IMG/VR virus record: IMGVR_UViG_3300035208_006553 | Location: 32,001 to 96,000 of that record | Source of the DNA: a virus | Lineage: Duplodnaviria; Caudoviricetes | Reading direction: 5' to 3' (one strand) | Length of the DNA stretch: 64,000 nucleotides | Notes under the pieces: model-generated | Seen by the model: only the letters and a program-made list of their open reading frames with translations | The model's database searches: none | Told to the model about the DNA's origin: nothing | Position numbers and translations under genes: made by a program | Shown here: positions 1 through 64,000 of the stretch, in pieces | Layout: every line of letters begins with the position of its first letter | How positions within the stretch are numbered: position 1 is the first letter of the stretch

Positions 1-61
1 TAAACCTGTTGAACAATGGTCTAATAAAGATTTTCTTCTTTATTTCTCTCAAAGATATAGA

Positions 62-367
62 TTGCTTACAGGTCAATCATTTAAGATACCAAGCGAAGCT
101 TGGGTAGGCATGATGCATCGAATAAAGAGTATAAAAATTAAATTAAAGTTAAATAACAAAGACTATAAAGAATTTATTGATAAAGTTTTTGATAATTTTT
201 TTAGTCGAATAAATTATGCACCTAATTTTGGTTCTATTGTAAGTGAGAAGGTGTTTTTCATTACAACAAAAATGAAAAAAGATATTAATTATTCTAATAA
301 TGAATTTATACGTTTAAGAGATGAATTGTATACTAACAGTGAACTATTTAAAAATTTATTGTTATAA
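62..367 (+). CDS. Hypothetical protein, probably the 3' part of a gene starting before the window
   Basis: ORF abutting the helicase-loader gene; no motif recognised. Confidence 0.4.
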   Translation: MLTGQSFKIPSEAWVGMMHRIKSIKIKLKLNNKDYKEFIDKVFDNFFSRINYAPNFGSIVSEKVFFITTKMKKDINYSNNEFIRLRDELYTNSELFKNLLL

Positions 368-370
368 CAA

Positions 371-1138
371 ATGACCATTGATCGACAATCATTTTTAGTA
401 ACTTGTGAAGAAGTAGAATCTCTTAAATTATCAACAATAGGTAAAGTATGTAATAACAAATGTGGTGGAAGAGGTGCTTTACTAATAAATTCAAATTTTT
501 TAAATTGCGACTGTGTTGATGAGTTTGAAAGACAATTAAGATTATTACAATCTAATATTCCAAAGAAATATTGGGATTTCAATTTAGAAAATTTAACTAA
601 AGAATATTCAGATAATAATAATATACCTTTAACTATTATAAAAAGTTACATTAGTAAAATTAAAGAAATGGCCGAAAAGGGTGTAGGGTTATACATACAA
701 GGATCTTACGGGCTGGCTAAAAGTGCGTTGAGTTTTTATATACTAAAAGAAGCTATAAAAGAAAAAATAGTGTGTTATAGTATTAATATGTCACAGTTAA
801 CGAACTTGTTTTATGATTTTAAAGATAGTAAGAACACAGATAGAATTGAATGGATTAAAGAGTATGTTCAGTTACTGGTTGTAGAGGAAATTGAAAAAGA
901 TTACAATATAGAAAAATCTAATACTTATGCAGGGTCTTTAGTGAATGATTTTTTTAGAGTAATTTACGATAACAAAAAATCTTTAATTTTAACATCTAAT
1001 CTTCCAAAAAAGAAATTAAGAGAAGACAAAATTCATGCAGATAATGTTATAGATAGGTTTGAAGAGTTAGTAGATATTATTTTAGTAGGTAATTCGTTTC
1101 GTAAGCAAGATGAAAATTTGAAACAGATAATAGGTTAA
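371..1138 (+). CDS. DnaC/IstB-like AAA+ ATPase (helicase loader) with Cys-rich N-terminus
   Basis: CDC..SNIPKKYWDFNL, degenerate Walker A GSYGLAKS, Walker B LLVVEEI, ILTSNL, DRF and GNSFR motifs; upstream of DnaB. Confidence 0.8.
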   Translation: MTIDRQSFLVTCEEVESLKLSTIGKVCNNKCGGRGALLINSNFLNCDCVDEFERQLRLLQSNIPKKYWDFNLENLTKEYSDNNNIPLTIIKSYISKIKEMAEKGVGLYIQGSYGLAKSALSFYILKEAIKEKIVCYSINMSQLTNLFYDFKDSKNTDRIEWIKEYVQLLVVEEIEKDYNIEKSNTYAGSLVNDFFRVIYDNKKSLILTSNLPKKKLREDKIHADNVIDRFEELVDIILVGNSFRKQDENLKQIIG

Positions 1139-1142
1139 TAAA

Positions 1143-1382
1143 ATGGAAAGAAGAAATTGGGTTTCTAACGAAATGACAGAATTAAAAAGAAGATCTGGAA
1201 ATGTTCAAAGTGATGATAAATTTGTATCTTTTATTTATCAATTATTAAGAGACTATATAAATGTAGGTGATGTAGAACAATGTGTGCTCGATTCTACTGG
1301 ACCCGGCACTGAAAATGTTGTATTTACTAATGGTTATTTAGCAGAGTATGCTAAAGATATAGTTAAGAGATTAAATTTATAA
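1143..1382 (+). CDS. Hypothetical protein
   Basis: Tightly packed ORF in the replication operon. Confidence 0.5.
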   Translation: MERRNWVSNEMTELKRRSGNVQSDDKFVSFIYQLLRDYINVGDVEQCVLDSTGPGTENVVFTNGYLAEYAKDIVKRLNL

Positions 1383-1383
1383 T

Positions 1384-2724
1384 ATGTCAATAGCTAAATT
1401 TCAAGATTCTCAAATAGAAAAATATTTGCTTGCTGCATGTCTTAAAGGACCTGAGTTTTGGAAAGACATTCCAGAAGCGTGGTTTGATGAAGATCTTCAT
1501 AAGAAAGCTTATGTAGAATTTAAATACTTTCTTAAACCTCCCTATTCTACTTACCCTACTCCAGATTTAGTTGTAGAAAAAACAGAAAATAATGATATTA
1601 AATTATTAGTTAAAGAATTGGAAGCAATTAATGTAACTCTAGGTGAAGTTAATATAAGAGCGCAAGATATGTTTAGTATGTTCTGCTCACGAAAAGTTTA
1701 TGACATTGCTAAAAGTTTACCTGGTGAGTTAACAAATAAAAAAATAAGTGACATAGTTAAAGATAAAATATCAATGTTGTCTGAATTAATGAACCCTTTT
1801 ACATTAGGTGCAACTGAAAGAGGATTTATTTATGATTCAGCTGTAGAAAGGTGGCTGAAATATAAAGGTATAGAACACGGAGATATAAAAAACACTGCAA
1901 TACCTTTTCATATAAATGATTTAGATAAACTCACTAATGGAGGTCTTCGTAAGTCTCATATGATGTTAATAGTAGCTGGCACAGGTGATTTTAAAACGGT
2001 TTCTAAAGTCAATTTAGCTTACAATTTTGCATTTTTAGAGAGAGTTGACACAATGGTATTAACTCTCGAAGTTCCAGGATCAGGGGATCAAAAAGATTAT
2101 CAAACAATGATCGATGCAAGACATTCTCTTCTTGAATTTTCTGATATAATTAACGGAAAATTAAATGTTAACAGGTCAATTTATAGAGAAAAATTAATAG
2201 ATATAGCTCAACAAAAATATCCATTATTTATTGTAGATATACCCGATCAGGCTACTTCAGCTGATGTAATAAAAGAATTAGAAATGTATTATGCTAAACA
2301 TTCAAAATATCCTGAAGTAGTAATTATAGATTACTTAAATGAAATGTTACCAGTGGGAAGTTATGATGGATCTACATCTGCTAAATTTAAACAACTCGGT
2401 TCAGAGTTAAGAGTAATTGCTAGAATGTACAATATACGAATTATTACCAGTATGCAACTAAATAGAGAAGGAAAGAAGATTAAAGAAGGAGAGAAAAGAG
2501 ATTTAGAAAATATAGGTGAATCACATTATGTATCTAATTCATTTCAAGTAATAGTTTTTTTACACAGAGATTCTAATGGAATAGATGAAGCTACCAATCA
2601 ATTACACTGGACAGTGCGTAAGAATAGGTATGGAAAGAAAAATGAAACGTTTACTACATTTGCTAATCCAGCTTTTTGCTATGTGGGAGATAGAAAAGTG
2701 ATATATGCCGGATTTGAACAATAA
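1384..2724 (+). CDS. dnaB: Replicative DnaB-like (SF4) helicase
   Basis: LDKLTNGG, Walker A AGTGDFKT, LTLE, VIIDYL, MQLNRE and RKNRYG motifs. Confidence 0.9.
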   Translation: MSIAKFQDSQIEKYLLAACLKGPEFWKDIPEAWFDEDLHKKAYVEFKYFLKPPYSTYPTPDLVVEKTENNDIKLLVKELEAINVTLGEVNIRAQDMFSMFCSRKVYDIAKSLPGELTNKKISDIVKDKISMLSELMNPFTLGATERGFIYDSAVERWLKYKGIEHGDIKNTAIPFHINDLDKLTNGGLRKSHMMLIVAGTGDFKTVSKVNLAYNFAFLERVDTMVLTLEVPGSGDQKDYQTMIDARHSLLEFSDIINGKLNVNRSIYREKLIDIAQQKYPLFIVDIPDQATSADVIKELEMYYAKHSKYPEVVIIDYLNEMLPVGSYDGSTSAKFKQLGSELRVIARMYNIRIITSMQLNREGKKIKEGEKRDLENIGESHYVSNSFQVIVFLHRDSNGIDEATNQLHWTVRKNRYGKKNETFTTFANPAFCYVGDRKVIYAGFEQ

Positions 2725-2759
2725 CGAACAAAAAAGGTTTATAGATTTTTAGGAAAAGT

Positions 2760-3284
2760 ATGTTAGATTTTGATGTAAGAGAAATATTAGATAGGTATGG
2801 AATTAGTTATAAAACAATTCACGGAAGTACAGATTTATTTTATTATTGTCCATTTCATGTACACAGTGATGAAAATATGGGTAGTTCAAGAATTAACGAA
2901 GAAACAGGTATTTATAATTGTTTTGCTTGTAAAGAAGGAGGTAGTATATATAGATTAGTAAGCTTACTAGAAAAAGTATCGATTAATGAGGCATATCGTT
3001 TAATTAAGAATAATTTTAATATTCAGTCAGATTATAATTTAGATAAATTACAGCAAAAAACTGTTAAAGTAGTAAGTTTAAAAGCCTCACAAGTTAAGCT
3101 AGTAAATAGTATTGTCAATAAAATTTTAGAAAATTTAATTAATGTAGGAAAAAGAGATTTTATACATAAGTGGTTAATTATTTGTACTTATATAAAATCA
3201 ATTGTAGTTAGTGATTTAGAGAAAAAACAAAATGATATACTAAACATATACAGTGAATTTAACAAGGAGTTAAAAACGTTATGA
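2760..3284 (+). CDS. Stand-alone CHC2 zinc-binding domain of DNA primase
   Basis: CPFH...YNCFACKEGG..LVSLLEKVSINEA; no TOPRIM domain. Confidence 0.85.
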   Translation: MLDFDVREILDRYGISYKTIHGSTDLFYYCPFHVHSDENMGSSRINEETGIYNCFACKEGGSIYRLVSLLEKVSINEAYRLIKNNFNIQSDYNLDKLQQKTVKVVSLKASQVKLVNSIVNKILENLINVGKRDFIHKWLIICTYIKSIVVSDLEKKQNDILNIYSEFNKELKTL

Positions 3285-4174
3285 CTCAAACATTGCCGGA
3301 TGTACAGAACAGAGAAGATCATAGAGGAATAGAACTTGACAGAGTAGGAGTTACAAATGTAAAGTTTCCTATAACTGTTTTACGTAAAGATGGAACTACT
3401 TCACCGGTTTCAGCAAAAGTAAAATTATTTGCTAACTTGCCAAAACTGGCTAAAGGGCATAATTTAAGTAGATTTTCAGAAGTATTAGTAGAGTTTGGAC
3501 CTAATCATAATTTATCTTCTAGTACAATGCTTCCATTCCTTGAAAGAATGCAAAATCATTTAGGTAGTAGAGATGTATATGCAAGATTTGAGTTTGACTA
3601 TTATATTGAAAAAACCGCTCCTGTAAGTAAGAAAAAAGCGCCTATGGCTTACGCATGTGCTTTTATAGGTATTAAAAAGAATGGAAGTTATTCTTTTATA
3701 TTAGAAGTAAATGTTACTGCAGCAAGTGTTTGTCCGTGTTCTAGAGAAATGAGTTTGTTAGAAAATCTTTCAGAAAAAGGCTTAAATGAAAAATATTCTA
3801 ATCTTACTTCTCCAGAAATTAAGTTGATTACGAATAAAGTAGGTATGGGTGCACATAATCAACGTTCCCAAATTAAAGTGGAAGTTTTAATTGATTTAAA
3901 TAGTACATTTTGGATAGAAGATTTAGTAGCAATGATTGAAGCACAAGCATCTGCTCCTACCTACCCTATTTTAAAAAGACCTGATGAGAAGAGTGTTACT
4001 GAAACCGGCTATAAGAATGCTAAATTTTCAGAAGATATAGCTCGCGATGTACAATTAGTTATTCAAAGTAGAAAAGAAGTATTAGCATGGGCTTTGAAAG
4101 TACAAAATGAAGAAAGCATACATCCTTTTGATGTGGTATCAAGTTCTAAATCTGATAATTGGAAATTTTATTAA
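3281..4174 (+). CDS. folE2: GTP cyclohydrolase IB (FolE2)
   Basis: LPDVQ, DRVGV, GHNLSRF, CPCS, AHNQRS, LKRPDE, EDIAR and ESIH motifs. Confidence 0.93.
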   Translation: MTQTLPDVQNREDHRGIELDRVGVTNVKFPITVLRKDGTTSPVSAKVKLFANLPKLAKGHNLSRFSEVLVEFGPNHNLSSSTMLPFLERMQNHLGSRDVYARFEFDYYIEKTAPVSKKKAPMAYACAFIGIKKNGSYSFILEVNVTAASVCPCSREMSLLENLSEKGLNEKYSNLTSPEIKLITNKVGMGAHNQRSQIKVEVLIDLNSTFWIEDLVAMIEAQASAPTYPILKRPDEKSVTETGYKNAKFSEDIARDVQLVIQSRKEVLAWALKVQNEESIHPFDVVSSSKSDNWKFY

Positions 4175-4355
4175 TAGTATATGTTTTATAAATGTAAAAG
4201 AAAGTAGTTAAAAGTTAACTTAAATACTGTAATTTTATGTTGAAAATAAAAGAATTTCATAGAAGATACTTCTTGATTTATTGTATCCTTTATTACATAT
4301 TGTAGTTGTAAGAATTATAAAAATAATCAGGAGAAAAAAAAATGGATGCATCAAC
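4068..4355. repeat. 288-bp direct repeat, copy 1 (copy 2 at 32661-32948)
   Basis: Identical from GTAGAAAAGAAG to GGATGCATCAAC; 4381-4410 also equals 32971-33000. Confidence 0.95.
4273..4301 (+). promoter_or_regulatory. Candidate sigma70-type promoter inside the duplicated segment
   Basis: TTGATT-N17-CATATT upstream of an AGGAG RBS and the ATG at 4342. Confidence 0.4.
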
Positions 4356-4557
4356 GCCCGCAATAAGCATAACAGAAAAATTAAATATTCTAGAACAAGA
4401 AGTAAAACAATTATTACAATGCACAGATAAGGCTGCAAAGAAAATTGTAAAAGTAATGGATTTGTATATTAGTCCTGATTTTTCAGAATCGGATGATGCT
4501 GAATTGACAAAAGAATATTTATGCGTTGCAAAACTGGCACATATAAAGTTAAATTAA
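4342..4557 (+). CDS. Hypothetical protein
   Basis: AGGAG RBS; its 5' part is duplicated at 32935. Confidence 0.6.
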   Translation: MDASTPAISITEKLNILEQEVKQLLQCTDKAAKKIVKVMDLYISPDFSESDDAELTKEYLCVAKLAHIKLN

Positions 4558-4592
4558 TGTACAAATTATAAAAATTATTTAGGAGTATTCAA

Positions 4593-4898
4593 ATGAAATT
4601 CACTTACAAAAAAGACATTCCAACTGGCAGATTTAGAAGTTTTGAGTTAGAACATCATGACATTAAACTTAAAAAGAAAGTAATTGGACACATTTACGAA
4701 GATAGAGAATGTCATAAATTTCATATTCAAATAGCTGTTAATAAAAAGGACATAATTACATCTACTAATCCAAACTGTACCTGGAAATGGGTATTTTTGA
4801 AAAAGGAGTTTTCTTCTGCAAACGAAGCAAGAGAGTTTTTAGATAATAAGTGTGAAAGCATATGTTCTACATTTGATTTATATTATTTTGAAGAATAA
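4593..4898 (+). CDS. Hypothetical protein
   Basis: AGGAG RBS before ATG. Confidence 0.6.
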   Translation: MKFTYKKDIPTGRFRSFELEHHDIKLKKKVIGHIYEDRECHKFHIQIAVNKKDIITSTNPNCTWKWVFLKKEFSSANEAREFLDNKCESICSTFDLYYFEE

Positions 4899-4929
4899 AT
4901 ATTATATAAATAATTTCAGGAGAAACATA

Positions 4930-5574
4930 GTGAAAGATTATATTCTTATCTCAAAACAAATTGATCAATTTGCAACACAAGCATGTCGAATAATGACAAA
5001 AACAGAACGTGAAAAGTTTTTCAAAGATACCGATCAAAGAAGAACTTACCTCCACGGAAAAAATGCAGGAAAAGAACGTAAATTATATATTGTAGACGGG
5101 GTGTGGTTTAATGAGGTGTGGAAATTAGTTTACCCGTATGTTTTGACATCTTGTGCAAGATCAGTATATTATAACCCTGATGAGATTGCAGATGTGGTAT
5201 CTGAAATTAAATATTGGATGTTTAAAGGGTTGCAATTATACGGACCTGTATTTCACAGTAAAACGTTTTCTCAAAGAATGGGTGTAATTGTCAACATGAT
5301 ATTAACTAATGAACATAAAAAGAAATTGAAAAGACTTCAAATTCGTTCATTAGAAAGCATTAATGAAGATGGTGAAGTTGAACAAATAGAAATAAGAGAC
5401 AATCAAAGCAATATGGATCATATAGATTTCTGGTTAAGTATTCCTCAAAAGTTTGAAGTTATTGTGAAGCAATTAATTTCTGGTAACACACTGACAGAGA
5501 CAAGTAGAAATTGTAATATACCTCTTTCAGAGCTTAAAAATGAATTAAAATTTGTAGTTAGTAATGTTGAATGA
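4930..5574 (+). CDS. Divergent sigma70-family RNA polymerase sigma factor
   Basis: Likely start is GTG 4930 after AGGAG; region-2-like DEIADVVSE..KGLQLY..SKTFSQ; C-terminal HTH GNTLTETSRNCNIPLSEL. Confidence 0.6.
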   Translation: MKDYILISKQIDQFATQACRIMTKTEREKFFKDTDQRRTYLHGKNAGKERKLYIVDGVWFNEVWKLVYPYVLTSCARSVYYNPDEIADVVSEIKYWMFKGLQLYGPVFHSKTFSQRMGVIVNMILTNEHKKKLKRLQIRSLESINEDGEVEQIEIRDNQSNMDHIDFWLSIPQKFEVIVKQLISGNTLTETSRNCNIPLSELKNELKFVVSNVE

Positions 5575-5629
5575 AATACAGCAGTTCTACTCTAAACGTA
5601 ATGTATTATATAATAAAAGGATACAATAA

Positions 5630-6172
5630 ATGGCAGATATTGATATAATTCACGCACGTGATTGTGAAATAGGAAAAACATATTTACTTGTTTTAGGCCC
5701 TTCGTCTGTTTACAAAATAACAATTAAAAGCATAGGTGAAATGGGAGTAGGTGTTGATGATGAAAGATATCCAGGTCAAACTAATACAGTTATATCAGGA
5801 GATACTAGTCTTATAGAATATGATGAAGTTTTTTACAGCGAAGCTAAAGGTAAACGAATTGTTAAAGCACCTAAAAATAAAGATGAAGAAAATAGTATTA
5901 AAAAGGAAGATAAAGTAATTTTGGTAAAGGTTAAAGGAGAAAAAATGTCACAAAACAAAAATCCGCGAAGTAAGACTATTGATAAAATGTTATCTGAAGT
6001 TCCAGAAAATACAGTACCTGACTGGAATTTAATAGTTGACGCAGTATTGAAAGAAAGTAAAGGTGATGAAAAAGATCGATCAAATATTATTTTTCAAGCT
6101 AAGATGAGACATAAATGGTACACTAAACAAGGAAAAGTTAACCCTTATTCAACTTTAAGTAAAGTCGAATAA
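5630..6172 (+). CDS. Hypothetical protein
   Basis: Preceded by AATGTATTAT motif and AAGGA RBS. Confidence 0.6.
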   Translation: MADIDIIHARDCEIGKTYLLVLGPSSVYKITIKSIGEMGVGVDDERYPGQTNTVISGDTSLIEYDEVFYSEAKGKRIVKAPKNKDEENSIKKEDKVILVKVKGEKMSQNKNPRSKTIDKMLSEVPENTVPDWNLIVDAVLKESKGDEKDRSNIIFQAKMRHKWYTKQGKVNPYSTLSKVE

Positions 6173-6178
6173 GTAATT

Positions 6179-6649
6179 ATGTCTAAAATTAGATTAGCAA
6201 CTTTAGAAGATCTTTTAAGTTTAAGACAACTTATTCAAGAATCTTTTAAAGAAAGTATTCAAGTAACAGGTGAAGAACCTCTCGGATATGACGATGTTAT
6301 TAAACTTCAAAATCACATTTTAGATAGTCATTGTTATTTACTTGAAAATGAAGTTTCTAAAAAGAAAATAATTGTAGCTGGTTATATCTTTTATCCAACT
6401 TATCCAAAAAGTAAGAGAGTATACTATCTTTCACGAATTTTTGTACACCCTAGTTTTCAAAGTAGAGGTTTTGGTAAAGAGTTAGTAGAACATATGTTAA
6501 GTAATAAAAACGTAAAAGTATGGAAATTACATGCTGTCAGTTCTAATATTAATCTTAAAAAGTTCTACGAAAGTTTTGGATTTAAAAAAGTAAGTGAAGA
6601 AAAACCTCGGAATGTTGTATTATCTGTCTATCAAAAAGAGATGAAATGA
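6179..6649 (+). CDS. GNAT-family N-acetyltransferase
   Basis: IRLAT..D, IFVHPSFQSRGFGKEL acetyl-CoA motif, N..LKKFYESFGF. Confidence 0.9.
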   Translation: MSKIRLATLEDLLSLRQLIQESFKESIQVTGEEPLGYDDVIKLQNHILDSHCYLLENEVSKKKIIVAGYIFYPTYPKSKRVYYLSRIFVHPSFQSRGFGKELVEHMLSNKNVKVWKLHAVSSNINLKKFYESFGFKKVSEEKPRNVVLSVYQKEMK

Positions 6650-7245
6650 AACCTATTTTAATTCAATTTACAGGTGCTCAGAGTACTGGTAAAACAACGT
6701 TAGTGAAAGAGTTGCAAAAATTGTATGGAGGAAAAGCGAGTTTTATAGGCGAGGCTTCTCGTACATTAAAAGCTAAAAAGGGAATAGCCGAGGTTGACGT
6801 GCAAGCCAATTCCGATATACAGATTATTCTTAATAGTGAGTTAATGTTACAATATATTGAGAAATTAGATAGTCATCCTAAATCAATAATAATAGCTGAA
6901 CGTACGCCTATATGCTGTCTAGCTTATGGTAGATATGTCAAGACAACAGATTCTCACATGTATATGTTAGAACAAACAGAGCGTTTAATTGTAGCACAGC
7001 AATTAAGATCCGATATTAAAACGTTAACTTTTTACTGTCCTCTTTTAGATTCTTTTGAAGAGGACGGGTTTCGTTATAAAGAATCTCAAGAAATGATTGA
7101 TCACATGATTAAGTCAATTTTAAATGAGTTCAATATTGTGCATTACATTTTACCTTTAACTTCAGTTAAACATAGAATTAAATTTGTTCAGAAAATAATA
7201 GAGGAAAATTTTTCATGGGTGATATTACAAGTCAAGAAGTTATAA
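6646..7245 (+). CDS. P-loop nucleoside/nucleotide kinase (NadR/AAA_28-like)
   Basis: FTGAQSTGKTT, E.SR, ERTP..CLAY, EEDGFR. Confidence 0.75.
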   Translation: MKPILIQFTGAQSTGKTTLVKELQKLYGGKASFIGEASRTLKAKKGIAEVDVQANSDIQIILNSELMLQYIEKLDSHPKSIIIAERTPICCLAYGRYVKTTDSHMYMLEQTERLIVAQQLRSDIKTLTFYCPLLDSFEEDGFRYKESQEMIDHMIKSILNEFNIVHYILPLTSVKHRIKFVQKIIEENFSWVILQVKKL

Positions 7246-7694
7246 AAGACTTAAAGAAATTAGGCAATCAAAATACAGAATACCCAATTGAACCTAATAT
7301 AAATATCTTAGAAACATTTAAGGCACCTTCTTTAAAACTCTTTACAGTGAAGTTTGTTCAAGAGCATAACGAATTTTCATCAATATGTCCGAAAAGTCAC
7401 CAACCAGATTTTGCGACAATCAAAATTTTATATTCACCAAGTAATGTTTGTATCGAAAGTAAATCATTGAAGTTATATTTATTTTCTTATCGAAATAGTA
7501 AAGGGTTTGGAGAACATATTACAAACAAGATAGCGGATGATTTACAAGCGGTATTAAATAGTCGCTGGTTAGTAGTTATAGGAGATTTCTCACCGAGAGG
7601 TGGATTGAGATGGGTTTCTAAGGTGATTAGAAATTCAGTAGATGTATGTGATTTATTTGATTACGAGAAATTAATGATTGCAGAATTTAATTAA
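7215..7694 (+). CDS. queF: preQ0 nitrile reductase QueF (type I)
   Basis: EFSSICP...PDFA, QueF motif ESKSLKLYL, F.PRGG. Confidence 0.9.
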   Translation: MGDITSQEVIKDLKKLGNQNTEYPIEPNINILETFKAPSLKLFTVKFVQEHNEFSSICPKSHQPDFATIKILYSPSNVCIESKSLKLYLFSYRNSKGFGEHITNKIADDLQAVLNSRWLVVIGDFSPRGGLRWVSKVIRNSVDVCDLFDYEKLMIAEFN

Positions 7695-7814
7695 TCTAGA
7701 TTTTCTCCTGAGTCTAGGTTGATTTCCTGAGCGGGATTGATAAGAGTAAAATCAAGTCTTTTCCGCAAAGGTTTTTAAATGTATTATAAGTAAAAAAAAA
7801 AATGAAAATAGTTT

Positions 7815-8024
7815 ATGAGCAGATACGATTCTGAATTATTACTAAAAGGAAAAGTAATTAATAAATGCAGTTGTGGAGAGAAAGCTCAACCAGGAAAGAC
7901 CGTAGATGCTACTTTTTACAAAACTAAAAGTTTTCATATGTGGTGTTTTTGTGGAAAGCGTACAAAAGATACACTGACATTAGACGAAGCAATAAAAAAA
8001 TGGAATGAAGGAGATTTTGAATGA
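7815..8024 (+). CDS. Small zinc-ribbon protein resembling the Lar restriction-alleviation family
   Basis: CSCG...CFCG...EAIKKWN pattern. Confidence 0.45.
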   Translation: MSRYDSELLLKGKVINKCSCGEKAQPGKTVDATFYKTKSFHMWCFCGKRTKDTLTLDEAIKKWNEGDFE

Positions 8025-8752
8025 AAAAAGCGATTGTGATACTTTCAGGAGGTCTTGATTCGAGTACATGTCTATACATAGCAAAAGACCAGGGATATGA
8101 TTTATATGCTGTTACTTTTGCTTATCATCAACGCCATTTTATAGAAATTGAGTGTGCAAAGAAAATAGCAATAGCAGCCGGTGTTAAAGAGCATCGAATT
8201 ATTGAATTACCTACTCCTAAAGGTACAGCTTTAACTGAAAATAGTAATATAAAAGTACCTAAAGGTAGAAATTTAGAAGAGTTATCTATTGAAGTACCTC
8301 CCACTTATGTACCCGCTCGTAATACACTTTTTATTGCTTATGCTCTTCAGTATGCAGAAGAGGTAGAAGCAGAGGTTATTTTTACAGGTATAACCGCGGT
8401 AGATTCCAGTCCATATCCCGACACAAGACCAGAGTATATTGATGCTTGGCAAAAATTAATTAATAAAGCAACCAAACAGACAGTTACAGGTCATAGTATT
8501 AGATTAGAAACTCCTCTTCTTCATTTATATAAATCTGAAACTATAGAAATTGGAATGAACTTAGGTGTTCCTTACGAACTTACCTGGTCGTGTTACTCTC
8601 CGATTTATAATAGCGAAACTGAAAAGGATGAATATTGTTTGTCTTGTGATACATGCACATTACGAAATAAATCTTTTATAGAAGCTGGATATAGAGATCC
8701 TGGAGTAAGTGAAGAGAGATGGGGCGAAGTTGTAAAAAATTGGAATCATTAA
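8021..8752 (+). CDS. queC: 7-cyano-7-deazaguanine synthase QueC
   Basis: SGGLDS, TYVPARN, YPDTRP, TWSCY, C..C..C..R. Confidence 0.95.
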   Translation: MKKAIVILSGGLDSSTCLYIAKDQGYDLYAVTFAYHQRHFIEIECAKKIAIAAGVKEHRIIELPTPKGTALTENSNIKVPKGRNLEELSIEVPPTYVPARNTLFIAYALQYAEEVEAEVIFTGITAVDSSPYPDTRPEYIDAWQKLINKATKQTVTGHSIRLETPLLHLYKSETIEIGMNLGVPYELTWSCYSPIYNSETEKDEYCLSCDTCTLRNKSFIEAGYRDPGVSEERWGEVVKNWNH

Positions 8753-8753
8753 T

Positions 8754-9398
8754 ATGTGCGGGATAACCGGGTGTATAGTTCGAGATAACAAAGAATATGC
8801 TTCTATAGTATACTCAAAACTTGTAAGGAATTCAGATATAAGAGGACAAGATGGAACTGGTATAACTCTTTTAAGAAATGGAGAATTTAAAACTTTAAAG
8901 TGGTGCGAAAGAGCCAAGGACATACCTTTTTTTATTTCTTTAGATATTGGAGATAAGATTGTAGGACAGAATAGATATGCAATTTTTGGATTAGATCATA
9001 CAGATGACCAGCCCCTTATAAATGACTATTTTGCATTAGTACATAACGGTGTTTTGTATAATTATGAGGAACAGTTCAAAGAGTCAGGTTTTAGAAGAGA
9101 GTTAAAAGTTGATACTGAATTAATTTTAAGGTATTTAGAACATTATTTTCTTCCCTATGATCCTATTAACAGTATTAAGAAAGTAATGGAAGGTTTTGAA
9201 GGAGAGGGAGCTTGTTTAGTATTGACTACAACTACAGTTCCTTTTTTGGCTTTTATGAAGAATAAAATTTTGTATTCAGGACAAGATATGTATGGCAATA
9301 CTTATTTCTTTTCTACAATGTATATTAAAAATAAAATACCTGAAATTTGTGAAAATATAAGAGAATTTGAAAACGGTGATGTTGAAGTAATTTATTAG
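8754..9398 (+). CDS. Class II (Ntn) glutamine amidotransferase
   Basis: N-terminal MCGITG, RGQDGTG, DQPL, HNG and DTE motifs; directly follows queC. Confidence 0.85.
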   Translation: MCGITGCIVRDNKEYASIVYSKLVRNSDIRGQDGTGITLLRNGEFKTLKWCERAKDIPFFISLDIGDKIVGQNRYAIFGLDHTDDQPLINDYFALVHNGVLYNYEEQFKESGFRRELKVDTELILRYLEHYFLPYDPINSIKKVMEGFEGEGACLVLTTTTVPFLAFMKNKILYSGQDMYGNTYFFSTMYIKNKIPEICENIREFENGDVEVIY

Positions 9399-9406
9399 AG
9401 GTACAA

Positions 9407-9547
9407 ATGTTAAGTACAATACTATGTAAATTTGGTTTGCATAAATGGGAGATTGATACAAATTTACAATATCTTGTTGATTCTAAAGTATTGAAACTAG
9501 CTGAACATTGTAGTAGAAAAAATTGTACTTATTCTAGATTTAAATGA
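9407..9547 (+). CDS. Small Cys/His protein (46 aa, not in ORF track)
   Basis: GAGG RBS; MLSTILCKFGLHKW...CSRKNC. Confidence 0.5.
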   Translation: MLSTILCKFGLHKWEIDTNLQYLVDSKVLKLAEHCSRKNCTYSRFK

Positions 9548-9588
9548 ATAGAAACACCAAAGCATATTAAAGTTTTTAAGGAAAATTG

Positions 9589-9904
9589 ATGATTAATTTA
9601 TTTTTTTTTTCAAAAAGAGAAAACTATATTTGCTATTTATGATTGTATTATTGCAATACCTGAAATAGACAGACTTGATTCTATTCTTGTTTCAAGCATC
9701 CCTAATATAAATTTTTTTGATGGAAATAGATTGATTGATAATTTAGATAATTATAGAGATCTTCCAGAAGAATCAGGAATTTATAAATGTAAAATAACAG
9801 GAAATAGTTTTCAATGTAATCACTCTGAAGATCCCACGGAGTGGGATATGTCAATTATTGCATCTGATTTTGTTAAAATAGAGTTATTAAATAAGGAGAA
9901 TTAA
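9589..9904 (+). pseudogene. ORF interrupted by a frameshift in a T10 run
   Basis: ATG 9589; deleting one T from 9601-9610 gives an open frame to TAA 9902-9904, which overlaps the next ATG. Confidence 0.6.
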
Positions 9905-10716
9905 TGTTCCATAGTATATTATGTCCAGCTGCGTGTCTTGATCAATTTGCAATCCGTTCAAAGTTTCATTTAATATTACCTCATCTCTTAGACAAATTAC
10001 CTCAGTATAAAGAGTTTTATAAAGAGAGAGCAAAACAAGGAGATCATATACTTCTTGATAATTCTATATTTGAACATGGTTACAGTTTCGATTACAAGAA
10101 AATGATTAAGTATGCTGAAGAAATGGAATTAACTGAAATTTCAGCTCCCGAGGTGCTTAAAGATAGAGAAGCATCTTTAGTGTTGAGAGAAGAGTTTTTG
10201 AATTATTATGTTAAAAGTGGAAGTAAAGTTAAAATTTTAGCTGTAGCTCAAGGTAAAAATCTTGAAGAGGTTGAAGAAAGTTATTTTGAGTTGTTAAGAA
10301 TACCGGAAATTACTACTCTTGGATTACCTTTTGATCTTGATGATCAGGGAGATTCTGCATATAGCGGTGGAGAGAGAATTAGAAGTTTGACTTTACGAAG
10401 AGTTGTAAATAGATGGGGTTTAGTTGATCGTATTAATGCAATATCATATTCTAAAGGTATTGAATTAAAGCCAACTCATTTAATGGGTTTAAGTGATGCT
10501 GTTGAATTGCAGAAATATAAAGATTTTCCTTGGATTAGATCTAATGATTCTTCAACAGCTTTTGTGCATGGTGTTAATCTTATTAAATATACTGATAGAG
10601 GGTTACCATGTGAAAAAATAAGTCAAAAATTAGATTTTGCAGGATGGAAGATTTTACATCCTCAACAAGTTGAATTTATAAATTATAATATAGATAAAAT
10701 ATTAAGCTGGATTTAA
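9904..10716 (+). CDS. dpdA: DpdA-like TGT-fold deazaguanine DNA transglycosylase
   Basis: ILLDNS, LAVAQG, HLMG and SNDSS motifs spaced as in TGT barrels; sits in the que cluster beside DNA polymerase. Confidence 0.72.
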   Translation: MFHSILCPAACLDQFAIRSKFHLILPHLLDKLPQYKEFYKERAKQGDHILLDNSIFEHGYSFDYKKMIKYAEEMELTEISAPEVLKDREASLVLREEFLNYYVKSGSKVKILAVAQGKNLEEVEESYFELLRIPEITTLGLPFDLDDQGDSAYSGGERIRSLTLRRVVNRWGLVDRINAISYSKGIELKPTHLMGLSDAVELQKYKDFPWIRSNDSSTAFVHGVNLIKYTDRGLPCEKISQKLDFAGWKILHPQQVEFINYNIDKILSWI

Positions 10717-10734
10717 TTATTTTATAAAGGAATT

Positions 10735-13362
10735 ATGTCTGAAATTAATTTCTTACCAAGTTTGCACGGCCAAAATTGTAATAAATGTAAATTATGTGAA
10801 GTACGAAAAAATATAGTACCTTCTTATTTACCATCTACTGCTCAAATACTTTTTTTAGCGGAGGCTCCGGGAGAATGTGAAGATGAAAAAGGTACAATGC
10901 CATTAATTGGAAATGCTGGTAAATTTTTAGATGAATGTATTCATATTGCAGGTTATGATAGAAACGATCCTGGATTTGCTTTTGCGAATGTCGTGCGTTG
11001 TAGGCCAGTATCTAACGAAGAAGGAAAAAAGAATAGACAGCCAAAAGATGGTGAAATTAAAGCATGTTCTGATTATTTAGATCGAGAAATAGCTTCTTTG
11101 AAAGATTTAAAAGTAATTATATGTTTAGGTAACGTTGCAAGTAATAGAGTATTAGGAAAACTAGGTGTTGGAATTACTCATTTAAGAGATCATATATGCT
11201 ATCATTCAAAATACAATGTCAATGTTGTTGTAACCTACCACCCTGCAGCACCTCTTCATGTCAACACTGTCCAAGAAAAGATAGGAATGAGGACAGCTAT
11301 TGTAGAAGATATTCAAAAAGTTGTAAAGTTATTAAGAGAAGAAAAAATACCTCTTCAGCATAAATCGTACGTATGTAACAATATGAGAAGGGTGAGATGG
11401 TTATTTGAACAACTTAATAAACAAGAAATAATTTCATGGGATACAGAAACAGATGCTCTAGACTACTTAGAAGCTAACATATTGTGTCATTCTTTTTCAT
11501 GGCAAGTTGGAACAGGTGTTGTTTTACCTCTTTTACAACAATACAGCAAACCATTTTGGAGTCCGGGAGAGTATGATGAAATTCAAAAATTAGTAAAAAG
11601 TGTTTTAGAGAATCCTAATATTAAAAAGATTGCTCAGAATGGTAAATTTGATATTCAGCAAGCGAGACATGCAGGAATCAATGTTCAGAATTTTTACGCA
11701 GACACTATGTTGCAACACTATTGTATAAATGAAAATATTGACCATGGGTTAAAAATGCTTGCATGGCTATATACTGATTACGGAGGTTACGAAGAGGAGT
11801 TAGATACAATAAGAGAAAAGTATGCAAAAGAAGCAGGTATTTCAAAGAAAGAAGCTTCTTTTAACATTATACCAAATGAAATTCTATGGAAATATTCAGG
11901 AATGGATCCCGATGTTACGCTTCAAATATATTATAAACTTTTACCTATTTTAGAAGCTGAAGGGACGATTAAAATATTTCAAGAATTGTATATGCCTTTT
12001 ACGAGATTTGTTGCTGATATGGAGTATGAAGGTATGAATGTGGATAAAGAATATTTAATTGAGACTCAGCAGAAGTTTAAAGAACGTATTAAAGGTCTAG
12101 AAGAACAAATTTATAGAAACAGAGACGTTAGAATTTATGTTGAAAGTAGAAAAAAGAAACATCGAGAGGAAAGAGCTGCTAAGTGGGATAAGTCCAAAAA
12201 TTTACAATCTAGATATAAGAATAGAGAAGAGTATTGCGAATTAAAAATTGAAGAAATTGCAGATTTTAATTATGGATCTGATAAGCAATTAAAAGAGTTA
12301 TTTATTGACCAATTGCAATTAAAAATAGGTAAGAGAACAAACGGAGGAGGCGCTTCTTTTGATAAAGAAGCTATGGAAGTTTATGCTAGAAAAGTACCTA
12401 TAGCTAAATTAATTGCCGATGCTAATAAGACTGCTAATTTATTAACAATTTTTTTGGACGGCATTTTAGATAGAATACGTACAGATGGAAGAGTTCATAC
12501 TTCTTTAAATTTACAAATTGCAGAGTCGGGAAGACTTTCAAGCAGCGGGCCCAATCTTCAAAATATTCCCAACCGTACAAATAACCCTACCGATGCAAAA
12601 CTGATAAGAGATATTTATATTGCTGATTCTCCAAATCATGTTATTATAGAATTTGACCAAAAGCAGTGCGAGTTTCGGACATGGTGCCAAATGTCTCAAG
12701 ATCCTGTTATGATTCAGGATTTAGCAAATGGGTTAGATATACATACTGATATAGCTTCTGAAGGGTTTAAAATACCAAAAGATCAAGTTACGAAAGAGAA
12801 GAGAGACGGAGCTAAAGGTGTCGTTTTTGGTAAAATGTATGGAAGAGGAAATAGATCAGTTGCTGATCAATTAGGTATTTCTATTAAAGAAGCTGAGAAA
12901 ATAGAAACTGCTTTATTTAGTAAATATAAAGTAGCATCAGCTTGGTTAAGACAGGTAGTTATTAAAGCAAGACATGATAAATATGTTGATAATTTATTTG
13001 GATTTAGAAGACATTTAAAGGGTTTAATAGATAGTTCTGATTCTGCTTTACGTTCAGCAGCTGAAAGGTTAGCCGTGAACGCTCCCATTCAAGGAGGAGC
13101 TTCTCAAATGGTATGTTATGCTATGTTAAAAGCAGATAAACTTTTTAAAGAAAATAATATTAGAGGACGTTTATTATTTCCTATTCACGATGCTATTTTA
13201 TTTAGCGTACATAAAGATGATATAAGAAGAGCAATACCTTTAATTGAAGAGAGTATGATACATCCTCACCCGCTTATAAATGTACCTTTGGGGATTGATG
13301 GGAAAATTGGGTATAGGTGGGGGTCAACTCAAACTGTTGAAGAGTATTTACAAACAAATTAA
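10735..13362 (+). CDS. Family A DNA polymerase with N-terminal uracil-DNA glycosylase domain and 3'-5' exonuclease
   Basis: UDG4 motifs C..C.LC, EAPG, NVVRCRP, TYHPAA; exonuclease WDTET, QNGKFD; polymerase GRLSS..PNLQN, DQKQCE, K...FG.MYG, IHDA. Confidence 0.95.
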   Translation: MSEINFLPSLHGQNCNKCKLCEVRKNIVPSYLPSTAQILFLAEAPGECEDEKGTMPLIGNAGKFLDECIHIAGYDRNDPGFAFANVVRCRPVSNEEGKKNRQPKDGEIKACSDYLDREIASLKDLKVIICLGNVASNRVLGKLGVGITHLRDHICYHSKYNVNVVVTYHPAAPLHVNTVQEKIGMRTAIVEDIQKVVKLLREEKIPLQHKSYVCNNMRRVRWLFEQLNKQEIISWDTETDALDYLEANILCHSFSWQVGTGVVLPLLQQYSKPFWSPGEYDEIQKLVKSVLENPNIKKIAQNGKFDIQQARHAGINVQNFYADTMLQHYCINENIDHGLKMLAWLYTDYGGYEEELDTIREKYAKEAGISKKEASFNIIPNEILWKYSGMDPDVTLQIYYKLLPILEAEGTIKIFQELYMPFTRFVADMEYEGMNVDKEYLIETQQKFKERIKGLEEQIYRNRDVRIYVESRKKKHREERAAKWDKSKNLQSRYKNREEYCELKIEEIADFNYGSDKQLKELFIDQLQLKIGKRTNGGGASFDKEAMEVYARKVPIAKLIADANKTANLLTIFLDGILDRIRTDGRVHTSLNLQIAESGRLSSSGPNLQNIPNRTNNPTDAKLIRDIYIADSPNHVIIEFDQKQCEFRTWCQMSQDPVMIQDLANGLDIHTDIASEGFKIPKDQVTKEKRDGAKGVVFGKMYGRGNRSVADQLGISIKEAEKIETALFSKYKVASAWLRQVVIKARHDKYVDNLFGFRRHLKGLIDSSDSALRSAAERLAVNAPIQGGASQMVCYAMLKADKLFKENNIRGRLLFPIHDAILFSVHKDDIRRAIPLIEESMIHPHPLINVPLGIDGKIGYRWGSTQTVEEYLQTN

Positions 13363-13383
13363 AATAAAAGAAGGAGATGTAAA

Positions 13384-13842
13384 ATGACAAAAATTGGTGA
13401 GTTCGACGAACAAAGTATAATTCCTGGAATTAGCATAACCGGAAAAGATCAGAAACTTCCGTCTTTAGAGGGAGAGCTTACAGAAGAACAAAAAGTTATA
13501 AGAAAAAAGTTAATAGACAGCATACCTTATCCAGAAGAGTCTGCTGAGATTAAAAAAGAAGAAGAAATTCCAGAAGACATGTCTGAAGATGCTCTAGATC
13601 CTTTTAAAAAGATAAATATTACAGATTTAGGTAATAAAATAGTTAAAGCTGAAAACAAAGAAGAAGAAGTACATTACAATCAGGAAGAGTTAATTGAACT
13701 TGTTAAAATTAATGCTGGATTTTTTTACAGTTGCTATATTCAACATAAACCACGGGTAGACACCAGAATTGAAGATGAAGCAATAAAATATTTAATTAGT
13801 TTTTACAAAAAATTACTAACTAAGATAAATCAAGGAATATAG
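13384..13842 (+). CDS. Hypothetical acidic protein
   Basis: AAGGAG RBS. Confidence 0.6.
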   Translation: MTKIGEFDEQSIIPGISITGKDQKLPSLEGELTEEQKVIRKKLIDSIPYPEESAEIKKEEEIPEDMSEDALDPFKKINITDLGNKIVKAENKEEEVHYNQEELIELVKINAGFFYSCYIQHKPRVDTRIEDEAIKYLISFYKKLLTKINQGI

Positions 13843-13843
13843 T

Positions 13844-15478
13844 ATGCGATCAAGGACTCTTTTATATGATTTAGAAGCAAGAACTAAATTAAAAGTCGGC
13901 ATGGATGCTTTATCTGAAATGGTAAAAGTAACTCTAGGTCCAAAAGGTAATAATGTAATTATAGAAAAAATATCAGGTTTTCCTCTTATTACCAAAGATG
14001 GTGTAACTGTGGCTAGAGAAATTTACCTCAGTGATCCTATTGAAAATATGGGAGCTCAAGTGTTAAAAGAAGTAGCTATGAAGACTAATGAAACTGCTGG
14101 AGATGGAACAACAACAGCAACAGTTCTTGCACACGCTTTTATTACAGAAGGTATTAAAAATTTAACTGCTGGTTCTAATCCTATGGATTTAAAGAGAGGT
14201 ATTGATATTGCAGTTAAACATGTTACAGATAGGTTAAAAGAGTTAAGTCGTCCAGTTACAGGTAAGGAAGATATAATAAGTGTAGCTTCCATTTCTGCAA
14301 ATAATGATAATCAAATAGGGAATGATATAGCTAATTCTATTGAAAAAGCAGGTAACGAAGGAATAGTTATCGTTGAAGATTCTAAAGATTCAGATACAAT
14401 TATTGAGGTATCTGAAGGAATGCAAATTGATAGAGGATATCAGCATCCTTATTTTATTAATAAAACTGTTACAATGGAAGTTGAGTTAAAAGGGACTTAT
14501 ATATTATTTTATAATGGAAAGTTACATCAAATGCACGATCTAGCAAGAATAGCTGAAGCTGTTATTCAAAAAGAAGCTGCATCTTTTTTAGTTATTGCTG
14601 ATGAATTTAGTCAAGAAGTTTTGCAATTGTTAGTAATGAATAAAATGAAAATGGGTAGACAATTTTGTGCTGTTATTTCACCCGGTTTTGGAGATCGTAA
14701 AGTAGACTTATTGAATGATATGGCTGCTTTAACTGGAGGTACTGTGTTTGGTGGGGATTTATCTTTACCCCTTGCTCGAGCAGATATATCTCAATTAGGT
14801 TACGCTGACAAAGTATTAGTTGATAAGAATAAAACAGTTATAGTTGGCGGCAAAGGTAAGTCTGAGAAAGTGAAAGAAAGAGTTGATCAAATAAGGATGT
14901 TACTTGACAATACTATCGTTGACTTCGATAAACAGAGATTACAAGAAAGGTTAGGTAAGTTAACCGGTGGTATAGTTGTCTTGCGAGTAGGCGCAATTAC
15001 AGAAACAGAGCTAAAAGAAAAGAAAATGAGAATAGAAGATGCTCTTCATGCTACACGAGCTGCTCTCGATGAAGGTATAGTACCTGGAGGAGGCGTAGCT
15101 TTAGTAAGAGCAAAAGAAATTATAAATAAGATTGATACTTCAAATTTAAGAGAGGATCAAAAAACCGGTATTAATATAGTAAAAAAAGCTTTAGATATTC
15201 CATTTTTAAGTATTTGCTCTAATGCAGGATTAACAGGAGAGGTAATTTTACAGGAAGTTATACAAGAAAATTTAGAATATGGATATGATTCCTTGAACGA
15301 TAAATATGGGAATATGTTTGAAATGGGAGTTATTGATCCAACTAAAGTTGTTAGGTTGGCTTTAGAAAATGCTGCTTCAATTGCTGGATTATTTCTTACT
15401 ACTAAAGGTGTTATTGCAGAATCAAAAGAAGAGAAGGAGTATATTGATAAATTAATGTCTCAAAGTCCTGCAAATTAG
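13844..15478 (+). CDS. groEL: Chaperonin GroEL
   Basis: TLGPKG, TKDGVTVA, AGDGTTTATVLA, PGFGDR, EGIVPGGG, IDPTKV. Confidence 0.97.
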   Translation: MRSRTLLYDLEARTKLKVGMDALSEMVKVTLGPKGNNVIIEKISGFPLITKDGVTVAREIYLSDPIENMGAQVLKEVAMKTNETAGDGTTTATVLAHAFITEGIKNLTAGSNPMDLKRGIDIAVKHVTDRLKELSRPVTGKEDIISVASISANNDNQIGNDIANSIEKAGNEGIVIVEDSKDSDTIIEVSEGMQIDRGYQHPYFINKTVTMEVELKGTYILFYNGKLHQMHDLARIAEAVIQKEAASFLVIADEFSQEVLQLLVMNKMKMGRQFCAVISPGFGDRKVDLLNDMAALTGGTVFGGDLSLPLARADISQLGYADKVLVDKNKTVIVGGKGKSEKVKERVDQIRMLLDNTIVDFDKQRLQERLGKLTGGIVVLRVGAITETELKEKKMRIEDALHATRAALDEGIVPGGGVALVRAKEIINKIDTSNLREDQKTGINIVKKALDIPFLSICSNAGLTGEVILQEVIQENLEYGYDSLNDKYGNMFEMGVIDPTKVVRLALENAASIAGLFLTTKGVIAESKEEKEYIDKLMSQSPAN

Positions 15479-15487
15479 AAAAAAGAA

Positions 15488-16282
15488 ATGGTACATGAAA
15501 TTATACAAACTTATTATAGAAATACTCAAATTTTAGATAAGTTAGCAATTTTTTTTAATAATAATTTATTGCAGCATACTGATTCTTTAAATTATCTTTT
15601 ACAAAGAGGTATAAGTAAAAAAGCAATTGAAGAGTTTAGAATAGGTTATGATATCAATGCTTTATCATTACAGACTTTTATTGAAAAGGAAAATATTTCT
15701 TTAGAAAGCTTATCGGAAATAGGTGTATTAACTAAAAACGAAGATAATTCTTATTATGATAGATTTGCAGACCGTATTATATTTCCAATTTTAGATATTA
15801 AAGGATTAGTTGCAAGTTTTAGTGGAAGGGTATGGCAGGAAAGTGACGAAAGAGCTAAGTATATCAATGGTAGTTTATCAAGTACTTATCAGAAATCTCT
15901 AACGTTATTTGGACTGTTTCAAGCTCTTTACGATATTCAAAAAAACAATTTAGTATTAGTAACAGAGGGAAACGTAGATGTGATAACTTGCCATGTAAAA
16001 GATATTAAAATAGCAGTAGCTACATGTGGGTCTGCCTTTACGAAAGAGCATTTTCAATTGCTTAAAATGTTTGTAAACAGGTTTATTTTTTGTTTTGATA
16101 ATGATGAAAGTGGTCGAAAATCTACAGAAAAAGTTAAGGGATTATTAAAAGATGAGAAAACTATAAAAGTAGGATATTTAAATATTGAAGGGGTAAAGGA
16201 TTTAGATTTATTTATTCAAGTTAATGGAGCAGCTAAATTAAAAGAGATTATTAAAGAATTCAGTAATGAGTTAGTGTTTTAA
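15488..16282 (+). CDS. dnaG: DnaG primase catalytic core (TOPRIM) lacking the zinc finger
   Basis: YL.QRG, DRF.DRIIFPI, FSGR, KYIN, EGNVDV, FDND..G, KDLD. Confidence 0.9.
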   Translation: MVHEIIQTYYRNTQILDKLAIFFNNNLLQHTDSLNYLLQRGISKKAIEEFRIGYDINALSLQTFIEKENISLESLSEIGVLTKNEDNSYYDRFADRIIFPILDIKGLVASFSGRVWQESDERAKYINGSLSSTYQKSLTLFGLFQALYDIQKNNLVLVTEGNVDVITCHVKDIKIAVATCGSAFTKEHFQLLKMFVNRFIFCFDNDESGRKSTEKVKGLLKDEKTIKVGYLNIEGVKDLDLFIQVNGAAKLKEIIKEFSNELVF

Positions 16283-16307
16283 ATGTATAATACAACAAAA
16301 AAAAAGT

Positions 16308-16691
16308 ATGAGAATATTAATTTGTGGTGACAGAAATTGGAGTAATTTAAGTTTTCTTAAAAAGTTTATTGATTCAATACCTTTTGATAGTGTTGTAATT
16401 GAAGGAGAAGCTAGGGGTGTAGATCTTTTATCTAAAGCATATGCTAGAAAAAGAAATTTAGATGTAATACAGTTTCCTGCAAATTGGATGAAGTACGGTG
16501 CGGCTGCAGGACCTATTCGAAATTCGCAAATGCTAGAAGAAGGGTTACCTGATATTGTAACGGCTTTTCACTTTAATATTGCAGAATCAAAAAGTACAAA
16601 AAATATGTTAATTCAAGCTAAAAATAAAGGTGTTAAGACATATTTAAATCCTTCTTCATTTCAAGAATTAGAAAATTTTAAGTATGATTAA
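16308..16691 (+). CDS. SLOG superfamily (YspA/DUF2493-like) protein
   Basis: ILICGDR, IEGEARGVD, ANW.KYG.AAGPIRN.QML, TKNM. Confidence 0.8.
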   Translation: MRILICGDRNWSNLSFLKKFIDSIPFDSVVIEGEARGVDLLSKAYARKRNLDVIQFPANWMKYGAAAGPIRNSQMLEEGLPDIVTAFHFNIAESKSTKNMLIQAKNKGVKTYLNPSSFQELENFKYD

Positions 16692-17517
16692 ACAAAAAAC
16701 AAGACATACTGATAAAAGCTTAATTAACTTTCCAGTAGTTTTTACACCTCTTATGATAACTAATCCTTTATATAGAGATGTTAAAGGTAATGCAGGTCAG
16801 GCTATTGTAAGAGTTGATACTAAGCGTATAATAACAATAGCTTCTGAGTATTATGAACCATTAACTCATATTGATAAAATTAATAATATGGAACAGGTTT
16901 TAAGAGATTTAGGTATAAATTTTGAATTGTTTGATATTAATATTGGAGGTGTATCTGGTAATAGAGTATTCCTTAATTACATACTTCCTACTTATAAGTT
17001 TGATGTTGAGGGTGACATTTTTGTACCATTTATACAAATTTACAGTGCTTATGATAGATACCTTTCAACTGGGTATTATTCAGGTTTATACAACACTTCG
17101 ACAACAAGTGCAGTTATTGTTAGAAAAGGTTTAAATTTAGTAAAACGTAAAGCATTATGGGGAAATGTGAAATTTAATGATAGTATGATAGATATTGGAG
17201 GATGGATTACTGAATTAGGAGCGGTGAGAAGAAAATTAAAGAAATTAAAACTTGACAAGAACGTCGATAATTCATCAAATATAGTAACTGCAATAATAGA
17301 AAAAAAGAAGCATCAATTGAATTTTTATAAAGCAAAAATCTTAGAAAGTTATATAGAAATATGTGATTTTTCAGAATATTCATTGTTAAATTCTTTGATG
17401 GATTACGTCACACACTATATGAATGATGAAAAAAAGAAACGTTCTTATGATAGAATACGACATGCTCAAATTTTAATTGGTGATAAATTTTTAAATTTAA
17501 AAGGGGGTTTAATGTGA
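16684..17517 (+). CDS. DUF932-like phage protein
   Basis: AIVRVDT..I....SEYYEP..H and IYSAYD pattern. Confidence 0.5.
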   Translation: MIKQKTRHTDKSLINFPVVFTPLMITNPLYRDVKGNAGQAIVRVDTKRIITIASEYYEPLTHIDKINNMEQVLRDLGINFELFDINIGGVSGNRVFLNYILPTYKFDVEGDIFVPFIQIYSAYDRYLSTGYYSGLYNTSTTSAVIVRKGLNLVKRKALWGNVKFNDSMIDIGGWITELGAVRRKLKKLKLDKNVDNSSNIVTAIIEKKKHQLNFYKAKILESYIEICDFSEYSLLNSLMDYVTHYMNDEKKKRSYDRIRHAQILIGDKFLNLKGGLM

Positions 17518-18101
17518 ATGATTGGAGATATGCATTGGATAATGATAATAATAAGCAGCTTGATAATATAAGAAATTTATTTAGTGCGTTAAAAATTCAA
17601 TCTACTTTTACAGAAGCTTTCAAAATTTTATCTTTAAGTTTCGAACCTTTTGTTTTAGTAGGAGGGTTATCTCGAAGTTTTTATACATCTCCAAGAAATA
17701 CAGGGGATATTGATTTATTATTTGATACTGAGTACGATTTAAAAAACTTTTTACACAGGCAAAAAGGTAATTACAAACAAATTAGACCCCATTCTATTAT
17801 AATGAAAGGCTCAGAAGTAGATCTTTTAACTTCAGAATTTTTAGGAATATCTAGCGATATTCGTAATTACGTTTTTGAAACTGCAAAACTTAGTGATTTA
17901 GGTGTAATGGTTGCAAGTAAAGAAGCTATTATTTTATTAAAGTTACAAAGATTGTCTCCAACAGATGACAATGATATAAGAGCTTTAATTGAAGCTGGAG
18001 GTAAAGATTTAAAAGTTAATGATATTTTAAGACTAGCAAAAACCAATAAAGAAAAAATTGAAGAAATTTTGGAACAAAGTAAAATGTTTTTGAAGGAGTG
18101 A
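17514..18101 (+). CDS. Pol-beta superfamily nucleotidyltransferase
   Basis: FVLVGG, PRNTGDIDLL, VDLL, IILLK..R...D..DI. Confidence 0.75.
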   Translation: MNDWRYALDNDNNKQLDNIRNLFSALKIQSTFTEAFKILSLSFEPFVLVGGLSRSFYTSPRNTGDIDLLFDTEYDLKNFLHRQKGNYKQIRPHSIIMKGSEVDLLTSEFLGISSDIRNYVFETAKLSDLGVMVASKEAIILLKLQRLSPTDDNDIRALIEAGGKDLKVNDILRLAKTNKEKIEEILEQSKMFLKE

Positions 18102-18104
18102 TAA

Positions 18105-19157
18105 ATGGCAAAAGGTCAAGAAGTAGAACATACAAAATTCAAAGTTATTGAGGATGCTATTTCAAGTATTGAAAAACAATACGGAAAAGGTACTATAATG
18201 AGATTAGGAGATAAACCTAATCACGATATAAAAGTAATATCTACTGGATGTTTATCTCTTGATTTTGCATTAGGTGTTGGAGGAGTTCCAAGAGGAAGAA
18301 TAATTGAGATATATGGCCCCGAAAGCGGGGGAAAAACGAGTATGAGCCTTCATATTGTTGCTGAATGTCAAAAAAGAGGAGGTACTGCTGCGTTTATTGA
18401 TGTGGAGCACGCGCTAGACAAAAAATATGCAAAGAAACTAGGAGTAGATACTGACAATTTATTACTATCTCAACCCGATTTTGCAGAACAAGCATTAGAG
18501 GTAGTTGAAACACTTGTAAGAACTAATGCAATTGATATTATTGTTGTTGATTCTGTGTCTGCATTAGTACCTCGTTCGGAAGTTGAAGGAAATATGGGAG
18601 ATCCTCAAATGGCTTCTCAAGCACGCTTAATGTCTCAAGCTCTCAGAAAATTAACACCTGTTGTTGCAAAAGCTAATTGTGTTGTAATTTTTATTAATCA
18701 AATTCGTATGAAAGTGGGAATGATATTCGGGAGTCCCGAAACTACTTCCGGCGGCAATGCTCTTAAATTTTATGCTTCAGTTAGATTAGATGTAAGGAAG
18801 GTGTCTGCAATAAAGGTTGGAGATTTAATAATTGGTAATAAAACTAAAATTAAGGTTGTTAAAAACAAATGCGCTCCTCCCTTCCGTGAGGTTCAAGTTG
18901 ATATTATTTTTGGACAAGGAATTGATACAGTAGGAGACATAATTGACTTAGCTATTCAATTTGGATTAATTAAAAAGTCTGGGTCTTGGTTTACGTACGG
19001 AGAGGATAGGTTTCAAGGAAAAGAAGGTATATCAAAAGCTTTAAAGAGTAATTCTATTTTTGTAGAGAATTTGAGAACTCAATTAGTTAATATACTAAAC
19101 AATCCTGAAATTACAGAAATTATACCTTCAACAGAAAATACTGAATTGCCGGAGTAA
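18105..19157 (+). CDS. recA: RecA recombinase
   Basis: [44 protein letters not shown]. Confidence 0.97.
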
Positions 19158-19162
19158 AAATT

Positions 19163-19750
19163 ATGGTGATTACAATTTTAGGAAATATATTTCATCCTCT
19201 TGAAGATTGTTTACCTATGCTTCAAATTTTAGTAGCTGAAATTCAAGAAAGGCAAGAAATAATGTACAAAGTACCTTTTGAAGAATTAAATTCTATTAAG
19301 TTTACTTTAGATAGTACACCTGAGGAAGATATACCGGGATTTAATGAAAAGTATGCTTCTATTCAATCCCATATTAGTAGAGTTTCTTCTATTTTAATAG
19401 AAGCTAAAAGAGAAATAAAATATTGGAATGAATATAAAAGTCGTTTAAAATCTTTATACGTAAGAGCTAAAAATAATTTATTAATTAACACTTCTGAAAT
19501 TAAAGAGTTAAGAAATAAGGAAATGCAAGAATCAGCTATACAAGAAAGGATACCAGATTTAGTTCGTTTACTTGAAGGATTAGATATTATTATTGACAGC
19601 TTAGAAAGTGATATTGACATTATTAGAATTAAAAAGGAAGAAATAGATAGTGCTAATGTTAATCTTAATCGTCAACAGAAAGTTATAGAAGATATGATTG
19701 GTCTTAATATAATACCTACGGGTGGTGGGTTGTTAAGAATGAGAAGATGA
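19163..19750 (+). CDS. Hypothetical coiled-coil protein, possible recombination mediator
   Basis: Helical heptads; lies between recA and the SSB-like gene. Confidence 0.4.
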   Translation: MVITILGNIFHPLEDCLPMLQILVAEIQERQEIMYKVPFEELNSIKFTLDSTPEEDIPGFNEKYASIQSHISRVSSILIEAKREIKYWNEYKSRLKSLYVRAKNNLLINTSEIKELRNKEMQESAIQERIPDLVRLLEGLDIIIDSLESDIDIIRIKKEEIDSANVNLNRQQKVIEDMIGLNIIPTGGGLLRMRR

Positions 19751-19777
19751 GATAAATAATACTGTTTTGAAAATGTT

Positions 19778-19787
19778 AATGTATAAT
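19778..19787 (+). promoter_or_regulatory. Recurrent promoter-like motif AATGTATAAT (representative copy)
   Basis: Exact at 16282, 19778, 28334, 30769, 49977, 51008; one mismatch at 5600, 7778, 22353, 49366, 57932; all just upstream of gene starts. Confidence 0.7.
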
Positions 19788-19830
19788 AAATAGCAATTAT
19801 AATTTTTTTTAATTTAAAGGAGTAATACTA

Positions 19831-20511
19831 ATGCCAAAGGTAACAGTTAGAGATAGTATTGTCGAATTATATCCAGATGAGATTTATGTAATGGAAGTAC
19901 GTAAATCGGATATAGGAAATAATAAAGATAATGGTAATCAATTTTTGATTTGGGAGTGTGAAATTATTGAACCTGCAGAATATGCTGGTAAAATATATAA
20001 ACATTTAACACCTATAGAAATAGGTCCAAAATCAAAGAGTTTTAAGTTTTTACTTTCTATCGGAGTTCCCGCACCTAAAGAAGGAGAGGTGTTTGATTTT
20101 AATTCTGATGATTATAATGGAAAAGAGTTTGTTGCACAGCTTACAACAGTTAAAATAAAAAAAGGACAAAATGCAGGTAAAGATAGAAATGAATTTAAAG
20201 ATGTATGGTCTCCTCAAGAATTTTTAGATTTACAAAACAAATCTGCAGCGAGAGCTAATATTGTTCATAATATTGTTAATAAAAATACAGTTTTAAATGC
20301 TCAACCTACTGCATTCGAAGTAATACCGAATACCGCAAGTGTAACAGACTCTGCAGTAGTTCAATCTGAAGTAACTAAAGTATTAAAATCAGTAACACAA
20401 CCTGCTACGGTTAATACTAACACACTTCAGCGTACTTCTATATTGCAAAATACAAGTGGTGTTACAAAGCCAGTTACAACTAACAAGTCTGTTACAGATT
20501 TTCCTGATTAA
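19831..20511 (+). CDS. Probable single-stranded DNA-binding protein (DUF669-like) with low-complexity tail
   Basis: Beta-rich N-domain (GNQFLIWECEI..EYAGK); T/V/N-rich tail ending DFPD. Confidence 0.55.
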   Translation: MPKVTVRDSIVELYPDEIYVMEVRKSDIGNNKDNGNQFLIWECEIIEPAEYAGKIYKHLTPIEIGPKSKSFKFLLSIGVPAPKEGEVFDFNSDDYNGKEFVAQLTTVKIKKGQNAGKDRNEFKDVWSPQEFLDLQNKSAARANIVHNIVNKNTVLNAQPTAFEVIPNTASVTDSAVVQSEVTKVLKSVTQPATVNTNTLQRTSILQNTSGVTKPVTTNKSVTDFPD

Positions 20512-20522
20512 GGAGGTATTGA

Positions 20523-20921
20523 TTGGCAAGCATAAAAGCAAAGAAAGGAAACCCTTTTGAGAGAAGAGTGGCTTATAATTTAATGCAAGCAAATTATAAA
20601 GTAGAGCGATTAGATGATAATACTAAAGGGATTGATTTGATTGCTAAAGATTCTGATGAGTCGGTTCTTCCTTATGCTATTGAATGTAAATTTCACAAAA
20701 AATTTAGTTGGAATGAATTAGTTAAAATTTATATCAAGACAGAAAAGACTAGCGAAAAGCATTTACTCAATCATCATTCGATTGTAGTATTAAAAGCTAA
20801 TCAACAACCTCCTCTTGTTATGTATAAAGTAAGTCTCACGTATTTTGTACAAGAATTTACATCTTATTTTAATTGTCAATTTGTAGATATTCCAAAAGGT
20901 TATAAAGTATGGAAGCAATAA
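20523..20921 (+). CDS. Holliday junction resolvase (PD-(D/E)XK, Hjc-like)
   Basis: KKGNPFER, GIDLI, IECK. Confidence 0.8.
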   Translation: MASIKAKKGNPFERRVAYNLMQANYKVERLDDNTKGIDLIAKDSDESVLPYAIECKFHKKFSWNELVKIYIKTEKTSEKHLLNHHSIVVLKANQQPPLVMYKVSLTYFVQEFTSYFNCQFVDIPKGYKVWKQ

Positions 20922-20943
20922 TGAAAATTAAGGAAATTTAAGT

Positions 20944-21570
20944 ATGAGCGGTATAATAGTTTTTGATATTGAAACATTACCTAATGAATTAGATGAAATT
21001 ACTTCTAAGTTGTTAGATCATAAAGTAAGAAATGTTGTTGAAGAGAAGAAAGAACAAGAAATGTTACAGTATAGATTTCACGAACCAGCATATACAAAGG
21101 TCTGTTGCATTGGGGCCTTATATGATAAAGGAGATGGATCTGAAATTAAACAAAAGACTTTCTTTTCAAGAGATAATGAAAAAGAGGTAATTGAAAATTT
21201 TATTAATTATATTTCTCAATTTACAGGGAAGTTTGTATCTTTTAATGGACTTGATTTTGATGCACCTTTTATTCTTTACAAGTGTTGTCAGTATGGAATT
21301 GAACCTCCCCAAAGATTTTGTAATCTTGTACGCTTTCGAGTAACCCCTCATTTTGATTTAATGCAGATACTTACAGTTTGGGGAAAATTTAGAATCTCTT
21401 TAGCTGAAGCTTGTTATAGCTTTGGTATAACAGTAAAAGAAAATCTACATGGATTAGACATTCTAACTTTTCTTCAACAAGCTTCTGATGAAGACATTCA
21501 GCTATATTGTCAAGAAGATGTTCAAAGTACTTATATGTTATATAAAAAAGTAAGTTTAATTTATCAATAG
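20944..21570 (+). CDS. DEDDy 3'-5' exonuclease (PolB-exo-like)
   Basis: FDIET, FNGLDFD.P, HFDL, YCQEDV. Confidence 0.85.
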   Translation: MSGIIVFDIETLPNELDEITSKLLDHKVRNVVEEKKEQEMLQYRFHEPAYTKVCCIGALYDKGDGSEIKQKTFFSRDNEKEVIENFINYISQFTGKFVSFNGLDFDAPFILYKCCQYGIEPPQRFCNLVRFRVTPHFDLMQILTVWGKFRISLAEACYSFGITVKENLHGLDILTFLQQASDEDIQLYCQEDVQSTYMLYKKVSLIYQ

Positions 21571-21581
21571 TAGGAATTAAA

Positions 21582-21825
21582 ATGAACCACACTTCTCCTT
21601 CTCTTGAGACTAGAAAGAAGCAGTCTGATGCAAAAAAGGGATATAAACATACCGAAGAAGCTAAAAGGAAAATGAGTGCTGCCCGCAAAGGCAGACCTAG
21701 TACGAGAAAAGGAATATCCCGTACAGAAGAAGTTAAACGAAAATTATCTATTTTTTAATACTGGCAAAAAGCACACACAGGAATCAATACAAAAAATGTC
21801 TACTTCTCATAAAGGACAAATATGA
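21582..21825 (+). pseudogene. NUMOD3-repeat remnant of a homing endonuclease, frameshifted
   Basis: SLETRKKQSDAKKG, HTEEAKRKMSAARKG, RTEEVKRKLS; a frameshift in T6 (21751-21756) continues GKKHTQESIQKMSTSHKG. Confidence 0.7.
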
Positions 21826-22352
21826 ATTACATTTTAATCATATTAGGAATATGGGTTTACTTTCGATATTTCGGACCCTTACTAATTACATTCAAAAAGA
21901 CATCTACTAATGCTATTACTCCAACTCGAGCTTACGGAAAAGCTGCTTGTTGGGATGTATATGCTCTTGAGAATAAGTCAATACCTACAGGACAGTGGAG
22001 AGAGGTAAAAGTTGGTATATCATTTGCGCCATGGCCTCATATTTATATGCCTTTTTTAAATCTATCTTTGACACCTTTTGGAAATGTAGCTTACAAAATA
22101 CACACACGAAGTGGGTTAGCTATAAAAAAAGGATTAAGAAATCATTTAGGCATTATTGATAATGATTATAGAAATGAGATAACTGTTATCATGTATAATC
22201 ATAGTAATGTAGGGTATGCTTATCCAGTTAAGAAAGGAGATAAAATAGCTCAAATAGAATTTTATAGAGTTCCTTCAGTTTGGATGTTTCAAGTTAATAA
22301 ATTGAGTAAATCTCAAAGAGGTGAAAACGGTTTTGGGAGTAGTGGAAAGTAA
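21822..22352 (+). CDS. dut: Trimeric dUTPase with hydrophobic N-terminal extension
   Basis: ACWD, RSG, GIIDNDYR, GDKIAQ, RGENGFGSSG. Confidence 0.9.
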   Translation: MNYILIILGIWVYFRYFGPLLITFKKTSTNAITPTRAYGKAACWDVYALENKSIPTGQWREVKVGISFAPWPHIYMPFLNLSLTPFGNVAYKIHTRSGLAIKKGLRNHLGIIDNDYRNEITVIMYNHSNVGYAYPVKKGDKIAQIEFYRVPSVWMFQVNKLSKSQRGENGFGSSGK

Positions 22353-22512
22353 TATGTATAATTTTCTAGTTAAAATGTACACAGTTTTTGAATTAGCAGA
22401 AAGCAGTTGCAAATTCAAATTAGTTACAACTAAATTTCAAAGAATGCAAATACTACTAAGGTGTATTTATGTAGTATTTAGATTTTGTAAATATTAAAAC
22501 AAAGGTGAATAG

Positions 22513-23577
22513 ATGTACAAGGATTTTAAATTCGCAGAACATGCAAAAGTAGAAGTATTTACAGATGCTAAAGAGGCTTTACAAAGATCTTTTGATATTA
22601 CAGTAAATCCCGTTCCGGCAGTTGTTGAAGAAATTCAAGTAACTGCAGACGGTAAAATAGTATTTAGAGGAGAACAAAAATCAATCTCATTAAATGGTAT
22701 GGAATCATTTTTAAAAATTCTAAGTATACCGCCTTTATTTGCACGTAAATTACCTACAGATTTGTTATTATATAACATTGATAAGTTAATTAAAGACAGT
22801 CCTGCAAAACCTATTTTTGTATTAGAACGTCCTAATAATAACATTGCAAGTATTGTACAAGATCCATATACAGAAATACCATATAATGAAGTAATAGGAC
22901 GATTTATAGAACGACCTGTTAAAAACATTGAATTATCTGAATCTTTGTTAAAGATGACTTTTGTATTTGATACCTTAAAAGTACCTGATCTAGATGACAG
23001 TCAAGATACTTTATATATAGGAGAGTATTTAGTCAGCTCATTAACTAAGTTGACCAGTTTGCAAGCAATAGCTGGATTATACAGAACTCAATGTTCAAAT
23101 TCCTTTATCATGCCGATTCTTGGTAAATTAAAAGCTAATTATATGAAAAAAGAAGATGTTAGATTATTGCGATTTGCAGATGCTTTTGAGTGTTATGATC
23201 AAAATTTGGTAGCAACAGTTTTTCGTAATTTTGTTCAGAAAAAGCAAGGTTTATTATATGAACACCAAGTAAAACAAATTTGGGAAAGGATTGCAAAGGT
23301 ATTTTCAAAATCGGATGCAGATCAATTATTTAGTTTTGATGATGATTCTAGAAATGCAATTTTATCCAATGCTAGAGGTTACTTATCAGAAGTTAAAAAA
23401 GCAAAAAATTTAAATTTAGTACCTCCAGAAGCTACTACTACACCTTTTCAAGCTTATAAAATCGCAAATGATGTGACAACCTCAGCCCACACTCGTATGT
23501 ATGATATTGTAGATCAAGTACATGCAGAAACAGTTGGAGGAACAATATTGCAATGGATGCTTTTTAGTAACAATTAA
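22513..23577 (+). CDS. DUF932-like protein
   Basis: AGLYRTQCSNS resembles the G.FR.VCSNG signature. Confidence 0.5.
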   Translation: MYKDFKFAEHAKVEVFTDAKEALQRSFDITVNPVPAVVEEIQVTADGKIVFRGEQKSISLNGMESFLKILSIPPLFARKLPTDLLLYNIDKLIKDSPAKPIFVLERPNNNIASIVQDPYTEIPYNEVIGRFIERPVKNIELSESLLKMTFVFDTLKVPDLDDSQDTLYIGEYLVSSLTKLTSLQAIAGLYRTQCSNSFIMPILGKLKANYMKKEDVRLLRFADAFECYDQNLVATVFRNFVQKKQGLLYEHQVKQIWERIAKVFSKSDADQLFSFDDDSRNAILSNARGYLSEVKKAKNLNLVPPEATTTPFQAYKIANDVTTSAHTRMYDIVDQVHAETVGGTILQWMLFSNN

Positions 23578-23590
23578 TAATTAATTTTTT

Positions 23591-24424
23591 ATGTTAAAAA
23601 TTTATCAAAATTTTAAATGCAATAAAGAATTTTCTACAGATAAATTAAAACGAAGGTTTTGTAGTAGGCGTTGTTCAGGAGTATATTCAGCCGAAAAGAA
23701 AAAAGAATCTGGAAAGAAATACTATCATTCTATAGAAACGAAGCGAAAAATAAGTAAAGGTAACAGAGGTAAGCGAAAGCCTTCTCCATTTAAAGGGATG
23801 ACAGCTGCAAAGAGGTATGGAAGTGAAGAGAGGGCTCAAGAAATTCAAAATAGAAGAAGATTGAAATTAATAGGAAAGAAACACACAGAAGAGCACAAAC
23901 AAAAAATAGGGAATGCAGGGAGGGGCAGGAAAAAGACAGTAGCAACTCGTTTAAGAATGAGTGAATCTCGTAAAGGAATGAAACAGCCAGAGTATGTTAA
24001 AAAGAAAATTTCTAAAACTGTTCGTTTAAATAAAATACAGCAATTAGAGAAGAATAGCCAAATATCAAAACCTAGTTATAATATTAGATCTTGTGAATTT
24101 TTTAAATATTTAGATATTTTATATAAAACAGAAGGAAGATATGCTATTTACGGAGGAGGAGAATATTTTATTAAAGAACTAGGTTATTTTCCTGATTATA
24201 TAAATTTTGATAAAAAATGGATTATTGAATGGGATGAACCTATGCATTTTACTAAGGAAGGTAATTTAAGAGAAAAAGATAAAGTTAGACAACAAGAGAT
24301 TCAAAAGATGTTTCCTGATTATAAATTTATAAGAATCAGGGCTACGTTGAATTTATATAGACTATTACAAAGGAATATGAAAAAATTAAAATTAGTTAAA
24401 CTTTCAAAAACAGGGTTTAATTAA
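23591..24424 (+). CDS. Free-standing homing endonuclease (NUMOD3 repeats plus Vsr/PD-(D/E)XK-like nuclease)
   Basis: FCSRRC; HSIETKRKISKG, HTEEHKQKIG; YFPD..IIEWDEPMH...KDKVRQ. Confidence 0.75.
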   Translation: MLKIYQNFKCNKEFSTDKLKRRFCSRRCSGVYSAEKKKESGKKYYHSIETKRKISKGNRGKRKPSPFKGMTAAKRYGSEERAQEIQNRRRLKLIGKKHTEEHKQKIGNAGRGRKKTVATRLRMSESRKGMKQPEYVKKKISKTVRLNKIQQLEKNSQISKPSYNIRSCEFFKYLDILYKTEGRYAIYGGGEYFIKELGYFPDYINFDKKWIIEWDEPMHFTKEGNLREKDKVRQQEIQKMFPDYKFIRIRATLNLYRLLQRNMKKLKLVKLSKTGFN

Positions 24425-25759
24425 TTGTATAAATCTCTACATATTAAAAATTTTCAGTCTCACGAAGATTCTCTGATTGAATTTGATCCTCAAGTTACTG
24501 CAATAGTCGGATTAAATAACTTTGGGAAAAGTGCAATATTAAAAGCTCTTCAAAAACTTGTAAGAAATGATCCTGAAGGAGTCAGTTTTATTAACGAGAA
24601 TGCAAATGAAACGTTTCTTACTCTCGAAACTGATTTAGGTAATATAAAAAGAGAGATTTATAGAAGTAAACCCAGTGGAAAATATGTTATTATAAATAAA
24701 GAAAATCCAGCTCAAGATTTAGAATTTGTTAATTTTTCTAAAACAGGCATTCCTCAAGAGGTGTTAAATATATTAGATGTTTCTTCAATTCAGCAATTTG
24801 GTACTGATGAGTTTGATCTAAACTTCCATGTTCAAAAAGACAATGATTTTTTAATCAGAGGTAAAGGGTTATCTTCTACTAGAAGTAAAGTATTAAGTAA
24901 AATTACTGGAGTAGACATTGTTCAAAAAGCTATTCAACTAGGTAGATTAAAAGAAAAAAGGTACGAACAAGAAATTGATAATATAAAAAAAGATCAGCAA
25001 AAGATTAAATTAGATTTAGAAAAATATAATAATGTTAATGAACTAGATGAGATTATAAAAAATAAGTTACAGCAAATTCAAAAATTGCAACAATTAGAAA
25101 CTGATAAAGTTTTTTATAGTGGATCCTTAAGTTCATTACAAAGTATTGTTGAAAAAGCGACTAAATTAAAGAATTTATTAAAAGATTCAATTTTACAATT
25201 TGCTATTAATGATTTATTAGTTTTACGAAACAAAATAGATAATCTTATAAAGTTACAAAAAGTAAGGTATAGAATTAACAAGTTGAATCAATTTTTAATA
25301 ATGTCAGCTGTAGAGTTTAATGTTGATAGATTACAAATTTTACAAACGTTATTTAATAAAGTTGTAAAGATACAAACATTAAATAATAAAATTTTACAGT
25401 TGGATAAAGTAATTAAAATAAGCACTATTAATTATGATATAAGTACTTTTCAGCATCTTAAATATGCTAAAGAAAAATTACAGCAATTTAAAATATGTAC
25501 TCAGAAAATTTCTAAATTAAACAATGTTACTAAAATTGAATTACCTAATTTAGGAAGTGTTCAAGAGTGTAAAAAGACACTACAAAATTATAAAAATATA
25601 CAACAACAAATGTTATTACTTACTACTTTTTTGTATAATAAAGAACAAGAGGTACAGCAATTATGTGAGATTTTTAATGAACAAGAGCAAGAATTAATTA
25701 GTTATAAAAAAGAACTTAAAATATGCCCTACTTGCGGCGAATTTTTTAAGGAGAATTAA
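24425..25759 (+). CDS. SbcC/Rad50 ATPase, N-terminal half ending at the zinc hook
   Basis: IKNFQSH, Walker A GLNNFGKS, Q-loop, coiled coil, terminal CPTCG. Confidence 0.85.
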   Translation: MYKSLHIKNFQSHEDSLIEFDPQVTAIVGLNNFGKSAILKALQKLVRNDPEGVSFINENANETFLTLETDLGNIKREIYRSKPSGKYVIINKENPAQDLEFVNFSKTGIPQEVLNILDVSSIQQFGTDEFDLNFHVQKDNDFLIRGKGLSSTRSKVLSKITGVDIVQKAIQLGRLKEKRYEQEIDNIKKDQQKIKLDLEKYNNVNELDEIIKNKLQQIQKLQQLETDKVFYSGSLSSLQSIVEKATKLKNLLKDSILQFAINDLLVLRNKIDNLIKLQKVRYRINKLNQFLIMSAVEFNVDRLQILQTLFNKVVKIQTLNNKILQLDKVIKISTINYDISTFQHLKYAKEKLQQFKICTQKISKLNNVTKIELPNLGSVQECKKTLQNYKNIQQQMLLLTTFLYNKEQEVQQLCEIFNEQEQELISYKKELKICPTCGEFFKEN

Positions 25760-25760
25760 A

Positions 25761-26617
25761 ATGGTTTTATATAAGAAAACAGAAAACAATGAATATATTA
25801 CAATTGACGTACAAACTTTAGGTATAGTAAATAACAAAAATTCAGTAGTTGTATTTACTGTAGGAAATGAAGATTATTACCCATCCCAGAAAGATATGGA
25901 AGAAATTAAAAGTTTTGTAGATCAAGAGTCTGTTTTTAAGAGTAGTGAAGTATTAATATTACCTTTCTATGTTAAAATAACAGATATAACCTTGGATAGT
26001 GACAAAAATTATTTATTAGTAGTAAATATACCTTTTCATTTTAGTAAAGCTGATGAGGTAAAGGTAGAGAAAGAAATTACAGAAAGTTTACAAAGTCACT
26101 CTAATATTAAAGTTAAAGTACTTCGTGAAGATCTTAACATTACAGTTCAAGAAGCTAGTCTTAAAAGTAAGTTTCCTCCTTTAACTCAGCAAATGGTTGA
26201 ACATATTGATGGAACACCTACTTTGGATTACGCTATTCGTATTTTGAAAGTGTATAGAGAGAATTGTAATTGTAAGTGGTCTGATTCTTTAAATGAAGAA
26301 AACAAAAGTAGATTATTTGATATTATGAACGAGGCGCAAGATAAGAGAGCTGAGTTATTAGATAAAGCAATATCTGCATTAGAAGAACATTTAAAGTAGA
26401 AATGACAATGGAAGAGAAAAAGAAAGAGTATGTGAAATATTTGGAAAGGTTAATTAAATTATTACAATCAAATAAGATTGAATCAATAAGTTGTGATTCA
26501 CAACATTTTTACTTTCCTGAATTAGGAAGTATTGCGCACATGGCAGGAAAACCTTTTATATTTCATAAAGAAGAAATAATTCTTACAATTCATTACAATA
26601 CAGAAGAATTAAATTAA
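25761..26617 (+). other. Two hypothetical CDSs (25761-26399, 26402-26617)
   Basis: Tightly packed + strand ORFs. Confidence 0.5.
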
Positions 26618-27555
26618 TGATAATAGGATATGTAACAGATACCCATCTTCGATCAGAAACACCGGAAGGCAGAATAGATAATTTTAATAACTCTATTCTT
26701 ACTAAAATGGAAGAGGTGGGTCAGATTTTTAGAGAAGAAAAATGTGATATAATTCTTCATGGAGGTGATTGGGGTGATAGACCTGATATTCCTTACAGTG
26801 TTTATAATGAATTAGTAGGAGCTTTAAAAGCATGGAATAAACCCATTTACGGAATAATAGGAAGTCATGATTATTATGGGTATCAGATTAAAAGTTTGAA
26901 AAGGACTGCAGTAGGAGCTTTATACAAATCAGGTATAATTGAATTAGTTGGCAGCGAAGGTATGAAAGAATATATCGAATTAGATGATATTTGCATTTGT
27001 GGAACTCCTCATACGTACTGGTTAGATGAAGATTCTAAAAATTATTACAAAGAAAACTATTCTAGTAAAATTCAAATACAACTAACTCATGGAATGCTTC
27101 TAGAAAAGCCTGCAATCTTTCAACACACTTTACTTACTAATATAGAAACAAAATCTCAATATCTTTTAGGAGCTCATTACCATCCTGGCTGGAGTCAATT
27201 GTTTTTTAATTTAAAAGGAACAACATTTATTCATCCAGGAGGGTTAGCTAGATTAGACAATACAGGAAAAGTGAGAATTCCAAAAGCGGTAATTATTAAT
27301 TCAGTTACTCAAGAAGTCTATAGTAAAGAATTGCAAACAGCTATAGTACACCCATTTAAAGAAAAGGTAACAGATTCTAAAGAAGAAATAACAATGAATT
27401 TAGTAAAAAGAGCACTAGATTATCTTAAAGATACTCAAGTAAGTGTGATAGATATTAAACAACAACTTCCACTTATTGCAAATAAATTTAAGTATAATTC
27501 AGAAATCGTAGATTTAGCTTTTAATTTAATTGAAGAAGCAGAAAAGGAGAAATAA
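26617..27555 (+). CDS. SbcD/Mre11-like nuclease
   Basis: TDTH, GGDWGD, GSHD, THG and AHYH metallophosphoesterase motifs. Confidence 0.85.
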   Translation: MIIGYVTDTHLRSETPEGRIDNFNNSILTKMEEVGQIFREEKCDIILHGGDWGDRPDIPYSVYNELVGALKAWNKPIYGIIGSHDYYGYQIKSLKRTAVGALYKSGIIELVGSEGMKEYIELDDICICGTPHTYWLDEDSKNYYKENYSSKIQIQLTHGMLLEKPAIFQHTLLTNIETKSQYLLGAHYHPGWSQLFFNLKGTTFIHPGGLARLDNTGKVRIPKAVIINSVTQEVYSKELQTAIVHPFKEKVTDSKEEITMNLVKRALDYLKDTQVSVIDIKQQLPLIANKFKYNSEIVDLAFNLIEEAEKEK

Positions 27556-27558
27556 TAA

Positions 27559-28131
27559 ATGAGGAAGTGGGAAATATCAAAACAGTTTGAATTTTCATAC
27601 GGGCATAGAGTTTGGAGTCAGGAATTAAATAAAGAATTTAGTTTAGATAATAGCTGCTTTTGCCGGTTCATACACGGTCATAATTCAGTTCTTGTAGTTT
27701 ATCTTGAAGCAAGTAGTTTAATAAATGGAATGGTAACAGATTTTAAAAATTTAAATTGGTTAAAGAAATGGATTGACAATACTATTGATCACAAGTTTAT
27801 TATGGACATTAACGATCCGCTATTACCTCACGAAGTATCTGAACCTATAAATCGTTTTATAGGAAATTTTGGAATGAGTTTTGAAAAAGATGGTCTAATT
27901 AAACATGCAGAAGGATATGCTACAATCAATCCTAAATGTTACGAGGATTTTATTTTTCCCGTACGGGAGAAATTTGAAGGTATGGTATTTGTTTCTTTTG
28001 TACCCACTTCAGAAAATTTAAGTAAATGGATATTTGAAATAATTCAAGAAAAAATGTTAAAAATAGGTATAAAAGTATCTAAAGTAGATTTCTACGAGAC
28101 ACCTAAATCGAAATCTAGTTATTCAATTTAA
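27559..28131 (+). CDS. queD: 6-carboxy-tetrahydropterin synthase QueD
   Basis: F.YGHR, C..IHGH, GMVTDF, DHKF, PTSENL, ETP. Confidence 0.92.
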   Translation: MRKWEISKQFEFSYGHRVWSQELNKEFSLDNSCFCRFIHGHNSVLVVYLEASSLINGMVTDFKNLNWLKKWIDNTIDHKFIMDINDPLLPHEVSEPINRFIGNFGMSFEKDGLIKHAEGYATINPKCYEDFIFPVREKFEGMVFVSFVPTSENLSKWIFEIIQEKMLKIGIKVSKVDFYETPKSKSSYSI

Positions 28132-28161
28132 CTACAAATTAACAGTGAAAAGGTGTAAGAA

Positions 28162-28923
28162 TTGAAAGATTTATTAAGTCAAAATAATTTTAAGTTTGAT
28201 AAAATAGAATTTAAGAAGTTTGTTTGCAATGATTGTGGTGCTATATTTCAATCAGATGAATATACAACAAGAGAAAGCAAGAAAGATATTAATATGTCAT
28301 ATTTTATTGATACATGTATTACTTGTAAAAGTGAATGTATAATTAGTGAATTGAAAAATGCCAGTAATTAGAATTTATAATAACGGGTATATTTTTGATA
28401 GTGCTCGAGTGGCAAATTTTGTTCAACAAATTGATGAACTTATATGTAAAATAGAATCTCTAGATTTAGAAGTAGATGTTGAAATAATAAATTTTAAAGG
28501 AAAAGTGTTAAAAGAAAAGAATTATTGTAATAAAGATGTATTTTTTATTGAAGATTTGTATGATAAGTTATATAAATGTATAAATACATACAGTAACGAT
28601 TTACCTTTTTAAGTGCAGGAGGTGTATTTATTATGGATAAAAAATTATTTTCAGATTATGCTACTGTAATAGTAGGTGGACAGACATATTATTGGAATAT
28701 TAATAAGAGATATACTTATGTATATAGTGAAAGTGAGGAGTTAATGTTTATGTTACTTGCAACAGTAGACGAACTTCAAATAAAAGCAGGAATAATTGGC
28801 TTTAATAATGGTCACATGCACATTAAAGATAAAGTAAAGAAAAGTATTGCAGAATTACGTAGTTTAATAGGCATACCAATTACTCTTGAAATGATTGAAA
28901 AGTTAGAAAAGGAATTAAAATGA
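28162..28923 (+). other. Three small hypothetical CDSs (28162-28371 zinc ribbon, 28358-28612, 28633-28923)
   Basis: Packed ORFs; CNDC...CITC in the first. Confidence 0.45.
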
Positions 28924-29198
28924 GTAACGTACAAGAACAGACACCCGCTGACAAATTGACTTCTCTTCAAGCTAAAATTAAAGAGATTGAAAATAAAAGA
29001 ATAGGTGCAAATAAAGAGATTGAATTATTGAAAGAGCAATATACAGAGTTAAAGAAGACTCTAGAAGAATTAGGAATATCAAATTTAGATGATTTACCTA
29101 ATTTAATTGTTCAATTAGAAGATGAGTTTAATCAGCAACTTGCATGTGCTGAAAAAGATGTTGAAAGAATTGAACAAGTCCTTTCTGCAAATGTCTAA
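28920..29198 (+). CDS. Short coiled-coil protein, possibly part of the split SbcC
   Basis: Continuous heptad pattern; just upstream of the SbcC C-half. Confidence 0.5.
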   Translation: MSNVQEQTPADKLTSLQAKIKEIENKRIGANKEIELLKEQYTELKKTLEELGISNLDDLPNLIVQLEDEFNQQLACAEKDVERIEQVLSANV

Positions 29199-29463
29199 TC
29201 AAAAAAAAGAAATAGATCTTAATATACTTGAAGGTAAATACTATCACACAAGAGGTGGCTGGATAGCTAAAGTAGTACATGTAAGTACATCTCAGAAAAT
29301 TTGTTATGTTATTCATAATCCTGGAGATGCAACAGAATCAGCCCCAATTTTACATGATAAAAAGAACGGATTTGCTCTTTATCCTAGTATATTAGCTTTT
29401 TTAGTACCTCCTGCCTATGGAGGACATCCTGCAGATTTAATAGAGGAAGTTACTACAAATTGA
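29191..29463 (+). CDS. Hypothetical protein
   Basis: Likely start at MSNQKK; GKYYHTRGG..AKV motif. Confidence 0.5.
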   Translation: MSNQKKEIDLNILEGKYYHTRGGWIAKVVHVSTSQKICYVIHNPGDATESAPILHDKKNGFALYPSILAFLVPPAYGGHPADLIEEVTTN

Positions 29464-30164
29464 TTGATCTATTAATTAGTTACAACGAACATCTTAATAA
29501 AGTCAATCAAACATTACAACGCCAAATAGGACAGAGAGATGTTTTGTTGCAAAATCAAAAAGAGAGTGAGAAAAAAGAAGCAAATGTTATAAACTTGCTT
29601 GGTAACATTTCAAAAGCTAAATTGTTATTAGAAATGGTAGTAAGGAGTACTGAAATAAGGGTAAAATCTTATATTGAACCTTTCGTAACTGAAGCACTAG
29701 ATTTCATTTTTAATCAAAATTTAAAATTTCATATAGTATTTATTGATAGAAGAGGACAAATAGAAGTAGATTTTATTGTACTTCCTTCTAATAAGGTAGA
29801 AGAAGATTACCAAACTTACTTAAATGATGTAGTAACTTACGAACAAGAATTTGATCAGTTAGTAAAAATATACAGAAATATTAATTACTTTTATGGAGGA
29901 GCTGTTCAGGAAATATTAGGTGTAGTATTGAGATTAGTAATGATAGAATTATTACAAATAAAAGGACCTGTGTGTTTAGATGAACCTACATCTAGTTTTC
30001 ACGAGCAGTATGCAGCACGTGTTGGTGTATTTATTAAATCATTAAGTGAAAGGTTTAATAGACAAATTATATATGTTACACACAGTCATGCTTTAGCTGC
30101 TGCTGCTAATAAAGTATACGAAGTGAAAAAAGACAGGGGTATCAGTAGAGTAGAGGAAATTTAA
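29460..30164 (+). CDS. SbcC/Rad50 ATPase, C-terminal half
   Basis: Coiled coil, signature YGG, Walker B VCLDEP, H-loop YVTH. Confidence 0.85.
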   Translation: MIDLLISYNEHLNKVNQTLQRQIGQRDVLLQNQKESEKKEANVINLLGNISKAKLLLEMVVRSTEIRVKSYIEPFVTEALDFIFNQNLKFHIVFIDRRGQIEVDFIVLPSNKVEEDYQTYLNDVVTYEQEFDQLVKIYRNINYFYGGAVQEILGVVLRLVMIELLQIKGPVCLDEPTSSFHEQYAARVGVFIKSLSERFNRQIIYVTHSHALAAAANKVYEVKKDRGISRVEEI

Positions 30165-30169
30165 AATAA

Positions 30170-30691
30170 ATGAAAGTTAACTTAAAAATTAAAAATAGAG
30201 GGCCTTTTATAGTTGCTCCTATTCATTGTCCTTATAAAGTTCAAGAACAAGATATTAAGTTTGATAGTTATCAGAATGAACAAGCAGACACAGATAAAGA
30301 AATTTTTACAGTTCATTCTTCTATTTGTCCTCTTTGTAAGTTATGTGAATTTATTCCTGAAATAAACGATACACAATTAGTTTTAAATACCGAAGGTTTT
30401 ACAAAATATTTAACATTGTTGAATGAAGAAGTGTCAAAATCGATTAGAGGTCAAGTTCTTTATCTTCAAAAAGAAAATAGATTACCAATTGCAATACTTA
30501 TAAGCCCGGTAATTTTTGATAGTATGTTAAAATTAACTTATAAAGATAGTCAAGATCAGTATTATTTAGCTTATTCTTATTTTATTAATAATGAAGTTCC
30601 TATTTGTTATATAACTGGTTGTCCTGTTTACCTTTCTCGAAAATTAACTAAATCTCTTATTCAAGTAGTTGGCGAGGTTGAATGGCGTTAA
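30170..30691 (+). CDS. Hypothetical protein
   Basis: Last ORF of the operon. Confidence 0.5.
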   Translation: MKVNLKIKNRGPFIVAPIHCPYKVQEQDIKFDSYQNEQADTDKEIFTVHSSICPLCKLCEFIPEINDTQLVLNTEGFTKYLTLLNEEVSKSIRGQVLYLQKENRLPIAILISPVIFDSMLKLTYKDSQDQYYLAYSYFINNEVPICYITGCPVYLSRKLTKSLIQVVGEVEWR

Positions 30692-30829
30692 AACCTTTGA
30701 TTTTGAATTAAAAACCTACTATTTTCCATTTCTTTTTTGTCTCTTTCTTTATAAATTCCATAAACTTTAATGTATAATAAAATAGTAACAATGTTTAATA
30801 GTATTATTTGATTAATAAAAAGAGGTAGT

Positions 30830-31501
30830 ATGAAAAAAGTAATAATTTTTACAGGGTTTGGAAGTTTTTTATTTGGATGTATTGTAGTTTTTTTATTTCA
30901 TTATTATTTACTAAAGGAACCACAACATACTAAAATAACTGAAACTATTTATAATAGTAATTTTGAAATAGGGATAGTTAAAGAAGATTTAGCTACTTAT
31001 GGTAGATCTTCAATTTTTATAAAAATTGTTACACCTGCTATTGAAAATGCTGCTGAAAAGTATAAAATACCTATAGGTTTGTTACATGCTATTTTTAGAG
31101 TTGAAAGTGATTATAGACCGCAGATTGACCATAACAAAGTAACTGTTCCCGTGCATGGAAATAATATTATTACAAATGCCATAGGAATGGGAGGTGTGTT
31201 ATGGGTGTATTGGGGTGATAGTTTGAAAGCACGGGGAATTGCAGAAACTGAAATGGATTTGTATTTTCCACAAATTGCAATAGAAGCAACAGCTTATATA
31301 TTAAAACAAATGATTGATACAGAAACAAAAGTCAATGGTAATTTAAACTCGTTTAATGTATTGTCTAATATAATTAAAAGATATTTTGGAGCTTACAGTC
31401 TAATGTATTTAGCAAAAATGGAAAAGTATACGAGTGATCTTTGGATGAAACGAATAGCGAAAGAAGTATTAGATTTAACAAAACAAAAATACAAAGAATG
31501 A
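30830..31501 (+). CDS. Lytic transglycosylase (SLT-like) with N-terminal membrane segment
   Basis: AAEKYKIP..LLHAIFRVES, AIGMG, hydrophobic N-terminus. Confidence 0.7.
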   Translation: MKKVIIFTGFGSFLFGCIVVFLFHYYLLKEPQHTKITETIYNSNFEIGIVKEDLATYGRSSIFIKIVTPAIENAAEKYKIPIGLLHAIFRVESDYRPQIDHNKVTVPVHGNNIITNAIGMGGVLWVYWGDSLKARGIAETEMDLYFPQIAIEATAYILKQMIDTETKVNGNLNSFNVLSNIIKRYFGAYSLMYLAKMEKYTSDLWMKRIAKEVLDLTKQKYKE

Positions 31502-31526
31502 TTGGCTAATTTTATTTGATAGTAAA

Positions 31527-31712
31527 ATGTATCAGTCTGATAATATAAAAAATAAATTTAGATTAAAAATATTTTTATTGTTGAAGAAAAATACAGATCA
31601 ATTTTTAGAAACAAAAAATGAATTAATAAAGAAAAATGTATTAAGACGGATAAACAAATTATTAGACTGTATTTATTTATTTATTAAATCTAAAAGAATT
31701 AGTTTAAGCTAA
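31527..31712 (+). CDS. Small basic protein, paralogue of 35128-35298
   Basis: KIFLLLKKNTD...LRRINKLLDCIYL versus KIFLLLKENTD...LRRINKLLTCIYL. Confidence 0.55.
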   Translation: MYQSDNIKNKFRLKIFLLLKKNTDQFLETKNELIKKNVLRRINKLLDCIYLFIKSKRISLS

Positions 31713-31724
31713 TTTGAGGATACA

Positions 31725-32664
31725 ATGAACCAAGAACTAAACAAAATAATAAGCGATTTAGAATATGCTGCTTATAATTTATGTAACGGCAAAAAAGATA
31801 CAGATTTACCGCCGGGAATAATTAACTCTACTGGCGCAGAGGATTCTCTTTTAATTGCTATACGTGATTTGAAAGAGATAACCAATCGCCACGAACCGCT
31901 AGTTAGCGGGAAACTTGCGGACTTTACAGTTTCTGAGCTAATGATAAAAATGAATGAAATTATCGGACAATATCCAGTGCAAGGTAATTATGCAGATGAT
32001 GGAAGATATACTTACCCCGGTAGATGGAATGCTTTACTTAAATACATAAAAGAAAAATGAAAACAGTGATTACTAAAAACGGAAATCTTGCTTGTAACAT
32101 TACAAGTGACGAATTGGAACAAATTAAAGAAGATTTGCGACCGACAACAAGACGCAATGATTCTCTATACGAAATATTTAAGCAAATAGCAGAAGAAGAT
32201 AAAAAGGTGAATCCAGAACTTTACGAAGATACTACCCGCTAATAATTACAACGAAACGATGTGACGGTTAATTTAACACGAACATAAAAGAAGAAATAAT
32301 GGATTTAAACCAACTTTATATTGAAAATTGTGAGGGCTTTGACGAGTATATGCCCGATGGTTCTTGCCGAAACGGATTGCGAATGACACTTGATGGATTT
32401 CAAAATGCACTAAGAAAATTGAGTGGTCAAATTGAACCGCAAGTTATAAAGCAAACGGCGGAAGCAATAAGAGAACTTTTACAGTTAGCACAAGCAACCC
32501 ATACTTATTGTGAGGATGGTTATTATAGTTGCCCGAAAGCTGAAGGTGGATGCTATAATGGTGCTTATAAAGAAGATGAATGTAATTGCGGTGCAGACAA
32601 ACAAAACGAACGAGTTACAGAATTAAAAACAATTTTAATGAATGATAGACGTTTGACGTTGTAG
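31725..32664 (+). other. Cassette-region CDSs 31725-32060, 32057-32242 and 32299-32664 (hypothetical)
   Basis: attC arms inside the coding regions (GTTAGCGGG 31902, GTTATAAAG 32443); stop at 32242 lies in CCCGCTAAT. Confidence 0.6.
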
Positions 32665-32948
32665 AAAAGAAGTATTAGCATGGGCTTTGAAAGTACAAAA
32701 TGAAGAAAGCATACATCCTTTTGATGTGGTATCAAGTTCTAAATCTGATAATTGGAAATTTTATTAATAGTATATGTTTTATAAATGTAAAAGAAAGTAG
32801 TTAAAAGTTAACTTAAATACTGTAATTTTATGTTGAAAATAAAAGAATTTCATAGAAGATACTTCTTGATTTATTGTATCCTTTATTACATATTGTAGTT
32901 GTAAGAATTATAAAAATAATCAGGAGAAAAAAAAATGGATGCATCAAC
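32661..32948. repeat. 288-bp direct repeat, copy 2, inserted in array 1
   Basis: Identical to 4068-4355. Confidence 0.95.
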
Positions 32949-32999
32949 TTACAAAAACACACCAACAAAATTAAATATTCTAGAACAAGAAGTAAAACA

Positions 33000-33197
33000 A
33001 TATAGCGGAAATGCGTTTAGCCGGACACGGGAATTTAATAAAATAAATTTGAGGTTGATATGAAAGATTACCAAGTAACAATAGACTTAGCAAAAAACAT
33101 TTGAACATGGAAGAGGTTGACCCCGATGTATGGGCTGCAGACGTGGCAAAGCTCATACGAATAATTGAAAGTATTCCAGCTGAAACGCTGATTAGGC
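33000..33197 (-). repeat. Degenerate attC-like site (both core triplets mutated)
   Basis: ATAGCGGAAATGCGTTTAGCCGGA ... TCCAGCTGAAACGCTGATTAGGC; closely resembles the 34394 site. Confidence 0.6.
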
Positions 33198-33421
33198 GAG
33201 GGCGTTCTTTGCCCGATGTGGCTTGCGGTAATTGTAAACAAATAGAGTTTTGGTATATGAAAATAAAAATCCAAGACGAATGGATGGACGGAGTAAGCGG
33301 GGAATATAATTTTGTTAAACAATACTGCGATGCAATTACTGACCACGACTGGAAAATAATAAAAGTTACACAGTATAGAGGCGACAAGGAAGAAGAAATT
33401 GAAAGCAAGCCATCTGCCTAA
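33060..33421 (+). pseudogene. Cassette gene with an apparent frameshift in A6
   Basis: GAGG RBS and ATG 33060; one extra A at 33092-33097 joins it to the 33101-33421 frame. Confidence 0.5.
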
Positions 33422-33606
33422 CGGCTGAGCCATAACCCGCCGAGCGGGAATTGAAAACTAAAATAGGAATTGAAAAATGAAAAACATTAACGATTGGATA
33501 ACAGAAAATTTTCTTGCAAGCGAGAGAGAAAATAAATTAAATGATCTTAAAGAAATAATTTTATCCGACCGAGCAAGCGAGGTCGGTGTTAATGGCATCG
33601 TTATGC
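33416..33606 (-). repeat. attC-like site
   Basis: GCCTAAC.GGCTGA.GCCATAACCCGCC pairs with GGTCGGTGTTAATGGC.ATC.GTTATGC. Confidence 0.8.
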
Positions 33607-33935
33607 CGAAAATTGGTGAACCGGCACTTAGTAACTGGACATTGGTTTGCAACTTGTTAGATGAGTTTCTGCAAGCTAATCGCCACGAAGTTTTTGTTAT
33701 AGCGAGTGAGCATACCGAAGGTAGCTCTGCGAACGGTGCGGTTGCGGACGTACAGGAGTTGTTAAGGGCAATAAGAGATTTAGACCAAAGGGAAAGGTTG
33801 GTTCTCACTATGTATTACAACGAAAAATTAACGTTAAAAGAAATTGCATCTATCTTTGATTGGACGATTGACGCAACACAAAAACAGTTTGAAAATATTA
33901 TAAACAAACTAAAGATAGCAACCGCATCGCTATAA
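33477..33935 (+). CDS. Cassette protein with C-terminal sigma70 region-4 HTH
   Basis: AIRDLDQRERLVLTMYYNEKLTLKEIASIF; contains two attC arms (33600, 33696). Confidence 0.75.
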   Translation: MKNINDWITENFLASERENKLNDLKEIILSDRASEVGVNGIVMPKIGEPALSNWTLVCNLLDEFLQANRHEVFVIASEHTEGSSANGAVADVQELLRAIRDLDQRERLVLTMYYNEKLTLKEIASIFDWTIDATQKQFENIINKLKIATASL

Positions 33936-34060
33936 CGTAGTTGCGGCTAAACTGCACCGACATAGGAAAAAATAATTAAATGAATTATAAATTCACGCAT
34001 ATCATCAAATGCGAAAATCTAAGACACCGTAAGGTGTCAGATTTGAGCCGCTGGTTATGT
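33930..34060 (-). repeat. attC-like site
   Basis: ATAAC.GTAGTT.GCGGCTAAACTGCACC pairs with GGTG(T)CAG(A)TTT(G)AGCCGC.TG.GTTAT. Confidence 0.88.
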
Positions 34061-34070
34061 GGAAAATTTT

Positions 34071-34153
34071 GGAAGGTTGCGAGCAATGGCGCTCAAGCGG
34101 TCTTGAAAACCGTGCTATCGGCAACGATAAGGGTTCGATTCCTTAACCTTCCG
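34071..34153 (+). tRNA. tRNA-Ser (anticodon TGA)
   Basis: Acceptor GGAAGGT/ACCTTCC, anticodon arm GCGGT-CTTGAAA-ACCGT, long variable arm, GGTTCGATTCC; no encoded CCA. Confidence 0.85.
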
Positions 34154-34156
34154 CTA

Positions 34157-34285
34157 GGTCGAGTTCGATTCTCGATGGGTTACTGACATGCTGGTGCGAA
34201 TGGAGTTAGGTTCGATTCCTAATGATTACGGTCTTAGAAATAAGATAACTCTGAGAGCTGAGTATGACAGCCGGGAAAGACCGGC
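34157..34285 (+). ncRNA. Structured inter-tRNA element with two T-arm-like hairpins and a terminal hairpin
   Basis: TCGAG-TTCGATT-CTCGA, TTAGG-TTCGATT-CCTAA, GCCGG-GAAAGA-CCGGC. Confidence 0.45.
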
Positions 34286-34289
34286 GAAT

Positions 34290-34372
34290 GGAAGATTGGC
34301 AGAGTGGTAATGCAACGGCTTGCTAAGCCGCACAACAGAAATGTTGCAGAGGTTCGATCCCTCTATCTTCCG
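34290..34372 (+). tRNA. tRNA-Ser (anticodon GCT)
   Basis: Acceptor GGAAGAT/ATCTTCC, TGGCAGAGTGG D arm, CGGC-TTGCTAA-GCCG, long variable arm, GGTTCGATCC. Confidence 0.9.
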
Positions 34373-34393
34373 CAAGATGCGAAAAATTTTTCC

Positions 34394-34598
34394 ACATAAC
34401 GGAGTTGCCCATAAGCGGACACGGAAATTTAATAAATAAATTTGAGGTTACAAATGCAAGACGAAAAATTAAACGAAATTAAAAGACGGATAGATGTTAC
34501 TTACCAGGGGGACAGAAATCTTGCCGTAATGTTACAAGATGTTATTTATCTCTATAAAAAACTGGAAGAAAGTGTTCCGCTTGATGGGCTGGTTATGA
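34394..34598 (-). repeat. attC-like site
   Basis: CATAAC.GGAGTT.GCCCATAAGCGGACAC pairs with GTG(T)TCCGCTT(G)ATGGGC.TG.GTTATG. Confidence 0.88.
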
Positions 34599-34747
34599 CG
34601 CAAGCCGACTACTTAAAAGAAATTGAGACAGCCATAGAAAACACAGTTAATGAATATGACCATATATTAAATATGAAGCGATACCCGCAAGTTGAAGATA
34701 TGGAAAAGTGGATTAGGAATTTGAGAGAAGCCATACAACCATTTTAG
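34454..34747 (+). CDS. Cassette hypothetical protein
   Basis: GAGG RBS and ATG inside the attC loop. Confidence 0.6.
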   Translation: MQDEKLNEIKRRIDVTYQGDRNLAVMLQDVIYLYKKLEESVPLDGLVMTQADYLKEIETAIENTVNEYDHILNMKRYPQVEDMEKWIRNLREAIQPF

Positions 34748-34755
34748 GCTTGTCG

Positions 34756-34887
34756 GTATAACGGATCAGCGACAACCCGCAAGCGGTAGTTTAATAAAAA
34801 CTAAATTGATAAAGGAATGATATATGAAAACAAAGAAAAATAAACCGACAAGCGATAGCGCAGTCGGCGTTGGTTGCGTAGTTAGTT
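34756..34887 (-). repeat. attC-like site
   Basis: TATAAC.GGATCA.GCGACAACCCG pairs with CGG(C)GTT(G)GTTGC.GTA.GTTAG. Confidence 0.78.
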
Positions 34888-35099
34888 TGCCGAACGAAAT
34901 TTTGATAGAGGTTGAAGGCAGACAAAAAAGAGTTTTAACGAAAGATTATGTAACCGCAAAGACTAAACAATTGCAAGAATTTGGTTACACAAAATTAACA
35001 GAAGAAGAAGTTTCTTCTGAATTACAAAATATATTAAGCAATAAACCGCTTAATGTTATTGGGATGTTTATGAAAGATGACATCGTGAGGTCAAACTAA
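34824..35099 (+). CDS. Cassette hypothetical protein
   Basis: Start in the attC loop; stop TAA is the core of the next site. Confidence 0.65.
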   Translation: MKTKKNKPTSDSAVGVGCVVSLPNEILIEVEGRQKRVLTKDYVTAKTKQLQEFGYTKLTEEEVSSELQNILSNKPLNVIGMFMKDDIVRSN

Positions 35100-35304
35100 C
35101 GTAGTTGAAACTAAAGCGTGAGCGAACATGGAAGACCAATTGAGAGTAAAGATATTTTTATTGTTGAAGGAAAATACGGATTTGTTCTTAACAACAAATA
35201 ATAAATTAATAAGAAGAAACTCATTGAGGCGAATAAACAAATTATTGACCTGTATTTATCTATTGAACTTAAAAGAGCGAATCGCTTTGAGTTTTTAGTT
35301 ATAA
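35094..35304 (-). repeat. attC-like site with a whole ORF in its loop
   Basis: CTAAC.GTAGTTG.AAACTAAAGCG pairs with CGCTTT(G)AGTTT.TTA.GTTAT. Confidence 0.78.
35128..35298 (+). CDS. 56-aa protein inside an attC loop (not in ORF track)
   Basis: MEDQLRVKIFLLLKENTD...; paralogue at 31527. Confidence 0.55.
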   Translation: MEDQLRVKIFLLLKENTDLFLTTNNKLIRRNSLRRINKLLTCIYLLNLKERIALSF

Positions 35305-35329
35305 ATTTTTTGGCGGAAGGAGCAAGACA

Positions 35330-35515
35330 ATGAAAATTATATTAGTACCACATTGTAAAAAATGCCCTCACGGTGCGCAATGGAATTTAGAAGGAACTGA
35401 ATATATGTGTGGAAAGAAAACAAAAATTAATTCTGATAAAAATATACCGGAATGGTGCCCTTTGATGGAAGCAACGGAGTTCTTAAGAAAGGTTAATAGC
35501 CAAAAACAATTATAA
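35330..35515 (+). CDS. Small Cys-rich cassette protein
   Basis: C..CPH...C...IPEWCPL; AAGGAG RBS; stop in TTATAAC. Confidence 0.65.
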   Translation: MKIILVPHCKKCPHGAQWNLEGTEYMCGKKTKINSDKNIPEWCPLMEATEFLRKVNSQKQL

Positions 35516-35794
35516 CGTGGCGCGGGCTTACCCGTTTGCGGTGAATGAAAAACTAAATTAGGAGAAACAACAATGATAGGTTTTAACAGAGTAGCAAAAT
35601 TTGATGATGGCAGATTGATGTATAGAAATATAATAACTAACGACTATACAAGGCTCTCTTTTGTGTATAGGGACGACATTAAATATAAACCTTACCCAAC
35701 TATGCAAATAACTTGTACAGGGTGGAGTTTTAGCTGGTGGAGGTTTTGGGTATGGCACGAAAAGAAGCAAATCAGGCTGAAACGCTAGTTAGCC
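35510..35794 (-). repeat. attC-like site enclosing ORF 35573-35788
   Basis: TTATAAC.GTGGC.GCGGGCTTACCCGTTTGC pairs imperfectly with GCAAATCAGGCTGAAACGC.TA.GTTAGCC. Confidence 0.65.
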
Positions 35795-35945
35795 AAGCCG
35801 CTTCTCGGGCGGTGTTGCTTGCGGAAATGAGAGAAGGATTACGAATAGCAATGAATAATTGGAAACGCTGTTATTATGGATATGGGAAAGAAGTTATGAA
35901 AGAAACAAGCGAAGAAACTTTGGCTAATTTACATTTAGATGATGA

Positions 35946-36410
35946 GTGGAGTGGATTAAATTAAACAAAACACAAAGCGTGTTAATGAAAATGAGCGAAG
36001 GTAATCCCGGAGCTTTAACAACGATGATGCAAATAATGATGGAACACGATAATATTGATCCGCAGGCGATGATGGGTGGAATGGGTGTGATATTATTATT
36101 TGACACATTCCAAATTTATGGCTCATCAATTTATATTTTGTTCAACGACCAATGTAACAGGGATGTGAGGGAGTTATTGATGCTAATGAGAGCTACGCAA
36201 CTTGGGTTATTCAGTAGTCGCAACCTTAAACAGATTGCCGATGACCAAATGGGAAAACATTTATTAAGCAAAGAGCAGATGGATGAACTTGATAAAAAAG
36301 TATGTGAGCAATTAGAACAATTTACAACCAGAGAAGCGTGGGAGAACGCAAAGAAGCATCCGTATAACGGATCTCCGTTTGTGCCGGTTGCGACATTAAT
36401 TAAAAAATAG
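35946..36410 (+). CDS. Hypothetical phage protein
   Basis: MSEGNPGAL...IYGSSIYILFND.C; reads into a degenerate attC arm at 36362. Confidence 0.6.
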   Translation: MEWIKLNKTQSVLMKMSEGNPGALTTMMQIMMEHDNIDPQAMMGGMGVILLFDTFQIYGSSIYILFNDQCNRDVRELLMLMRATQLGLFSSRNLKQIADDQMGKHLLSKEQMDELDKKVCEQLEQFTTREAWENAKKHPYNGSPFVPVATLIKK

Positions 36411-36498
36411 ATTTGGAGAAACAAGATGGGAGAAAACGAAACTAAGAATTGCGAACAAACGATGTGTCACTTAAACAGCAGAGACAAAAGAGAAAATT

Positions 36499-36660
36499 AT
36501 GCAAAGTAAAATAAAAGATTTTTGTAAAAGACATAAACCAGCAAACAAGACAATGACTTATTTAGCACATCTTGAATGGGTAGAACGAAAAATAAAGCAA
36601 GGGCATCAACAGTATGAATGCCCCAAGTGTAGGAGGTGGTTATTTAAGTGTGAAATGTAA
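36499..36660 (+). CDS. Small zinc-finger-like protein (53 aa, not in ORF track)
   Basis: ...GHQQYECPKCRRW. Confidence 0.5.
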   Translation: MQSKIKDFCKRHKPANKTMTYLAHLEWVERKIKQGHQQYECPKCRRWLFKCEM

Positions 36661-36705
36661 GTTTTTATAATTAAATATTTATTATAAAATTAAAGGAGAA
36701 ATGCA

Positions 36706-37059
36706 ATGAGTTAGAATATTAAATTTATAGGTGAACGGAAATGTGTTAAGGAATTAATAGAGACAGCACAATTACCTGAAGAAGTAAGACAATGTATTTT
36801 AACTACGTTAAGTGAAGAAGATACTACCAAGAACAGTGTGAGAGTAGAAGGATGCAGACATACTTGGACAGGCAAAGAAAGTAGTTACAGTAATGTAGTA
36901 AAGTTAGTAGTTGAGCCCATAGATATTATATATCCGAAAATGTGTATAACACCTATTCGAGAATGTATTGAAAGTTGCGACAAAATATTAGAATATATGG
37001 AAGCGTTCATGGTTTCAGAGATAAAAATAAAATTAGAAAATACGATAAAGCGAGGTTAA
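36706..37059 (+). pseudogene. ORF with an amber codon at position 3
   Basis: AAGGAG upstream; ATG AGT TAG AAT ATT... in frame with 36838-37059. Confidence 0.45.
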
Positions 37060-37060
37060 T

Positions 37061-37651
37061 ATGTTTTTTAATGAATGGTATAATAAAAACACAAAATCTT
37101 TTCTTGATAAAAGCACAAAAGAGAAAATGTACACGGCACATAATTACGGATTTGAGGAGGGTTCAAAGAGGAACAAATATAACATAACGCAGAACTATTC
37201 TGCAAACGGTCCATTATTTTACAATCTTGAAGATAGAGAAGAATATTTAGCAATACTAAAATTTATAAAGTTGCTAGGGGTAGAAAGAATAGCCAATTTT
37301 ATTATGAATCAAAATAAATCAATTAAAGGATTACAAAACAACAATGATTTATTTGTCAAGGCATACAAAGAACAAACAGAAAAAAAGTAAGTAGTTCATT
37401 CGTAGAAAATCAAAATAACAATTACTTTAGTTACGAATACAAAAAGGAGTAAAACGATGAAAGAAAAAATTACTTTAAGTCAATTACGTAAAGACGAAAA
37501 ATATCGCAAGATGTCTCTCAAAAAACTTGAACATATTATTAATTGGAATATTAGTCACGGTGATTATAATACTTTAGAAGGTGAATATGCTATTGATAAG
37601 GCGCGCAATTTATTAAGTAAATGGACAAAGAAGATTATTGTTAAACGTTAG
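37061..37651 (+). other. Two hypothetical CDSs (37061-37390, 37457-37651)
   Basis: GAGG and AGGAG RBSs. Confidence 0.55.
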
Positions 37652-37948
37652 ATTAATTACTGACGTTAGACATAAAAATTTTTATACTAATAAAAGAAAA
37701 GGTTTCATTTATGTTGTGGATTGTATAATAGCCTACCGAAAAAGACTTATTCCTTTTTTAGATAGTTATAGCCGGTGAAATTTGTGTTTTGCCTTTTTTG
37801 ATACTATACATTTATTGTTAAGGGAAGGGAAAGTTAGAATTGCTTGTAAAAACCTCAGATATAATAATAGACACAAAAAATTCAGAATTAGTATTTTGCA
37901 AGACTTGTAAAAAATATTTTTCTAAAACGGAAATCATCACCCACATTT

Positions 37949-40900
37949 GTGATAGAGGAAAGAATGAATCTTCAACGACTCAAAGTTCCAAATCGTAATA
38001 CCAATATAATGTCAGCCAACACAGCTTCTATTCTTGAAGCAGTAAAAAGAGCTTCTCAATCTACTCAACCTATTACTAAAGTAGATCAAGTTAAAATTCA
38101 AGAATCAGAAAACAGAGAAAGAATTTCTTTAAAGAATGCAACCGCTTCTGGATTTACAGAAATGAGAAATGGATTATACAAAGAAGCTTATAAAAATGTA
38201 GATTATGGTAAGATATGGATTAAGAAAGAGTTCGTAAATGAAAAGACAGGCGAGAAAGAAGAGTGGTTAGTTAAATATACGAATGACGATGACGAAGTTG
38301 TAAGACACATTGCAAGTTCAGGAATGAATAAAGTAGCAAGTTTAGATACAGACGAATCCCACGAACAAACTAAAAGAGACAAATCAGAGGTTATTAAAAT
38401 GGCAACAAATCAAAGTATTGCAGAAGAAATTGTAAAAACAGCAATGGATTTTTCAGTGTATCAGAAGTATCCTCAATATAAAAAATATTTTACAGCTTTA
38501 CTTGATTTGATGAATCCGCCTTATAGTTATGGTCATGGAACGGTTGCTGACAGTGGTGCAGAATATTTAACAAGTAAGTTTCCAGAAGTAGATGAAGTTG
38601 AAGCCAGTAAAATTTTAAATGTATATTTAGGTGAAATGGCTCCTTATGAAGAAACTGAAGATAGTTACCGTAATTCAAGTAAGATTGCTGCTAATGTTGA
38701 TCCAAAAAAAGTACCTATAGCTGAAGGAGTCACAACTAAAAATATCACGATGGATCAAGGAGGAGCTGGAGGTACAGCTAAAGTAACATTTGAATTTTCT
38801 GATCCTGCTAAAGGTTTAAAATTTTATCAAGATCAATTTAGTGGAGGAAAGGAAAAAGTAGAAGCACCTAATGAAGAAGAAACTTCTGAAGAAGAAGAAA
38901 GTAATAAAACACCGCAAGGTCTTCCTCAGATGCAATCTCAAGTACAAACTCCCCAGCAAGGTGTTCAATTATCTCAACCTAAGGCATCGAGTTTAAATAA
39001 AAAGTCTGAAAAGAGTTTTGATTCTATAGATGGGGTAGCAATAACGTTAAATGAAATATTTGAAGATGCTGGAGAATATCGTATAAATTGGGAAGAAATA
39101 AAACAAGTTTTAAAAAATGCTAAAGAAGAATTTCCTTTATCTCAAGTAATTCAAGTAATACAAAATGGGGATTATGAAATTGAAAATAAACAAAAAATGT
39201 TGAAAATAGTTAAATCCTCTAATTTAAAAATAGGTGAATACTTAAAGAAGGCTGATTATTATGATAATCAGGCAGAAGATCAATACGGACAAATATTAGT
39301 TGAAGGAGATAGAGCTAAATTACAAGATGGAAGAAGAGTTGAGATTGTTTCAATTGATAGAGATAACATAAAGGTAGTTACAGTAGAAAGAGATCAACCA
39401 GTAGGAACACCTTTTTTAGTAAATGCTGAATCCCTTACTAAATGGGCATCTTCAACAGTTAGTGAATTTAGTGATTTATATAAAGGAATAAAAGTTTATC
39501 GAACAAATATGGAGGATAGTACATTTGCCGGCAACCCTTGGAAATTAGCTTCTCGCGAAGGTGCAAATAAGAAGGTTGTAAGTAAATTTAGTAAATTCTC
39601 TTTTGTTAACGAGAACGGTATTGAAATACCATTAACGCTTTCACCTTCTATTAAAGTAGGTAGTTTATTTGAAAGACCAGATACACATGAAGTTGCGAGG
39701 TTTGCCGGCTTTATTGATCGAGTAGCTACATCTTTAGATGAAGACGGTGAGGAAGTTTATAATGAACCTAAATTAAGAAAATTGATTAAGGATAATGTAT
39801 GTGAGAGTTCTGAGTATTGGGCAAGGAATGGAGCGGATTCTGCTTCTGATGTTACTTCAAATTATAGTTGGAGTAACGTTACAGAAATGGATGGCATAGG
39901 AGATTACTTATTAAATTTAGCTTCTTCAGATAAGCAAAAAGCGAAAGTAATATTAAAAGAATATGCTATGAAAGCTGCTCAAGAGTTTAATGAATATTTA
40001 AAAACTTCTTCTTCTAAAATAGCAGTTAAAGATAATGAAGAACCTGAAGATGATTATAATAAAGGTGATGGAGAAGATTTTGAAGCAACAAGTGATAATG
40101 AGGAAGCAAGTGTAGATATACATATTGAAGCTGATCCTAAAACTATCGAAGATATTCTTGACAGTGTTTTAGAAGGAACTAATGTAGGTGATAAATTACC
40201 CGGAGGTAAAGGAGATAATAAATCTGATGAAGATTTTGATCCAGAAGAGTTAGAAAAAGGTAAAAAGGTAGAAAAAGAGCATACTGATGATAGTGAGCTA
40301 GCTGATGAAATTGCAAAAGATCATTTGACTGAAATGGATGATTATTATGATAAATTAGAAGACATGGAAAATAAAGAGAAGAAGAAAGAATCTTCATTAA
40401 ATAAAACAGCATTAGATTTAGATGAAGTTTTAGGCAATACTTACAAAAATGAAGAGGATATAGATGACCCTGACGCATACGAAGTTTATTTTAGTGAAGG
40501 ATATATTGAATTAATAAAAAATGACCGTATAGTACATCAATATAAATATCCAGAAGATATGGAAAGTGCTCCTATTTCAGGAGAAGAAAGCAGTGAAGTG
40601 AATGGAGTATATTATAACAGTATGGACAATTATTTAGAATTTTACGAAAATAAAAGAGTATTGTTCACTTTAAGTTTTAATAGATCTGCTAAAGTAGCTT
40701 CTTTAAATAAAGTAGCTAAAATAGTGCACGAGAACGGAAAATGGTTAGTAAAGAATGAAGCAGGAACCAAAACTTTAGGAACTCACGATACAGAAGAGGA
40801 AGCTACAAAACAACTTCAGGCTATTGAAATTAATAAGCATAAAGCAAGTTTAGAAAAAAGTACAGTTGAAAAATACCTACATAAGGCTTCTTCTTTAAAT

Positions 40901-42109
40901 AAATCTGGAGATTTAGGAAAACCTGGAGCATTAAAGCTATACTTAGTTCCAATAAGCGGTAATGAAAGGTTCCCAAGAGGGGGAGAGTTTTTTGTAGGTA
41001 CTAGAGATGAAATAAAATCAAAACTACAAAAATCAGAAGATTTAGATTCTGAAGAAGCAGAAGAATTGTTACAAAAGACCACTGCTAATTCGATGACAGT
41101 AAAAGGGTTATATATTTATGACCAAGATGATTCAGAAGGTTTAGTCTTAGGAAGAGAATCAACTCCAAATAGTGAATTTATATTAGCAATTAATGATGCT
41201 TTTAGTGAAGGAGGTAATGAAGATATGTATGCATCTAAAAAGATAAATTCAAATTTAAATAAACTTTCTTTTAATGATCCCTATGAAGGACAAGATGATT
41301 TTACTGATTACAGAGATCAAGATGAATTTTTACAATCAAAAACAGAAAGTATTAGTGTAGGAGATAGTGTTAAAGTTGATAATGACCCTTTTGATGAAGT
41401 AGGTACAGTAGTTGAAAAAGATGAAGAAGGAAATTGTTTAATTGAAATGCCAAGTGGAGATACTATTCCTTATCATACAGATCAGTTAATTAAAGTTGCA
41501 GCTGAAGAAGAGAGTTTAGAGATAGGAGAGGGTGATTTTCACCCTGAAGATAATTCTATTGAGCATTATTTATCTCAGAGAAATAGAGAATATAGAGAAC
41601 AAAGTTTACCTGTTAAAATCGATATGTTAGTAGATGATTTAATATCGAAATTTAATTACTCTCCAGAATTATCTCGTAAATTAGTAAAAGACTTTATTAA
41701 CAATAAAATTTCTTCTAAAATCGCAGCTGATATAAGTGATCAAATACCTCCAATGTCCCTTACTACAGATGAATCTAAATCAGACAAACCCGATTCTAAT
41801 GCTCAACCTCTTCCTCCAAAACAGAATTTGAATGACAATCCAGGAGATGTTTTATATGACAGTAATAAAGTTCAGCAAAATGGAGGTCCGGATCAGTTTC
41901 AAACTATAGTTAATCCGCAAGAAAAGTCCGTCACAGTTAAATTTTTAGATAACGATCAAGAAGATGCTCTTAATCAAGCATTACATAGTGGAGTAGGCAC
42001 CTCTCCAAGTTCTCAACCTCAACAAACACCACCTCTTCCTCAACCAAATCAATCAGGGGTTCCTCCAGTGAAAACTTTTGAAGAGAGTAACAGCGGTGTA
42101 CAATACTAA
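37949..42109 (+). CDS. Large acidic multidomain protein, probably virion-internal; contains a DUF5661-like and two KOW/SH3-like modules
   Basis: DFDPEELEKGKKVEKEHTDD..IAKDHL.E..DYY; repeated (K)xASLNKxA and SSKIAA linkers. Confidence 0.65.
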   Translation: MIEERMNLQRLKVPNRNTNIMSANTASILEAVKRASQSTQPITKVDQVKIQESENRERISLKNATASGFTEMRNGLYKEAYKNVDYGKIWIKKEFVNEKTGEKEEWLVKYTNDDDEVVRHIASSGMNKVASLDTDESHEQTKRDKSEVIKMATNQSIAEEIVKTAMDFSVYQKYPQYKKYFTALLDLMNPPYSYGHGTVADSGAEYLTSKFPEVDEVEASKILNVYLGEMAPYEETEDSYRNSSKIAANVDPKKVPIAEGVTTKNITMDQGGAGGTAKVTFEFSDPAKGLKFYQDQFSGGKEKVEAPNEEETSEEEESNKTPQGLPQMQSQVQTPQQGVQLSQPKASSLNKKSEKSFDSIDGVAITLNEIFEDAGEYRINWEEIKQVLKNAKEEFPLSQVIQVIQNGDYEIENKQKMLKIVKSSNLKIGEYLKKADYYDNQAEDQYGQILVEGDRAKLQDGRRVEIVSIDRDNIKVVTVERDQPVGTPFLVNAESLTKWASSTVSEFSDLYKGIKVYRTNMEDSTFAGNPWKLASREGANKKVVSKFSKFSFVNENGIEIPLTLSPSIKVGSLFERPDTHEVARFAGFIDRVATSLDEDGEEVYNEPKLRKLIKDNVCESSEYWARNGADSASDVTSNYSWSNVTEMDGIGDYLLNLASSDKQKAKVILKEYAMKAAQEFNEYLKTSSSKIAVKDNEEPEDDYNKGDGEDFEATSDNEEASVDIHIEADPKTIEDILDSVLEGTNVGDKLPGGKGDNKSDEDFDPEELEKGKKVEKEHTDDSELADEIAKDHLTEMDDYYDKLEDMENKEKKKESSLNKTALDLDEVLGNTYKNEEDIDDPDAYEVYFSEGYIELIKNDRIVHQYKYPEDMESAPISGEESSEVNGVYYNSMDNYLEFYENKRVLFTLSFNRSAKVASLNKVAKIVHENGKWLVKNEAGTKTLGTHDTEEEATKQLQAIEINKHKASLEKSTVEKYLHKASSLNKSGDLGKPGALKLYLVPISGNERFPRGGEFFVGTRDEIKSKLQKSEDLDSEEAEELLQKTTANSMTVKGLYIYDQDDSEGLVLGRESTPNSEFILAINDAFSEGGNEDMYASKKINSNLNKLSFNDPYEGQDDFTDYRDQDEFLQSKTESISVGDSVKVDNDPFDEVGTVVEKDEEGNCLIEMPSGDTIPYHTDQLIKVAAEEESLEIGEGDFHPEDNSIEHYLSQRNREYREQSLPVKIDMLVDDLISKFNYSPELSRKLVKDFINNKISSKIAADISDQIPPMSLTTDESKSDKPDSNAQPLPPKQNLNDNPGDVLYDSNKVQQNGGPDQFQTIVNPQEKSVTVKFLDNDQEDALNQALHSGVGTSPSSQPQQTPPLPQPNQSGVPPVKTFEESNSGVQY

Positions 42110-42145
42110 AAATAATTAATAACATTAATTTTTAAGGAGTAAAAA

Positions 42146-43057
42146 ATGACACGTATAGTTCCCCCATCGAGTGAAAATTATAAAAGAAAATTACCAAATT
42201 GGATGAATCCAAAAGCAGTAATTGAAGCAAGTAAATCATTTATAGGTAAAGTAGCAAGTATGACAAAAGAAGCTTCTAAACCAGAAGAGATTATAGCTTC
42301 TTACATCTGTCCTAATTGTAATAAATCTTTTCAATCGAGCCATACTGATTTTATTAAACAAGCTACCATAGCCAGTAAAAATAAAGTTGAATTTAAACCT
42401 ACATGTCCTAATTGCGGTAAGGAAGTAATAGCTGATAAAAAGATACCTATTATGAATAGAGTTTCTAATCTTCAGACTCTTACTAACGAAAAGAGAGTTG
42501 ATTTAAGAGACAGTCACAACCATTCAATTGGAGTGTCTTTAGGTAAGATTGGCAGTTTTAATAAAATTGCAGCTTTAGAAAAAGAAGCATCAGGTAAGGG
42601 CACTTACAATACATACGTAGATAGACATATAATGTATAGAGCTGTAGATGAATTAGGTAAGTATGCTCGTAAATCAGGTATGACTAATGCAAGAGCTCGT
42701 TATTTAAGATCAGAACATGTAAAAGAAGCAGGTGCTGATATACAAACTCTTAATAATATAGAATGTGTATTAGAATGGGTATTTGGAAGAAATCAAAAAG
42801 GATACGCAACTTCAACTATTAGTATTGACAGCGGTGGTAAATTTGTATTTCCGACAATATTTAAAGTAGCTTCAGGTAAAGAGTTTCCTTTTACAGAGCG
42901 TTCTATAAGAAGTATCGAAAGAGAACCAGTGATGTTTAATTCATACCCTTCAAGAAAGAAATCAGATGTACCTACTTTTAAGAAAGTTGACCCTTCTAAT
43001 TTTAGAGCGGCAAGTTTAGGTAAAGTTGGTGAATATAAAAACGAAAATGAAAAGTAA
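42146..43057 (+). CDS. Hypothetical protein with zinc ribbon and KxAS motifs
   Basis: CPNC twice; KVAS, KEAS, KIAA. Confidence 0.6.
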   Translation: MTRIVPPSSENYKRKLPNWMNPKAVIEASKSFIGKVASMTKEASKPEEIIASYICPNCNKSFQSSHTDFIKQATIASKNKVEFKPTCPNCGKEVIADKKIPIMNRVSNLQTLTNEKRVDLRDSHNHSIGVSLGKIGSFNKIAALEKEASGKGTYNTYVDRHIMYRAVDELGKYARKSGMTNARARYLRSEHVKEAGADIQTLNNIECVLEWVFGRNQKGYATSTISIDSGGKFVFPTIFKVASGKEFPFTERSIRSIEREPVMFNSYPSRKKSDVPTFKKVDPSNFRAASLGKVGEYKNENEK

Positions 43058-43279
43058 CTAGCGTCAAGTGTTTGCAGTTGAGAAAAAGCAATTTATTGTT
43101 TCAGTAAACTCTAATAAATTAGAAAATGTTGTATTAAGTAAAGCTACAGAATTAGGTTTAAGATTTATTGGCAGAGCAATACAGAAAGGTTCTTTACCTG
43201 AGTTAATTTTTGAAGGTACTATAGAACAATTTAACCGTTTACGAGATTTTAAAGATAGTTATTATAAGAGATAAATAAA

Positions 43280-44800
43280 ATGGATCAACCGTTACAGTCA
43301 GTAATTCCTTCTTCAAATATTCAGACACCAAGAGTGTTTCAACCAAATCAACCAGTAATAAATCCTGCTGATGGAAAGAATTACAATGTCAAACAACAAG
43401 TACCTGGTAAAGGAGTTACATTAACTGATCCTCTAACTCAGCAAGAAATGATGGTATCTGAAATAGACAGTCGTAATCTTCAACCAGCATTAAGAACATC
43501 AAAAAAGATTTCTGTTGAAGATCTTGCAAGAGAAATAGTAGCAGATTTAACAGGAGAAGAATTACCTATTATAGAAACACCAGTTTACCAACCGGAGAAG
43601 AAAATGAGTACAGTTAAAAATCGGTGGATGGATACAAGACGTTTATTAAAGACTCAACGCGAGACACTTGCTAGTGAGCAGTCTGATCATCCTACTTATA
43701 ATGAACATCGTCAGGTAAGAGCAATAAGAGAATTACATATAAATAAAGAAGGTGCTGTGTTTAATCCTTACAGGGGTAAAGCCGATGATACAGGTCATGA
43801 TGAAAAGACAGGTCTTCCAATGTCAGAGACTAAAGAGATTGAGGTAGGAATGACAGAATTTCCATACGGAGTTGATAAAAACAAAGATCCTGAAGGGTAT
43901 GCGGCTATGACGATGGAACAAATGGATGAAAAATTTGAAGAAGAACATAGTCATTTTAAAAATGAAAGAAAATTACCTCAGCAAACTATGATGCGTGAAG
44001 AAGATGATGATTACTTTACTGGTCAAGAAAGATTAAATAAAAGAAAGAAAGATGAGGCAGACGCTCCTAAACCTCGCTACTCAGGTGAAGATGATGAAGA
44101 GTTAGCTAAATCTTTAGCTACTACAGCTGCCGATAGAGTAATGGGCGAACCTATAGGAGGAGAGCCAGAGACTACAGAGACTAAAGAATTACCTGTTCAA
44201 TTTAAAGACATACAGAAAGCACCAGGAAAGAGTATAGGTTATGAAGAACCTACTGTACTAGAAAATGCTAATCCTGATATTAAGGCAGCAATAGAATTAC
44301 TAAAAAATACTCAACAAGATATAGAAAGAATTCAAACTGACATTAAGAATAAGACTGAACCTCTTCAAAAAGCCATTACAGACGCTACTTCTGGATTACA
44401 AATTGAACTAGCTAAGAATGCAGCTTTATTAAAAACTTGCTTTGATATGATACATACTGAATTAAATAAGACATCTGATAAGGTAGCGGTAGTGGAAGAT
44501 AGTATTTACGCAGCTATTGATAGAGAAAAGGCAGTAGCTCCTCCTGCAAGTTTAGCTCAAATCTTAAAAAAAGCTGACGAAACAGACGCTAAAGTAGCAG
44601 CTGAAATTCGTAAAATCAAAGCTCTTGTTGAATCTAGTACTACAGAAATGGTTTTAGAACAATTTGTTTATAAATATCCAATATCAGAAGTTCAAAAGAA
44701 GAAAGTGCAAGCAGCTTTAGAAGATGGAGATATTGAATCTATAGTTCAGGAGTTAATAGGTGCATTAAAGTCTTTGCAAGATACAAACGAGAGAATATAA
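43280..44800 (+). CDS. Hypothetical acidic/coiled-coil protein, probably structural
   Basis: 506-aa ORF in the block before terminase. Confidence 0.55.
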   Translation: MDQPLQSVIPSSNIQTPRVFQPNQPVINPADGKNYNVKQQVPGKGVTLTDPLTQQEMMVSEIDSRNLQPALRTSKKISVEDLAREIVADLTGEELPIIETPVYQPEKKMSTVKNRWMDTRRLLKTQRETLASEQSDHPTYNEHRQVRAIRELHINKEGAVFNPYRGKADDTGHDEKTGLPMSETKEIEVGMTEFPYGVDKNKDPEGYAAMTMEQMDEKFEEEHSHFKNERKLPQQTMMREEDDDYFTGQERLNKRKKDEADAPKPRYSGEDDEELAKSLATTAADRVMGEPIGGEPETTETKELPVQFKDIQKAPGKSIGYEEPTVLENANPDIKAAIELLKNTQQDIERIQTDIKNKTEPLQKAITDATSGLQIELAKNAALLKTCFDMIHTELNKTSDKVAVVEDSIYAAIDREKAVAPPASLAQILKKADETDAKVAAEIRKIKALVESSTTEMVLEQFVYKYPISEVQKKKVQAALEDGDIESIVQELIGALKSLQDTNERI

Positions 44801-45222
44801 TGTTACAAACTTTAAGTTGGAACATACAATCTGAAAATGATGCTATGAAAGAGCATGTTAGAAATGGCGACTTTCGAGCGGAACATTTTAGTACAGAAGC
44901 ACTTACAGATTTTAGAAATCTTTACAAGCAGTTATTTATTAACGATGATTACATGAATAATTTTGCAAGAGTGAGTAATCAAGCAATAACAGCATGTAAT
45001 TTGATATTAAATGTAGTAAAGAAATATTCAGAAGAAGTTAACGCTTTGGGAGAAGATACAGAAGAAGAATATTTTACAGATTTATTAAAAAGGTTACAAG
45101 ATGAAGATTATGATAAGATTACATTAGAAAGCCTTTGGGAAATACCTTCATTAGTTGAAATGTTTTTAGATAATATTGGAATAAGAGATATATTTCCAAA
45201 TAATTTAGTGAAGCCATTTTAG
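44800..45222 (+). CDS. Hypothetical protein beginning with an LSW motif
   Basis: MLQTLSWNIQ. Confidence 0.55.
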   Translation: MLQTLSWNIQSENDAMKEHVRNGDFRAEHFSTEALTDFRNLYKQLFINDDYMNNFARVSNQAITACNLILNVVKKYSEEVNALGEDTEEEYFTDLLKRLQDEDYDKITLESLWEIPSLVEMFLDNIGIRDIFPNNLVKPF

Positions 45223-45263
45223 AAATTAAATTAATAATTTAGCTCTTCAAAGAGGTTAGAATT

Positions 45264-45557
45264 ATGTTAGCACAAGTTGATGTAGCAAAAGGTTTATTTG
45301 AAGGTTATGAAAAATTAGGAGTTATTTTTTTATTAATGGTAGCTGTAGTAGCTTTAATTTGGTATTTACTAAAGTTAACAAAAGAGCATAAAACAGAAAG
45401 AGAAGGCATTAATAAAGATTGGCAAGGAGTGTTGCAGCAACACCATGAAGATATGAAAGAGATAATTAAAAACAATTCAGAAGCAATAAATAACAATTCT
45501 AATTTAGTTAGCAGTGTAAAGAGCCTGCTAGAATCTATTGACCGGAGGCTACCTTGA
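45264..45557 (+). CDS. Holin-like single-pass membrane protein
   Basis: One TM segment followed by a coiled coil, BhlA-like layout. Confidence 0.45.
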   Translation: MLAQVDVAKGLFEGYEKLGVIFLLMVAVVALIWYLLKLTKEHKTEREGINKDWQGVLQQHHEDMKEIIKNNSEAINNNSNLVSSVKSLLESIDRRLP

Positions 45558-45829
45558 TTAGTGCAATTCTCTATTTACTCAGTTCAATTTCGTTTTTTGG
45601 AATTTCTTTTATTTTTTACAAGTCCCATAATGGACTTCTGCGGAAAATATTTATATCTATAACTGCAGTGGTAGGATGGGGTACTTTTATTAGATTTTTA
45701 TCGTATCTTTTCCCTGGATTTATATCAGAAGAGATAGTTGTATTGTTTATTACAATTCCTTTTGTAGTAACAGGGTTACCTAGTTTTATATTTTTATATT
45801 TGAAATATTATAAGAAACAACAATTATAA
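45554..45829 (+). CDS. Small multi-pass membrane protein
   Basis: Three hydrophobic stretches and a basic tail. Confidence 0.55.
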   Translation: MISAILYLLSSISFFGISFIFYKSHNGLLRKIFISITAVVGWGTFIRFLSYLFPGFISEEIVVLFITIPFVVTGLPSFIFLYLKYYKKQQL

Positions 45830-45865
45830 AATTTTATGTATGTATTGAAATAATGATGAGAAATT

Positions 45866-46657
45866 ATGTCACTTATTGGTTTAACAAAGAGAAACTCAAT
45901 GTGCAAGATTTGCACAGCTTTTGATGATGATGAAATTCTTACCGCAATTAATTTAGATATACTTTTAGGACGCAGAACTTACAAAGAAATTAGAGAACAT
46001 TACACTCCTCTCATGCCTTCTCTTATTACTAGTCCTATAACTGATTCAAACATTAATAATCACAGACGTCATTGTGATCCTAAATTAATTGTAGATCAAA
46101 CATTGAGAGAAAAGAATAAAGCTGTTACTGAGAGCGATTTTGCTGCAGTATTGTATGCTGAACGTTTTAATGAGGTTGTAGATAAAAAGAAAGTAATTGA
46201 ATCTTTATATAAAAGTCGAATCAATACTGTTCAATTTTTAAGAGATTTATTAAAAGATAAACAAGATGATTATATTCAATATAAAAAACAAATTAAGGAA
46301 GGAGATAAAGTTACAGTAGCTGTTGCTACGGGCAAGTCAAAATCTACTGAAAGTGATATTCGAAATTTAATCGATCAAATTGATGATATCGAAGTAAGTA
46401 TTCAACAAACAATATTGAAAGATTTTAGTGTAGAAAAAGGTCCTGGAAATACTTATATTAATCAAAATTTTGTCAATGTATTTGAAAATTCATTAAAAGG
46501 ATTTATGACCGAGGCTATTCCTTATTTGTTATATAGTGTATTTCAAAACGATATAGAAAAAGGTAAAGAAGTAATTGCTCAATTATCTTCATATATGGAT
46601 AAACACCTCACCCCTACTCTCAAACAAGTTAATCAATCGAAAAGTTTATTAAATTGA
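45866..46657 (+). CDS. Candidate terminase small subunit
   Basis: CKIC...HRRH N-terminus, coiled coil, NTYINQN tail; upstream of terL. Confidence 0.45.
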   Translation: MSLIGLTKRNSMCKICTAFDDDEILTAINLDILLGRRTYKEIREHYTPLMPSLITSPITDSNINNHRRHCDPKLIVDQTLREKNKAVTESDFAAVLYAERFNEVVDKKKVIESLYKSRINTVQFLRDLLKDKQDDYIQYKKQIKEGDKVTVAVATGKSKSTESDIRNLIDQIDDIEVSIQQTILKDFSVEKGPGNTYINQNFVNVFENSLKGFMTEAIPYLLYSVFQNDIEKGKEVIAQLSSYMDKHLTPTLKQVNQSKSLLN

Positions 46658-47436
46658 TAGACTGGAGACAAATATTAAGCTGGCAAGTAGAGACTAACGA
46701 ATTTTACGAATTAGAAAGATTACTCAATAATAAACATTACTCTTATCATCTAGAAGGAAATACATTTATTATTGATCATGAAGGATATGTATATCTTCCT
46801 TTTCTTACATCTCTACCTAATAATGTACAATTTAATAACAGAGGATATGTATATCTTTATTATCTTACATCTTTACCTAATAACATACAATTTAATAATA
46901 GAGGAGATGTAGATCTTAATTCTCTTACATCTCTTCCAGATAACATACAATTTAATAACAGAGGAAATGTATATCTTAATTCTCTTACCTCTCTACCTAA
47001 TAATGTACAATTTAATAATAGAGGATATGTAAATCTTGCTTCTCTTTTATCTTTACCTAATAACAAATATGATATATTTAAAAACGATGGAGTAATTTCT
47101 TATAATCACCGTAACTCTCAATTTAATCCTAAAGATAGAGAAAAATTGAGTTGGAAAGAAGTTGAATGGTCAGATCTTAAAGGTTGGTTAGTAAAAGATA
47201 CTACAGGAGGTCGTCCTTATTGGGCTGAAGAAGATTATAAAGGAGAAGTGTATTATCTTGTAATTAGTGTAAGTGAGCTACCAAATAAAAATTTAGATAA
47301 GTTTAATATGATTGCACTTCAAGGATCTAGTCAAGATGGTGTAATTAATGAATATGAACAAGGTGCAAAATTTACAGAACCCTATTGGGTATATAAAGAT
47401 TTACGAAATATAATACCTATACGAAAAATATTTTAA
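46654..47436 (+). CDS. Protein with 20-aa leucine-rich (LRR-like) repeats
   Basis: About five GxVxLxxLTSLPNNxQFNNR units. Confidence 0.75.
   Translation: MIDWRQILSWQVETNEFYELERLLNNKHYSYHLEGNTFIIDHEGYVYLPFLTSLPNNVQFNNRGYVYLYYLTSLPNNIQFNNRGDVDLNSLTSLPDNIQFNNRGNVYLNSLTSLPNNVQFNNRGYVNLASLLSLPNNKYDIFKNDGVISYNHRNSQFNPKDREKLSWKEVEWSDLKGWLVKDTTGGRPYWAEEDYKGEVYYLVISVSELPNKNLDKFNMIALQGSSQDGVINEYEQGAKFTEPYWVYKDLRNIIPIRKIF
46783..47064 (+). repeat. 60-bp tandem repeat (about 4.7 units); second copy at about 63865-64000
   Basis: GGA NAT GTA NAT CTT NNT TNT CTT ACA TCT..CAA TTT AAT AAY AGA. Confidence 0.9.
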
Positions 47437-47453
47437 TTATATAAATTGATATC

Positions 47454-49367
47454 ATGCCTACAAATTTTAGTGAATACGCCCAGCAAATAGTACAGACTGC
47501 AGAAGTAAATTTTAAGCCTCTTAAAGAAGTAGATGCTATAACTTTTCTCACCTCGTCCGATTATCAAAATGAAGACCTTTTACCTGTACAGAGAGTTATT
47601 ACAAAGACTCTTTACAGATTGTGGTCATTATATCCTCCTGATAGAGATGAACAAGTTATATTAAATATATTGAGAGATGAGTGGGGTGTAACATTAGATT
47701 TAGCAAGAAAAGATCCTGTAAAGTTTTTAGTATTAATACTCGGAAGAAGATCCTCGAAATCAACGAGTATTAGCTTTATAGCTACTTATGAAGCTTATTC
47801 ATTAATTTGTAAAGATAATCCTCAAGCCTATTACGGAATACGAGATCGTCATCCTATTCATATCATGCACGTTGCATCTGCTGGAGATCAAGCTGAAGAT
47901 GTATTTTCTCTTACTAAAGATAATATAAGAAAAGTATCTTTTTTTAGACCTTACATCGATTTTGATAAAGATAGCGGTACGGAATTAAGATTATTTACAC
48001 CTTACGATTTAAGAAAGAATGATGAAATAAGATTTAAAAATAACCAAATTACAAGAGGAGCTGGAGTACAAAAAGAATCTACTCTACCGGGATCTATTAC
48101 TATAGAATCTGTAACCACATCAGCTGCAAGTCATCGTGGAAAAGCAATTAAAGCATTAATGCTTTCTGAGTTTGCTCATTTTGAAAGAGCTAAATCAGGA
48201 GGTAATAAAGATGATAACGTATTTTCTGAAAATAATAAAACAGACTATGCTATTTGGAAAGCATTTACTCCTTCAGTAAAAGATTTTAAAGATGATGGAA
48301 TAGTATTAGTTGAAACATCTCCTAAAGAAAAAGGAGGAGAAGCTTACAATCAATACTGTATAGCCGGAGGTATAGAACAGGAAAATGTAGATAATATTGT
48401 AGCTGATTCTCAATACCAATTAATTCAATTATCTACCTGGCAGGCTCGTTTTACTGAATATGTTTATGAAGATTTTGAACCAGATTTTAGAAATGACCCT
48501 GTTGGAGCTAATATGGAGTATGGAGCTCATTTCGGTAATCCAGTAGGGTCTTTTATTCCAGAAGAGTGGATTGAGAGAGTACCTCAACCCATGGTTAATA
48601 TTAATTTTAATAATATACATCTCCAGAAATATATTATTTCAATTGATCCTGGAGGGAAAGCAAAGAAGAAAAAAGCAGATACTTATATAGTAACATGGGG
48701 TCATGCCGAGGGAGATCTTCAAGGTCAATACGTTCAAGAAGGAGAAAAAGTAGTATATTGGATTGATGGAATAGAAGGATGGGATGCTAAAATTCAATCT
48801 CTTGGTAATGGTAAGTATGATATTATACCAGTTAATCCAAATTTAGTATTAGATTTTGTGTTAAATTTAGTAGATAGTTTAGGTAGAAATTATGTAGCAG
48901 AGATTGCATACGATCAATTTGATTCTTCTAGTCCTATTGCAACTCTTCAAGGATTAGGATTACCTGCTGTAGAAACAACATTTACTAATCCTTATAAAAG
49001 TGCTATGTACGGTAATTATTTATCAAAGTTAAGCACTAATCAAGTTAGAATGTATGGAGTGGATGAAAAAGGATGGGTTAATAGGTGGAAATTGGAAATG
49101 AAACATTTACAAAGAAAAACTCAAGGTAATGTTACATTCTATACTCATCCAACATCTGGACCTGTTCAGCACGATGATACAGTTACATCTACTTCAAATT
49201 TAGTACATCGATTGTGTTTAATTACAACTCCTACAAATAAGAGTATTCAACAAGCTCATAAACAAGGTACTACTCCTATTCAGGTTAGAAAAGGTCCGTT
49301 GCCAGTAAGAGGACCTGCATTTGGAGGTGGAAGGATAAGTTTAACAGGGTCTAGACGTTACAATTAA
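47454..49367 (+). CDS. terL: Terminase large subunit
   Basis: Walker A LGRRSSKS, Walker B LMLSEFAHF, MEYGA.F, nuclease ISIDPG, YDQF, HDD. Confidence 0.85.
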   Translation: MPTNFSEYAQQIVQTAEVNFKPLKEVDAITFLTSSDYQNEDLLPVQRVITKTLYRLWSLYPPDRDEQVILNILRDEWGVTLDLARKDPVKFLVLILGRRSSKSTSISFIATYEAYSLICKDNPQAYYGIRDRHPIHIMHVASAGDQAEDVFSLTKDNIRKVSFFRPYIDFDKDSGTELRLFTPYDLRKNDEIRFKNNQITRGAGVQKESTLPGSITIESVTTSAASHRGKAIKALMLSEFAHFERAKSGGNKDDNVFSENNKTDYAIWKAFTPSVKDFKDDGIVLVETSPKEKGGEAYNQYCIAGGIEQENVDNIVADSQYQLIQLSTWQARFTEYVYEDFEPDFRNDPVGANMEYGAHFGNPVGSFIPEEWIERVPQPMVNINFNNIHLQKYIISIDPGGKAKKKKADTYIVTWGHAEGDLQGQYVQEGEKVVYWIDGIEGWDAKIQSLGNGKYDIIPVNPNLVLDFVLNLVDSLGRNYVAEIAYDQFDSSSPIATLQGLGLPAVETTFTNPYKSAMYGNYLSKLSTNQVRMYGVDEKGWVNRWKLEMKHLQRKTQGNVTFYTHPTSGPVQHDDTVTSTSNLVHRLCLITTPTNKSIQQAHKQGTTPIQVRKGPLPVRGPAFGGGRISLTGSRRYN

Positions 49368-49403
49368 TGTATGATATAAGTAAAATAAAAGGAGTAAATT
49401 TAG

Positions 49404-50944
49404 ATGTCTATAAATGGTTTATTTTTACTTATGCTAATTACTGGCATTGTTTTGATAAAAATTGTAGTAGGTTGGAAAGAAAAAGCTGATTTATGGGATC
49501 AAAGAGTTGGAATAAAAAAAGATGAATTACACGTACCTAATTATCAAGAATTGATGAGTACAAAAAAATATTTACAATTTAAAGCACGTATGGATTATTT
49601 TTTTATTTCTGCATCATCTTTTATTAATTGGTGTAGTCAAAGAATATCACAAATAAAATGTTTAATAGTAGAAGAAAAGAGACAATACTAGAAATTACTT
49701 ATATTTTTAGTTAATATAAGGAGAGTAATATTATGAAACACCCATCTGCTTGTAGTAAAAGTAACAATCTTAATTTACTTAATGATATTAACCCTTCTCA
49801 CCGGCCGGTCGATTGTACAGAATCGCAAACTTTACTTTTTAATGATACTGAACTGGAAAATTGTACAGTAATACCTAAAAGTGTATATGAAATATATGAT
49901 GAATGGGATAGGTATTTTAAACCTATAATAGGTGAATCATCAAGTAGAGAAAGAAGATTACAAATGCAAATTAGTTAATGTATAATAAATTGTAAAATAT
50001 AAATAATATAAAGGAGATTTTATGAAAGAGAAATCTTTAACAGGAGCTGTTGTGCGTGTTAAAATGAGAGAATTAAAAGCATTGAGTGATAAACATGGCT
50101 GGAATAATTATAATATGTATAAGCAATTTCAATTAACTAAAGGTAAGAAACATGATTTAATTTTAACTCTTGGAGAAAAGGGAAACAGTTCAGTATTTTC
50201 ACCAGCAAGTCATAGAGGAGAAGGGGTTTATTATCAAGTTGATCTTGGAAGAAAATTAGGTGTGGTATATGATTCTTGGTATATACCAACATCGGTATTT
50301 GTGGTGAAAAAAGAGAGAAAATAAAAGGTATAAATTGACTAATCGATTAAAAACTCTTCAGGTTCAAAAGTCTCAACTAGAATTAGAAATAGCAAACATA
50401 AATAAAGAGCTTAAAGAATTAAGTATTGTGAAGTTAGAAAAAGTAAATAAAGTAAAAAGTATACAAAAAGAAATAATTGAAATTACTGCTGATATTACTA
50501 TATCAGAGCATGCTGTATTAAGATTTTTAGAAAGAGTAAGAGGTGAAGATTTAGAAAGTATTAAACAGCAAATATTAAGTGAAGATTTAAAAAAACAAAT
50601 TCAAGTATTAGGTGATGGCACCTATCCTGTTAAAGATTTTAAAGTATTAGTGAGAAACAATATTATTGTTACGGTAACAACGAACGGTACAGAAATTAAC
50701 AGTAAATATAAGGTGCATAATGAAGAGTGTTAATGAAGTAATTCAAGATACTTTGAAAAATTTATACCAACCTAATCTCGATTCTGAAGTAAGCCAAATC
50801 AGTACAGCACAGCATATAGTAGACAATTTACAAAAAGAAGGTTATGTAATATTACGAAAACAAAACTTTTTACAGTATTATTGTAGTAATGAAGTTAAAA
50901 ATAGTTTAAATCCCCTTCCTGACAACTACCAAATAGACAATTAA
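49404..50944 (+). other. Five small hypothetical CDSs (49404, 49733, 50022, 50335, 50720)
   Basis: Packed ORFs, several with AGGAG; 50335 has ITISEHAVLRFLER. Confidence 0.55.
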
Positions 50945-51050
50945 TATTTATTTTAAATTTAAATTAAATAGAGATACAATAAAGATTTACATATGTATCG
51001 TTTATGTAATGTATAATATTAGTATGTCAACAAACAAAGGAGTAAACAAT

Positions 51051-51179
51051 ATGGGAGCAGTAGAACAAGAAGTACCGGAAAAAGTAGAAACTGAACAATC
51101 GGTAGTAACTGAAGAAAGATCACAAAGTGCAGAATCAGAAGTATCTTCTGTTAAAGAAAAAGAAGAGGTAAAAGAGTAA
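51051..51179 (+). CDS. 42-aa highly acidic peptide (not in ORF track)
   Basis: AAGGAG RBS; MGAVEQEVPEKVETEQSVVTEERSQSAESEVSSVKEKEEVKE. Confidence 0.6.
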   Translation: MGAVEQEVPEKVETEQSVVTEERSQSAESEVSSVKEKEEVKE

Positions 51180-51181
51180 CA

Positions 51182-52063
51182 ATGACAGGTCAGCAAGTTA
51201 TTGATACTGTTATTAAAGCTAATTCTTATTTGGATGTATTTTCTAATATAGAAGATTGGAAAAATGATTTTAATTCTTTTATACAGATGATACATCCAGA
51301 TAAATGTCATCTTCAACATGCGCAATATGCTTCAGCTAAATTATTAGAATTTAGAAAGGCATTAGAAAACGGTGTTGACTTTAATGATGATGCAGGATTA
51401 GTAACTTACTTTCCGAAGTGTTGTATTTTTAAAGGAAAAGAAGACTTATTAAAACTTTCATTAAAAAATTATAATAAACTTATATCTTTCAATAATAAAA
51501 AAGATTTACATTTTCATAAATATTTACCTAACTCGTTAGAGTTAAAAAATAAGCAGTTGGTAACAAATTTTGAAGAAAGAGCTCTTCCTTTATCATCTAT
51601 TAAAAAATTACCTCAAGAACATGTTAATTGGGTGTTAAGTCGATTACTTGAAATATCAACTTGGTTTGACAGTCACCAAATTTATCATGGAGGTATTAAT
51701 TTAGATTCTATTTTTATTGTACCTAAAACTCACGGAATCATTGTAACATCTTTTTATCATTTAACTGAAATAGATAAAATAGTAAAGACTATATCTGGAA
51801 AGTATAAACTATTTTACCCTAATGTTTTGTTTACCACAAAAAAAGCTTCTTCTTTTATTGATATTGAATTGTCAAAAAGAGTAGCTGCTTATTTATTAGG
51901 AGATGTATCTGGTAATGGAGCAGGTTTAAGAAAAATATGCAATGAAGATTTTATTAATTTTTTGTTGAAGTATGATGTAAGGTCATCATTTGATATAATC
52001 AAAGATTATAGAGAATTGTTAAAAAGAAATTTTGAAACAAAATTTTATCACTTAAATATATAA
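51182..52063 (+). CDS. J-domain-like (HPD) plus degenerate protein-kinase-fold protein
   Basis: IHPDKC; LPQEHVNWVLSRLL...YHGGINLDSIFIVP.THG. Confidence 0.65.
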   Translation: MTGQQVIDTVIKANSYLDVFSNIEDWKNDFNSFIQMIHPDKCHLQHAQYASAKLLEFRKALENGVDFNDDAGLVTYFPKCCIFKGKEDLLKLSLKNYNKLISFNNKKDLHFHKYLPNSLELKNKQLVTNFEERALPLSSIKKLPQEHVNWVLSRLLEISTWFDSHQIYHGGINLDSIFIVPKTHGIIVTSFYHLTEIDKIVKTISGKYKLFYPNVLFTTKKASSFIDIELSKRVAAYLLGDVSGNGAGLRKICNEDFINFLLKYDVRSSFDIIKDYRELLKRNFETKFYHLNI

Positions 52064-52075
52064 GGAGAATTAATT

Positions 52076-52999
52076 ATGGGTAGTACAAGTTGGTCAAGTA
52101 GTGCATATGACAGTTTTAAATCAAGTTATAAGTCAAAAAGTACTGATGATATTTTTACACATAACAAAACAAAAGACATTTCTTCTGAAATGGATCCTAA
52201 AGGTTTAAAATTTAGAGAAGCTAGAGATAGCGATACACATCCTCAAACTGTAGCAATAGGTATTTTCTTAGATGAAACTGGAAGTATGGGAGCAATACCT
52301 GAAATGATTGTTAGAGAAAAGTTACGTAATTTAATGGAAACTTTAATCACGCACGGCATTAAGGATGCTGCAGTATTATTTGGAGGTATTGGAGACCATA
52401 TAGGACCTGATCAATACCCTCTTCAAGTAGGTCAATTTGAATCAGGTACGGAAGAGTTAAACAAATGGCTTACCGATATTTACTTAGAAGGAATGGGCGG
52501 TGGTCAAAATAGAGAATCTTATTTGCTTGCATGGTTAATTGCAGGGCGTCACACATCGATTGATTGCTTTGAAAAAAGAGGTCAGAAAGGTTTTCTATTT
52601 ACAATAGGCGATGAAGCTAGTTGGAATAAAATAAAAGCAAGTAGATTACAACAATTGTTAGGTTATTCTCAAGCTGAAGATGTAACAGATGTTCAATTAC
52701 TTGCTGAAGCTCAGCGTATGTATCACGTTTTTCACATTCACATTCAAGAAGGTAGTTACAAAAACGATCCTCAAATATTAAAATACTGGAAAGATTTACT
52801 TAAAGAGAGATTAATTGTATTGGAAGATTATACCAAGATTTCTGAAGTGATTGCGTCAACCGTAGCTGTTATTTCAGGAGCTGATATGGAAAAAGTACTT
52901 GATTCTTTTGATAGTAAGACTTCTCTTGTAGTACGTAATTCAATTGTTAACGCTATTAAAGTTGAAAATGGAGCAGTTGAGGGTATTATAAATCTATAA
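52076..52999 (+). CDS. vWA-domain protein
   Basis: MIDAS DETGSM, GIGD, LQVGQFE, GGGQNRESY, TIGDE. Confidence 0.8.
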   Translation: MGSTSWSSSAYDSFKSSYKSKSTDDIFTHNKTKDISSEMDPKGLKFREARDSDTHPQTVAIGIFLDETGSMGAIPEMIVREKLRNLMETLITHGIKDAAVLFGGIGDHIGPDQYPLQVGQFESGTEELNKWLTDIYLEGMGGGQNRESYLLAWLIAGRHTSIDCFEKRGQKGFLFTIGDEASWNKIKASRLQQLLGYSQAEDVTDVQLLAEAQRMYHVFHIHIQEGSYKNDPQILKYWKDLLKERLIVLEDYTKISEVIASTVAVISGADMEKVLDSFDSKTSLVVRNSIVNAIKVENGAVEGIINL

Positions 53000-53020
53000 A
53001 AATTATGTTAAAGGAAAATA

Positions 53021-54178
53021 ATGAAAATATCTATCGTATTGGGAGCAGGTTTTGGAGATGAAGGTAAGGGACGTACAGTTTCTTACCTTGTGTCTCAATC
53101 AAAAAAACCTCTTGTAATTAGATTTAGTGGGGGTCACCAAGCTGGTCATACCGTATTTGTTAACAATAAACAACATATTTTTTCTCATTTTGGATCAGGT
53201 ACTCTTCAAAATGCTCCTACTTATTGGAGTAAGTTTTGTACAACTTACCCGATAGGGTTAGTAAATGAGTGGACGGCTTTAAAAGATCAAGGAATAAATT
53301 CTTCCATTTTTATTGATCCTCTATCACCCGTTACAACTCCTTTTGATGTTTACGCTAATCGGTATGTAAATGCAAATAACCAACACGGGACTTGCGGTGC
53401 AGGTTTTGGCACAACAATTGAAAGACAAGAAAATCATTACAAATTGCAGTTTATAGATTTATTTTATCATAGTGTATTAGAAGCTAAACTAAAAAATATT
53501 GAAGATTATTATAAAGCTAAAGGGTGGGTTTTTTCTAATGAACCTGATTTCAAAAATCGCATGAAATGCTTTTTTGATAGTGTTGATATTATTAATCATT
53601 ATGATATAGGAAACATTCAAGACTTTCAGTTTAATGATTTTGATCATGTCATCTTTGAAGGTTCTCAAGGGCTTCTTTTAGATAAAGATATAGGATTCTT
53701 TCCTAATGTAACAAGGTCAAATACAACAAGTGAAAATGCATTAGCATTAATAGATGAGCTTTTTAATACAGTAGAAAAGGATATTACTACTTTTTTTGTT
53801 ACTAGATGTTACCAAACACGTCACGGTAATGGTTATATGTCGGATGAGAGGTTTTTAGACTTAAAAAATATTGAAAATGAAACTAATATTTTAAATAGTT
53901 ACCAAGGAAAGTTCAGAACAGGTTATTTAGATTTAAGTTTACTTAGGTATGCTATTTATAGAGAAACTTTAAACAATCCAAAAGGAATTAAATATTGTTT
54001 AGTAGTAACATGCATTGATCAACTATTAAATTCTACTTTTACAGTAAAGGATGGTGGTAAATTAAGAGTTATTGGTTTGAATGATTTTCGTTTAATTATA
54101 TCTAATGTATTGTTTTCATATGGAAGAGCAACAGATAAAATAGATATTATTGCATACACGGAAGGAAGTAAATTTTAA
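53021..54178 (+). CDS. purA: Adenylosuccinate synthetase-like protein
   Basis: GFGDEGKG, GGHQAGHT, FEGSQG.LLD, FPNVTRS, TRHGNG. Confidence 0.85.
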   Translation: MKISIVLGAGFGDEGKGRTVSYLVSQSKKPLVIRFSGGHQAGHTVFVNNKQHIFSHFGSGTLQNAPTYWSKFCTTYPIGLVNEWTALKDQGINSSIFIDPLSPVTTPFDVYANRYVNANNQHGTCGAGFGTTIERQENHYKLQFIDLFYHSVLEAKLKNIEDYYKAKGWVFSNEPDFKNRMKCFFDSVDIINHYDIGNIQDFQFNDFDHVIFEGSQGLLLDKDIGFFPNVTRSNTTSENALALIDELFNTVEKDITTFFVTRCYQTRHGNGYMSDERFLDLKNIENETNILNSYQGKFRTGYLDLSLLRYAIYRETLNNPKGIKYCLVVTCIDQLLNSTFTVKDGGKLRVIGLNDFRLIISNVLFSYGRATDKIDIIAYTEGSKF

Positions 54179-54189
54179 GTAAATTAGAG

Positions 54190-55627
54190 GTGACAGTAGT
54201 GGGAGAAACAAGTAGAGATTATTATTTGAAAATTGCTGCTCAAATGTGGCATGGATCTTCATATGAACAAGTATTAACACTATTTAGGGAAAGAAAACCA
54301 CATTATACAAATAATAATTTAGATGTTTTAATTTTACCTGCTGAGTTAGTTCATATTTTAGATGATACAGCTCAATTACTTCGTCAAGTTGATGGAGTGT
54401 TAAGATCTAGACAAGCGATAGCGAACATTGTAATGAATTATAAATTAAATAAAAAGGCGTAATTTGAAACATATTGAATTGACAAAAGATACTTTATGTA
54501 AAATTTATGACATTTTAGTAACTGAGTGTAACGTAGATGAGAGTATGAAAGAATCTTTTGTATTTCACCATCTTAAAAAAGACTACCCTAATGAGTGGAG
54601 AATTTGTGGAAAGCTAGGGTATGGAGGAAAGATTTGGAGGCGAGAAATAAACTTTGCAAATCGTGTTGAAATGTATATTTCATGTTATGGGGAAGATGAA
54701 ACAGAAGAAAGATTAAAACTTATAAGTAAAGTAAATAAAAGGATTGCTAAATTATTAGGAACAATTTAGTATGTTACAAAAAGACAAGAATAGAATTATT
54801 GATATTGCTTTTATTATAAAGGATTTTCAAACAGAAATTGAAAGACTTAGAGATTCTGAGAAAGTAAAAGCTTGTAATATTAATACATCTCAAGCAGAGT
54901 ATACTCAAGCAGGTGAAAAATTTGATTTTAGAGGAAAGGATTTAGAGGAAGTGTATACTAAGATGAGTGAAATGTATCATCTATTAATTGATATAGGAAG
55001 TTAGAATGAAAACTAAATGTTATTGTATATTTTGTGTACATCACCCTCTTCACGACAAACAAAAAGAGTTTAAAGAGATTACGACTGGATACAAACCGGG
55101 CTTCATGGTAAAATCTGAATTTGATGATCAAGGAATAGAGGTAGAGTGTTTACGGCCTGTTTCAGATGCTTTTTATGAATTAGGAAGAGAATCAGAAGAT
55201 TTTAAATGGGAAGTTACAGCTTACGGAGATGGATGTGCAATTACCGGAGTTAAAGGGATAGGTTATACAATATGGGCAAATTGTAAAAATGAAAAACACG
55301 AAGAAATTTAAAGATTTTTTTGAAGCTTGGTATTTTTTAGAAGAACACTCTTATTATAGACATCCGAAATACCATAATAGTTTTTTTCAAAGAAGTTTAG
55401 ATATTGAAGTTGTTAAAGTCAATCCAAAGACAGAATGCATTGATGATAATGAACAATTAAATATCGTGACAAGGATATGGTTAGAAAGTGGTATTAATTG
55501 GATTAACAAAGAAACTTACGAATCTACTCATGATTGGAAATTAGATTGTGGAGGTAAAACATTTGAAGAAGCAATTATTAACTTAGCTAATTTAGTGTTA
55601 AAACATTATGGAAAGTCTAAAACGTAA
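54190..55627 (+). other. Five small hypothetical CDSs (54190, 54464, 54771, 55006, 55289)
   Basis: Abutting + strand ORFs. Confidence 0.55.
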
Positions 55628-56797
55628 AGTAACAGCAGTTTGTCTGTTTACAATGTTTGAAAACTAAATTGTAGAGCGATGTGAAAAAGTTTATTGAAGA
55701 AAAGAAAAAATAATAAAATATTAAAATTAAGAACGGCTTTATAAAGAAATTGCAATTGTACGATGTAAACAGAAGGAAAATAGAAAAATGACAATAGTAA
55801 AAGCATTAATGAGTGATGAATATAATTTGATATTATCTACCGGACACAAATGGTTGGTATATGATACTCAATTTAATATGTGGGTAGTTTATGAACAAGT
55901 GAGACGCAAAGTTGTGAAGATAATCGAGACAGAAATAGAAGATGAAGCAGTAGCAGAACTAATTAAATAATTTTGTCCGCACGAATTGCTTGTTTTATGC
56001 TTTTGCGGACGTAAATAAAAGGAGAAATAAAACGACACTAGAGAGATTTGAAGAAATATTTGACAACACAGAAAGCGACCACAAACGACAAAGTAAGATA
56101 TTTAAGGGACTTGAAATAATAAGAAAATATTTACCAGATGCTGATATTGAAGCTGCTGAACACGATATTATTTATGCGGCTGATGTAGATGAATTAATAG
56201 AGGCGGGCATAACAGAAGATGATGTAAAAGAACTGGCTAAATTAACTTGGCATATTGATGAGGATGCTTTGGCGCACTTTGCGTGATAGTTTGCAATAAA
56301 CATAACATAAACTTGAGGTCTTTTTGATTTGCTGATTAAACCGTGAGAAGTGAACATGGATAATATTATGAATTATGGACTAACATTTTATTGTGTGTTA
56401 GGGAAATGGAGTAAACCAAAAATACAGTGGATGAAAGCAACGAGAAGTTTGAGAATATGTTTAGGATTTGTTGCCATAAAAATTGGGTTGTATGATTTAG
56501 AAAGATGGGAAAAGAAAGTTTTAATTGCATATATAAAAACAACTGATAGCGACGAGTCGGTTTAACAAATTAATGGAGTGAAAATGTTTAGCAAGATTGA
56601 AAGATTAAAAAGAAAAGCTAAAAAGTATTACCAAGAATACAACCGAATACTTGATGGAATGGATTGCGGAGTAACATTAGCGTTGCAAATATCTTCCCGG
56701 TTGAGCATAGCGAAAACTAATTTCAACAATACTTTAGATGAATTGGCAAAGATCGATCCGCAATGTACCACGAAGAGACTATGATAGTCAAAAACAT

Positions 56798-56920
56798 GCA
56801 TAACTGATCAGCGATTAAACGCACCGGGCATAAAAAGAGAGATTAAAAGTATAATTAACATATTAAACAATAAAATAGCCGCACAAAAGATAGGTGCCGT
56901 TCTTGATTATGTAGTTAGTT
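56798..56920 (-). repeat. attC-like site
   Basis: GCATAAC...GATTAAACGCACC pairs with GGTGCCGTTCTTGATT...GTTAGTT. Confidence 0.65.
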
Positions 56921-57131
56921 TTTGAGGAGCGAAAATATGCAATTACATCCAGCAACATTAATTCTATTGGATAAAGAGGATATTATAGATGCTATTAAAC
57001 AAGCAATTTATAAAGAATATCCAGAGTTTAGATCAACATACAATATTATCATTGATACGAAATTGGAAAGAGTAGAAGTAAGAGCAATTTGTTATACGCC
57101 CGTTAAAAAGGCAAATGATAGCGACGAGTAA

Positions 57132-57327
57132 AACTAACAGAGTTGGTTTTAAAGGGTTTTACGGAATAAACACTAAAATAAAATTGAGGTAAAAATGTTA
57201 AAATGTAATAACAAATTTTGCTATAATAATTCAATAGCTGGATGTTCACTTGAGTTTGAAACACAAACTGATTGCGATACATATAATGACTATAATGAAA
57301 GCAACCTTGTTGAAAACCGAGTTAGCC
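57132..57327 (-). repeat. attC-like site
   Basis: CTAAC.AGAGTT.GGTTTTAAAGGGTT pairs with AACCTT(G)TT(G)AAAACC.GA.GTTAG. Confidence 0.82.
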
Positions 57328-57444
57328 AAGCCGCTTCTCGGGCGGTGCAAGCCGCCGAAAATTTAGAACAAAAGATTAAAGAGTTTGCAGACATACGCGG
57401 ATTAAAGTGTTCAAAAACTTTGAAAAGTTCCTGGAGGGGTTAAT

Positions 57445-57918
57445 ATGATACATGACTTAAAGAAAATAATATTTTTAGACATTGATGGAGTTTTAAATTG
57501 TGAAATAGATGCTATTCAAAACGAATTTGAAGATATTTCTAAAAGATGTGTTAAGATGTTAAATACGATTATTAAAGAGACAGATGCAAAGGTTGTAATA
57601 TCTTCTGTTTGGAGAAATAATAGAACAGTAGACCAATTACAAGAACTTTTAGAAAAATATGGATTCGAAGGTGAAGTAGTAAGTAAAACTCCCCATCTAG
57701 GTCAAGGAAGTTTAAGAGGTAATGAAATTAGATGGTGGATTGAAACAAATATACCTTATGAGGAACAAAACAATTTTAAATACGTAATACTTGATGATGA
57801 CAGTGACATGTTATTATGGCAAAAAGATAATTTTTTATGTGTAGATGGGTATTGTGGAATTACACCTAAAATAGTGTATAAAGCTTGCTGGATTTTGAAA
57901 GGTAAAATAGGAGTTTAA
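57445..57918 (+). CDS. HAD-family phosphatase (RNA-repair HAD_SAK_2-like)
   Basis: FLDIDGVLN, VISSVWR, RGNEI, YVILDDD.D. Confidence 0.85.
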   Translation: MIHDLKKIIFLDIDGVLNCEIDAIQNEFEDISKRCVKMLNTIIKETDAKVVISSVWRNNRTVDQLQELLEKYGFEGEVVSKTPHLGQGSLRGNEIRWWIETNIPYEEQNNFKYVILDDDSDMLLWQKDNFLCVDGYCGITPKIVYKACWILKGKIGV

Positions 57919-57984
57919 TTTAAAGATAATTAATGTATAGTATATATAGGAAATTATAAAACAAAGATTTTAAAGGTATATAAT

Positions 57985-59785
57985 ATGTTTTGTAATCATA
58001 AATACAGTAAGGTTGAAGGTAATTATCAATATTGTACAAAATGTGGAAAAGCAATTGCAGCACCTAAAGTAGAATGTAATCATAGTTGGGAGGAATACGG
58101 TGTATATGAAAAACATAGTGGAACAACAGGTTATCTTACAGGTTACATTATCGTTAATAAATGCAATAAATGCAGAACTTTTGAAAAATTTGAAATATCA
58201 GTATACAAGTAATTACATTTAAAATGCAATTATTTAATTAGGAGATAAAAATTATGTTTTTTAAGTCTATTACATTATCAAGTAAGCATTGGTCAGTTAA
58301 ATTATTAAAATATGTATTTCCAAGCCTTCCACGTTTTTATAATTTCTGCCCTCATTTTTGGTTAGCCAATCTTGCTTTAATCATACTTCCATTTTTGCTT
58401 TTATGGAAAGGCACAGTTTGGAGTTTTGTGAAGTTAGTAAAACCTCTTGTAAAATTATTATCTGAATGGTTTGATGAATGGGATAGTGTTCAACAAGAAA
58501 AACATGCAACTAAAGTATTAAGTACACTATCTAAAGAAGAGTTAAATATACTTGCCTATGCTTACGATTTGGGACTTTACAATTATCATCGTAAACGGCT
58601 AAACCGTTACTTTTTTGAAGATATAGATAAACGTGTAGCAAAACATCTTACAAAAGCTTTTAATATACTAATACGTTCTAGTATAGGCGTCACGTCTTTA
58701 AGACATGTAATAATCCAATCAAATTATAATTCTAATTCTATGGAAGAAATATATAATAAATATTTTAACGATAATAAAAAGACATACGTTCCTCCTAAAG
58801 AAATTATACATGTAAAAAAGAGATCTTGGTACCCGACAGCAATAAAGATATCTAAAGTATTAGTTAGTCTTCTTTGCATACCTGCATTGTATGCTATATA
58901 TAAATTAATTTATTTATTTGGTTTATTTATTGGATGGGTATGGTATTGGATAACGTATGCTTTTTATAATTGGGATTGGGCTGCAATAGGACAAGCAGCA
59001 TTATATATACTTATATTTGTAGCTACGCTTTTTATTATCAAATTCTTTAGTAAAAGATTTTCAGGCAGCTTAGTACTCACTGATTGGTTATGTAAAATAT
59101 TACTTAAAATTGGAAATATGTTTGTAATAATTGGAAGAGGTTTAGCTTGGATAGGTAGAGGAATTAGATCAGTTTTTTCATTTTTCTGGGAAGCAATTAA
59201 ATCATTCAAAGCTGATAACTGTCCTGAAATTATTTGGAAAGATTAAAATGGTAAAAGCAAAAAAAGAGACATACGAACTTAGATTAATTACATTTAAAAG
59301 AGGTTTACAACGGATGTTCTCTATTGTTGAAGTATATTTTAATAAAAAAAGACAGCCTGAATGCGGTGTTCTTGAACCTGTATTTTTGTGTCATCGTAAA
59401 TTACCCCAACTTAAAAATAAAGTTAGTACACTTATGGAAGTTTTTAATAAACCAATTCTAGATTTTGATAATAATTTAAAGACATACCGTGAGCAAAAAA
59501 GACGTAAAAAGAACGAGTGTGCTTGTAAATCCAGACCATATTAATTTAGTTATAGCAGCTTTACTTTTTAACGGTTCTGCAGATTTATGTGTTGCTTGGA
59601 AAGAAGAAGATTATATAAAACTGGTTGATATTGCTGAAGACATAATTAAAGTAGTCAGGTTAAACAGTAAAACAATTGATTTATCTTTTCTTAGTTTTTG
59701 CGGTTCAAAGTTTGACTACAATTTTGAAAATCCTAATATGGTAAAAAGAGTTAAAAAGTTAATTAAATTAGCAGAAGGAAAATAA
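57985..59785 (+). other. Hypothetical CDSs: 57985 (Cys/His-rich), 58254 (multi-pass membrane protein), 59248, 59489
   Basis: Packed ORFs; several TM segments in 58254-59246. Confidence 0.55.
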
Positions 59786-59786
59786 G

Positions 59787-60071
59787 ATGGACGGAACACC
59801 TTTAGAACAAGCATTAATGAATAAATTACAAGTTACAATTACTTACACAAAAGAAAAGACAGGTGAAGTAAAAATTCATACTGGAGGTATTACTAAGATA
59901 GGTGTAAACAAAGCCGGTAAACCCGCTCTTTGGCTATGGGATACTTCTCTTCAAGATAATATACGTCAAATGTTGTTATCAAATATAAATAGTTTTCAAG
60001 TTTTAGATACTCCATTTGTAGTACCTAATGGATGGCCTCTTGAATTAAACGGGCAGATAATTGGATATTAA
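59787..60071 (+). CDS. WYL-like domain protein
   Basis: VTITYTK..GE....LWLWD......RQMLLSNI.SFQVLD. Confidence 0.55.
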   Translation: MDGTPLEQALMNKLQVTITYTKEKTGEVKIHTGGITKIGVNKAGKPALWLWDTSLQDNIRQMLLSNINSFQVLDTPFVVPNGWPLELNGQIIGY

Positions 60072-60099
60072 ATAAATAAATTAAGATGGAAACAAGAAA

Positions 60100-60690
60100 T
60101 TGAGTAAAAATTATTGGATTATAGCAGATTCTCACTGGGGGCATTCTAATATAATTAATCTTTGTGATCGTCCTTTTCACGATGTTAAAATGATGAATGA
60201 TTATATGTTAATGAGATGGAATCAAGTAGTAAAAGAAAGAGATATTGTTTACCATTTAGGAGATATGTTTTGGACTGAAAAAACAGCTTTAGAAATATTA
60301 CCTCAATTGAAAGGAGAAATTCATTTAATACTAGGCAACCACGATAGAAATTGGAAAAGAGTATATAATAGGCTACAAAGAAGTCCATTAAATCCACTTT
60401 CAAATTTAATTATAGAAGAAAGAGATATTGTAACGATTTCGGAGCCAATTAAGGCCATACTTTGTCATTATCCTTTATTATCCTGGAATGGAGCTGCTCA
60501 TGGAGTGTTACATTTTGCAGGACACACTCACGAAAAGTGTAAGAGTGAAGGACAGAGAGTTAATATTTGTGTTGAAAATATTGATTATACACCTATAAAT
60601 TTAAATACATTAATTGGATACGAACAGCAAGTAAAAGATTACTATAATATTTTAGATCTAATTAAAGCTATACAGGAGAAAAATGGGTAA
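60100..60690 (+). CDS. Calcineurin-like metallophosphoesterase
   Basis: DSHWGH, HLGD, GNHD, CHYP, GHTH. Confidence 0.88.
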   Translation: MSKNYWIIADSHWGHSNIINLCDRPFHDVKMMNDYMLMRWNQVVKERDIVYHLGDMFWTEKTALEILPQLKGEIHLILGNHDRNWKRVYNRLQRSPLNPLSNLIIEERDIVTISEPIKAILCHYPLLSWNGAAHGVLHFAGHTHEKCKSEGQRVNICVENIDYTPINLNTLIGYEQQVKDYYNILDLIKAIQEKNG

Positions 60691-61039
60691 TAGACGAAAA
60701 CTTATTATTTATATAAGTGGAGCCTATTACGGGAATGATAATGGAAAGATTATTAAAAGTAATAGTCAACTTGCAAGAGAATGTGCTATAGAATTGTAGG
60801 AAAAGGGATTTACGGTTATTTGTCCTCATTTGAATACTTCTCATATGGAAAAAGATTGTAAAATTAGATATAAGGATTATGTAGAGGGAGATTGTGAAAT
60901 ACTTAAAAGATGTGATTGTGTGTTTATGCTTCCTAATTGGAAAAATTCAAGAGGATCTTGTTTAGAGAAAGAAGCTGTAGAGAGTGAAAAAATATACGTT
61001 GTTTATACAATGTAAGAATTAGAGGATTTGTATGTTTGA
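60683..61039 (+). pseudogene. DUF4406/nucleoside deoxyribosyltransferase-like gene with in-frame stops
   Basis: IYISG...L*EKGFTVICPHLN...CDCVFMLPNWKNSRGS..E; TAG 60797-60799 and possibly premature TAA 61013-61015. Confidence 0.7.
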
Positions 61040-61227
61040 ATATTTTGTAAGTTACCCACTTAATTATTTAAGTACAGTTCACAATGTTGTAAATGCTTTT
61101 ATAACTTTAGATTTTGAAGTAAGAACACATGGGGACGTTTTAAAATTAGAAGAGTTGTTAATAGAATAAAAGAGTGATTGTGTATCTGTAATTACTCTTA
61201 TTAGTTTTCAAAAATTAAAAGGTTAAA

Positions 61228-62673
61228 ATGAAAAAGGTGTTAATAATTGGACCTTCAGGTAATTCAAAAGAATACGAAGTCGACGGATTTGAATTAAGTT
61301 CAAGTAAATATGAGGGGTATGAATTAGTTTTAATACTGTTAAAAGAACAAGAAGAAGAAAATTTAGCTACTACAATACCTATTACTGCTACAGAAGTTAC
61401 ATTTGAACTTGTACCTCAACCTTCTAAAAAAGGTATTATTAATGATGTAAAGGAATCTTTTTCTGAACCTTTACGAAATCTAACTCAATCTGATATGTTA
61501 GTACAATTAAGAGAGAGTAGAGAGATTGTCTTTTTAGATTCAAAAGTTTCTTTAAACGTTACAGGCAAGGCTACAATAAGCACACTAAAATACAGTTTAG
61601 ACAGAGATGGTTTAAATGAAGCCATCCAAGAATTAATAGATAAAGAAAAAATTCTTACACAGACATACCAAATGCAAATACTAAAAGAAGCATTAGTTGT
61701 GTACAACGCAACAGAAGATAAATTTTATATAAGAGAAGAGGTTAATTGTGGACACACAGAAGTCACTAAAGTTTAGTGATATAGATATTCACTCAGATAT
61801 CGACAAGAAAGTTGAAGGTGAGGTAGATATAGTGAAAGAAGATTCAATAGAAAAGAAAGCAGATCTTTATCAAAGAGAATTGTTTACTATTATTCCGGAA
61901 GATCACGACCCTTCTTTAGGTATTTTTCCTGGCGATCAGCAATTATCTAATCGATACGTATTATTATGGAATAGTATAAAAACTATTACACCCTCAATCA
62001 TCGATAAAGGTTATAAAATACTTAAAATAAAAATAGCTTCAGAATCAATAATTACCAACGAGTTGCGAAATTTAGGAGGAGGAGTGTATGCTTTAAAATA
62101 CATATCTAATACTCTTCCTTTTGAAGAAGTTAAAAGTATAAATTATACAGAATAAAGGTGAATAGTAAATGAAAGTCAATAATCAACAGCGTAAATTAAT
62201 TAAGCAAAGAATGTTAGAAAAGGGTATACAAAATTGGTTATTTCAAGAAATAAAGAAACAAGACGTATTCCACGACTTTGCATCAAAGTTTTTTGAAACA
62301 TATGAAAGAACAAATTTTTCTATTGAAAATCCTAATTATATAATATCTAAATATAGTATTAATTAAAACAAGAGGTAAAGTGAAGATCACTGGTAATGTA
62401 GCTGATGTGGAACTTGTCAATCTTAAATTGAGCAATCTTAAAGGACAAGAAAGTAGGTGTAGTGAATGTTTAGAACCTTTTGATGTAGGAGATAAAATTA
62501 TTGTAATATCTGATGGAATAGTTAATTCTAATGGAGATATTGAACTGTCAGAGATAATGCATTTTGTAAAAACAAAAGCAATTAGAGACTTTTTAACTAG
62601 GTATATAGATTTACTTGAAAAATCTACAAATAAACCTACCGATGAAATTGTAAAAGTACAGCCAGATAACTAA
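61228..62673 (+). other. Four hypothetical CDSs (61228, 61748, 62169, 62380)
   Basis: Packed ORFs with RBS-like motifs. Confidence 0.55.
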
Positions 62674-62701
62674 ATATTTACAATATTCATTAAAAATATG
62701 A

Positions 62702-64000
62702 TTGAAATTGAGCAATCCTTTAAGCTACCAAGAGTTTCCAGAGAGTGTAAAGCAATTTGTATCTTACTGTTTTAAAGATTGTCTATCTAAGTATTCTTTG
62801 TTAGATAATAAATTACAAGCACTTTACATTTCATTTGAACCTCGTCCCTTACAATACCCAGATTATGTTAAAGCAGAGCTTATTTTACCTAACAAAATAG
62901 CTTATTTCGATAAAGGAAATATTAGGTGGGATGGTATTATGCATGAAATTACTCATTTAATTCAGTATCACCTAAACGGAAAAGAAGAAAATATACCCTA
63001 TCTTTCTAATTATAGCAAGGTTGCATCGTTTAATTTTGAGAATTATCAAAAAGATGAATCTGAAGTACATGCTTTTAAAATACAAGCAGCTTTTGTGGAA
63101 TATAGAAAACAAAGATTAAATTGGAATAGTATTAAAGTAAGTAATTCATCTTTAAATAATCAAACTACTTATTACATATATGATGCTAAAACTGGAATAT
63201 TTATAAAAGAAGTTTATAGTTTAGAAGAAATCAGTCAGTTATATGGAATTTCTCCAGCATTTTCTAAACGTGCTATTGAGAACAACTGGGCTATGAAAGG
63301 TGTTTATATTTTAGATGCAAGTAAGGAAAAAAAGAAAAGATTACGTATACCTAATCGCCAAGAAAGAGAATCAGAGATAAGAGGAGTAAAGATAATAGGA
63401 ACAAATCCCGAAACAGGAACTGAATATTCTTTTAATTCTGTAAGTGAAGCTGCAAGAGAATTACATATTAATAGACTTAGTATAATTCATGTATTAAAAG
63501 AAAGACAGGGTACTGCAGGGGGAATGAAGTGGAGGTATGCAGAGAATTCTAAAAAAGAAATAAACAAGAATCAATGGCTTAATAAAACATTTGTATTAAA
63601 TGATTCTACTAAATTAGAAGTAGTTGATGTGAACGATGCACAGGAACCTATTTTTGTGTTGCGAGATGTCAACACTAAAAAGTTATTTAGATATAATGAA
63701 AGTTCGTTAAGAGAAAATATTCTAAAAGGTATGTTAGTTGAAATTTCTCAAAATAAACTCTCTTGGCAAGTAGAGACTAACGAATTTTACGAATTAGAAA
63801 GATTACTCAATAATAAACATTACTCTTATCATTTAGAAGGAAATACATTTATTATTGATCATGGAGGAAATGTATATCTTTATTCTCTTACATCTCTACC
63901 AGATAACATACAATTTAATAACAGAGGATATGTAGATCTTGATTCTCTTACATCTTTACCTAATAACATACAATTTAATAATGAAGGAAATGTATATCTT
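62702..64000 (+). CDS. Multidomain protein truncated by the window end: HExxH zinc peptidase, NUMOD1-like HTH and LRR-like repeats (not in ORF track)
   Basis: Frame open from TTG 62702 to the end: MHEITHLIQ..SEVHA; FNSVSEAARELHI..TAGGMKWRY; KLSWQVETNEF followed by repeats. Confidence 0.75.
   Translation, partial: MKLSNPLSYQEFPESVKQFVSYCFKDCLSKYSLLDNKLQALYISFEPRPLQYPDYVKAELILPNKIAYFDKGNIRWDGIMHEITHLIQYHLNGKEENIPYLSNYSKVASFNFENYQKDESEVHAFKIQAAFVEYRKQRLNWNSIKVSNSSLNNQTTYYIYDAKTGIFIKEVYSLEEISQLYGISPAFSKRAIENNWAMKGVYILDASKEKKKRLRIPNRQERESEIRGVKIIGTNPETGTEYSFNSVSEAARELHINRLSIIHVLKERQGTAGGMKWRYAENSKKEINKNQWLNKTFVLNDSTKLEVVDVNDAQEPIFVLRDVNTKKLFRYNESSLRENILKGMLVEISQNKLSWQVETNEFYELERLLNNKHYSYHLEGNTFIIDHGGNVYLYSLTSLPDNIQFNNRGYVDLDSLTSLPNNIQFNNEGNVYL

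What the first reader, a model, noticed from the sequence alone, without database searches (positions are those of the whole stretch)
31885..36468. Phage-borne array of inverted, gene-overlapping attC-like cassettes
Seen: short genes are separated by imperfect inverted repeats of form xxTAAC-N6/7-stem...stem-N2/3-GTTAxx (33416-33606, 33930-34060, 34394-34598, 34756-34887, 35094-35304, 35510-35794; degenerate at 32235, 33000, 36362). The unpaired bases lie on the right arm, so the minus strand reads like a canonical attC start (TAAC CAGCG GCT-C-AAATCTG-A-C; TAAC CAGCC CAT-C-AAGCGG-A-AC). The sites are therefore antisense to the genes. The loops hold the RBS and first codons of the next gene, and the left core TAA is often the previous gene's stop (32242, 33421, 33935, 35099, 35515). 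Known: integron attC sites have R''/R' cores and extrahelical bases, recombine as folded single strands at G|TT, are usually about 57-141 bp and normally lie 3' of the gene. Inference: with the sites on the minus strand the crossover falls at TAA|C, so each unit (RBS, gene, stop) moves intact. This would be a cassette-shuffling accessory-gene system in a phage, with long coding loops and an asymmetric spacer that standard detectors may miss.
Basis: partly seen in the sequence, partly recalled or inferred. Interest (0 to 1): 0.95.

Follow-up and report, generated by a model that had tools for sequence, protein, structure and literature searches.

The report
Reversed integron-type cassette array in phage
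A run of small genes in an uncultured groundwater/landfill phage is a real array of integron-style swappable gene cassettes, but the folded recombination sites are built into the start of each gene, face the opposite way from bacterial integrons, and no recombinase gene was found.

Summary
Window 32245-35301 carries six co-oriented sites of the form TAAC-N6-stem...stem-N2/3-GTTA, plus decayed or half sites at 31902, 33003-33194, 33696, 35513-35791 and 36365, and a lone site at 57135-57324.

In 63 non-redundant sites from this phage and about 25 other low-GC phage contigs the stems covary. The + (coding) strand has the published attC bottom-strand geometry: AAC on the 5' arm, and extrahelical G16, optional base 20 and T23/24 on the 3' arm, with a 6-bp stem between first and last.

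The sites differ from canonical attC in four ways. The central spacer is asymmetric (6/2). The terminal loop is 80-250 nt and holds the RBS and first 20-78 codons. The R box is extended (GTTA+5 bp, extra T, then more) and pairs across the cargo. The genes are sense to the recombining strand.

Homology between unrelated phages breaks exactly at TAAC, but also at GTTA, so site modules and gene bodies assort separately and in frame.

No tyrosine or serine recombinase and no Y1 (HUH) transposase was found in any array-bearing sequence. Phage attC clusters without an integrase are published (Qi 2023). This design is not in the papers I searched. This scan has noted similar arrays on other DNA.

The parts
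31885..31905 (+). Lone right-arm remnant plus R'' core (GTTA at 31902-31905, in frame as Val) inside gene 31725-32060. No left partner was found.
   Evidence: The flank GTTAGCGGGAAACT is shared with a full site in the unrelated phage record G002 (91.7% over 36 nt). Sequence read.
32245..32456 (+). Decayed site. The left core is CAAC and the right core is GTTA at 32443-32446 (frame 0 of gene 32299-32664).
   Evidence: The covariance model R1 gives 20.8 bits, E 0.018. Sequence.
33003..33194 (+). Decayed site s0. The left core is mutated to TAGC (33003-33006) and the right core to ATTA (33191-33194). The arms are GCGTTTAGCCGGACAC and GTATTCCAGCTGAAACGC. The ORF that starts in the loop stops after 14 codons.
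   Evidence: The homologous intact site in L003 has GTTA (case D). The arm family recurs in L002, L003, G002 and about 20 metagenome contigs.
33419..33603 (+). Site s1. Its loop holds the RBS and the first 41 codons of the sigma-region-4 gene 33477-33935.
   Evidence: R1 gives 42.1 bits, E 2e-7. The module is 98.5% identical in L004-L006, where it is joined to a different gene body.
33696..33936 (+). Gene-body module (sigma-70 region 4) bounded by R'' GTTATAGCGA (33696) and its complement TCGCTATAAC (33927-33936). It is fused here behind a truncated earlier body.
   Evidence: Pfam Sigma70_r4 match. The same body follows other site modules in L002 and L067, with the junction exactly at GTTA. 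Loose ends before 33696 appear in 9 contigs.
33933..34057 (+). Site s2, of the short class with three extrahelical bases: CAG[A]TTT[G]AGCCGC tg GTTA.
   Evidence: DNA fold z -3.7. R1 gives 97 bits, but this site was in the training set.
34054..34400 (+). Cargo of two tRNA-Ser genes (34071-34154 with anticodon TGA, 34290-34373 with anticodon GCT), clamped by a 17-nt inverted repeat GTTATGTGGAAAATTTT / AAATTTTTCCACATAAC. This repeat is the extended R'' / R' pair.
   Evidence: ARAGORN. Inverted repeat I4, 94% complementary.
34397..34595 (+). Site s3, with two extrahelical bases: GTG[T]TCCGCTT[G]ATGGGC tg GTTA. Its loop holds the RBS and the first 49 codons of gene 34445-34747.
   Evidence: The DNA minimum-energy fold reproduces the R box, spacer, L stem and both bulges. 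R1 gives 57.9 bits, E 6e-11.
34759..34884 (+). Site s4, with weaker stems. Its loop holds the start of gene 34824-35099.
   Evidence: R1 gives 53.8 bits, E 5e-10. My own scan score is 18. It is not recovered by the single-sequence fold.
35097..35301 (+). Site s5. The loop ORF 35128-35298 ends at the right core. The body gene 35330-35515 has its own RBS.
   Evidence: R1 gives 19.9 bits, E 0.03. The module is 94.7% identical in L004, and identity stops exactly at TAAC and at GTTA.
35513..35791 (+). Hybrid or decayed site s6. It has a left core TAAC (35513) and a right core GTTA (35788), but the arms do not pair with each other.
   Evidence: No hit in my scan or with R1. The right arm belongs to the GGCTGAAACGC family, and the R'' flank is identical over 27 nt to that of s8. 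The metagenome variant X5 joins core 33936 directly to this site.
36365..36368 (+). Lone left core (TATAAC GGATCT) inside ORF 35946-36410. It marks the right-hand limit of the array.
   Evidence: Sequence. No right partner appears.
57135..57324 (+). Lone site s8, 21 kb outside the array (TAAC agagtt GGTTTT...AAAACC ga GTTA). Its loop holds the start of ORF 57195-57443.
   Evidence: Scan score 19. Sequence. Its right arm recurs in L002, joined at GTTA to the sigma body. It is not detected by R1 under the default filters.

Best explanation
Window 32245-36368 is an integron-type gene-cassette array carried by a lytic-looking phage that has no integrase gene of its own. In integron terms it is a cluster of attC sites lacking an integrase (CALIN), in a variant design.

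Each site is a structure-defined hairpin formed by the + (coding) strand when it is single-stranded. Reading inward, it has these parts:
- an R box, TAAC/GTTA;
- an unpaired spacer of 6 nt on the 5' arm and 2 nt on the 3' arm;
- a 6-bp stem, then an extrahelical G;
- a second 6-bp stem, sometimes with a middle extra base, then an extrahelical T;
- a further 4-7 bp;
- a long terminal loop that contains the RBS, the start codon and the first 20-78 codons of the cassette's gene.

I infer that a tyrosine recombinase supplied in trans exchanges one strand at TAA|C of the folded + strand, as IntI does on attC bottom strands. The enzyme could come from the host or from an unsequenced part of the phage, and could be IntI-like or Xer-like. 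Such an exchange would move whole cassettes (site + gene + TAA stop).

Each cassette's ends (GTTA+flank and flank'+TAAC) are complementary, which is the signature of a circular intermediate.

A second class of events at G|TTA swaps the site module against the gene body. This is most simply recombination of the other strand, which in integrons puts the crossover in R''. GTT is almost always a codon, so these swaps give in-frame fusions.

The cargo seen in this family points to an accessory or anti-defence gene pool exchanged among unrelated phages: DNA methyltransferases, a sigma-region-4 protein, tRNAs and many ORFans.

Shown: the anatomy, the covariation, the strand asymmetry, the paired cassette ends, the breakpoints at the cores, and the variability within populations.
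Inferred: folding as single-stranded DNA, the enzyme class, circular intermediates, and events on the top strand.
For: 1. Architecture and significance. Five or six clustered sites share the same geometry, against 0-1 in shuffles. The covariance model gives E-values down to 6e-11 in the window. It gives 72 hits at E<=0.001 in array-bearing loci, all on the gene strand, and none in 13 control loci totalling about 150 kb.

2. Covariation. RNAalifold predicts the bulged stem unaided. Of the pair cells, 88.9% are paired, and 12 of 22 pairs show double changes. None of 500 shuffles reached the observed values, and slid controls gave 28-43% pairing.

3. attC bottom-strand geometry. In 63 non-redundant sites nearly all extra bases are on the 3' arm (3 exceptions). 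G comes after 6 bp, T after 12 bp, and an optional A/T/C after 9 bp. G lies 8 nt from GTT, which is position 16 when position 1 is the last base of a 7-nt R''. The published rule is G16, optional 20 and T23/24, a 6-bp stem between first and last, extra bases on the arm opposite AAC, and R pairing extendable to 9-11 nt (PMC5027507; PMC2727003).

4. Cassette ends. R''(n) against R'(n+1) is 6.7/10 identical. The within-site value is 3.4 and the random value 3.3. T stands at -6 from TAAC in 37 of 47 pairs, against 35% background.

5. Breakpoints. Homology blocks start at TAAC in 23 cases at -1/0. They end at GTTA+2..4 in 7 cases or +15..23 in 30 cases. Exact junctions where the parent sequences share only GTTA or TAAC are shown.

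6. Spread. Arm sequences identical to those in relatives' arrays, and a flank shared with this window, occur in G002, which shares essentially no proteins with this phage. Arrays lie beside a terminase, DnaB, DnaC-like or SbcCD-like genes in other contigs.

7. Population variability. Other assemblies break at the array. Logan contigs are shattered, reach up to 9-16x the flank depth, and show alternative joints at cores.

8. G.T against A.C mismatches are 15 to 6, favouring folding of the + strand.
Against: - No recombinase was found. PF00589 is absent from seven viral records, six of which bear arrays and one of which has terminal repeats. No resolvase or Y1 transposase was found. A local tyrosine-recombinase HMM found nothing in the 24 array-related metagenome loci searched, G000, or the two further CPR-bin contigs, although it found the positive controls.
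- The spacer (6/2) and the 6-bp L stem depart from the canonical 5-6/5-6 spacer and 3-bp L box. Half of the sites exceed the 57-141 nt range.
- Many breakpoints lie at GTTA, which simple bottom-strand integron recombination does not produce.
- The comparison set was gathered through one arm family, so it is biased and partly redundant.
- Only assembled contigs were available, not raw reads, so no circular cassette or excision event was observed.
- The folding strand is also the mRNA strand, so a role for the RNA is not excluded.
Confidence: 0.65

Rival explanations
1. The sites are recombination hot spots that need no dedicated site-specific recombinase. Hairpins or cruciforms extruded at the sites would be cut or stalled and then repaired by the phage's own general machinery (SbcCD/Mre11-Rad50-like nuclease, UvsX or exonuclease plus annealase). 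This would resemble the shuffling of small genes ascribed to promoter/stem-loop motifs (PeSLs) in T4-type phages.
For: No recombinase gene occurs in any array-bearing sequence. The phages encode UvsX, an SbcC/SbcD-like pair or a PD-(D/E)XK exonuclease. The arrays sit among small early or replication-region genes, like the hyperplastic regions of T4-type phages (PMC2839356 and PMC4122927, listed). Breakpoints occur at both cores.
Against: Different sites share only 4-nt cores plus TAA/TTGA, so homologous recombination has nothing to work on. Junctions occur where the parents share only GTTA. Hairpin processing does not explain the invariant AAC/GTT, the fixed G16/N20/T23-24 bulges and the fixed 6/2 spacer. 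Sigma-70-type promoters are not enriched in the loops: 11 were found against 14.7 expected.
Confidence: 0.15
2. The primary function is at the RNA level. Long-range stems in read-through transcripts would enclose each gene's ribosome-binding site and 5' coding region, and a 17-bp stem would enclose the tRNA pair. They would serve for endonuclease processing or translational control. The recombination breakpoints would then be a by-product.
For: The strand that folds best is the sense strand: G.T 15 against A.C 6, and all sites are co-oriented with the genes. The tRNA-Ser pair is flanked by a near-perfect 17-bp stem, like rRNA/tRNA processing stems. RBS and start codons lie inside the loops.
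Against: An RNA role does not explain why homology between unrelated phages stops exactly at TAAC or GTTA. It does not explain why cassette ends pair across the cargo with a fixed extra T. It does not explain why the bulge pattern reproduces the attC bottom-strand rule base for base. No Rfam search was run, so no known RNA family was tested.
Confidence: 0.08
3. The modules are single-strand transposon-like elements (IS200/IS605 or REP-like), cut at tetranucleotides next to imperfect hairpins by a HUH (Y1) transposase.
For: The cores are tetranucleotides next to imperfect hairpins with an unpaired base. Both ends of a module act as breakpoints.
Against: No Y1_Tnp was found in the five array-bearing viral records searched. 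The arms pair with each other across 80-250 nt instead of forming separate subterminal hairpins. The cores are inverted copies (AAC/GTT), as in tyrosine-recombinase sites.
Confidence: 0.03

Closest known systems
Integron attC sites and clusters of attC sites lacking an integrase (CALINs), including those reported in virulent phages (Qi et al. 2023, PMC9892861)
   Same: Both are structure-defined hairpin sites with AAC/GTT cores. Both have extrahelical G16, an optional base at 20 and T23/24 on the arm opposite AAC, with a 6-bp stem between first and last. Stem sequences vary and covary. Arrays consist of single-gene cassettes with complementary ends and have no integrase nearby. DNA methyltransferases are among the cargo.
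   Different: - The spacer is 6-7 nt on the 5' arm and only 2-3 nt on the 3' arm.
- The L stem is 6 bp, not 3.
- The terminal loop is 80-250 nt and codes for the RBS and the N-terminus of the cassette's gene.
- The R box is extended to GTTA+5 bp, an extra T, then at least 4 bp.
- The genes are sense to the recombinogenic-type strand.
- Breakpoints occur at both cores.
- Arrays are dense (up to 10 sites in 5-6 kb), whereas the published phage CALINs are defined by a minimum of two attC sites.
Sedentary chromosomal integrons with homogeneous attC repeats (Vibrio cholerae VCRs)
   Same: The same site family is attached to many different cargos. Sites are long, with a branched terminal structure and three extrahelical bases (VCR: G16 T20 T24, PMC2727003).
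   Different: No IntI or attI platform is present. The sites overlap the 5' coding region of the cargo instead of following the gene. The host elements are phages of several unrelated lineages.
PeSL promoter/stem-loop motifs of T4-type phages (Arbiol 2010, PMC2839356; Comeau 2014, PMC4122927)
   Same: Both are repeated structured motifs between small accessory genes in variable regions of large lytic phages, and both are associated with gain, loss and replacement of gene modules.
   Different: PeSLs are conserved in sequence (promoter plus terminator hairpin) and act through homology. Here only 4-nt cores and bulge positions are conserved, the arms lie 80-250 nt apart, and junctions form without flanking homology.
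Folded single-stranded attP of CTX phage recombined by host XerCD
   Same: A phage-borne site exists only as a folded single strand and is recombined by a host tyrosine recombinase through one strand exchange. It is named in PMC5027507 as the only other known case of a tyrosine recombinase acting on single-stranded DNA.
   Different: CTX has one site for genome integration at dif, not an array of cassettes. No dif-like 28-bp site was identified here. Involvement of Xer is only a hypothesis for this array.

Membership tests
Integron attC site (folded bottom strand) | Inverted R'/R'' boxes with conserved AAC (5' arm of the bottom strand) and GTT (3' arm) | tested here: met
   TAAC and GTTA were search anchors, so their invariance in all 63 non-redundant sites is by construction. 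The A2 alignment and the exact homology breakpoints at these tetranucleotides support them independently. R'' is GTTA[T/G/A]..., and R' is ..[A/C]TAAC.
Integron attC site (folded bottom strand) | Extrahelical bases on the arm opposite AAC: G at position 16, an optional base at 20, T at 23/24, with a 6-bp stem between first and last | tested here: met
   The bulge patterns are (6,G),(12,T) in 20 sites, (6,G),(9,A/T/C),(12,T) in 12, and the equivalent (5,G),(11,T) in 7. Nearly all are on the 3' arm. G lies 8 nt from GTT, which is position 16 by the numbering of PMC2727003. The rule is quoted from PMC5027507.
Integron attC site (folded bottom strand) | Unpaired central spacer of about 5-6 nt on each arm | tested here: not met
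   The 5' arm has 6 nt in 53 of 63 sites (consensus GGAGTT). The 3' arm has only 2 nt in 46 of 63 sites, or 3 nt. The adjacent stem is 6 bp instead of 3.
Integron attC site (folded bottom strand) | Length 57-141 nt | tested here: inconclusive
   32 sites are 117-131 nt, within the range. 31 sites are 161-273 nt, outside it.
Integron attC site (folded bottom strand) | Sequence not conserved, structure conserved (compensatory changes) | tested here: met
   12 of 22 pairs show double changes, and no shuffle out of 500 reached the observed values. RNAalifold found 8 of 12 pairs compensatory.
Integron attC site (folded bottom strand) | Crossover at AA|C of R', with cassette ends complementary (circular intermediate) | tested here: met
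   This test is indirect. Homology blocks start at TAAC, exact junctions are shown, and R''(n)/R'(n+1) pair at 6.7/10 against 3.3 for random pairs. Additional breakpoints at GTTA are not expected from bottom-strand events alone.
Integron attC site (folded bottom strand) | Recognised and recombined by an integron integrase; detected by the IntegronFinder/HattCI attC models | not testable with these tools
   Neither the programs nor a wet assay were available. My own model R1 found nothing in one MAG that encodes a true IntI, but only 150 of 1576 candidates were scored.
Complete integron (intI + attI + array) | Integron integrase gene (TIGR02249 or PF00589 with the IntI insertion) next to the array | tested here: not met
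   No PF00589 match in G000, G002 or G005-G008. A local tyrosine-recombinase HMM found nothing in 24 metagenome loci.
CALIN (cluster of attC sites lacking an integrase) | Two or more attC sites in a row with no integrase nearby | tested here: met
   Six model-supported co-oriented sites lie in 32245-35311, and no integrase is present in the 108-kb record. This depends on accepting the sites as attC variants.
PeSL (promoter-early stem-loop) motifs | A conserved sequence motif made of a terminator-like hairpin and an early promoter, repeated between genes | tested here: not met
   Site sequences differ from one another apart from the cores. Sigma-70-like promoters number 11 against 14.7 expected.
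IS200/IS605-type single-strand transposons | A Y1 HUH transposase and separate subterminal hairpins at each end | tested here: not met
   No PF01797 match in five viral records. The arms pair with each other across the loop.

The most novel reading that the evidence does not exclude
This would be a phage-specific offshoot of the integron in which the recombination site is fused to the 5' end of every cassette gene and both R-box cores are used. The system would then shuffle whole genes, and would also shuffle 5' modules (RBS plus a 20-78-codon N-terminal peptide) against gene bodies in a fixed reading frame. That would make it a natural in-frame protein-fusion shuffler. It would be run by a host recombinase that is not a classical IntI, for example a Xer-type enzyme of Patescibacteria, in whose genome bins three such arrays were found.
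Probability: 0.3. Interest if true: 0.85.

Novelty: new variant of a known kind. Interest (0 to 1): 0.72.

Why it matters
Integrons are regarded as a bacterial device, with promoterless genes that precede their attC site and an adjacent integrase. Published phage cases are clusters of as few as two canonical attC sites.

This window and about 25 related contigs show dense arrays in several unrelated phage lineages. The site keeps the exact extrahelical-base code of attC but is merged with the gene's translation start, reversed relative to the gene, and clamped by an extended R box.

If the sites are functional, this has several consequences:
- Phages would pool and exchange accessory genes (methyltransferases, a sigma-like factor, tRNAs, many ORFans) by site-specific recombination, independently of homology.
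- attC sites can tolerate long coding loops and a strongly asymmetric spacer.
- Standard detectors probably undercount such arrays.
- The 'hypervariable early gene' regions of uncultured phages would have a concrete, testable mechanism.
- The in-frame GTT core suggests that natural protein-fusion shuffling is possible.

Tried and rejected
- Cultured-phage database, distant blastn of the region: only the tRNA-Ser genes matched.
- IMG/VR search with the 1386-aa neighbouring protein: one weak relative.
- IMG/VR search with the sigma C-terminus: none.
- Recombinase searches were all negative:
  - PF00589 in G000, G001, G002 and G005-G008;
  - PF00239 and PF01797 in five records;
  - a local tyrosine-recombinase HMM on 24 metagenome loci plus G000 and two CPR-bin contigs;
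  - no protein family other than DnaB and TerL is shared among the array-bearing viral records.
- The genome search could not reach the metagenome records behind L019, L027, L036, L037 and L048.
- TIGR02249 in 301 Patescibacteria genomes: none reached the IntI cut-off. Twenty-kb neighbourhoods of four of their Xer-like genes hold no arrays, only single hairpins of a different 4/1 geometry.
- The IntI found in MAG G004 was reached through a chance match of my search pattern inside an Ig-repeat gene. It is unrelated to the arrays, and R1 found no sites there.
- G001 and the 29 high-GC metagenome loci are chance pattern matches with no sites.
- A 'promoter in every loop' is not supported. The sigma-70 consensus scan is below the shuffled expectation. 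My early reading of a Bacteroidetes -7 motif was dropped because strong Shine-Dalgarno sequences are present.
- Joints of the 'goes back' kind in the laid contigs are not at cores and are not evidence of circles.
- Host assignment rests only on three small contigs binned into Patescibacteria MAGs. I did not test another phylum as a control.

Full report
CONTEXT. The window is bases 32001-96000 of a 108,379-bp IMG/VR virus record that CheckV estimates at 61% complete. The record has about 30% G+C and nearly all long ORFs lie on +. It encodes a family-B DNA polymerase, a DnaB-like helicase, UvsX, GroEL, a large terminase and a PurZ-like enzyme. Cultured phages match only the two tRNA-Ser genes. 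The DNA occurs in groundwater and landfill metagenomes.

THE OBSERVATION. A scan written for the stated architecture found sites at 33419-33603, 33933-34057, 34397-34595, 34759-34884 and 35097-35301. All are on +, with spacers of 6-7 and 2-3 nt. A lone site lies at 57135-57324. Shuffled genomes gave 0-1 hit at score 22 or more.

A covariance model built from 11 short sites of this and related loci gave six + strand hits in 32245-35311, with E-values from 7e-20 to 0.03. It gave 72 hits at E<=0.001 in other array-bearing loci, always on the gene strand. It gave none in about 150 kb of control loci.

At 33003-33194 both cores are mutated (TAGC and ATTA), and the ORF inside stops after 14 codons. 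The 35510-35794 site has both cores, but its arms do not pair. At 36362 there is only a left core.

ANATOMY. I parsed 63 non-redundant sites. The form is 5'-TAAC, six unpaired bases (consensus GGAGTT), a 6-bp stem, a second 6-bp stem, 4-7 further pairs, and a loop. The 3' arm then carries T, six bases (or 3 + A/T/C + 3), G, six bases, two unpaired bases, and GTTA.

- Nearly all extra bases are on the 3' arm (3 exceptions).
- Lengths fall into two classes, 117-131 nt and 161-273 nt.
- RNAalifold predicts the bulged stem without guidance.
- 88.9% of pair cells are paired and 12 of 22 pairs show double changes. None of 500 shuffles reached the observed values, and slid controls gave 28-43%.
- G.T outnumbers A.C by 15 to 6 on the + strand.
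- The DNA fold of 34393-34599 reproduces the R box, spacer, stems and both bulges.

COMPARISON WITH attC. Bouvier 2009 numbers the bottom strand from the last base of R'' and gives VCR2/1 extrahelical bases G16, T20 and T24. That paper also states that R pairing often extends to 9-11 nt, and that the crossover lies in R' for the bottom strand and in R'' for the top strand.

Nivina 2016 gives the following:
- AAC lies in R' of the bottom strand.
- The extra bases lie on the opposite arm: G16, optional 20, T23/24.
- A 6-bp stem is required between the first and last extra base.
- The spacer is 5-6 nt on each arm.
- Site length is 57-141 nt.

With a 7-nt R'', the G here is base 16, the middle base is 20, and the T is 23 or 24. 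The + strand therefore carries the bottom-strand code exactly.

The departures are the 6/2 spacer with a 6-bp L stem, the long loops, and the orientation: the genes are sense to this strand.

COUPLING TO GENES. The left-core TAA is the stop of an ORF of at least 40 codons in 53 of 86 sites. Of 65 ORFs that start in the loop and continue past the right core, 51 read GTT as a codon. Ten use frame 1. Four use frame 2, which the TGA in TTGA blocks.

CASSETTE ENDS. The bases after GTTA of site n pair with the bases before TAAC of site n+1 at 6.7 of 10. Within a site the figure is 3.4, and for random pairs 3.3. The usual form is GTTA+5 bp, one extra T on the R' side, then further pairs. T stands at -6 in 37 of 47 pairs against a 35% background.

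In the window, the two tRNA-Ser genes are clamped by a 17-nt pair of this kind. The sigma body is clamped by GTTATAGCGA / TCGCTATAAC.

COMPARATIVE EVIDENCE. Homologues of the sigma-region-4 protein are mosaics. P0003 and P0004 share its first 44 residues and nothing else. P0002 shares only the C-terminal domain. P0005 shares only the stretch that starts at core 33696.

Their contigs, and contigs found through one arm sequence, are dense arrays. The arrays lie beside a large or small terminase, DnaB, DnaC-like or SbcCD-like genes.

G002 shares essentially no proteins with this phage (a single 20-residue match at E 7e-4). It nevertheless carries an arm identical to one in L002 and L003, and an R'' flank identical to 31902 in the window.

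Identity stops exactly at TAAC and at GTTA. Over 313 internal block ends, starts pile up at the left core. Ends pile up just after the right core, or 15-23 nt beyond it at the end of the extended R''. Some recombinants have parents that share only GTTA (case C), which argues against homologous exchange.

Other assemblies of the same strain break at the array. Laid contigs are fragmented there, reach up to 9-16x the flank depth, and show alternative joints such as 33936 joined to the 35513 site.

WHAT IS MISSING. No tyrosine or serine recombinase and no Y1 (HUH) transposase was found in any array-bearing sequence. One of the records searched has terminal repeats. No array-linked protein family emerged.

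Three small contigs in Patescibacteria genome bins carry arrays. None of 301 sampled genomes of that phylum has a match above the IntI cut-off, and the Xer-like loci I inspected have no arrays. Sigma-70-type promoters are not enriched in the loops.

INTERPRETATION. The best reading is an integron-type cassette array whose sites are attC variants acting as folded + strand DNA, served in trans by a tyrosine recombinase.
- Events at TAA|C would move whole cassettes.
- Events at G|TTA would swap site modules against gene bodies in frame. These are most simply recombination of the other strand, which puts the crossover in R''.

Rival readings are less consistent with the fixed cores and the fixed bulge code, but they are not excluded. 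They are hairpin-stimulated general recombination, an RNA role, and HUH transposition.

PRIOR WORK. Qi et al. 2023 reported 17 integrase-less attC clusters in phages and showed IntI1 recombining five of six phage attC sites. I found no paper describing the present design.

Earlier notes of this scan describe similar TAAC...GTTA arrays on other DNA, some beside a Xer-like recombinase. I could confirm the site features here, but not the recombinase link.

CAVEATS. The comparison set is biased towards one arm family and is partly redundant. Only assembled contigs were available, so no circles or excision events were seen. E-values from the model are rough.

Noticed in passing
window 4068-4411 and 32661-33001: These two stretches are a 344-bp direct repeat at 96.5% identity. 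It comprises the end of an ORF, an AT-rich spacer, a strong RBS and about 25 codons. The second copy sits exactly between the TAG stop of gene 32299-32664 and the C of the decayed TAGC core. A landfill variant (X5) lacks it and joins TAG directly to CGGAAATGCG.
   Followed up: partly
window 53021-54178: This ORF matches the PHROG family for 2-aminoadenine (PurZ-type) adenylosuccinate synthetase (E 1e-55). The phage DNA may therefore carry a modified adenine.
   Followed up: no
window 35788-35814 and 57321-57347: The 27 nt that begin at the right cores of s6 and of the lone site s8 are identical (GTTAGCCAAGCCGCTTCTCGGGCGGTG, encoding VSQAASRAV). The flanks on both sides are unrelated.
   Followed up: partly
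window 31555-31697 versus 35138-35264: The small ORF 31527-31712, just left of the array, is a 77-80% DNA paralogue of the loop ORF of site s5, but it has no flanking arms. It may be a stranded loop module.
   Followed up: partly
window 13844-15478: A phage-encoded GroEL-type chaperonin (PHROG 5725, E 1e-154).
   Followed up: no
window 21582-21758 and 23591-24424: Two ORFs carry NUMOD3 motifs in precomputed Pfam hits, one of them faint. This is the DNA-binding module of homing endonucleases.
   Followed up: no
L067 (G003:C48), L118 (G070:C31), L112 (G130:C139): Small contigs made almost entirely of such cassettes are binned into three Patescibacteria (CPR) genome bins. One also encodes a small terminase and a C5 DNA methylase. 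This may hint at the host phylum, or it may be a binning artefact.
   Followed up: partly
window 46681-46797 versus 63764-63880: A 117-nt segment is repeated at 97% identity, seen when L015 was compared with the window. It probably belongs to the repeated LRR module that other first-stage notes describe.
   Followed up: no
L101 (G272:C14) 9937-10010 and L100, L103: Single near-perfect hairpins of the form TAAC-N4-stem...stem-N1-GTTA lie roughly 0.2-6 kb from Xer-like recombinase genes in three Patescibacteria genomes; only the one in L101 is close (about 200 nt). The geometry differs from the phage sites and there are no arrays.
   Followed up: partly

Follow-up and report, generated by a model that had tools for sequence, protein, structure and literature searches.

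A phage accessory gene array of alternating, hairpin-closed modules with TAAC and GTTA cores that resembles bacterial integrons but follows other rules

The 64-kb stretch of DNA analysed here (the window), from a large phage, carries, at 33.4-36.4 kb and in a second island at 56.8-57.3 kb, chains of small units whose ends are complementary to one another, which raises the question of what these units are and whether they are gene cassettes of the integron kind. The initial annotation had taken the complementary ends as a signature of circular cassette intermediates, in which the R'' and R' parts of an integron site are rejoined. The arrangement does resemble bacterial integrons, but other rules apply to it, and on balance we lean towards the reading that the chain is built of two alternating classes of hairpin-closed modules that are recombined at TAAC and GTTA cores by a structure-directed mechanism.

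Strict alternation of the two classes, with inverted-repeat ends on every module, was found in the window, in the related contigs L004 and L005 and in the phage records G001 and G002. In a B module, which begins at GTTA and closes at TAAC, the cargo is the C-terminal part of a protein, a complete small gene or tRNAs. A modules extend from TAAC to GTTA and hold a ribosome-binding site, a start codon and N-terminal leader, or a whole tiny ORF, and genes thus start inside the TAAC-to-GTTA sites. The sequence common to all sites is the 4-nt core only, and of the 58 sites with an open frame, 45 have one that crosses GTT as a codon.

All modules of the window lie on the + strand. The first region opens with an A module (33419..33603) that supplies ORF 33477 with its ribosome-binding site, its start and its first 41 codons; in L006-L008 this module is present at 98.5% identity, flanked there by other neighbours. 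The C-terminal part of this ORF (33477-33935), a linker and sigma-70 region 4, is carried by the B module at 33696..33936, whose ends pair over 10 bp, or over 19 bp in total where the pairing continues across a 31-nt insert, as initially annotated; the B start at 33696 also stands behind another A module in L004. Next come a 125-bp A module (33933..34057) consisting of TAAC, 6 nt, a 6-bp box, about 90 nt, a bulged G, a 6-bp box, 2 nt and GTTA, and a B module (34054..34400) that carries a tRNA-like remnant besides two tRNA-Ser genes and whose ends pair over 13 bp, a bulge and a further 4 bp. The A module at 34397..34595 contains the start of ORF 34442 and is closed by a bulged 6 + 16 bp stem that is present in the minimum-energy DNA fold, and the C-terminal part of the same ORF (34442-34747) lies in the B module at 34592..34762, where end pairing is imperfect (own ends -12.6 kcal/mol compared to -6.6 kcal/mol for hybrid ends). 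ORF 34824-35099 is divided likewise between an A module with its start and a degenerate box pairing (34759..34884) and a B module with its C-terminal part (34881..35100), whose ends pair over 9 bp, a bulge and more pairs. A whole 56-aa ORF (35128-35298) is held by the A module at 35097..35301, matched in L006 at 94.7% identity with edges at TAAC and GTTA, and the B module after it (35298..35516) has its own ribosome-binding site and ORF (35330-35515) and ends that pair at about 15 of 18 positions with one bulge. The region closes with an A module (35513..35791) containing ORF 35573-35788 and the start of ORF 35737, with weak box pairing, and a B module (35788..36368) with weak end pairing, whose first 27 nt recur without change where the island-2 module at 57321 begins. 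The second island comprises an A module (56801-56917), a B module with 9/9 end pairing and its own ribosome-binding site and ORF (56914-57138) and another A module (57135-57324). A decayed B module lies at 31902..32243, its ends paired 9/9 and its right core reading TAAT instead of TAAC. Pairing is poor in some units (35788/36365 and the A modules at 34759, 35513 and 56801).

B-module starts show two recurrent features. Many B modules begin with a peptide like V-M/I-x-K-I-A-E, which we take as a candidate likeness to T4 prohead-protease sites and which might serve capsid targeting or proteolytic cleavage, and some B starts are common to many units over 16-20 nt.

The six end pairs on which the initial annotation rested (left arms starting at 33696, 34054, 34881, 35298, 31902 and 56914, right arms ending at 33936, 34400, 35100, 35516, 32243 and 57138) are all present in the sequence. 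The 13-nt pair 34054/34400 is the longest perfect inverted repeat in the window at 50-450 nt spacing, and reaches 17 bp with one bulged base. Exact-match counts alone are weak evidence, as the inverted-repeat background is high (252 perfect inverted repeats of at least 9 nt in the window), and GTTA-anchored pairs of at least 9 nt number 8 genome-wide compared to about 2.4 expected by our own estimate. Own ends were therefore compared with non-cognate ends, with the geometry of the other, independent stem class as the sole basis for placing the unit ends. The median alignment score was 11.5 for a unit's own ends (n = 13) and 1.0 for 516 non-cognate pairs (p = 4e-7), and in independent metagenome contigs it was 10 (n = 22) compared to 1.5 (n = 2622; p = 5e-9), which rules out chance as the source of the pairing. 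DNA duplex energies over 22 units from the window and two related contigs averaged -15.4 kcal/mol for own ends and -6.9 kcal/mol for the hybrid ends that meet in the linear array, with own ends favoured in 21 of the 22 (Wilcoxon p = 4.8e-7), including six out of six window units (own ends -9.7 to -15.0 kcal/mol, neighbouring hybrid ends -4.2 to -6.6 kcal/mol). The complementarity is thus specific to the unit, as had been claimed, but such pairing does not require a circle: in the linear array it forms just as well, as a stem closing each unit.

The end complementarity first noticed is in fact the B-module stem. B stems are 13-19 bp long and have one extra base on the 3' (right) arm, 9 bp from the core; this base stands at position 10 in 25 out of 32 units and, in the independent set, in 13 out of 22 cognate pairs. 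A stem of this length with a conserved bulge far exceeds the 7-bp R box, which does not fit the R''/R' reading initially given to it and suggests that the B stem is a selected structure of its own.

A stems have a fixed geometry too: TAAC, 6 nt, 6 bp and 6 bp on the left, then 6 bp, a bulged G, 6 bp, 2 nt and GTTA on the right. A search with this fixed geometry found 23 A units in the window and its relatives, with at least 18 different box sequences that were nearly all paired 6/6, and metagenome contigs added 61 more. As a negative control, about 130 kb of unrelated viral loci searched on both strands gave one match; these loci were retrieved by the half-site DNA probes 35776-35792 and 35285-35301, which matched unrelated viral contigs only. 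The six positions past the bulge played no part in selecting the 39 distinct A units, yet 76% of them were Watson-Crick paired with the bulge assumed compared to 32% without it, and the bulged base was G in 32 of the 39. Both stem classes covary and keep their geometry. The pairing arms lie 100-570 nt apart, requiring long single-stranded stretches for the stems to form, and whole-site folds were weakly better than those of shuffled sequences (z -1.1 to -3.0), one being worse than its shuffles.

That the units move was borne out by comparison between contigs. A modules, B modules and A+B pairs were each found between unrelated neighbours in related contigs, and the units are mobile modules rather than terminators, because identity between contigs starts and stops exactly at the GTTA and TAAC cores. 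An A+B unit is 99.7% identical (megablast) in L010/L011, with the identity edges at TAAC; a B unit with a methyltransferase is identical from GTTA through TAAC between L004 and L051; and at position 1470 of L004 the end of the island-2 A module is joined to the start of the island-1 B module, with GTTA alone being shared. Several junctions share nothing beyond the 4-nt core. ORF 33477 has chimeric homologues, in which some parts are shared and others are not. Long contigs at about 18x make up the flanks in run X3, but 32.7-37.1 kb is split into short contigs at 8-167x depth; nine contigs reach 33696 from a different sequence and do so exactly there, and joints of this kind to other upstream sequence were seen in two runs. 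Neither a circle junction nor an excision product was seen in the assembled contigs, in which rare junctions cannot appear; one joint in X4 goes back from 35319 to 33447 with 33 nt on its short side, but it lies off the cores and was not read as a circle. Searches for inverted modules in the window and eight related contigs, a small sample, gave no minus-strand matches at E 1e-4.

Arrays are present in phages that share few or no proteins with each other (G001 and G002, of which G001 shares no protein with the present phage), and the array sites recur in landfill and groundwater metagenomes from several studies. No relatives were found among GenBank phages, where the tRNA genes were the sole match and the best DNA polymerase match was 31% identical, and viral contigs searched with two window proteins yielded no related loci.

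The integron is the system with which the array invites comparison. Read strictly, successive G|TT points would bound a cassette, the TAAC-to-GTTA segment would be attC, and an IntI-type integrase would excise circles in which the R''/R' box is rejoined. The + strand of an A module is indeed laid out like an attC bottom strand (PMC5027507, PMC7439510): its 5' and 3' ends bear AAC and GTT, the inner box is paired and the 3' arm has an extrahelical G. Across the 39 units the fold has a covarying box of 6+6 bp with a bulged 3'-arm G, although there is one bulge here and the second is in the other stem class. Some A modules, at 113-127 bp, are within the attC size range, the preference of own over hybrid ends is as this reading has it, and virulent phages are known to carry attC clusters without an integrase (CALINs; PMC9892861). 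More broadly, the array shares with integrons and CALINs (Qi et al. 2023, PMC9892861; Nivina et al. 2016, 2020, PMC5027507, PMC7439510) its small, promoter-poor accessory genes, sites set by structure rather than sequence, unpaired spacers, orphan DNA methyltransferases as cargo and, as in CALINs, the absence of an integrase nearby. We nevertheless judge the strict integron reading unlikely. Integron crossovers fall at a single point, between A and C of the bottom-strand AAC, and a cassette therefore travels together with its attC. Here identity edges lie at TAAC as well as GTTA, and both A modules and A+B pairs are found to have moved independently of the B module to which they should belong. 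Of the consensus RYYYAAC...GTTRRRY (PMC5027507) only 4-5 nt are kept: the constant part is TAAC/GTTA, often ATAAC/GTTAT, and the purine/pyrimidine pattern is broken at one or two of the other positions in most sites, a minority fitting it. The unpaired spacers are 6 nt on one side and 2 nt on the other rather than 5-6 nt per arm (PMC5027507), and the TAAC-to-GTTA distance is 113-370 nt compared to 57-141 bp for attC, which lies downstream of the cassette ORF, so that most sites exceed 141 bp and contain ribosome-binding sites, gene starts, N-terminal coding sequence or whole ORFs. Genes here also lie on the strand that resembles the attC bottom strand, and the gene-bearing segment is itself closed by a stem, the long and bulged B stem described above.

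Nor was an integron-type integrase found in the three records or among the ORFs near the arrays. Six-frame searches of the present record gave no tyrosine recombinase (PF00589), serine recombinase (PF00239) or Y1 transposase (PF01797), and six-frame translations of G000, G001 and G002 contained nothing matching PF00589 at E <= 1, although these records may be incomplete (CheckV 61, 52 and 25%). A Pfam scan of about 50 ORFs in or near the arrays found DnaB, primase, PD-(D/E)XK nuclease, NinG and methyltransferases, and no recombinase.

That no recombinase was found within or near any array favours a scheme with no dedicated enzyme, in which the stems would stall replication or draw general recombination (RecA, PD-(D/E)XK exonuclease, NinG/Rap, SbcCD-like), with template switching or microhomology joining at the hairpin bases and selection for intact modules sharpening the junctions, as with the PeSLs of T4-type phages. 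General recombination genes are encoded by the array phages (RecA and a Rad50-like ATPase in the present phage, PD-(D/E)XK and NinG in G001 and several contigs), and the B starts held in common over 16-20 nt could support short-homology exchange. PeSL-mediated shuffling is documented, and the mini-circles proposed for it have been detected (PMC2839356, PMC4122927). PeSL cassettes likewise occupy a hyperplastic phage region of small accessory genes, where repeated intergenic elements bound the swapped modules, but PeSLs are conserved direct repeats (a promoter and a local terminator hairpin) recombined by homology, whereas here each unit has a long-range stem of its own, and neither a promoter nor a terminator consensus shows enrichment. 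Such a scheme is, in our view, improbable: it sits poorly with junctions that have the 4-nt core alone in common, and with bulge positions and spacer lengths that are kept over many unrelated stem sequences, the latter suggesting that shape is recognised and that the hairpins are not accidental. The general recombination genes also vary among the array phages, NinG being found in one of the three records only and G001 having no protein in common with the present phage.

A third possibility is that the stems act in RNA and are conserved at that level, in a polycistronic early transcript whose processing, stability or translational coupling they would serve, recombination being a by-product. All stems do lie on the coding strand, and their bulges are without exception on the 3' arm. 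Ribosome-binding sites and start codons are enclosed by A stems, and next to the tRNA genes there is a stem like those at which RNA is processed. Mispairs, however, numbered 13 of the G:T (G:U) type and 16 of the A:C type in A stems and 2 and 4 respectively in B stems, and the lack of a wobble excess points to A stems acting at the DNA rather than the RNA level. In B stems mid-ORF sequence is paired with the stop codon, and cleavage there would destroy the message, the same kind of stem bounds coding, non-coding and tRNA modules, no Rfam family matched, and junctions lying exactly at the cores would be left unexplained; we regard this account as very unlikely. Other candidates were rejected: a MITE or transposon with terminal inverted repeats (inverted ends are present, but direct duplications do not flank B modules, the units interlock and no Y1 transposase was found), terminators (terminator-like sites do not lie systematically at unit ends) and translational bypassing from the stop codon to the next GTT, which was dropped because the codons before the stop are unlike the landing site. 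Promoter-like sites were not enriched (20 compared to 22.9 in shuffles), and no long word was over-represented genome-wide.

Two further known systems share parts of this organisation. The pdif modules of Acinetobacter plasmids, which are acted on by XerC/XerD, have two strictly alternating classes with inversely oriented flanking sites, adjacent pairs between direct sites can excise and single modules are replaced between relatives, and the pdif element has no dedicated recombinase because host Xer does the work (PMC13141974). In pdif, however, the arms of the 28-bp site, with its 6-bp spacer, are conserved protein-binding sequences in double-stranded DNA, whereas the arms here vary among modules and covary within a module, and fixed indels, in the form of the bulges and the 6/2 spacer, set the two site orientations apart. 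Modules bounded by dif sites also occur inverted, which was not seen here, and genes in the present array read through the sites. In shufflons and multiple-inversion systems (R64 Rci/sfx, Min, Gin) an ORF crosses the site in a fixed frame, combining a constant N-terminal part with alternative C-terminal parts, and neighbouring sites are inversely oriented, as they are here, but the segments invert and the system encodes its own recombinase; the modules here keep one orientation and no recombinase was found.

Returning to structure-directed recombination at the cores, a recombinase, which may be host-encoded, would recognise the stems and bulges on folded single-stranded DNA and cut at the cores, in the way that integron integrases act on attC. 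Directly oriented sites could free circles of A+B or B+A, and single modules would be exchanged by crossing over when two genomes infect the same cell. As GTT is usually a codon, exchange at GTTA could also make new in-frame protein fusions. We tentatively propose, as a possibility rather than a probability, that the array is a distinct phage-borne cassette system and not a degenerate integron, built of leader and cargo modules, in which a recombinase acts on folded strands at 4-nt cores, moving whole accessory genes between unrelated phages and assembling in-frame proteins.

Mosaicism of phage accessory genes is usually ascribed to rare illegitimate or short-homology recombination, whereas the joints described here are exact and defined by structure. 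Should a recombinase, dedicated or co-opted, act on these joints, integron attC would no longer be the only natural case of structure-specific recombination, and in the new one sites lying within coding sequence would be both tolerated and exploited; so far, attC sites embedded in this way have been demonstrated only as designed synthetic versions (PMC7439510). The exchange of modules also offers phages a concrete route for trading anti-defence-type cargo, such as orphan methyltransferases, tRNAs, a sigma-like domain and an RNA-repair-type HAD domain, and the same route would build new small proteins from parts.

The linear IMG/VR virus record (108,379 bp, CheckV completeness 61%), of which the window is bases 32001-96000, has a G+C content of 30% and carries essentially every gene on the + strand. 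It encodes a family A DNA polymerase with an N-terminal UDG domain, DnaB, RecA, a GroEL-type chaperonin, a Rad50-like ATPase and adenylosuccinate synthetase, and no close relative of it was found among GenBank phages. The G+C content of window 33-37 kb is 0.35-0.40, above the remainder. A ~115-bp repeat, which seems to be an in-frame module recurring in several large genes, has at least 8 near-identical copies in the record (window 46681-46800 and 63764-63880 and six more past the window end, including those at genome 99454, 100749, 103617, 107322 and 108282), and the record's contig terminates within one of them.

TAAC stop codons followed by a purine-rich 6-nt spacer occur seven times within window 33419-36365 and again at 56801 and 57135. 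A 6-nt box lying directly behind TTG or CTG ends 2 nt before each GTTA and is reverse-complementary to the box after TAAC and its spacer, so that each TAAC-to-GTTA stretch (A module) is bounded by a stem that continues, past a single bulged base in the 3' arm, into six further paired positions. A search with this fixed geometry returned 23 units from the window plus related contigs (at least 18 distinct box sequences), further units from two IMG/VR records and 61 units from metagenome contigs, compared to one match in ~130 kb of unrelated viral loci searched on both strands. Among 39 distinct units the outer six positions, which played no part in unit selection, were 76% Watson-Crick when the bulge was allowed for and 32% when it was not, and the bulged base was G in 32 units. 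The A stems are a second, independent class of stem, which defines the units.

The initial annotation had described complementary ends for the stretches running from GTTA to TAAC (B modules), and all six end pairs that it quoted (left arms at 33696, 34054, 34881, 35298, 31902 and 56914) were located in the sequence. The pairing that it described across an insert at 33696/33936 does resume beyond the 31-nt insert, giving 19 bp in total, and the 13-nt pair around two tRNA-Ser genes is the window's longest perfect inverted repeat in that spacing class. GTTA-anchored pairs of at least 9 nt number 8 genome-wide, with ~2.4 expected. Short inverted repeats are common in such A+T-rich DNA (252 perfect ones of at least 9 nt in the window), and therefore the proposed check of own against between-unit pairings was carried out, with B-module ends set solely from A-module geometry. 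Median alignment scores were 11.5 for own ends and 1.0 for non-cognate ends (p = 4e-7), and in an independent metagenome set 10 and 1.5 (p = 5e-9), the low-scoring cognates of that set probably being long-spaced units with an undetected degenerate site in between. By DNA duplex energy, 21 of 22 units, including 6/6 in the window, paired more stably through their own ends than as the linear hybrid site, the means being -15.4 and -6.9 kcal/mol respectively. B stems are 13-19 bp long, with an extra right-arm base after exactly 9 bp in 25/32 units and in 13/22 cognate pairs of the independent set. On these results the end complementarity is real, specific and general across a family of arrays.

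The units were also claimed to be mobile, and this is borne out by comparison between contigs, in which DNA identity starts or stops precisely at the TAAC and GTTA cores. Two related contigs (L010 and L011) have an A+B unit in common from TAAC to TAAC, the window and contig L006 share the A module at 35097-35301 from TAAC to GTTA, and contigs L004 and L051 have a methyltransferase B module in common from GTTA to TAAC; in L004, an A-module end from window 56.8-57.3 kb is fused to a B-module start from 33.4-36.4 kb, with only GTTA in common. Homologues of the multi-part ORF at 33477-33935 are chimeras retaining the N-terminus with other C-termini, the sigma-70 region 4 domain with another N-terminus, or an 18-residue linker with both termini different. 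In a metagenome run with a near-identical phage the flanks assembled as long contigs at ~18x and 32.7-37.1 kb as short contigs at 8-167x, and in nine contigs from two runs different upstream sequence joins precisely at 33696. Of the other array-bearing records, G002 has few proteins in common with this one and G001 none. G001 (L029 and L030) is a 37.4-kb record with direct terminal repeats whose array spans the record ends (35586-37399 and 1-2523), between a DnaB/NinG/PD-(D/E)XK replication-recombination block and a terminase gene.

Array cargo includes N6/N4 and MT-A70 methyltransferases, an RNA-repair-type HAD domain, a sigma region 4 domain and tRNAs; adjoining the array of a related metagenome contig is a helicase with an intein (L040 902-3292; Intein_splicing and Hint matches). 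Of the 58 sites having any open frame, 45 have one that reads through GTT as a codon, and exchange at GTTA therefore usually preserves frame. Many B modules (for example window 33600 and 35298, L004 4435 and L010 608) open with peptides that are alike (V, M/I, x, K/F, I/L, A, E/D) and coded by the left stem arm, and that may resemble T4 prohead-protease or capsid-targeting motifs. The ORF at 33477-33935, itself a multi-part chimera, contains another in-frame GTTA at 33600, and 33600-33695 resembles a B-module start joined to an A-module tail (its final 18 nt are like those before 31902), suggesting that modules may fuse by deletion. Window 33061-33421 looks like a decaying unit; its ATG at 33061, behind the usual leader, meets a stop 14 codons on, the long frame resumes at TTG 33101, and its GTTA-type core reads ATTA (~33192). 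Between the two tRNA-Ser genes is a tRNA-like remnant (34155-34289) with the T-arm motif repeated, in place of which contigs of runs X4 and X5 have 7 other letters (joint 34154 to 34293). A 56-aa ORF (35128-35298), wholly within an A module, has a paralogue 3.6 kb upstream at 31527-31712 (77% DNA identity over 140 nt), and in run X3 its stretch has the top summed depth of contigs, 167x compared to ~20x, indicating that this module is very common in that community.

Mispairs of the G:T type do not exceed those of the A:C type in A stems (13 and 16) or B stems (2 and 4), B stems join the middle of an ORF to its stop codon, and the same stems enclose modules whether coding, non-coding or tRNA-bearing, which favours action of the stems at the DNA level, possibly with an RNA effect besides. 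An Rfam search matched tRNA only, and promoter-like and terminator-like patterns showed no organisation around the units, in agreement with the earlier view that these are not terminators.

The same base pairs fit both a circle signature and stems closing the modules of a linear array, and sequence alone does not separate the two; the runs compared were assembled contigs. In a circle formed by a B module with an A module, the B stem, cores and A stem would form a single continuous imperfect helix, while in a linear array each stem would close its own module. The initial annotation was correct as an observation and right as to mobility, but its inference of circles is unproven. Mechanistic kinship with integrons is favoured by the A-module + strand being laid out like an attC bottom strand, with an extrahelical G on the 3' arm, and by sites likewise defined by shape and not sequence; designed attC sites can sit within coding sequence (PMC7439510) and virulent phages are known to carry attC clusters without an integrase (PMC9892861). 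The dif modules of Acinetobacter plasmids also form two strictly alternating classes, each with inverted ends, on which host XerC/D acts and from which module pairs excise (PMC13141974), but their arms are conserved protein-binding sequences whereas the arms here covary. Reading the units strictly as integron cassettes, as originally framed, is too narrow, as junctions fall at both TAAC and GTTA, the pairing far exceeds a 7-bp R box and has its own bulge, 4-5 nt of core consensus and no more are retained, spacers are 6 nt and 2 nt, unlike the 5-6 nt on each arm of attC (PMC5027507), most sites exceed 141 bp, gene starts lie inside sites, and no tyrosine recombinase was found in the three viral records (the window's being 61% complete) or near the arrays examined. 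The best-supported picture is of stem-closed modules of two classes that alternate along a chain and are recombined at the 4-nt cores by a mechanism that is probably structure-directed.

Follow-up and report, generated by a model that had tools for sequence, protein, structure and literature searches.

A pair of tRNA-Ser genes as probable cargo of a hairpin-closed gene module in a phage

The locus described here raises the question whether RNA genes, and not only protein genes, can travel as the cargo of phage cassettes. The window, that is, the whole stretch of 64,000 nucleotides that was analysed, comprises positions 32,001 to 96,000 of the IMG/VR record IMGVR_UViG_3300035208_006553, a phage contig of 108 kb with 30% G+C and an estimated completeness of 61%. 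A sequence-only reading had taken two tRNA-Ser genes in this window for a tRNA cassette of the integron type. Part of this claim stands, as the tRNA unit has the same ends as the neighbouring protein units and neighbours are exchanged at the cores; an integron, however, was not shown. We suggest, with a probability of roughly 60%, that the module which holds the tRNA-Ser pair belongs to a family of hairpin-closed phage gene modules and that the pair is its cargo. As a row of cassettes the array has good support, and support for the tRNA unit as a cassette is reasonable. The mobility of the tRNA unit itself appears, from sequence comparison, only partly shown.

The tRNA genes and the arms that enclose them

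ARAGORN finds only two tRNA genes on the whole 108-kb contig, and these are the two serine tRNA genes, with anticodons UGA and GCU, that had been proposed (Table 1). Both fold into a cloverleaf with a serine anticodon, a long variable arm and G73, and CCA is encoded in neither gene. On Rfam, tRNA-Ser(UGA) is recognized by the tRNA-Sec model only, with 38 bits, which is below the cut-off of that model, and its T-arm is irregular. Since this gene is identical on one foreign contig and 97.6% identical on another, it is not a decaying pseudogene. We take both tRNA genes as functional; their expression is predicted. The protein collection holds no called gene over the tRNA unit of this record, in agreement with the initial view that there is no credible protein gene between the cores. 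The spacer between the tRNA genes had been called structured. Its hairpins are indeed present, and the T-arm-like ones might be tRNA remnants, but the RNA fold is weak (z-score -1.5, no better than shuffles); the spacer matches no Rfam family. It is missing between the two tRNAs in two other contigs (X5 and L025) and occurs alone on another X5 contig.

The serine codons of the phage are mostly TCT (36%), AGT (33%) and TCA (20%), together 89%. Anticodons UGA and GCU cover TCN, given the usual U34 modification, and AGY.

The reported match between the cores at 34054 and 34400 is real, yet the cores are reverse complements and not direct repeats. They form the two arms of a 17-bp inverted repeat: nine base pairs starting from GTTA, a bulged T in the right arm, then eight further base pairs. 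All 17 of 17 pairs are Watson-Crick; without the gap the match is 16 of 17. This is the geometry of a whole family of modules in which the body starts with GTTA and ends with TAAC, and the first 17 nt pair with the last 18 nt (9 bp, one bulged nucleotide, 8 bp). The tRNA unit fits this family also in being preceded by a leader of the TAAC...GTTA type. Among the 4512 GTTA..TAAC pairs on the contig its closure ranks third, and with the bulged T taken into account its 17/17 pairing is the best on the contig. It is hardly credible that a chance inverted repeat or an assembly chimera has formed around two tRNA genes. Shuffled AT-rich DNA does yield some matches of 15 out of 17, but here all 17 positions pair, the bulge has exactly the position typical of the family, the rank is high and four sister modules lie beside the unit. 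A chimera is further contradicted by independent assemblies which span the junctions. Single assembled pieces from two studies run from the sigma gene across the tRNA unit into the next leader; the samples are possibly the source of the window DNA.

The left limit first given to the unit is the core which ends the sigma-factor module. Between this core and the left arm lies a leader hairpin, whose pairing including the cores spans 33933-34059 and whose DNA fold has a z-score of -3.6. Its loop contains an ATG (33980) with a ribosome-binding-site-like sequence, and the GTT of the following core lies in another reading frame. This start looks vestigial. In two other loci (L017 and L018) a leader with an in-frame start stands behind the same sigma gene, and next comes a protein body, with no tRNAs; the arms of that leader are homologous to those of 33937-34053 and carry a compensatory change from G-C to T-A. 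We read the difference as a protein body that was replaced by tRNAs, the leader being now useless. The first bases of tRNA-Ser(UGA), GGAAG, occupy the position of a conserved GG(A/G)A that follows the left arm in protein modules.

Folded as RNA, the tRNA unit has a terminal stem which closes over both cloverleaves (z-score -3.5). As the RNA fold closes on the 17-bp stem, the stem may also help processing. Since the arms are perfectly preserved around a cargo that encodes no protein, selection acts on their DNA or RNA structure and not on a protein sequence; the pairing could operate at the RNA level instead of the DNA level.

Table 1. Features of the tRNA unit and of the surrounding modules (window coordinates)
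Feature	Position	Strand	Remarks
Sister module, sigma-factor C-terminal body	33696..33936	+	Own inverted repeat; rank 5 of 4512; same arms enclose other cargo in L017
xxTAAC core ending the sigma-factor module	33930..33936	+	Stop TAA 33933-33935; similarity to L017/L018 passes through
Leader hairpin, TAAC...GTTA type	33937..34053	+	Arms adjoin both cores; rank 7 of 870 duplexes
Left arm	34054..34070	+	GTTA + 5 nt (9 bp), then 8 nt; abuts 5' end of tRNA-Ser(UGA)
tRNA-Ser(UGA)	34071..34154	+	ARAGORN (tga); identical in X5, 97.6% in L026
Spacer	34155..34289	+	135 nt; two T-arm-like hairpins and a small GC hairpin
tRNA-Ser(GCU)	34290..34373	+	ARAGORN (gct); Rfam tRNA model 57.3 bits (cut-off 29)
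Right arm	34383..34400	+	8 nt, bulged T (34391), 5 nt + TAAC
Next leader hairpin, TAAC...GTTATG	34397..34597	+	RBS, ATG and first ~50 codons of the 101-aa gene; rank 1 of 870
Sister module, body of 101-aa gene	34592..34762	+	Rank 6 of 4512; 99% identical in three neighbourhoods
Sister module, body of 91-aa gene	34881..35100	+	Rank 1 of 4512
Sister module with 61-aa gene	35298..35516	+	Rank 18 of 4512; left arm very abundant in metagenomes

The module array and the exchange of its parts

The tRNA unit is one of five consecutive, non-overlapping units between 33696 and 35516, which take ranks 1, 3, 5, 6 and 18 of the 4512 GTTA..TAAC pairs. Four of the six strongest closures of this type and three of the seven strongest of the 870 TAAC..GTTA pairs fall within 33.4-35.1 kb. 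The TAAC...GTTA hairpins between the units, three of which have ranks 1, 4 and 7, follow a common plan: next to the paired core comes an asymmetric unpaired stretch, then a box of 6 bp and, beyond a bulge, another 6 bp; in the loop of 80-150 nt the next gene begins, with its ribosome site and its first ~50 codons. The array has 35-37% G+C compared with 30% in the rest of the phage, and phages rich in modules have 35-38%.

Several other details of this region were recorded. An 80-nt junction at 35268-35351, made up of the left arm of the unit 35298-35516 and the RBS region, reaches a depth of 578 in a landfill run, where its neighbours have about 33; the junction is also found in L007 and L018 and is a very common arm in that community. 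The small open reading frames at 31527-31712 and 35128-35298 (61 and 56 aa) are paralogous with 77% DNA identity, and the second lies entirely within a TAAC...GTTA hairpin that is 95% identical in L019. At 33020-33062 there is a conserved leader, about 89% like 34415-34456, whose open reading frame from 33060 meets a TGA after 14 codons. The long open reading frame 33101-33421 runs on in another frame; a frameshift, an interrupted gene or a mistake of assembly may be the cause, and 2-nt insertions at 33030/33031 are seen in metagenome contigs. Just upstream of the array, a strong TAAC...GTTA pairing (31132-31204, rank 2 of 870) lies within the gene of an SLT lytic transglycosylase (30830-31501). 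Further upstream, 23591-28131 encodes a NUMOD3 homing-endonuclease-like gene, an exonuclease, a metallophosphoesterase and a QueD-like gene, which together with the QueF/FolE2 genes seen in the sequence-only reading point to 7-deazaguanine DNA modification.

Neighbouring modules of the array recur elsewhere with 92-99% identity and with different neighbours, and the similarity stops at the cores. The 97-aa product of 34454-34747 is identical in at least three different neighbourhoods. At the DNA level, 34396-34762 is 99% identical from one TAAC core to the next, with unrelated flanks. In four loci (L013-L016) only the leader 34396-34603, up to just past the GTTATG core, is in common and another body follows, which gives a chimeric protein; the leader stem next to the core shows compensatory changes. 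The leaders 33413-33615 and 35096-35301 also occur alone in other contigs. Several contigs keep the hairpin arms and have different loop contents, and in L017 a different 120-aa protein stands between the arms that here enclose the sigma-factor body. At every core, the assemblies of two metagenomes fall into separate pieces. The breakpoints of similarity are found at TAAC cores (33413/33424, 34396, 34762 and 35096), at GTTA cores (33615, 34603 and 35301) and inside the arms. Seven of 16 distinct breakpoints lie at most 2 nt from a core word, against 13.5% expected (P=0.003), although the mean distance of the breakpoints to any TAAC/GTTA word is not significant (P=0.07). A further joint, 33471>34395, was set aside as it comprises only 22 matching letters.

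The modules are not confined to this phage. Dozens more with covarying stems are present in unrelated phages of about 40 kb from landfill, groundwater and digester metagenomes. In the loci fetched there are 62 non-redundant body closures of the 9+1+8 type, 27 of which are perfect besides the tRNA unit. The bulged base is a T in 36 of 48 bulged closures. Beyond the core of 4-6 nt all stems are different, and about 1050 stem positions contain 13 G.T pairs compared with 5 A.C. All modules have a single orientation relative to the genes. Their density reaches 8-10 per 5 kb in small contigs and is also high in a 37-kb phage with terminal repeats; there the stretch between the replication genes and the terminase is filled by modules, and the cargo includes methyltransferases. 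The module-rich phages have almost no proteins in common with the window phage; thus the array of five modules in the window looks imported.

Some observations on related contigs may be added. In G003 a gene for an SLT transglycosylase, 47% identical, lies about 3 kb upstream of the array; the gene upstream of the arrays in both G000 (the 108-kb contig) and G003 had been considered as a recombinase and was identified as this transglycosylase. Within GTDB genomes a common arm word matches a 31.5-kb scaffold (G005:C14, with L063/L064) and an unrelated Lachnospiraceae contig; this search turned up no host chromosome. The scaffold, binned to a Thermoplasmata MAG, has GTTA/TAAC modules of the bacterial-phage type at one end and is probably a mis-binned phage contig. 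Another phage-like contig (L003:2708-4960, also L004 and L006) carries genes with Csf3, RAMP (faint) and PAPS-reductase matches, maybe a type IV CRISPR-Cas-like cluster, which adjoins a copy of the 97-aa cassette gene.

The tRNA genes themselves are also found elsewhere. In L026, a tRNA-Ser(UGA) follows a methyltransferase module with 19-nt arms, 9 nt and a GTTA-type left arm that differs from that of the window; the likeness to the window sets in about 10 nt ahead of the tRNA gene, inside which the contig stops. The methyltransferase is present on that contig only. On the X5 contig, unrelated AT-rich DNA lies upstream of tRNA-Ser(UGA) and a tRNA-Ser(GCU)-like gene follows 3 nt further on, a pair with neither arms nor spacer. 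The same tandem, 1 nt apart and again with no arms, stands beside an ordinary integrase on a contig of high G+C (L025). A contig of low depth (X4, 2.5) agrees with 34205-34401, the right arm included, and then departs from the window. The tRNA-Ser(GCU) of G004 is about 80% identical to that of the window, with an identical stretch of 23 nt in the T-arm and 3' acceptor. G004 is a complete phage genome (IMG/VR, 92 kb) whose 34 tRNA genes mostly lie in a single cluster at about 58.7-65.3 kb. The tandem Ser(UGA)-Ser(GCU) is, as these copies suggest, an old and widespread unit that would have been boxed by arms and given a spacer in this lineage.

It had been proposed to look for the unit with the same boundaries among different neighbours. 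X4 keeps the right boundary; the left one is not kept in L026 and X5, where similarity begins only at the 5' end of the tRNA or shortly before it. No whole tRNA unit with arms and cargo was found among different neighbours in these copies, and neither an empty site nor a circular form was seen. A blastn search of 33000-36500 against sequenced phages gave tRNA matches only. Exact-word scans gave no match for tRNA-Ser(UGA) in viral_contigs and genome_contigs, for the variable arm of tRNA-Ser(GCU) in metagenome_contigs or for the loop of the leader hairpin in viral_contigs. The sigma factor and a 1386-aa protein have no close relatives in IMG/VR.

Could the locus instead be an ordinary phage tRNA cluster, in which the 17-bp stem is a signal for RNA processing or stabilization? 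The stems of the neighbours would then also be RNA elements, and the mosaic boundaries would arise as a side effect of homologous recombination where short sequences are most conserved. Stems that flank rRNAs are cut by RNase III. The RNA fold which closes on the stem with both tRNAs folded inside would agree with this explanation, as would the single orientation of the modules and a common pool of phage and bacterial tRNAs, with tandem pairs lacking arms in L025 and X5 and kin of tRNA-Ser(GCU) in the 34-tRNA phage. A PD-(D/E)XK nuclease encoded close to the array of G002 is consistent with a recombination system of phages. In protein modules, however, the left arm lies about 50 codons inside the open reading frame, so that cleavage would cut the mRNA; G.U pairs are nearly absent, which is unusual for RNA helices; and loop contents are swapped between identical arms, with modules 99% identical among unrelated neighbours. 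In our view this explanation is unlikely. The tRNA unit shares the geometry of neighbouring modules that recur elsewhere, and we therefore regard the tRNA pair as the probable cargo of a cassette-like module.

Comparison with integrons and other known systems

An attC site has two paired boxes with a roughly symmetric spacer of 5-6 nt and extrahelical bases in the inner box, and measures about 57-141 nt. Integron cassettes are bounded at the G|TT of the second core only. If the locus were a true integron cassette within a CALIN, the TAAC...GTTA hairpins would be attC sites acting as folded single strands, an integron-type or Xer-like recombinase would come from the host or from the missing part of the phage, and the tRNA pair would be a cassette with no open reading frame. 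There are many likenesses to integron cassettes and to the CALINs of phages (Qi et al. 2023, PMC9892861): a row of small genes on the same strand, imperfect hairpins with inverted cores of the AAC/GTT type that resemble the inverse core and core of attC, methyltransferases among the cargo, a phage that encodes no integrase, and a stop codon, which often lies in the first (TAAC) core. In the leader hairpins a paired core is followed by an unpaired spacer and by a second paired box that contains a bulged base, and the loop is long and variable. Unit ends are complementary as a circular intermediate would predict. Clusters of attC sites lacking an integrase, some with methyltransferases as cargo, exist in virulent phages and are functional with IntI1 (PMC9892861).

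The differences are nevertheless substantial. No PF00589 tyrosine recombinase was found in five module-bearing records (G000, G001, G002, G003 and the scaffold G005:C14), four of which are incomplete and one of which has terminal repeats. Paired core, second box and bulge are present at the sites of the window, but the unpaired spacer is asymmetric (4-6 nt versus 0-2 nt) and the sites span 122-200 nt. They enclose the start of the next gene, which begins within the supposed attC loop and crosses the core in frame. A 17-bp stem with a single bulge closes each gene body separately, and attC has no counterpart of this stem. Breakpoints occur at both TAAC and GTTA cores and at the inner arm edges, not only at G|TT, and the cargo is two tRNA genes. 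Our search of the full-text literature found no report of tRNA genes as integron-cassette cargo, and the paper on phage CALINs does not mention tRNA (PMC9892861). Integrons and phage attC clusters are closest in logic; of their defining features three fail or are unclear, namely the integrase, a crossover at one point only and the geometry of attC. A true integron cassette is in our view quite improbable.

Closest in biology are the PeSL cassettes of T4-type phages (PMC2839356, PMC4122927). In these, too, short conserved motifs flank ORFans in a hypervariable region of a lytic-type phage, and modules are shuffled at the motifs with no dedicated recombinase. PeSLs, however, are direct repeats made of a sigma-70 promoter and a local terminator hairpin, whereas the repeats of the window are inverted, long-range and covarying and have only 4-6 nt in common. 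Promoters of the PeSL type are not enriched in the array, with 6 promoter-like sites against 11.5 +/- 3.8 in shuffles; 5 terminator-like sites were found against 2.3 in shuffles, none of them at the junction motif. The word tRNA is absent from the main PeSL paper (PMC2839356).

With the phage tRNA clusters of T4, T5 and G004 the locus has in common that CCA is not encoded, that possible tRNA remnants lie between the genes and that codon supply or escape from host tRNA nucleases is the likely function (PMC10264068, PMC11555353). It differs in that there are only two tRNAs in 108 kb, both for serine and boxed by gene-module arms. MITE-like elements are likewise short non-autonomous units (here 347 bp) with terminal inverted repeats and no transposase. 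The arms in the window, in contrast, differ from module to module beyond the 4-6-nt core and covary, most units are parts of genes, and no target-site duplication was found in the flanks.

Proposed course of exchange and its meaning

We prefer a reading in which the modules are exchanged by structure-guided or short-homology recombination and not by a classical integron integrase. Related and unrelated phages would swap pieces by recombination at the 4-6-nt cores and the conserved arms. Through such an exchange the tRNA pair may have replaced a protein body, the Ser(UGA)-Ser(GCU) tandem then being the older unit, as it exists elsewhere with no arms. The pair would be transcribed together with its neighbours, the 17-bp stem would bring the two flanks together, and host enzymes would mature the tRNAs and add CCA. 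About 95% of the serine codons of the phage could be read by the mature pair. A role of the pair against nucleases is possible and a reasonable idea from the literature (PMC10264068, PMC11555353), by analogy with known cases; VapC toxins that cut Ser(NGA) tRNAs are known (PMC10264068).

More tentatively, and with less than even confidence, we consider that the phages have a cassette system of their own. The stems with GTTA/TAAC cores would be sockets, and the content of the loop (tRNA genes in the present case, otherwise a gene body or an N-terminal leader) would be swapped between co-infecting phages by the general recombination machinery or by a novel enzyme, with no integron integrase involved. 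If this is true, the tRNA cargo would mean that the stems act as signals at the nucleic-acid level, whether or not protein is encoded.

What is new is the tRNA cargo in GTTA/TAAC modules, which otherwise carry genes for small proteins: on our reading, RNA genes can also ride in phage cassettes. Phage tRNAs are now regarded as tools against host defences that cut tRNAs and as a codon supply, and how they are gained and lost is poorly understood. Since a tRNA pair occupies the same frame as mobile methyltransferases, a sigma factor and ORFans, phages may have a ready means of exchanging RNA genes. The idea of 'linker' sequences in modular phage evolution is an old one, said to go back to Botstein. 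A precise 9+1+8 stem that is common to very different phages could make this idea directly testable.
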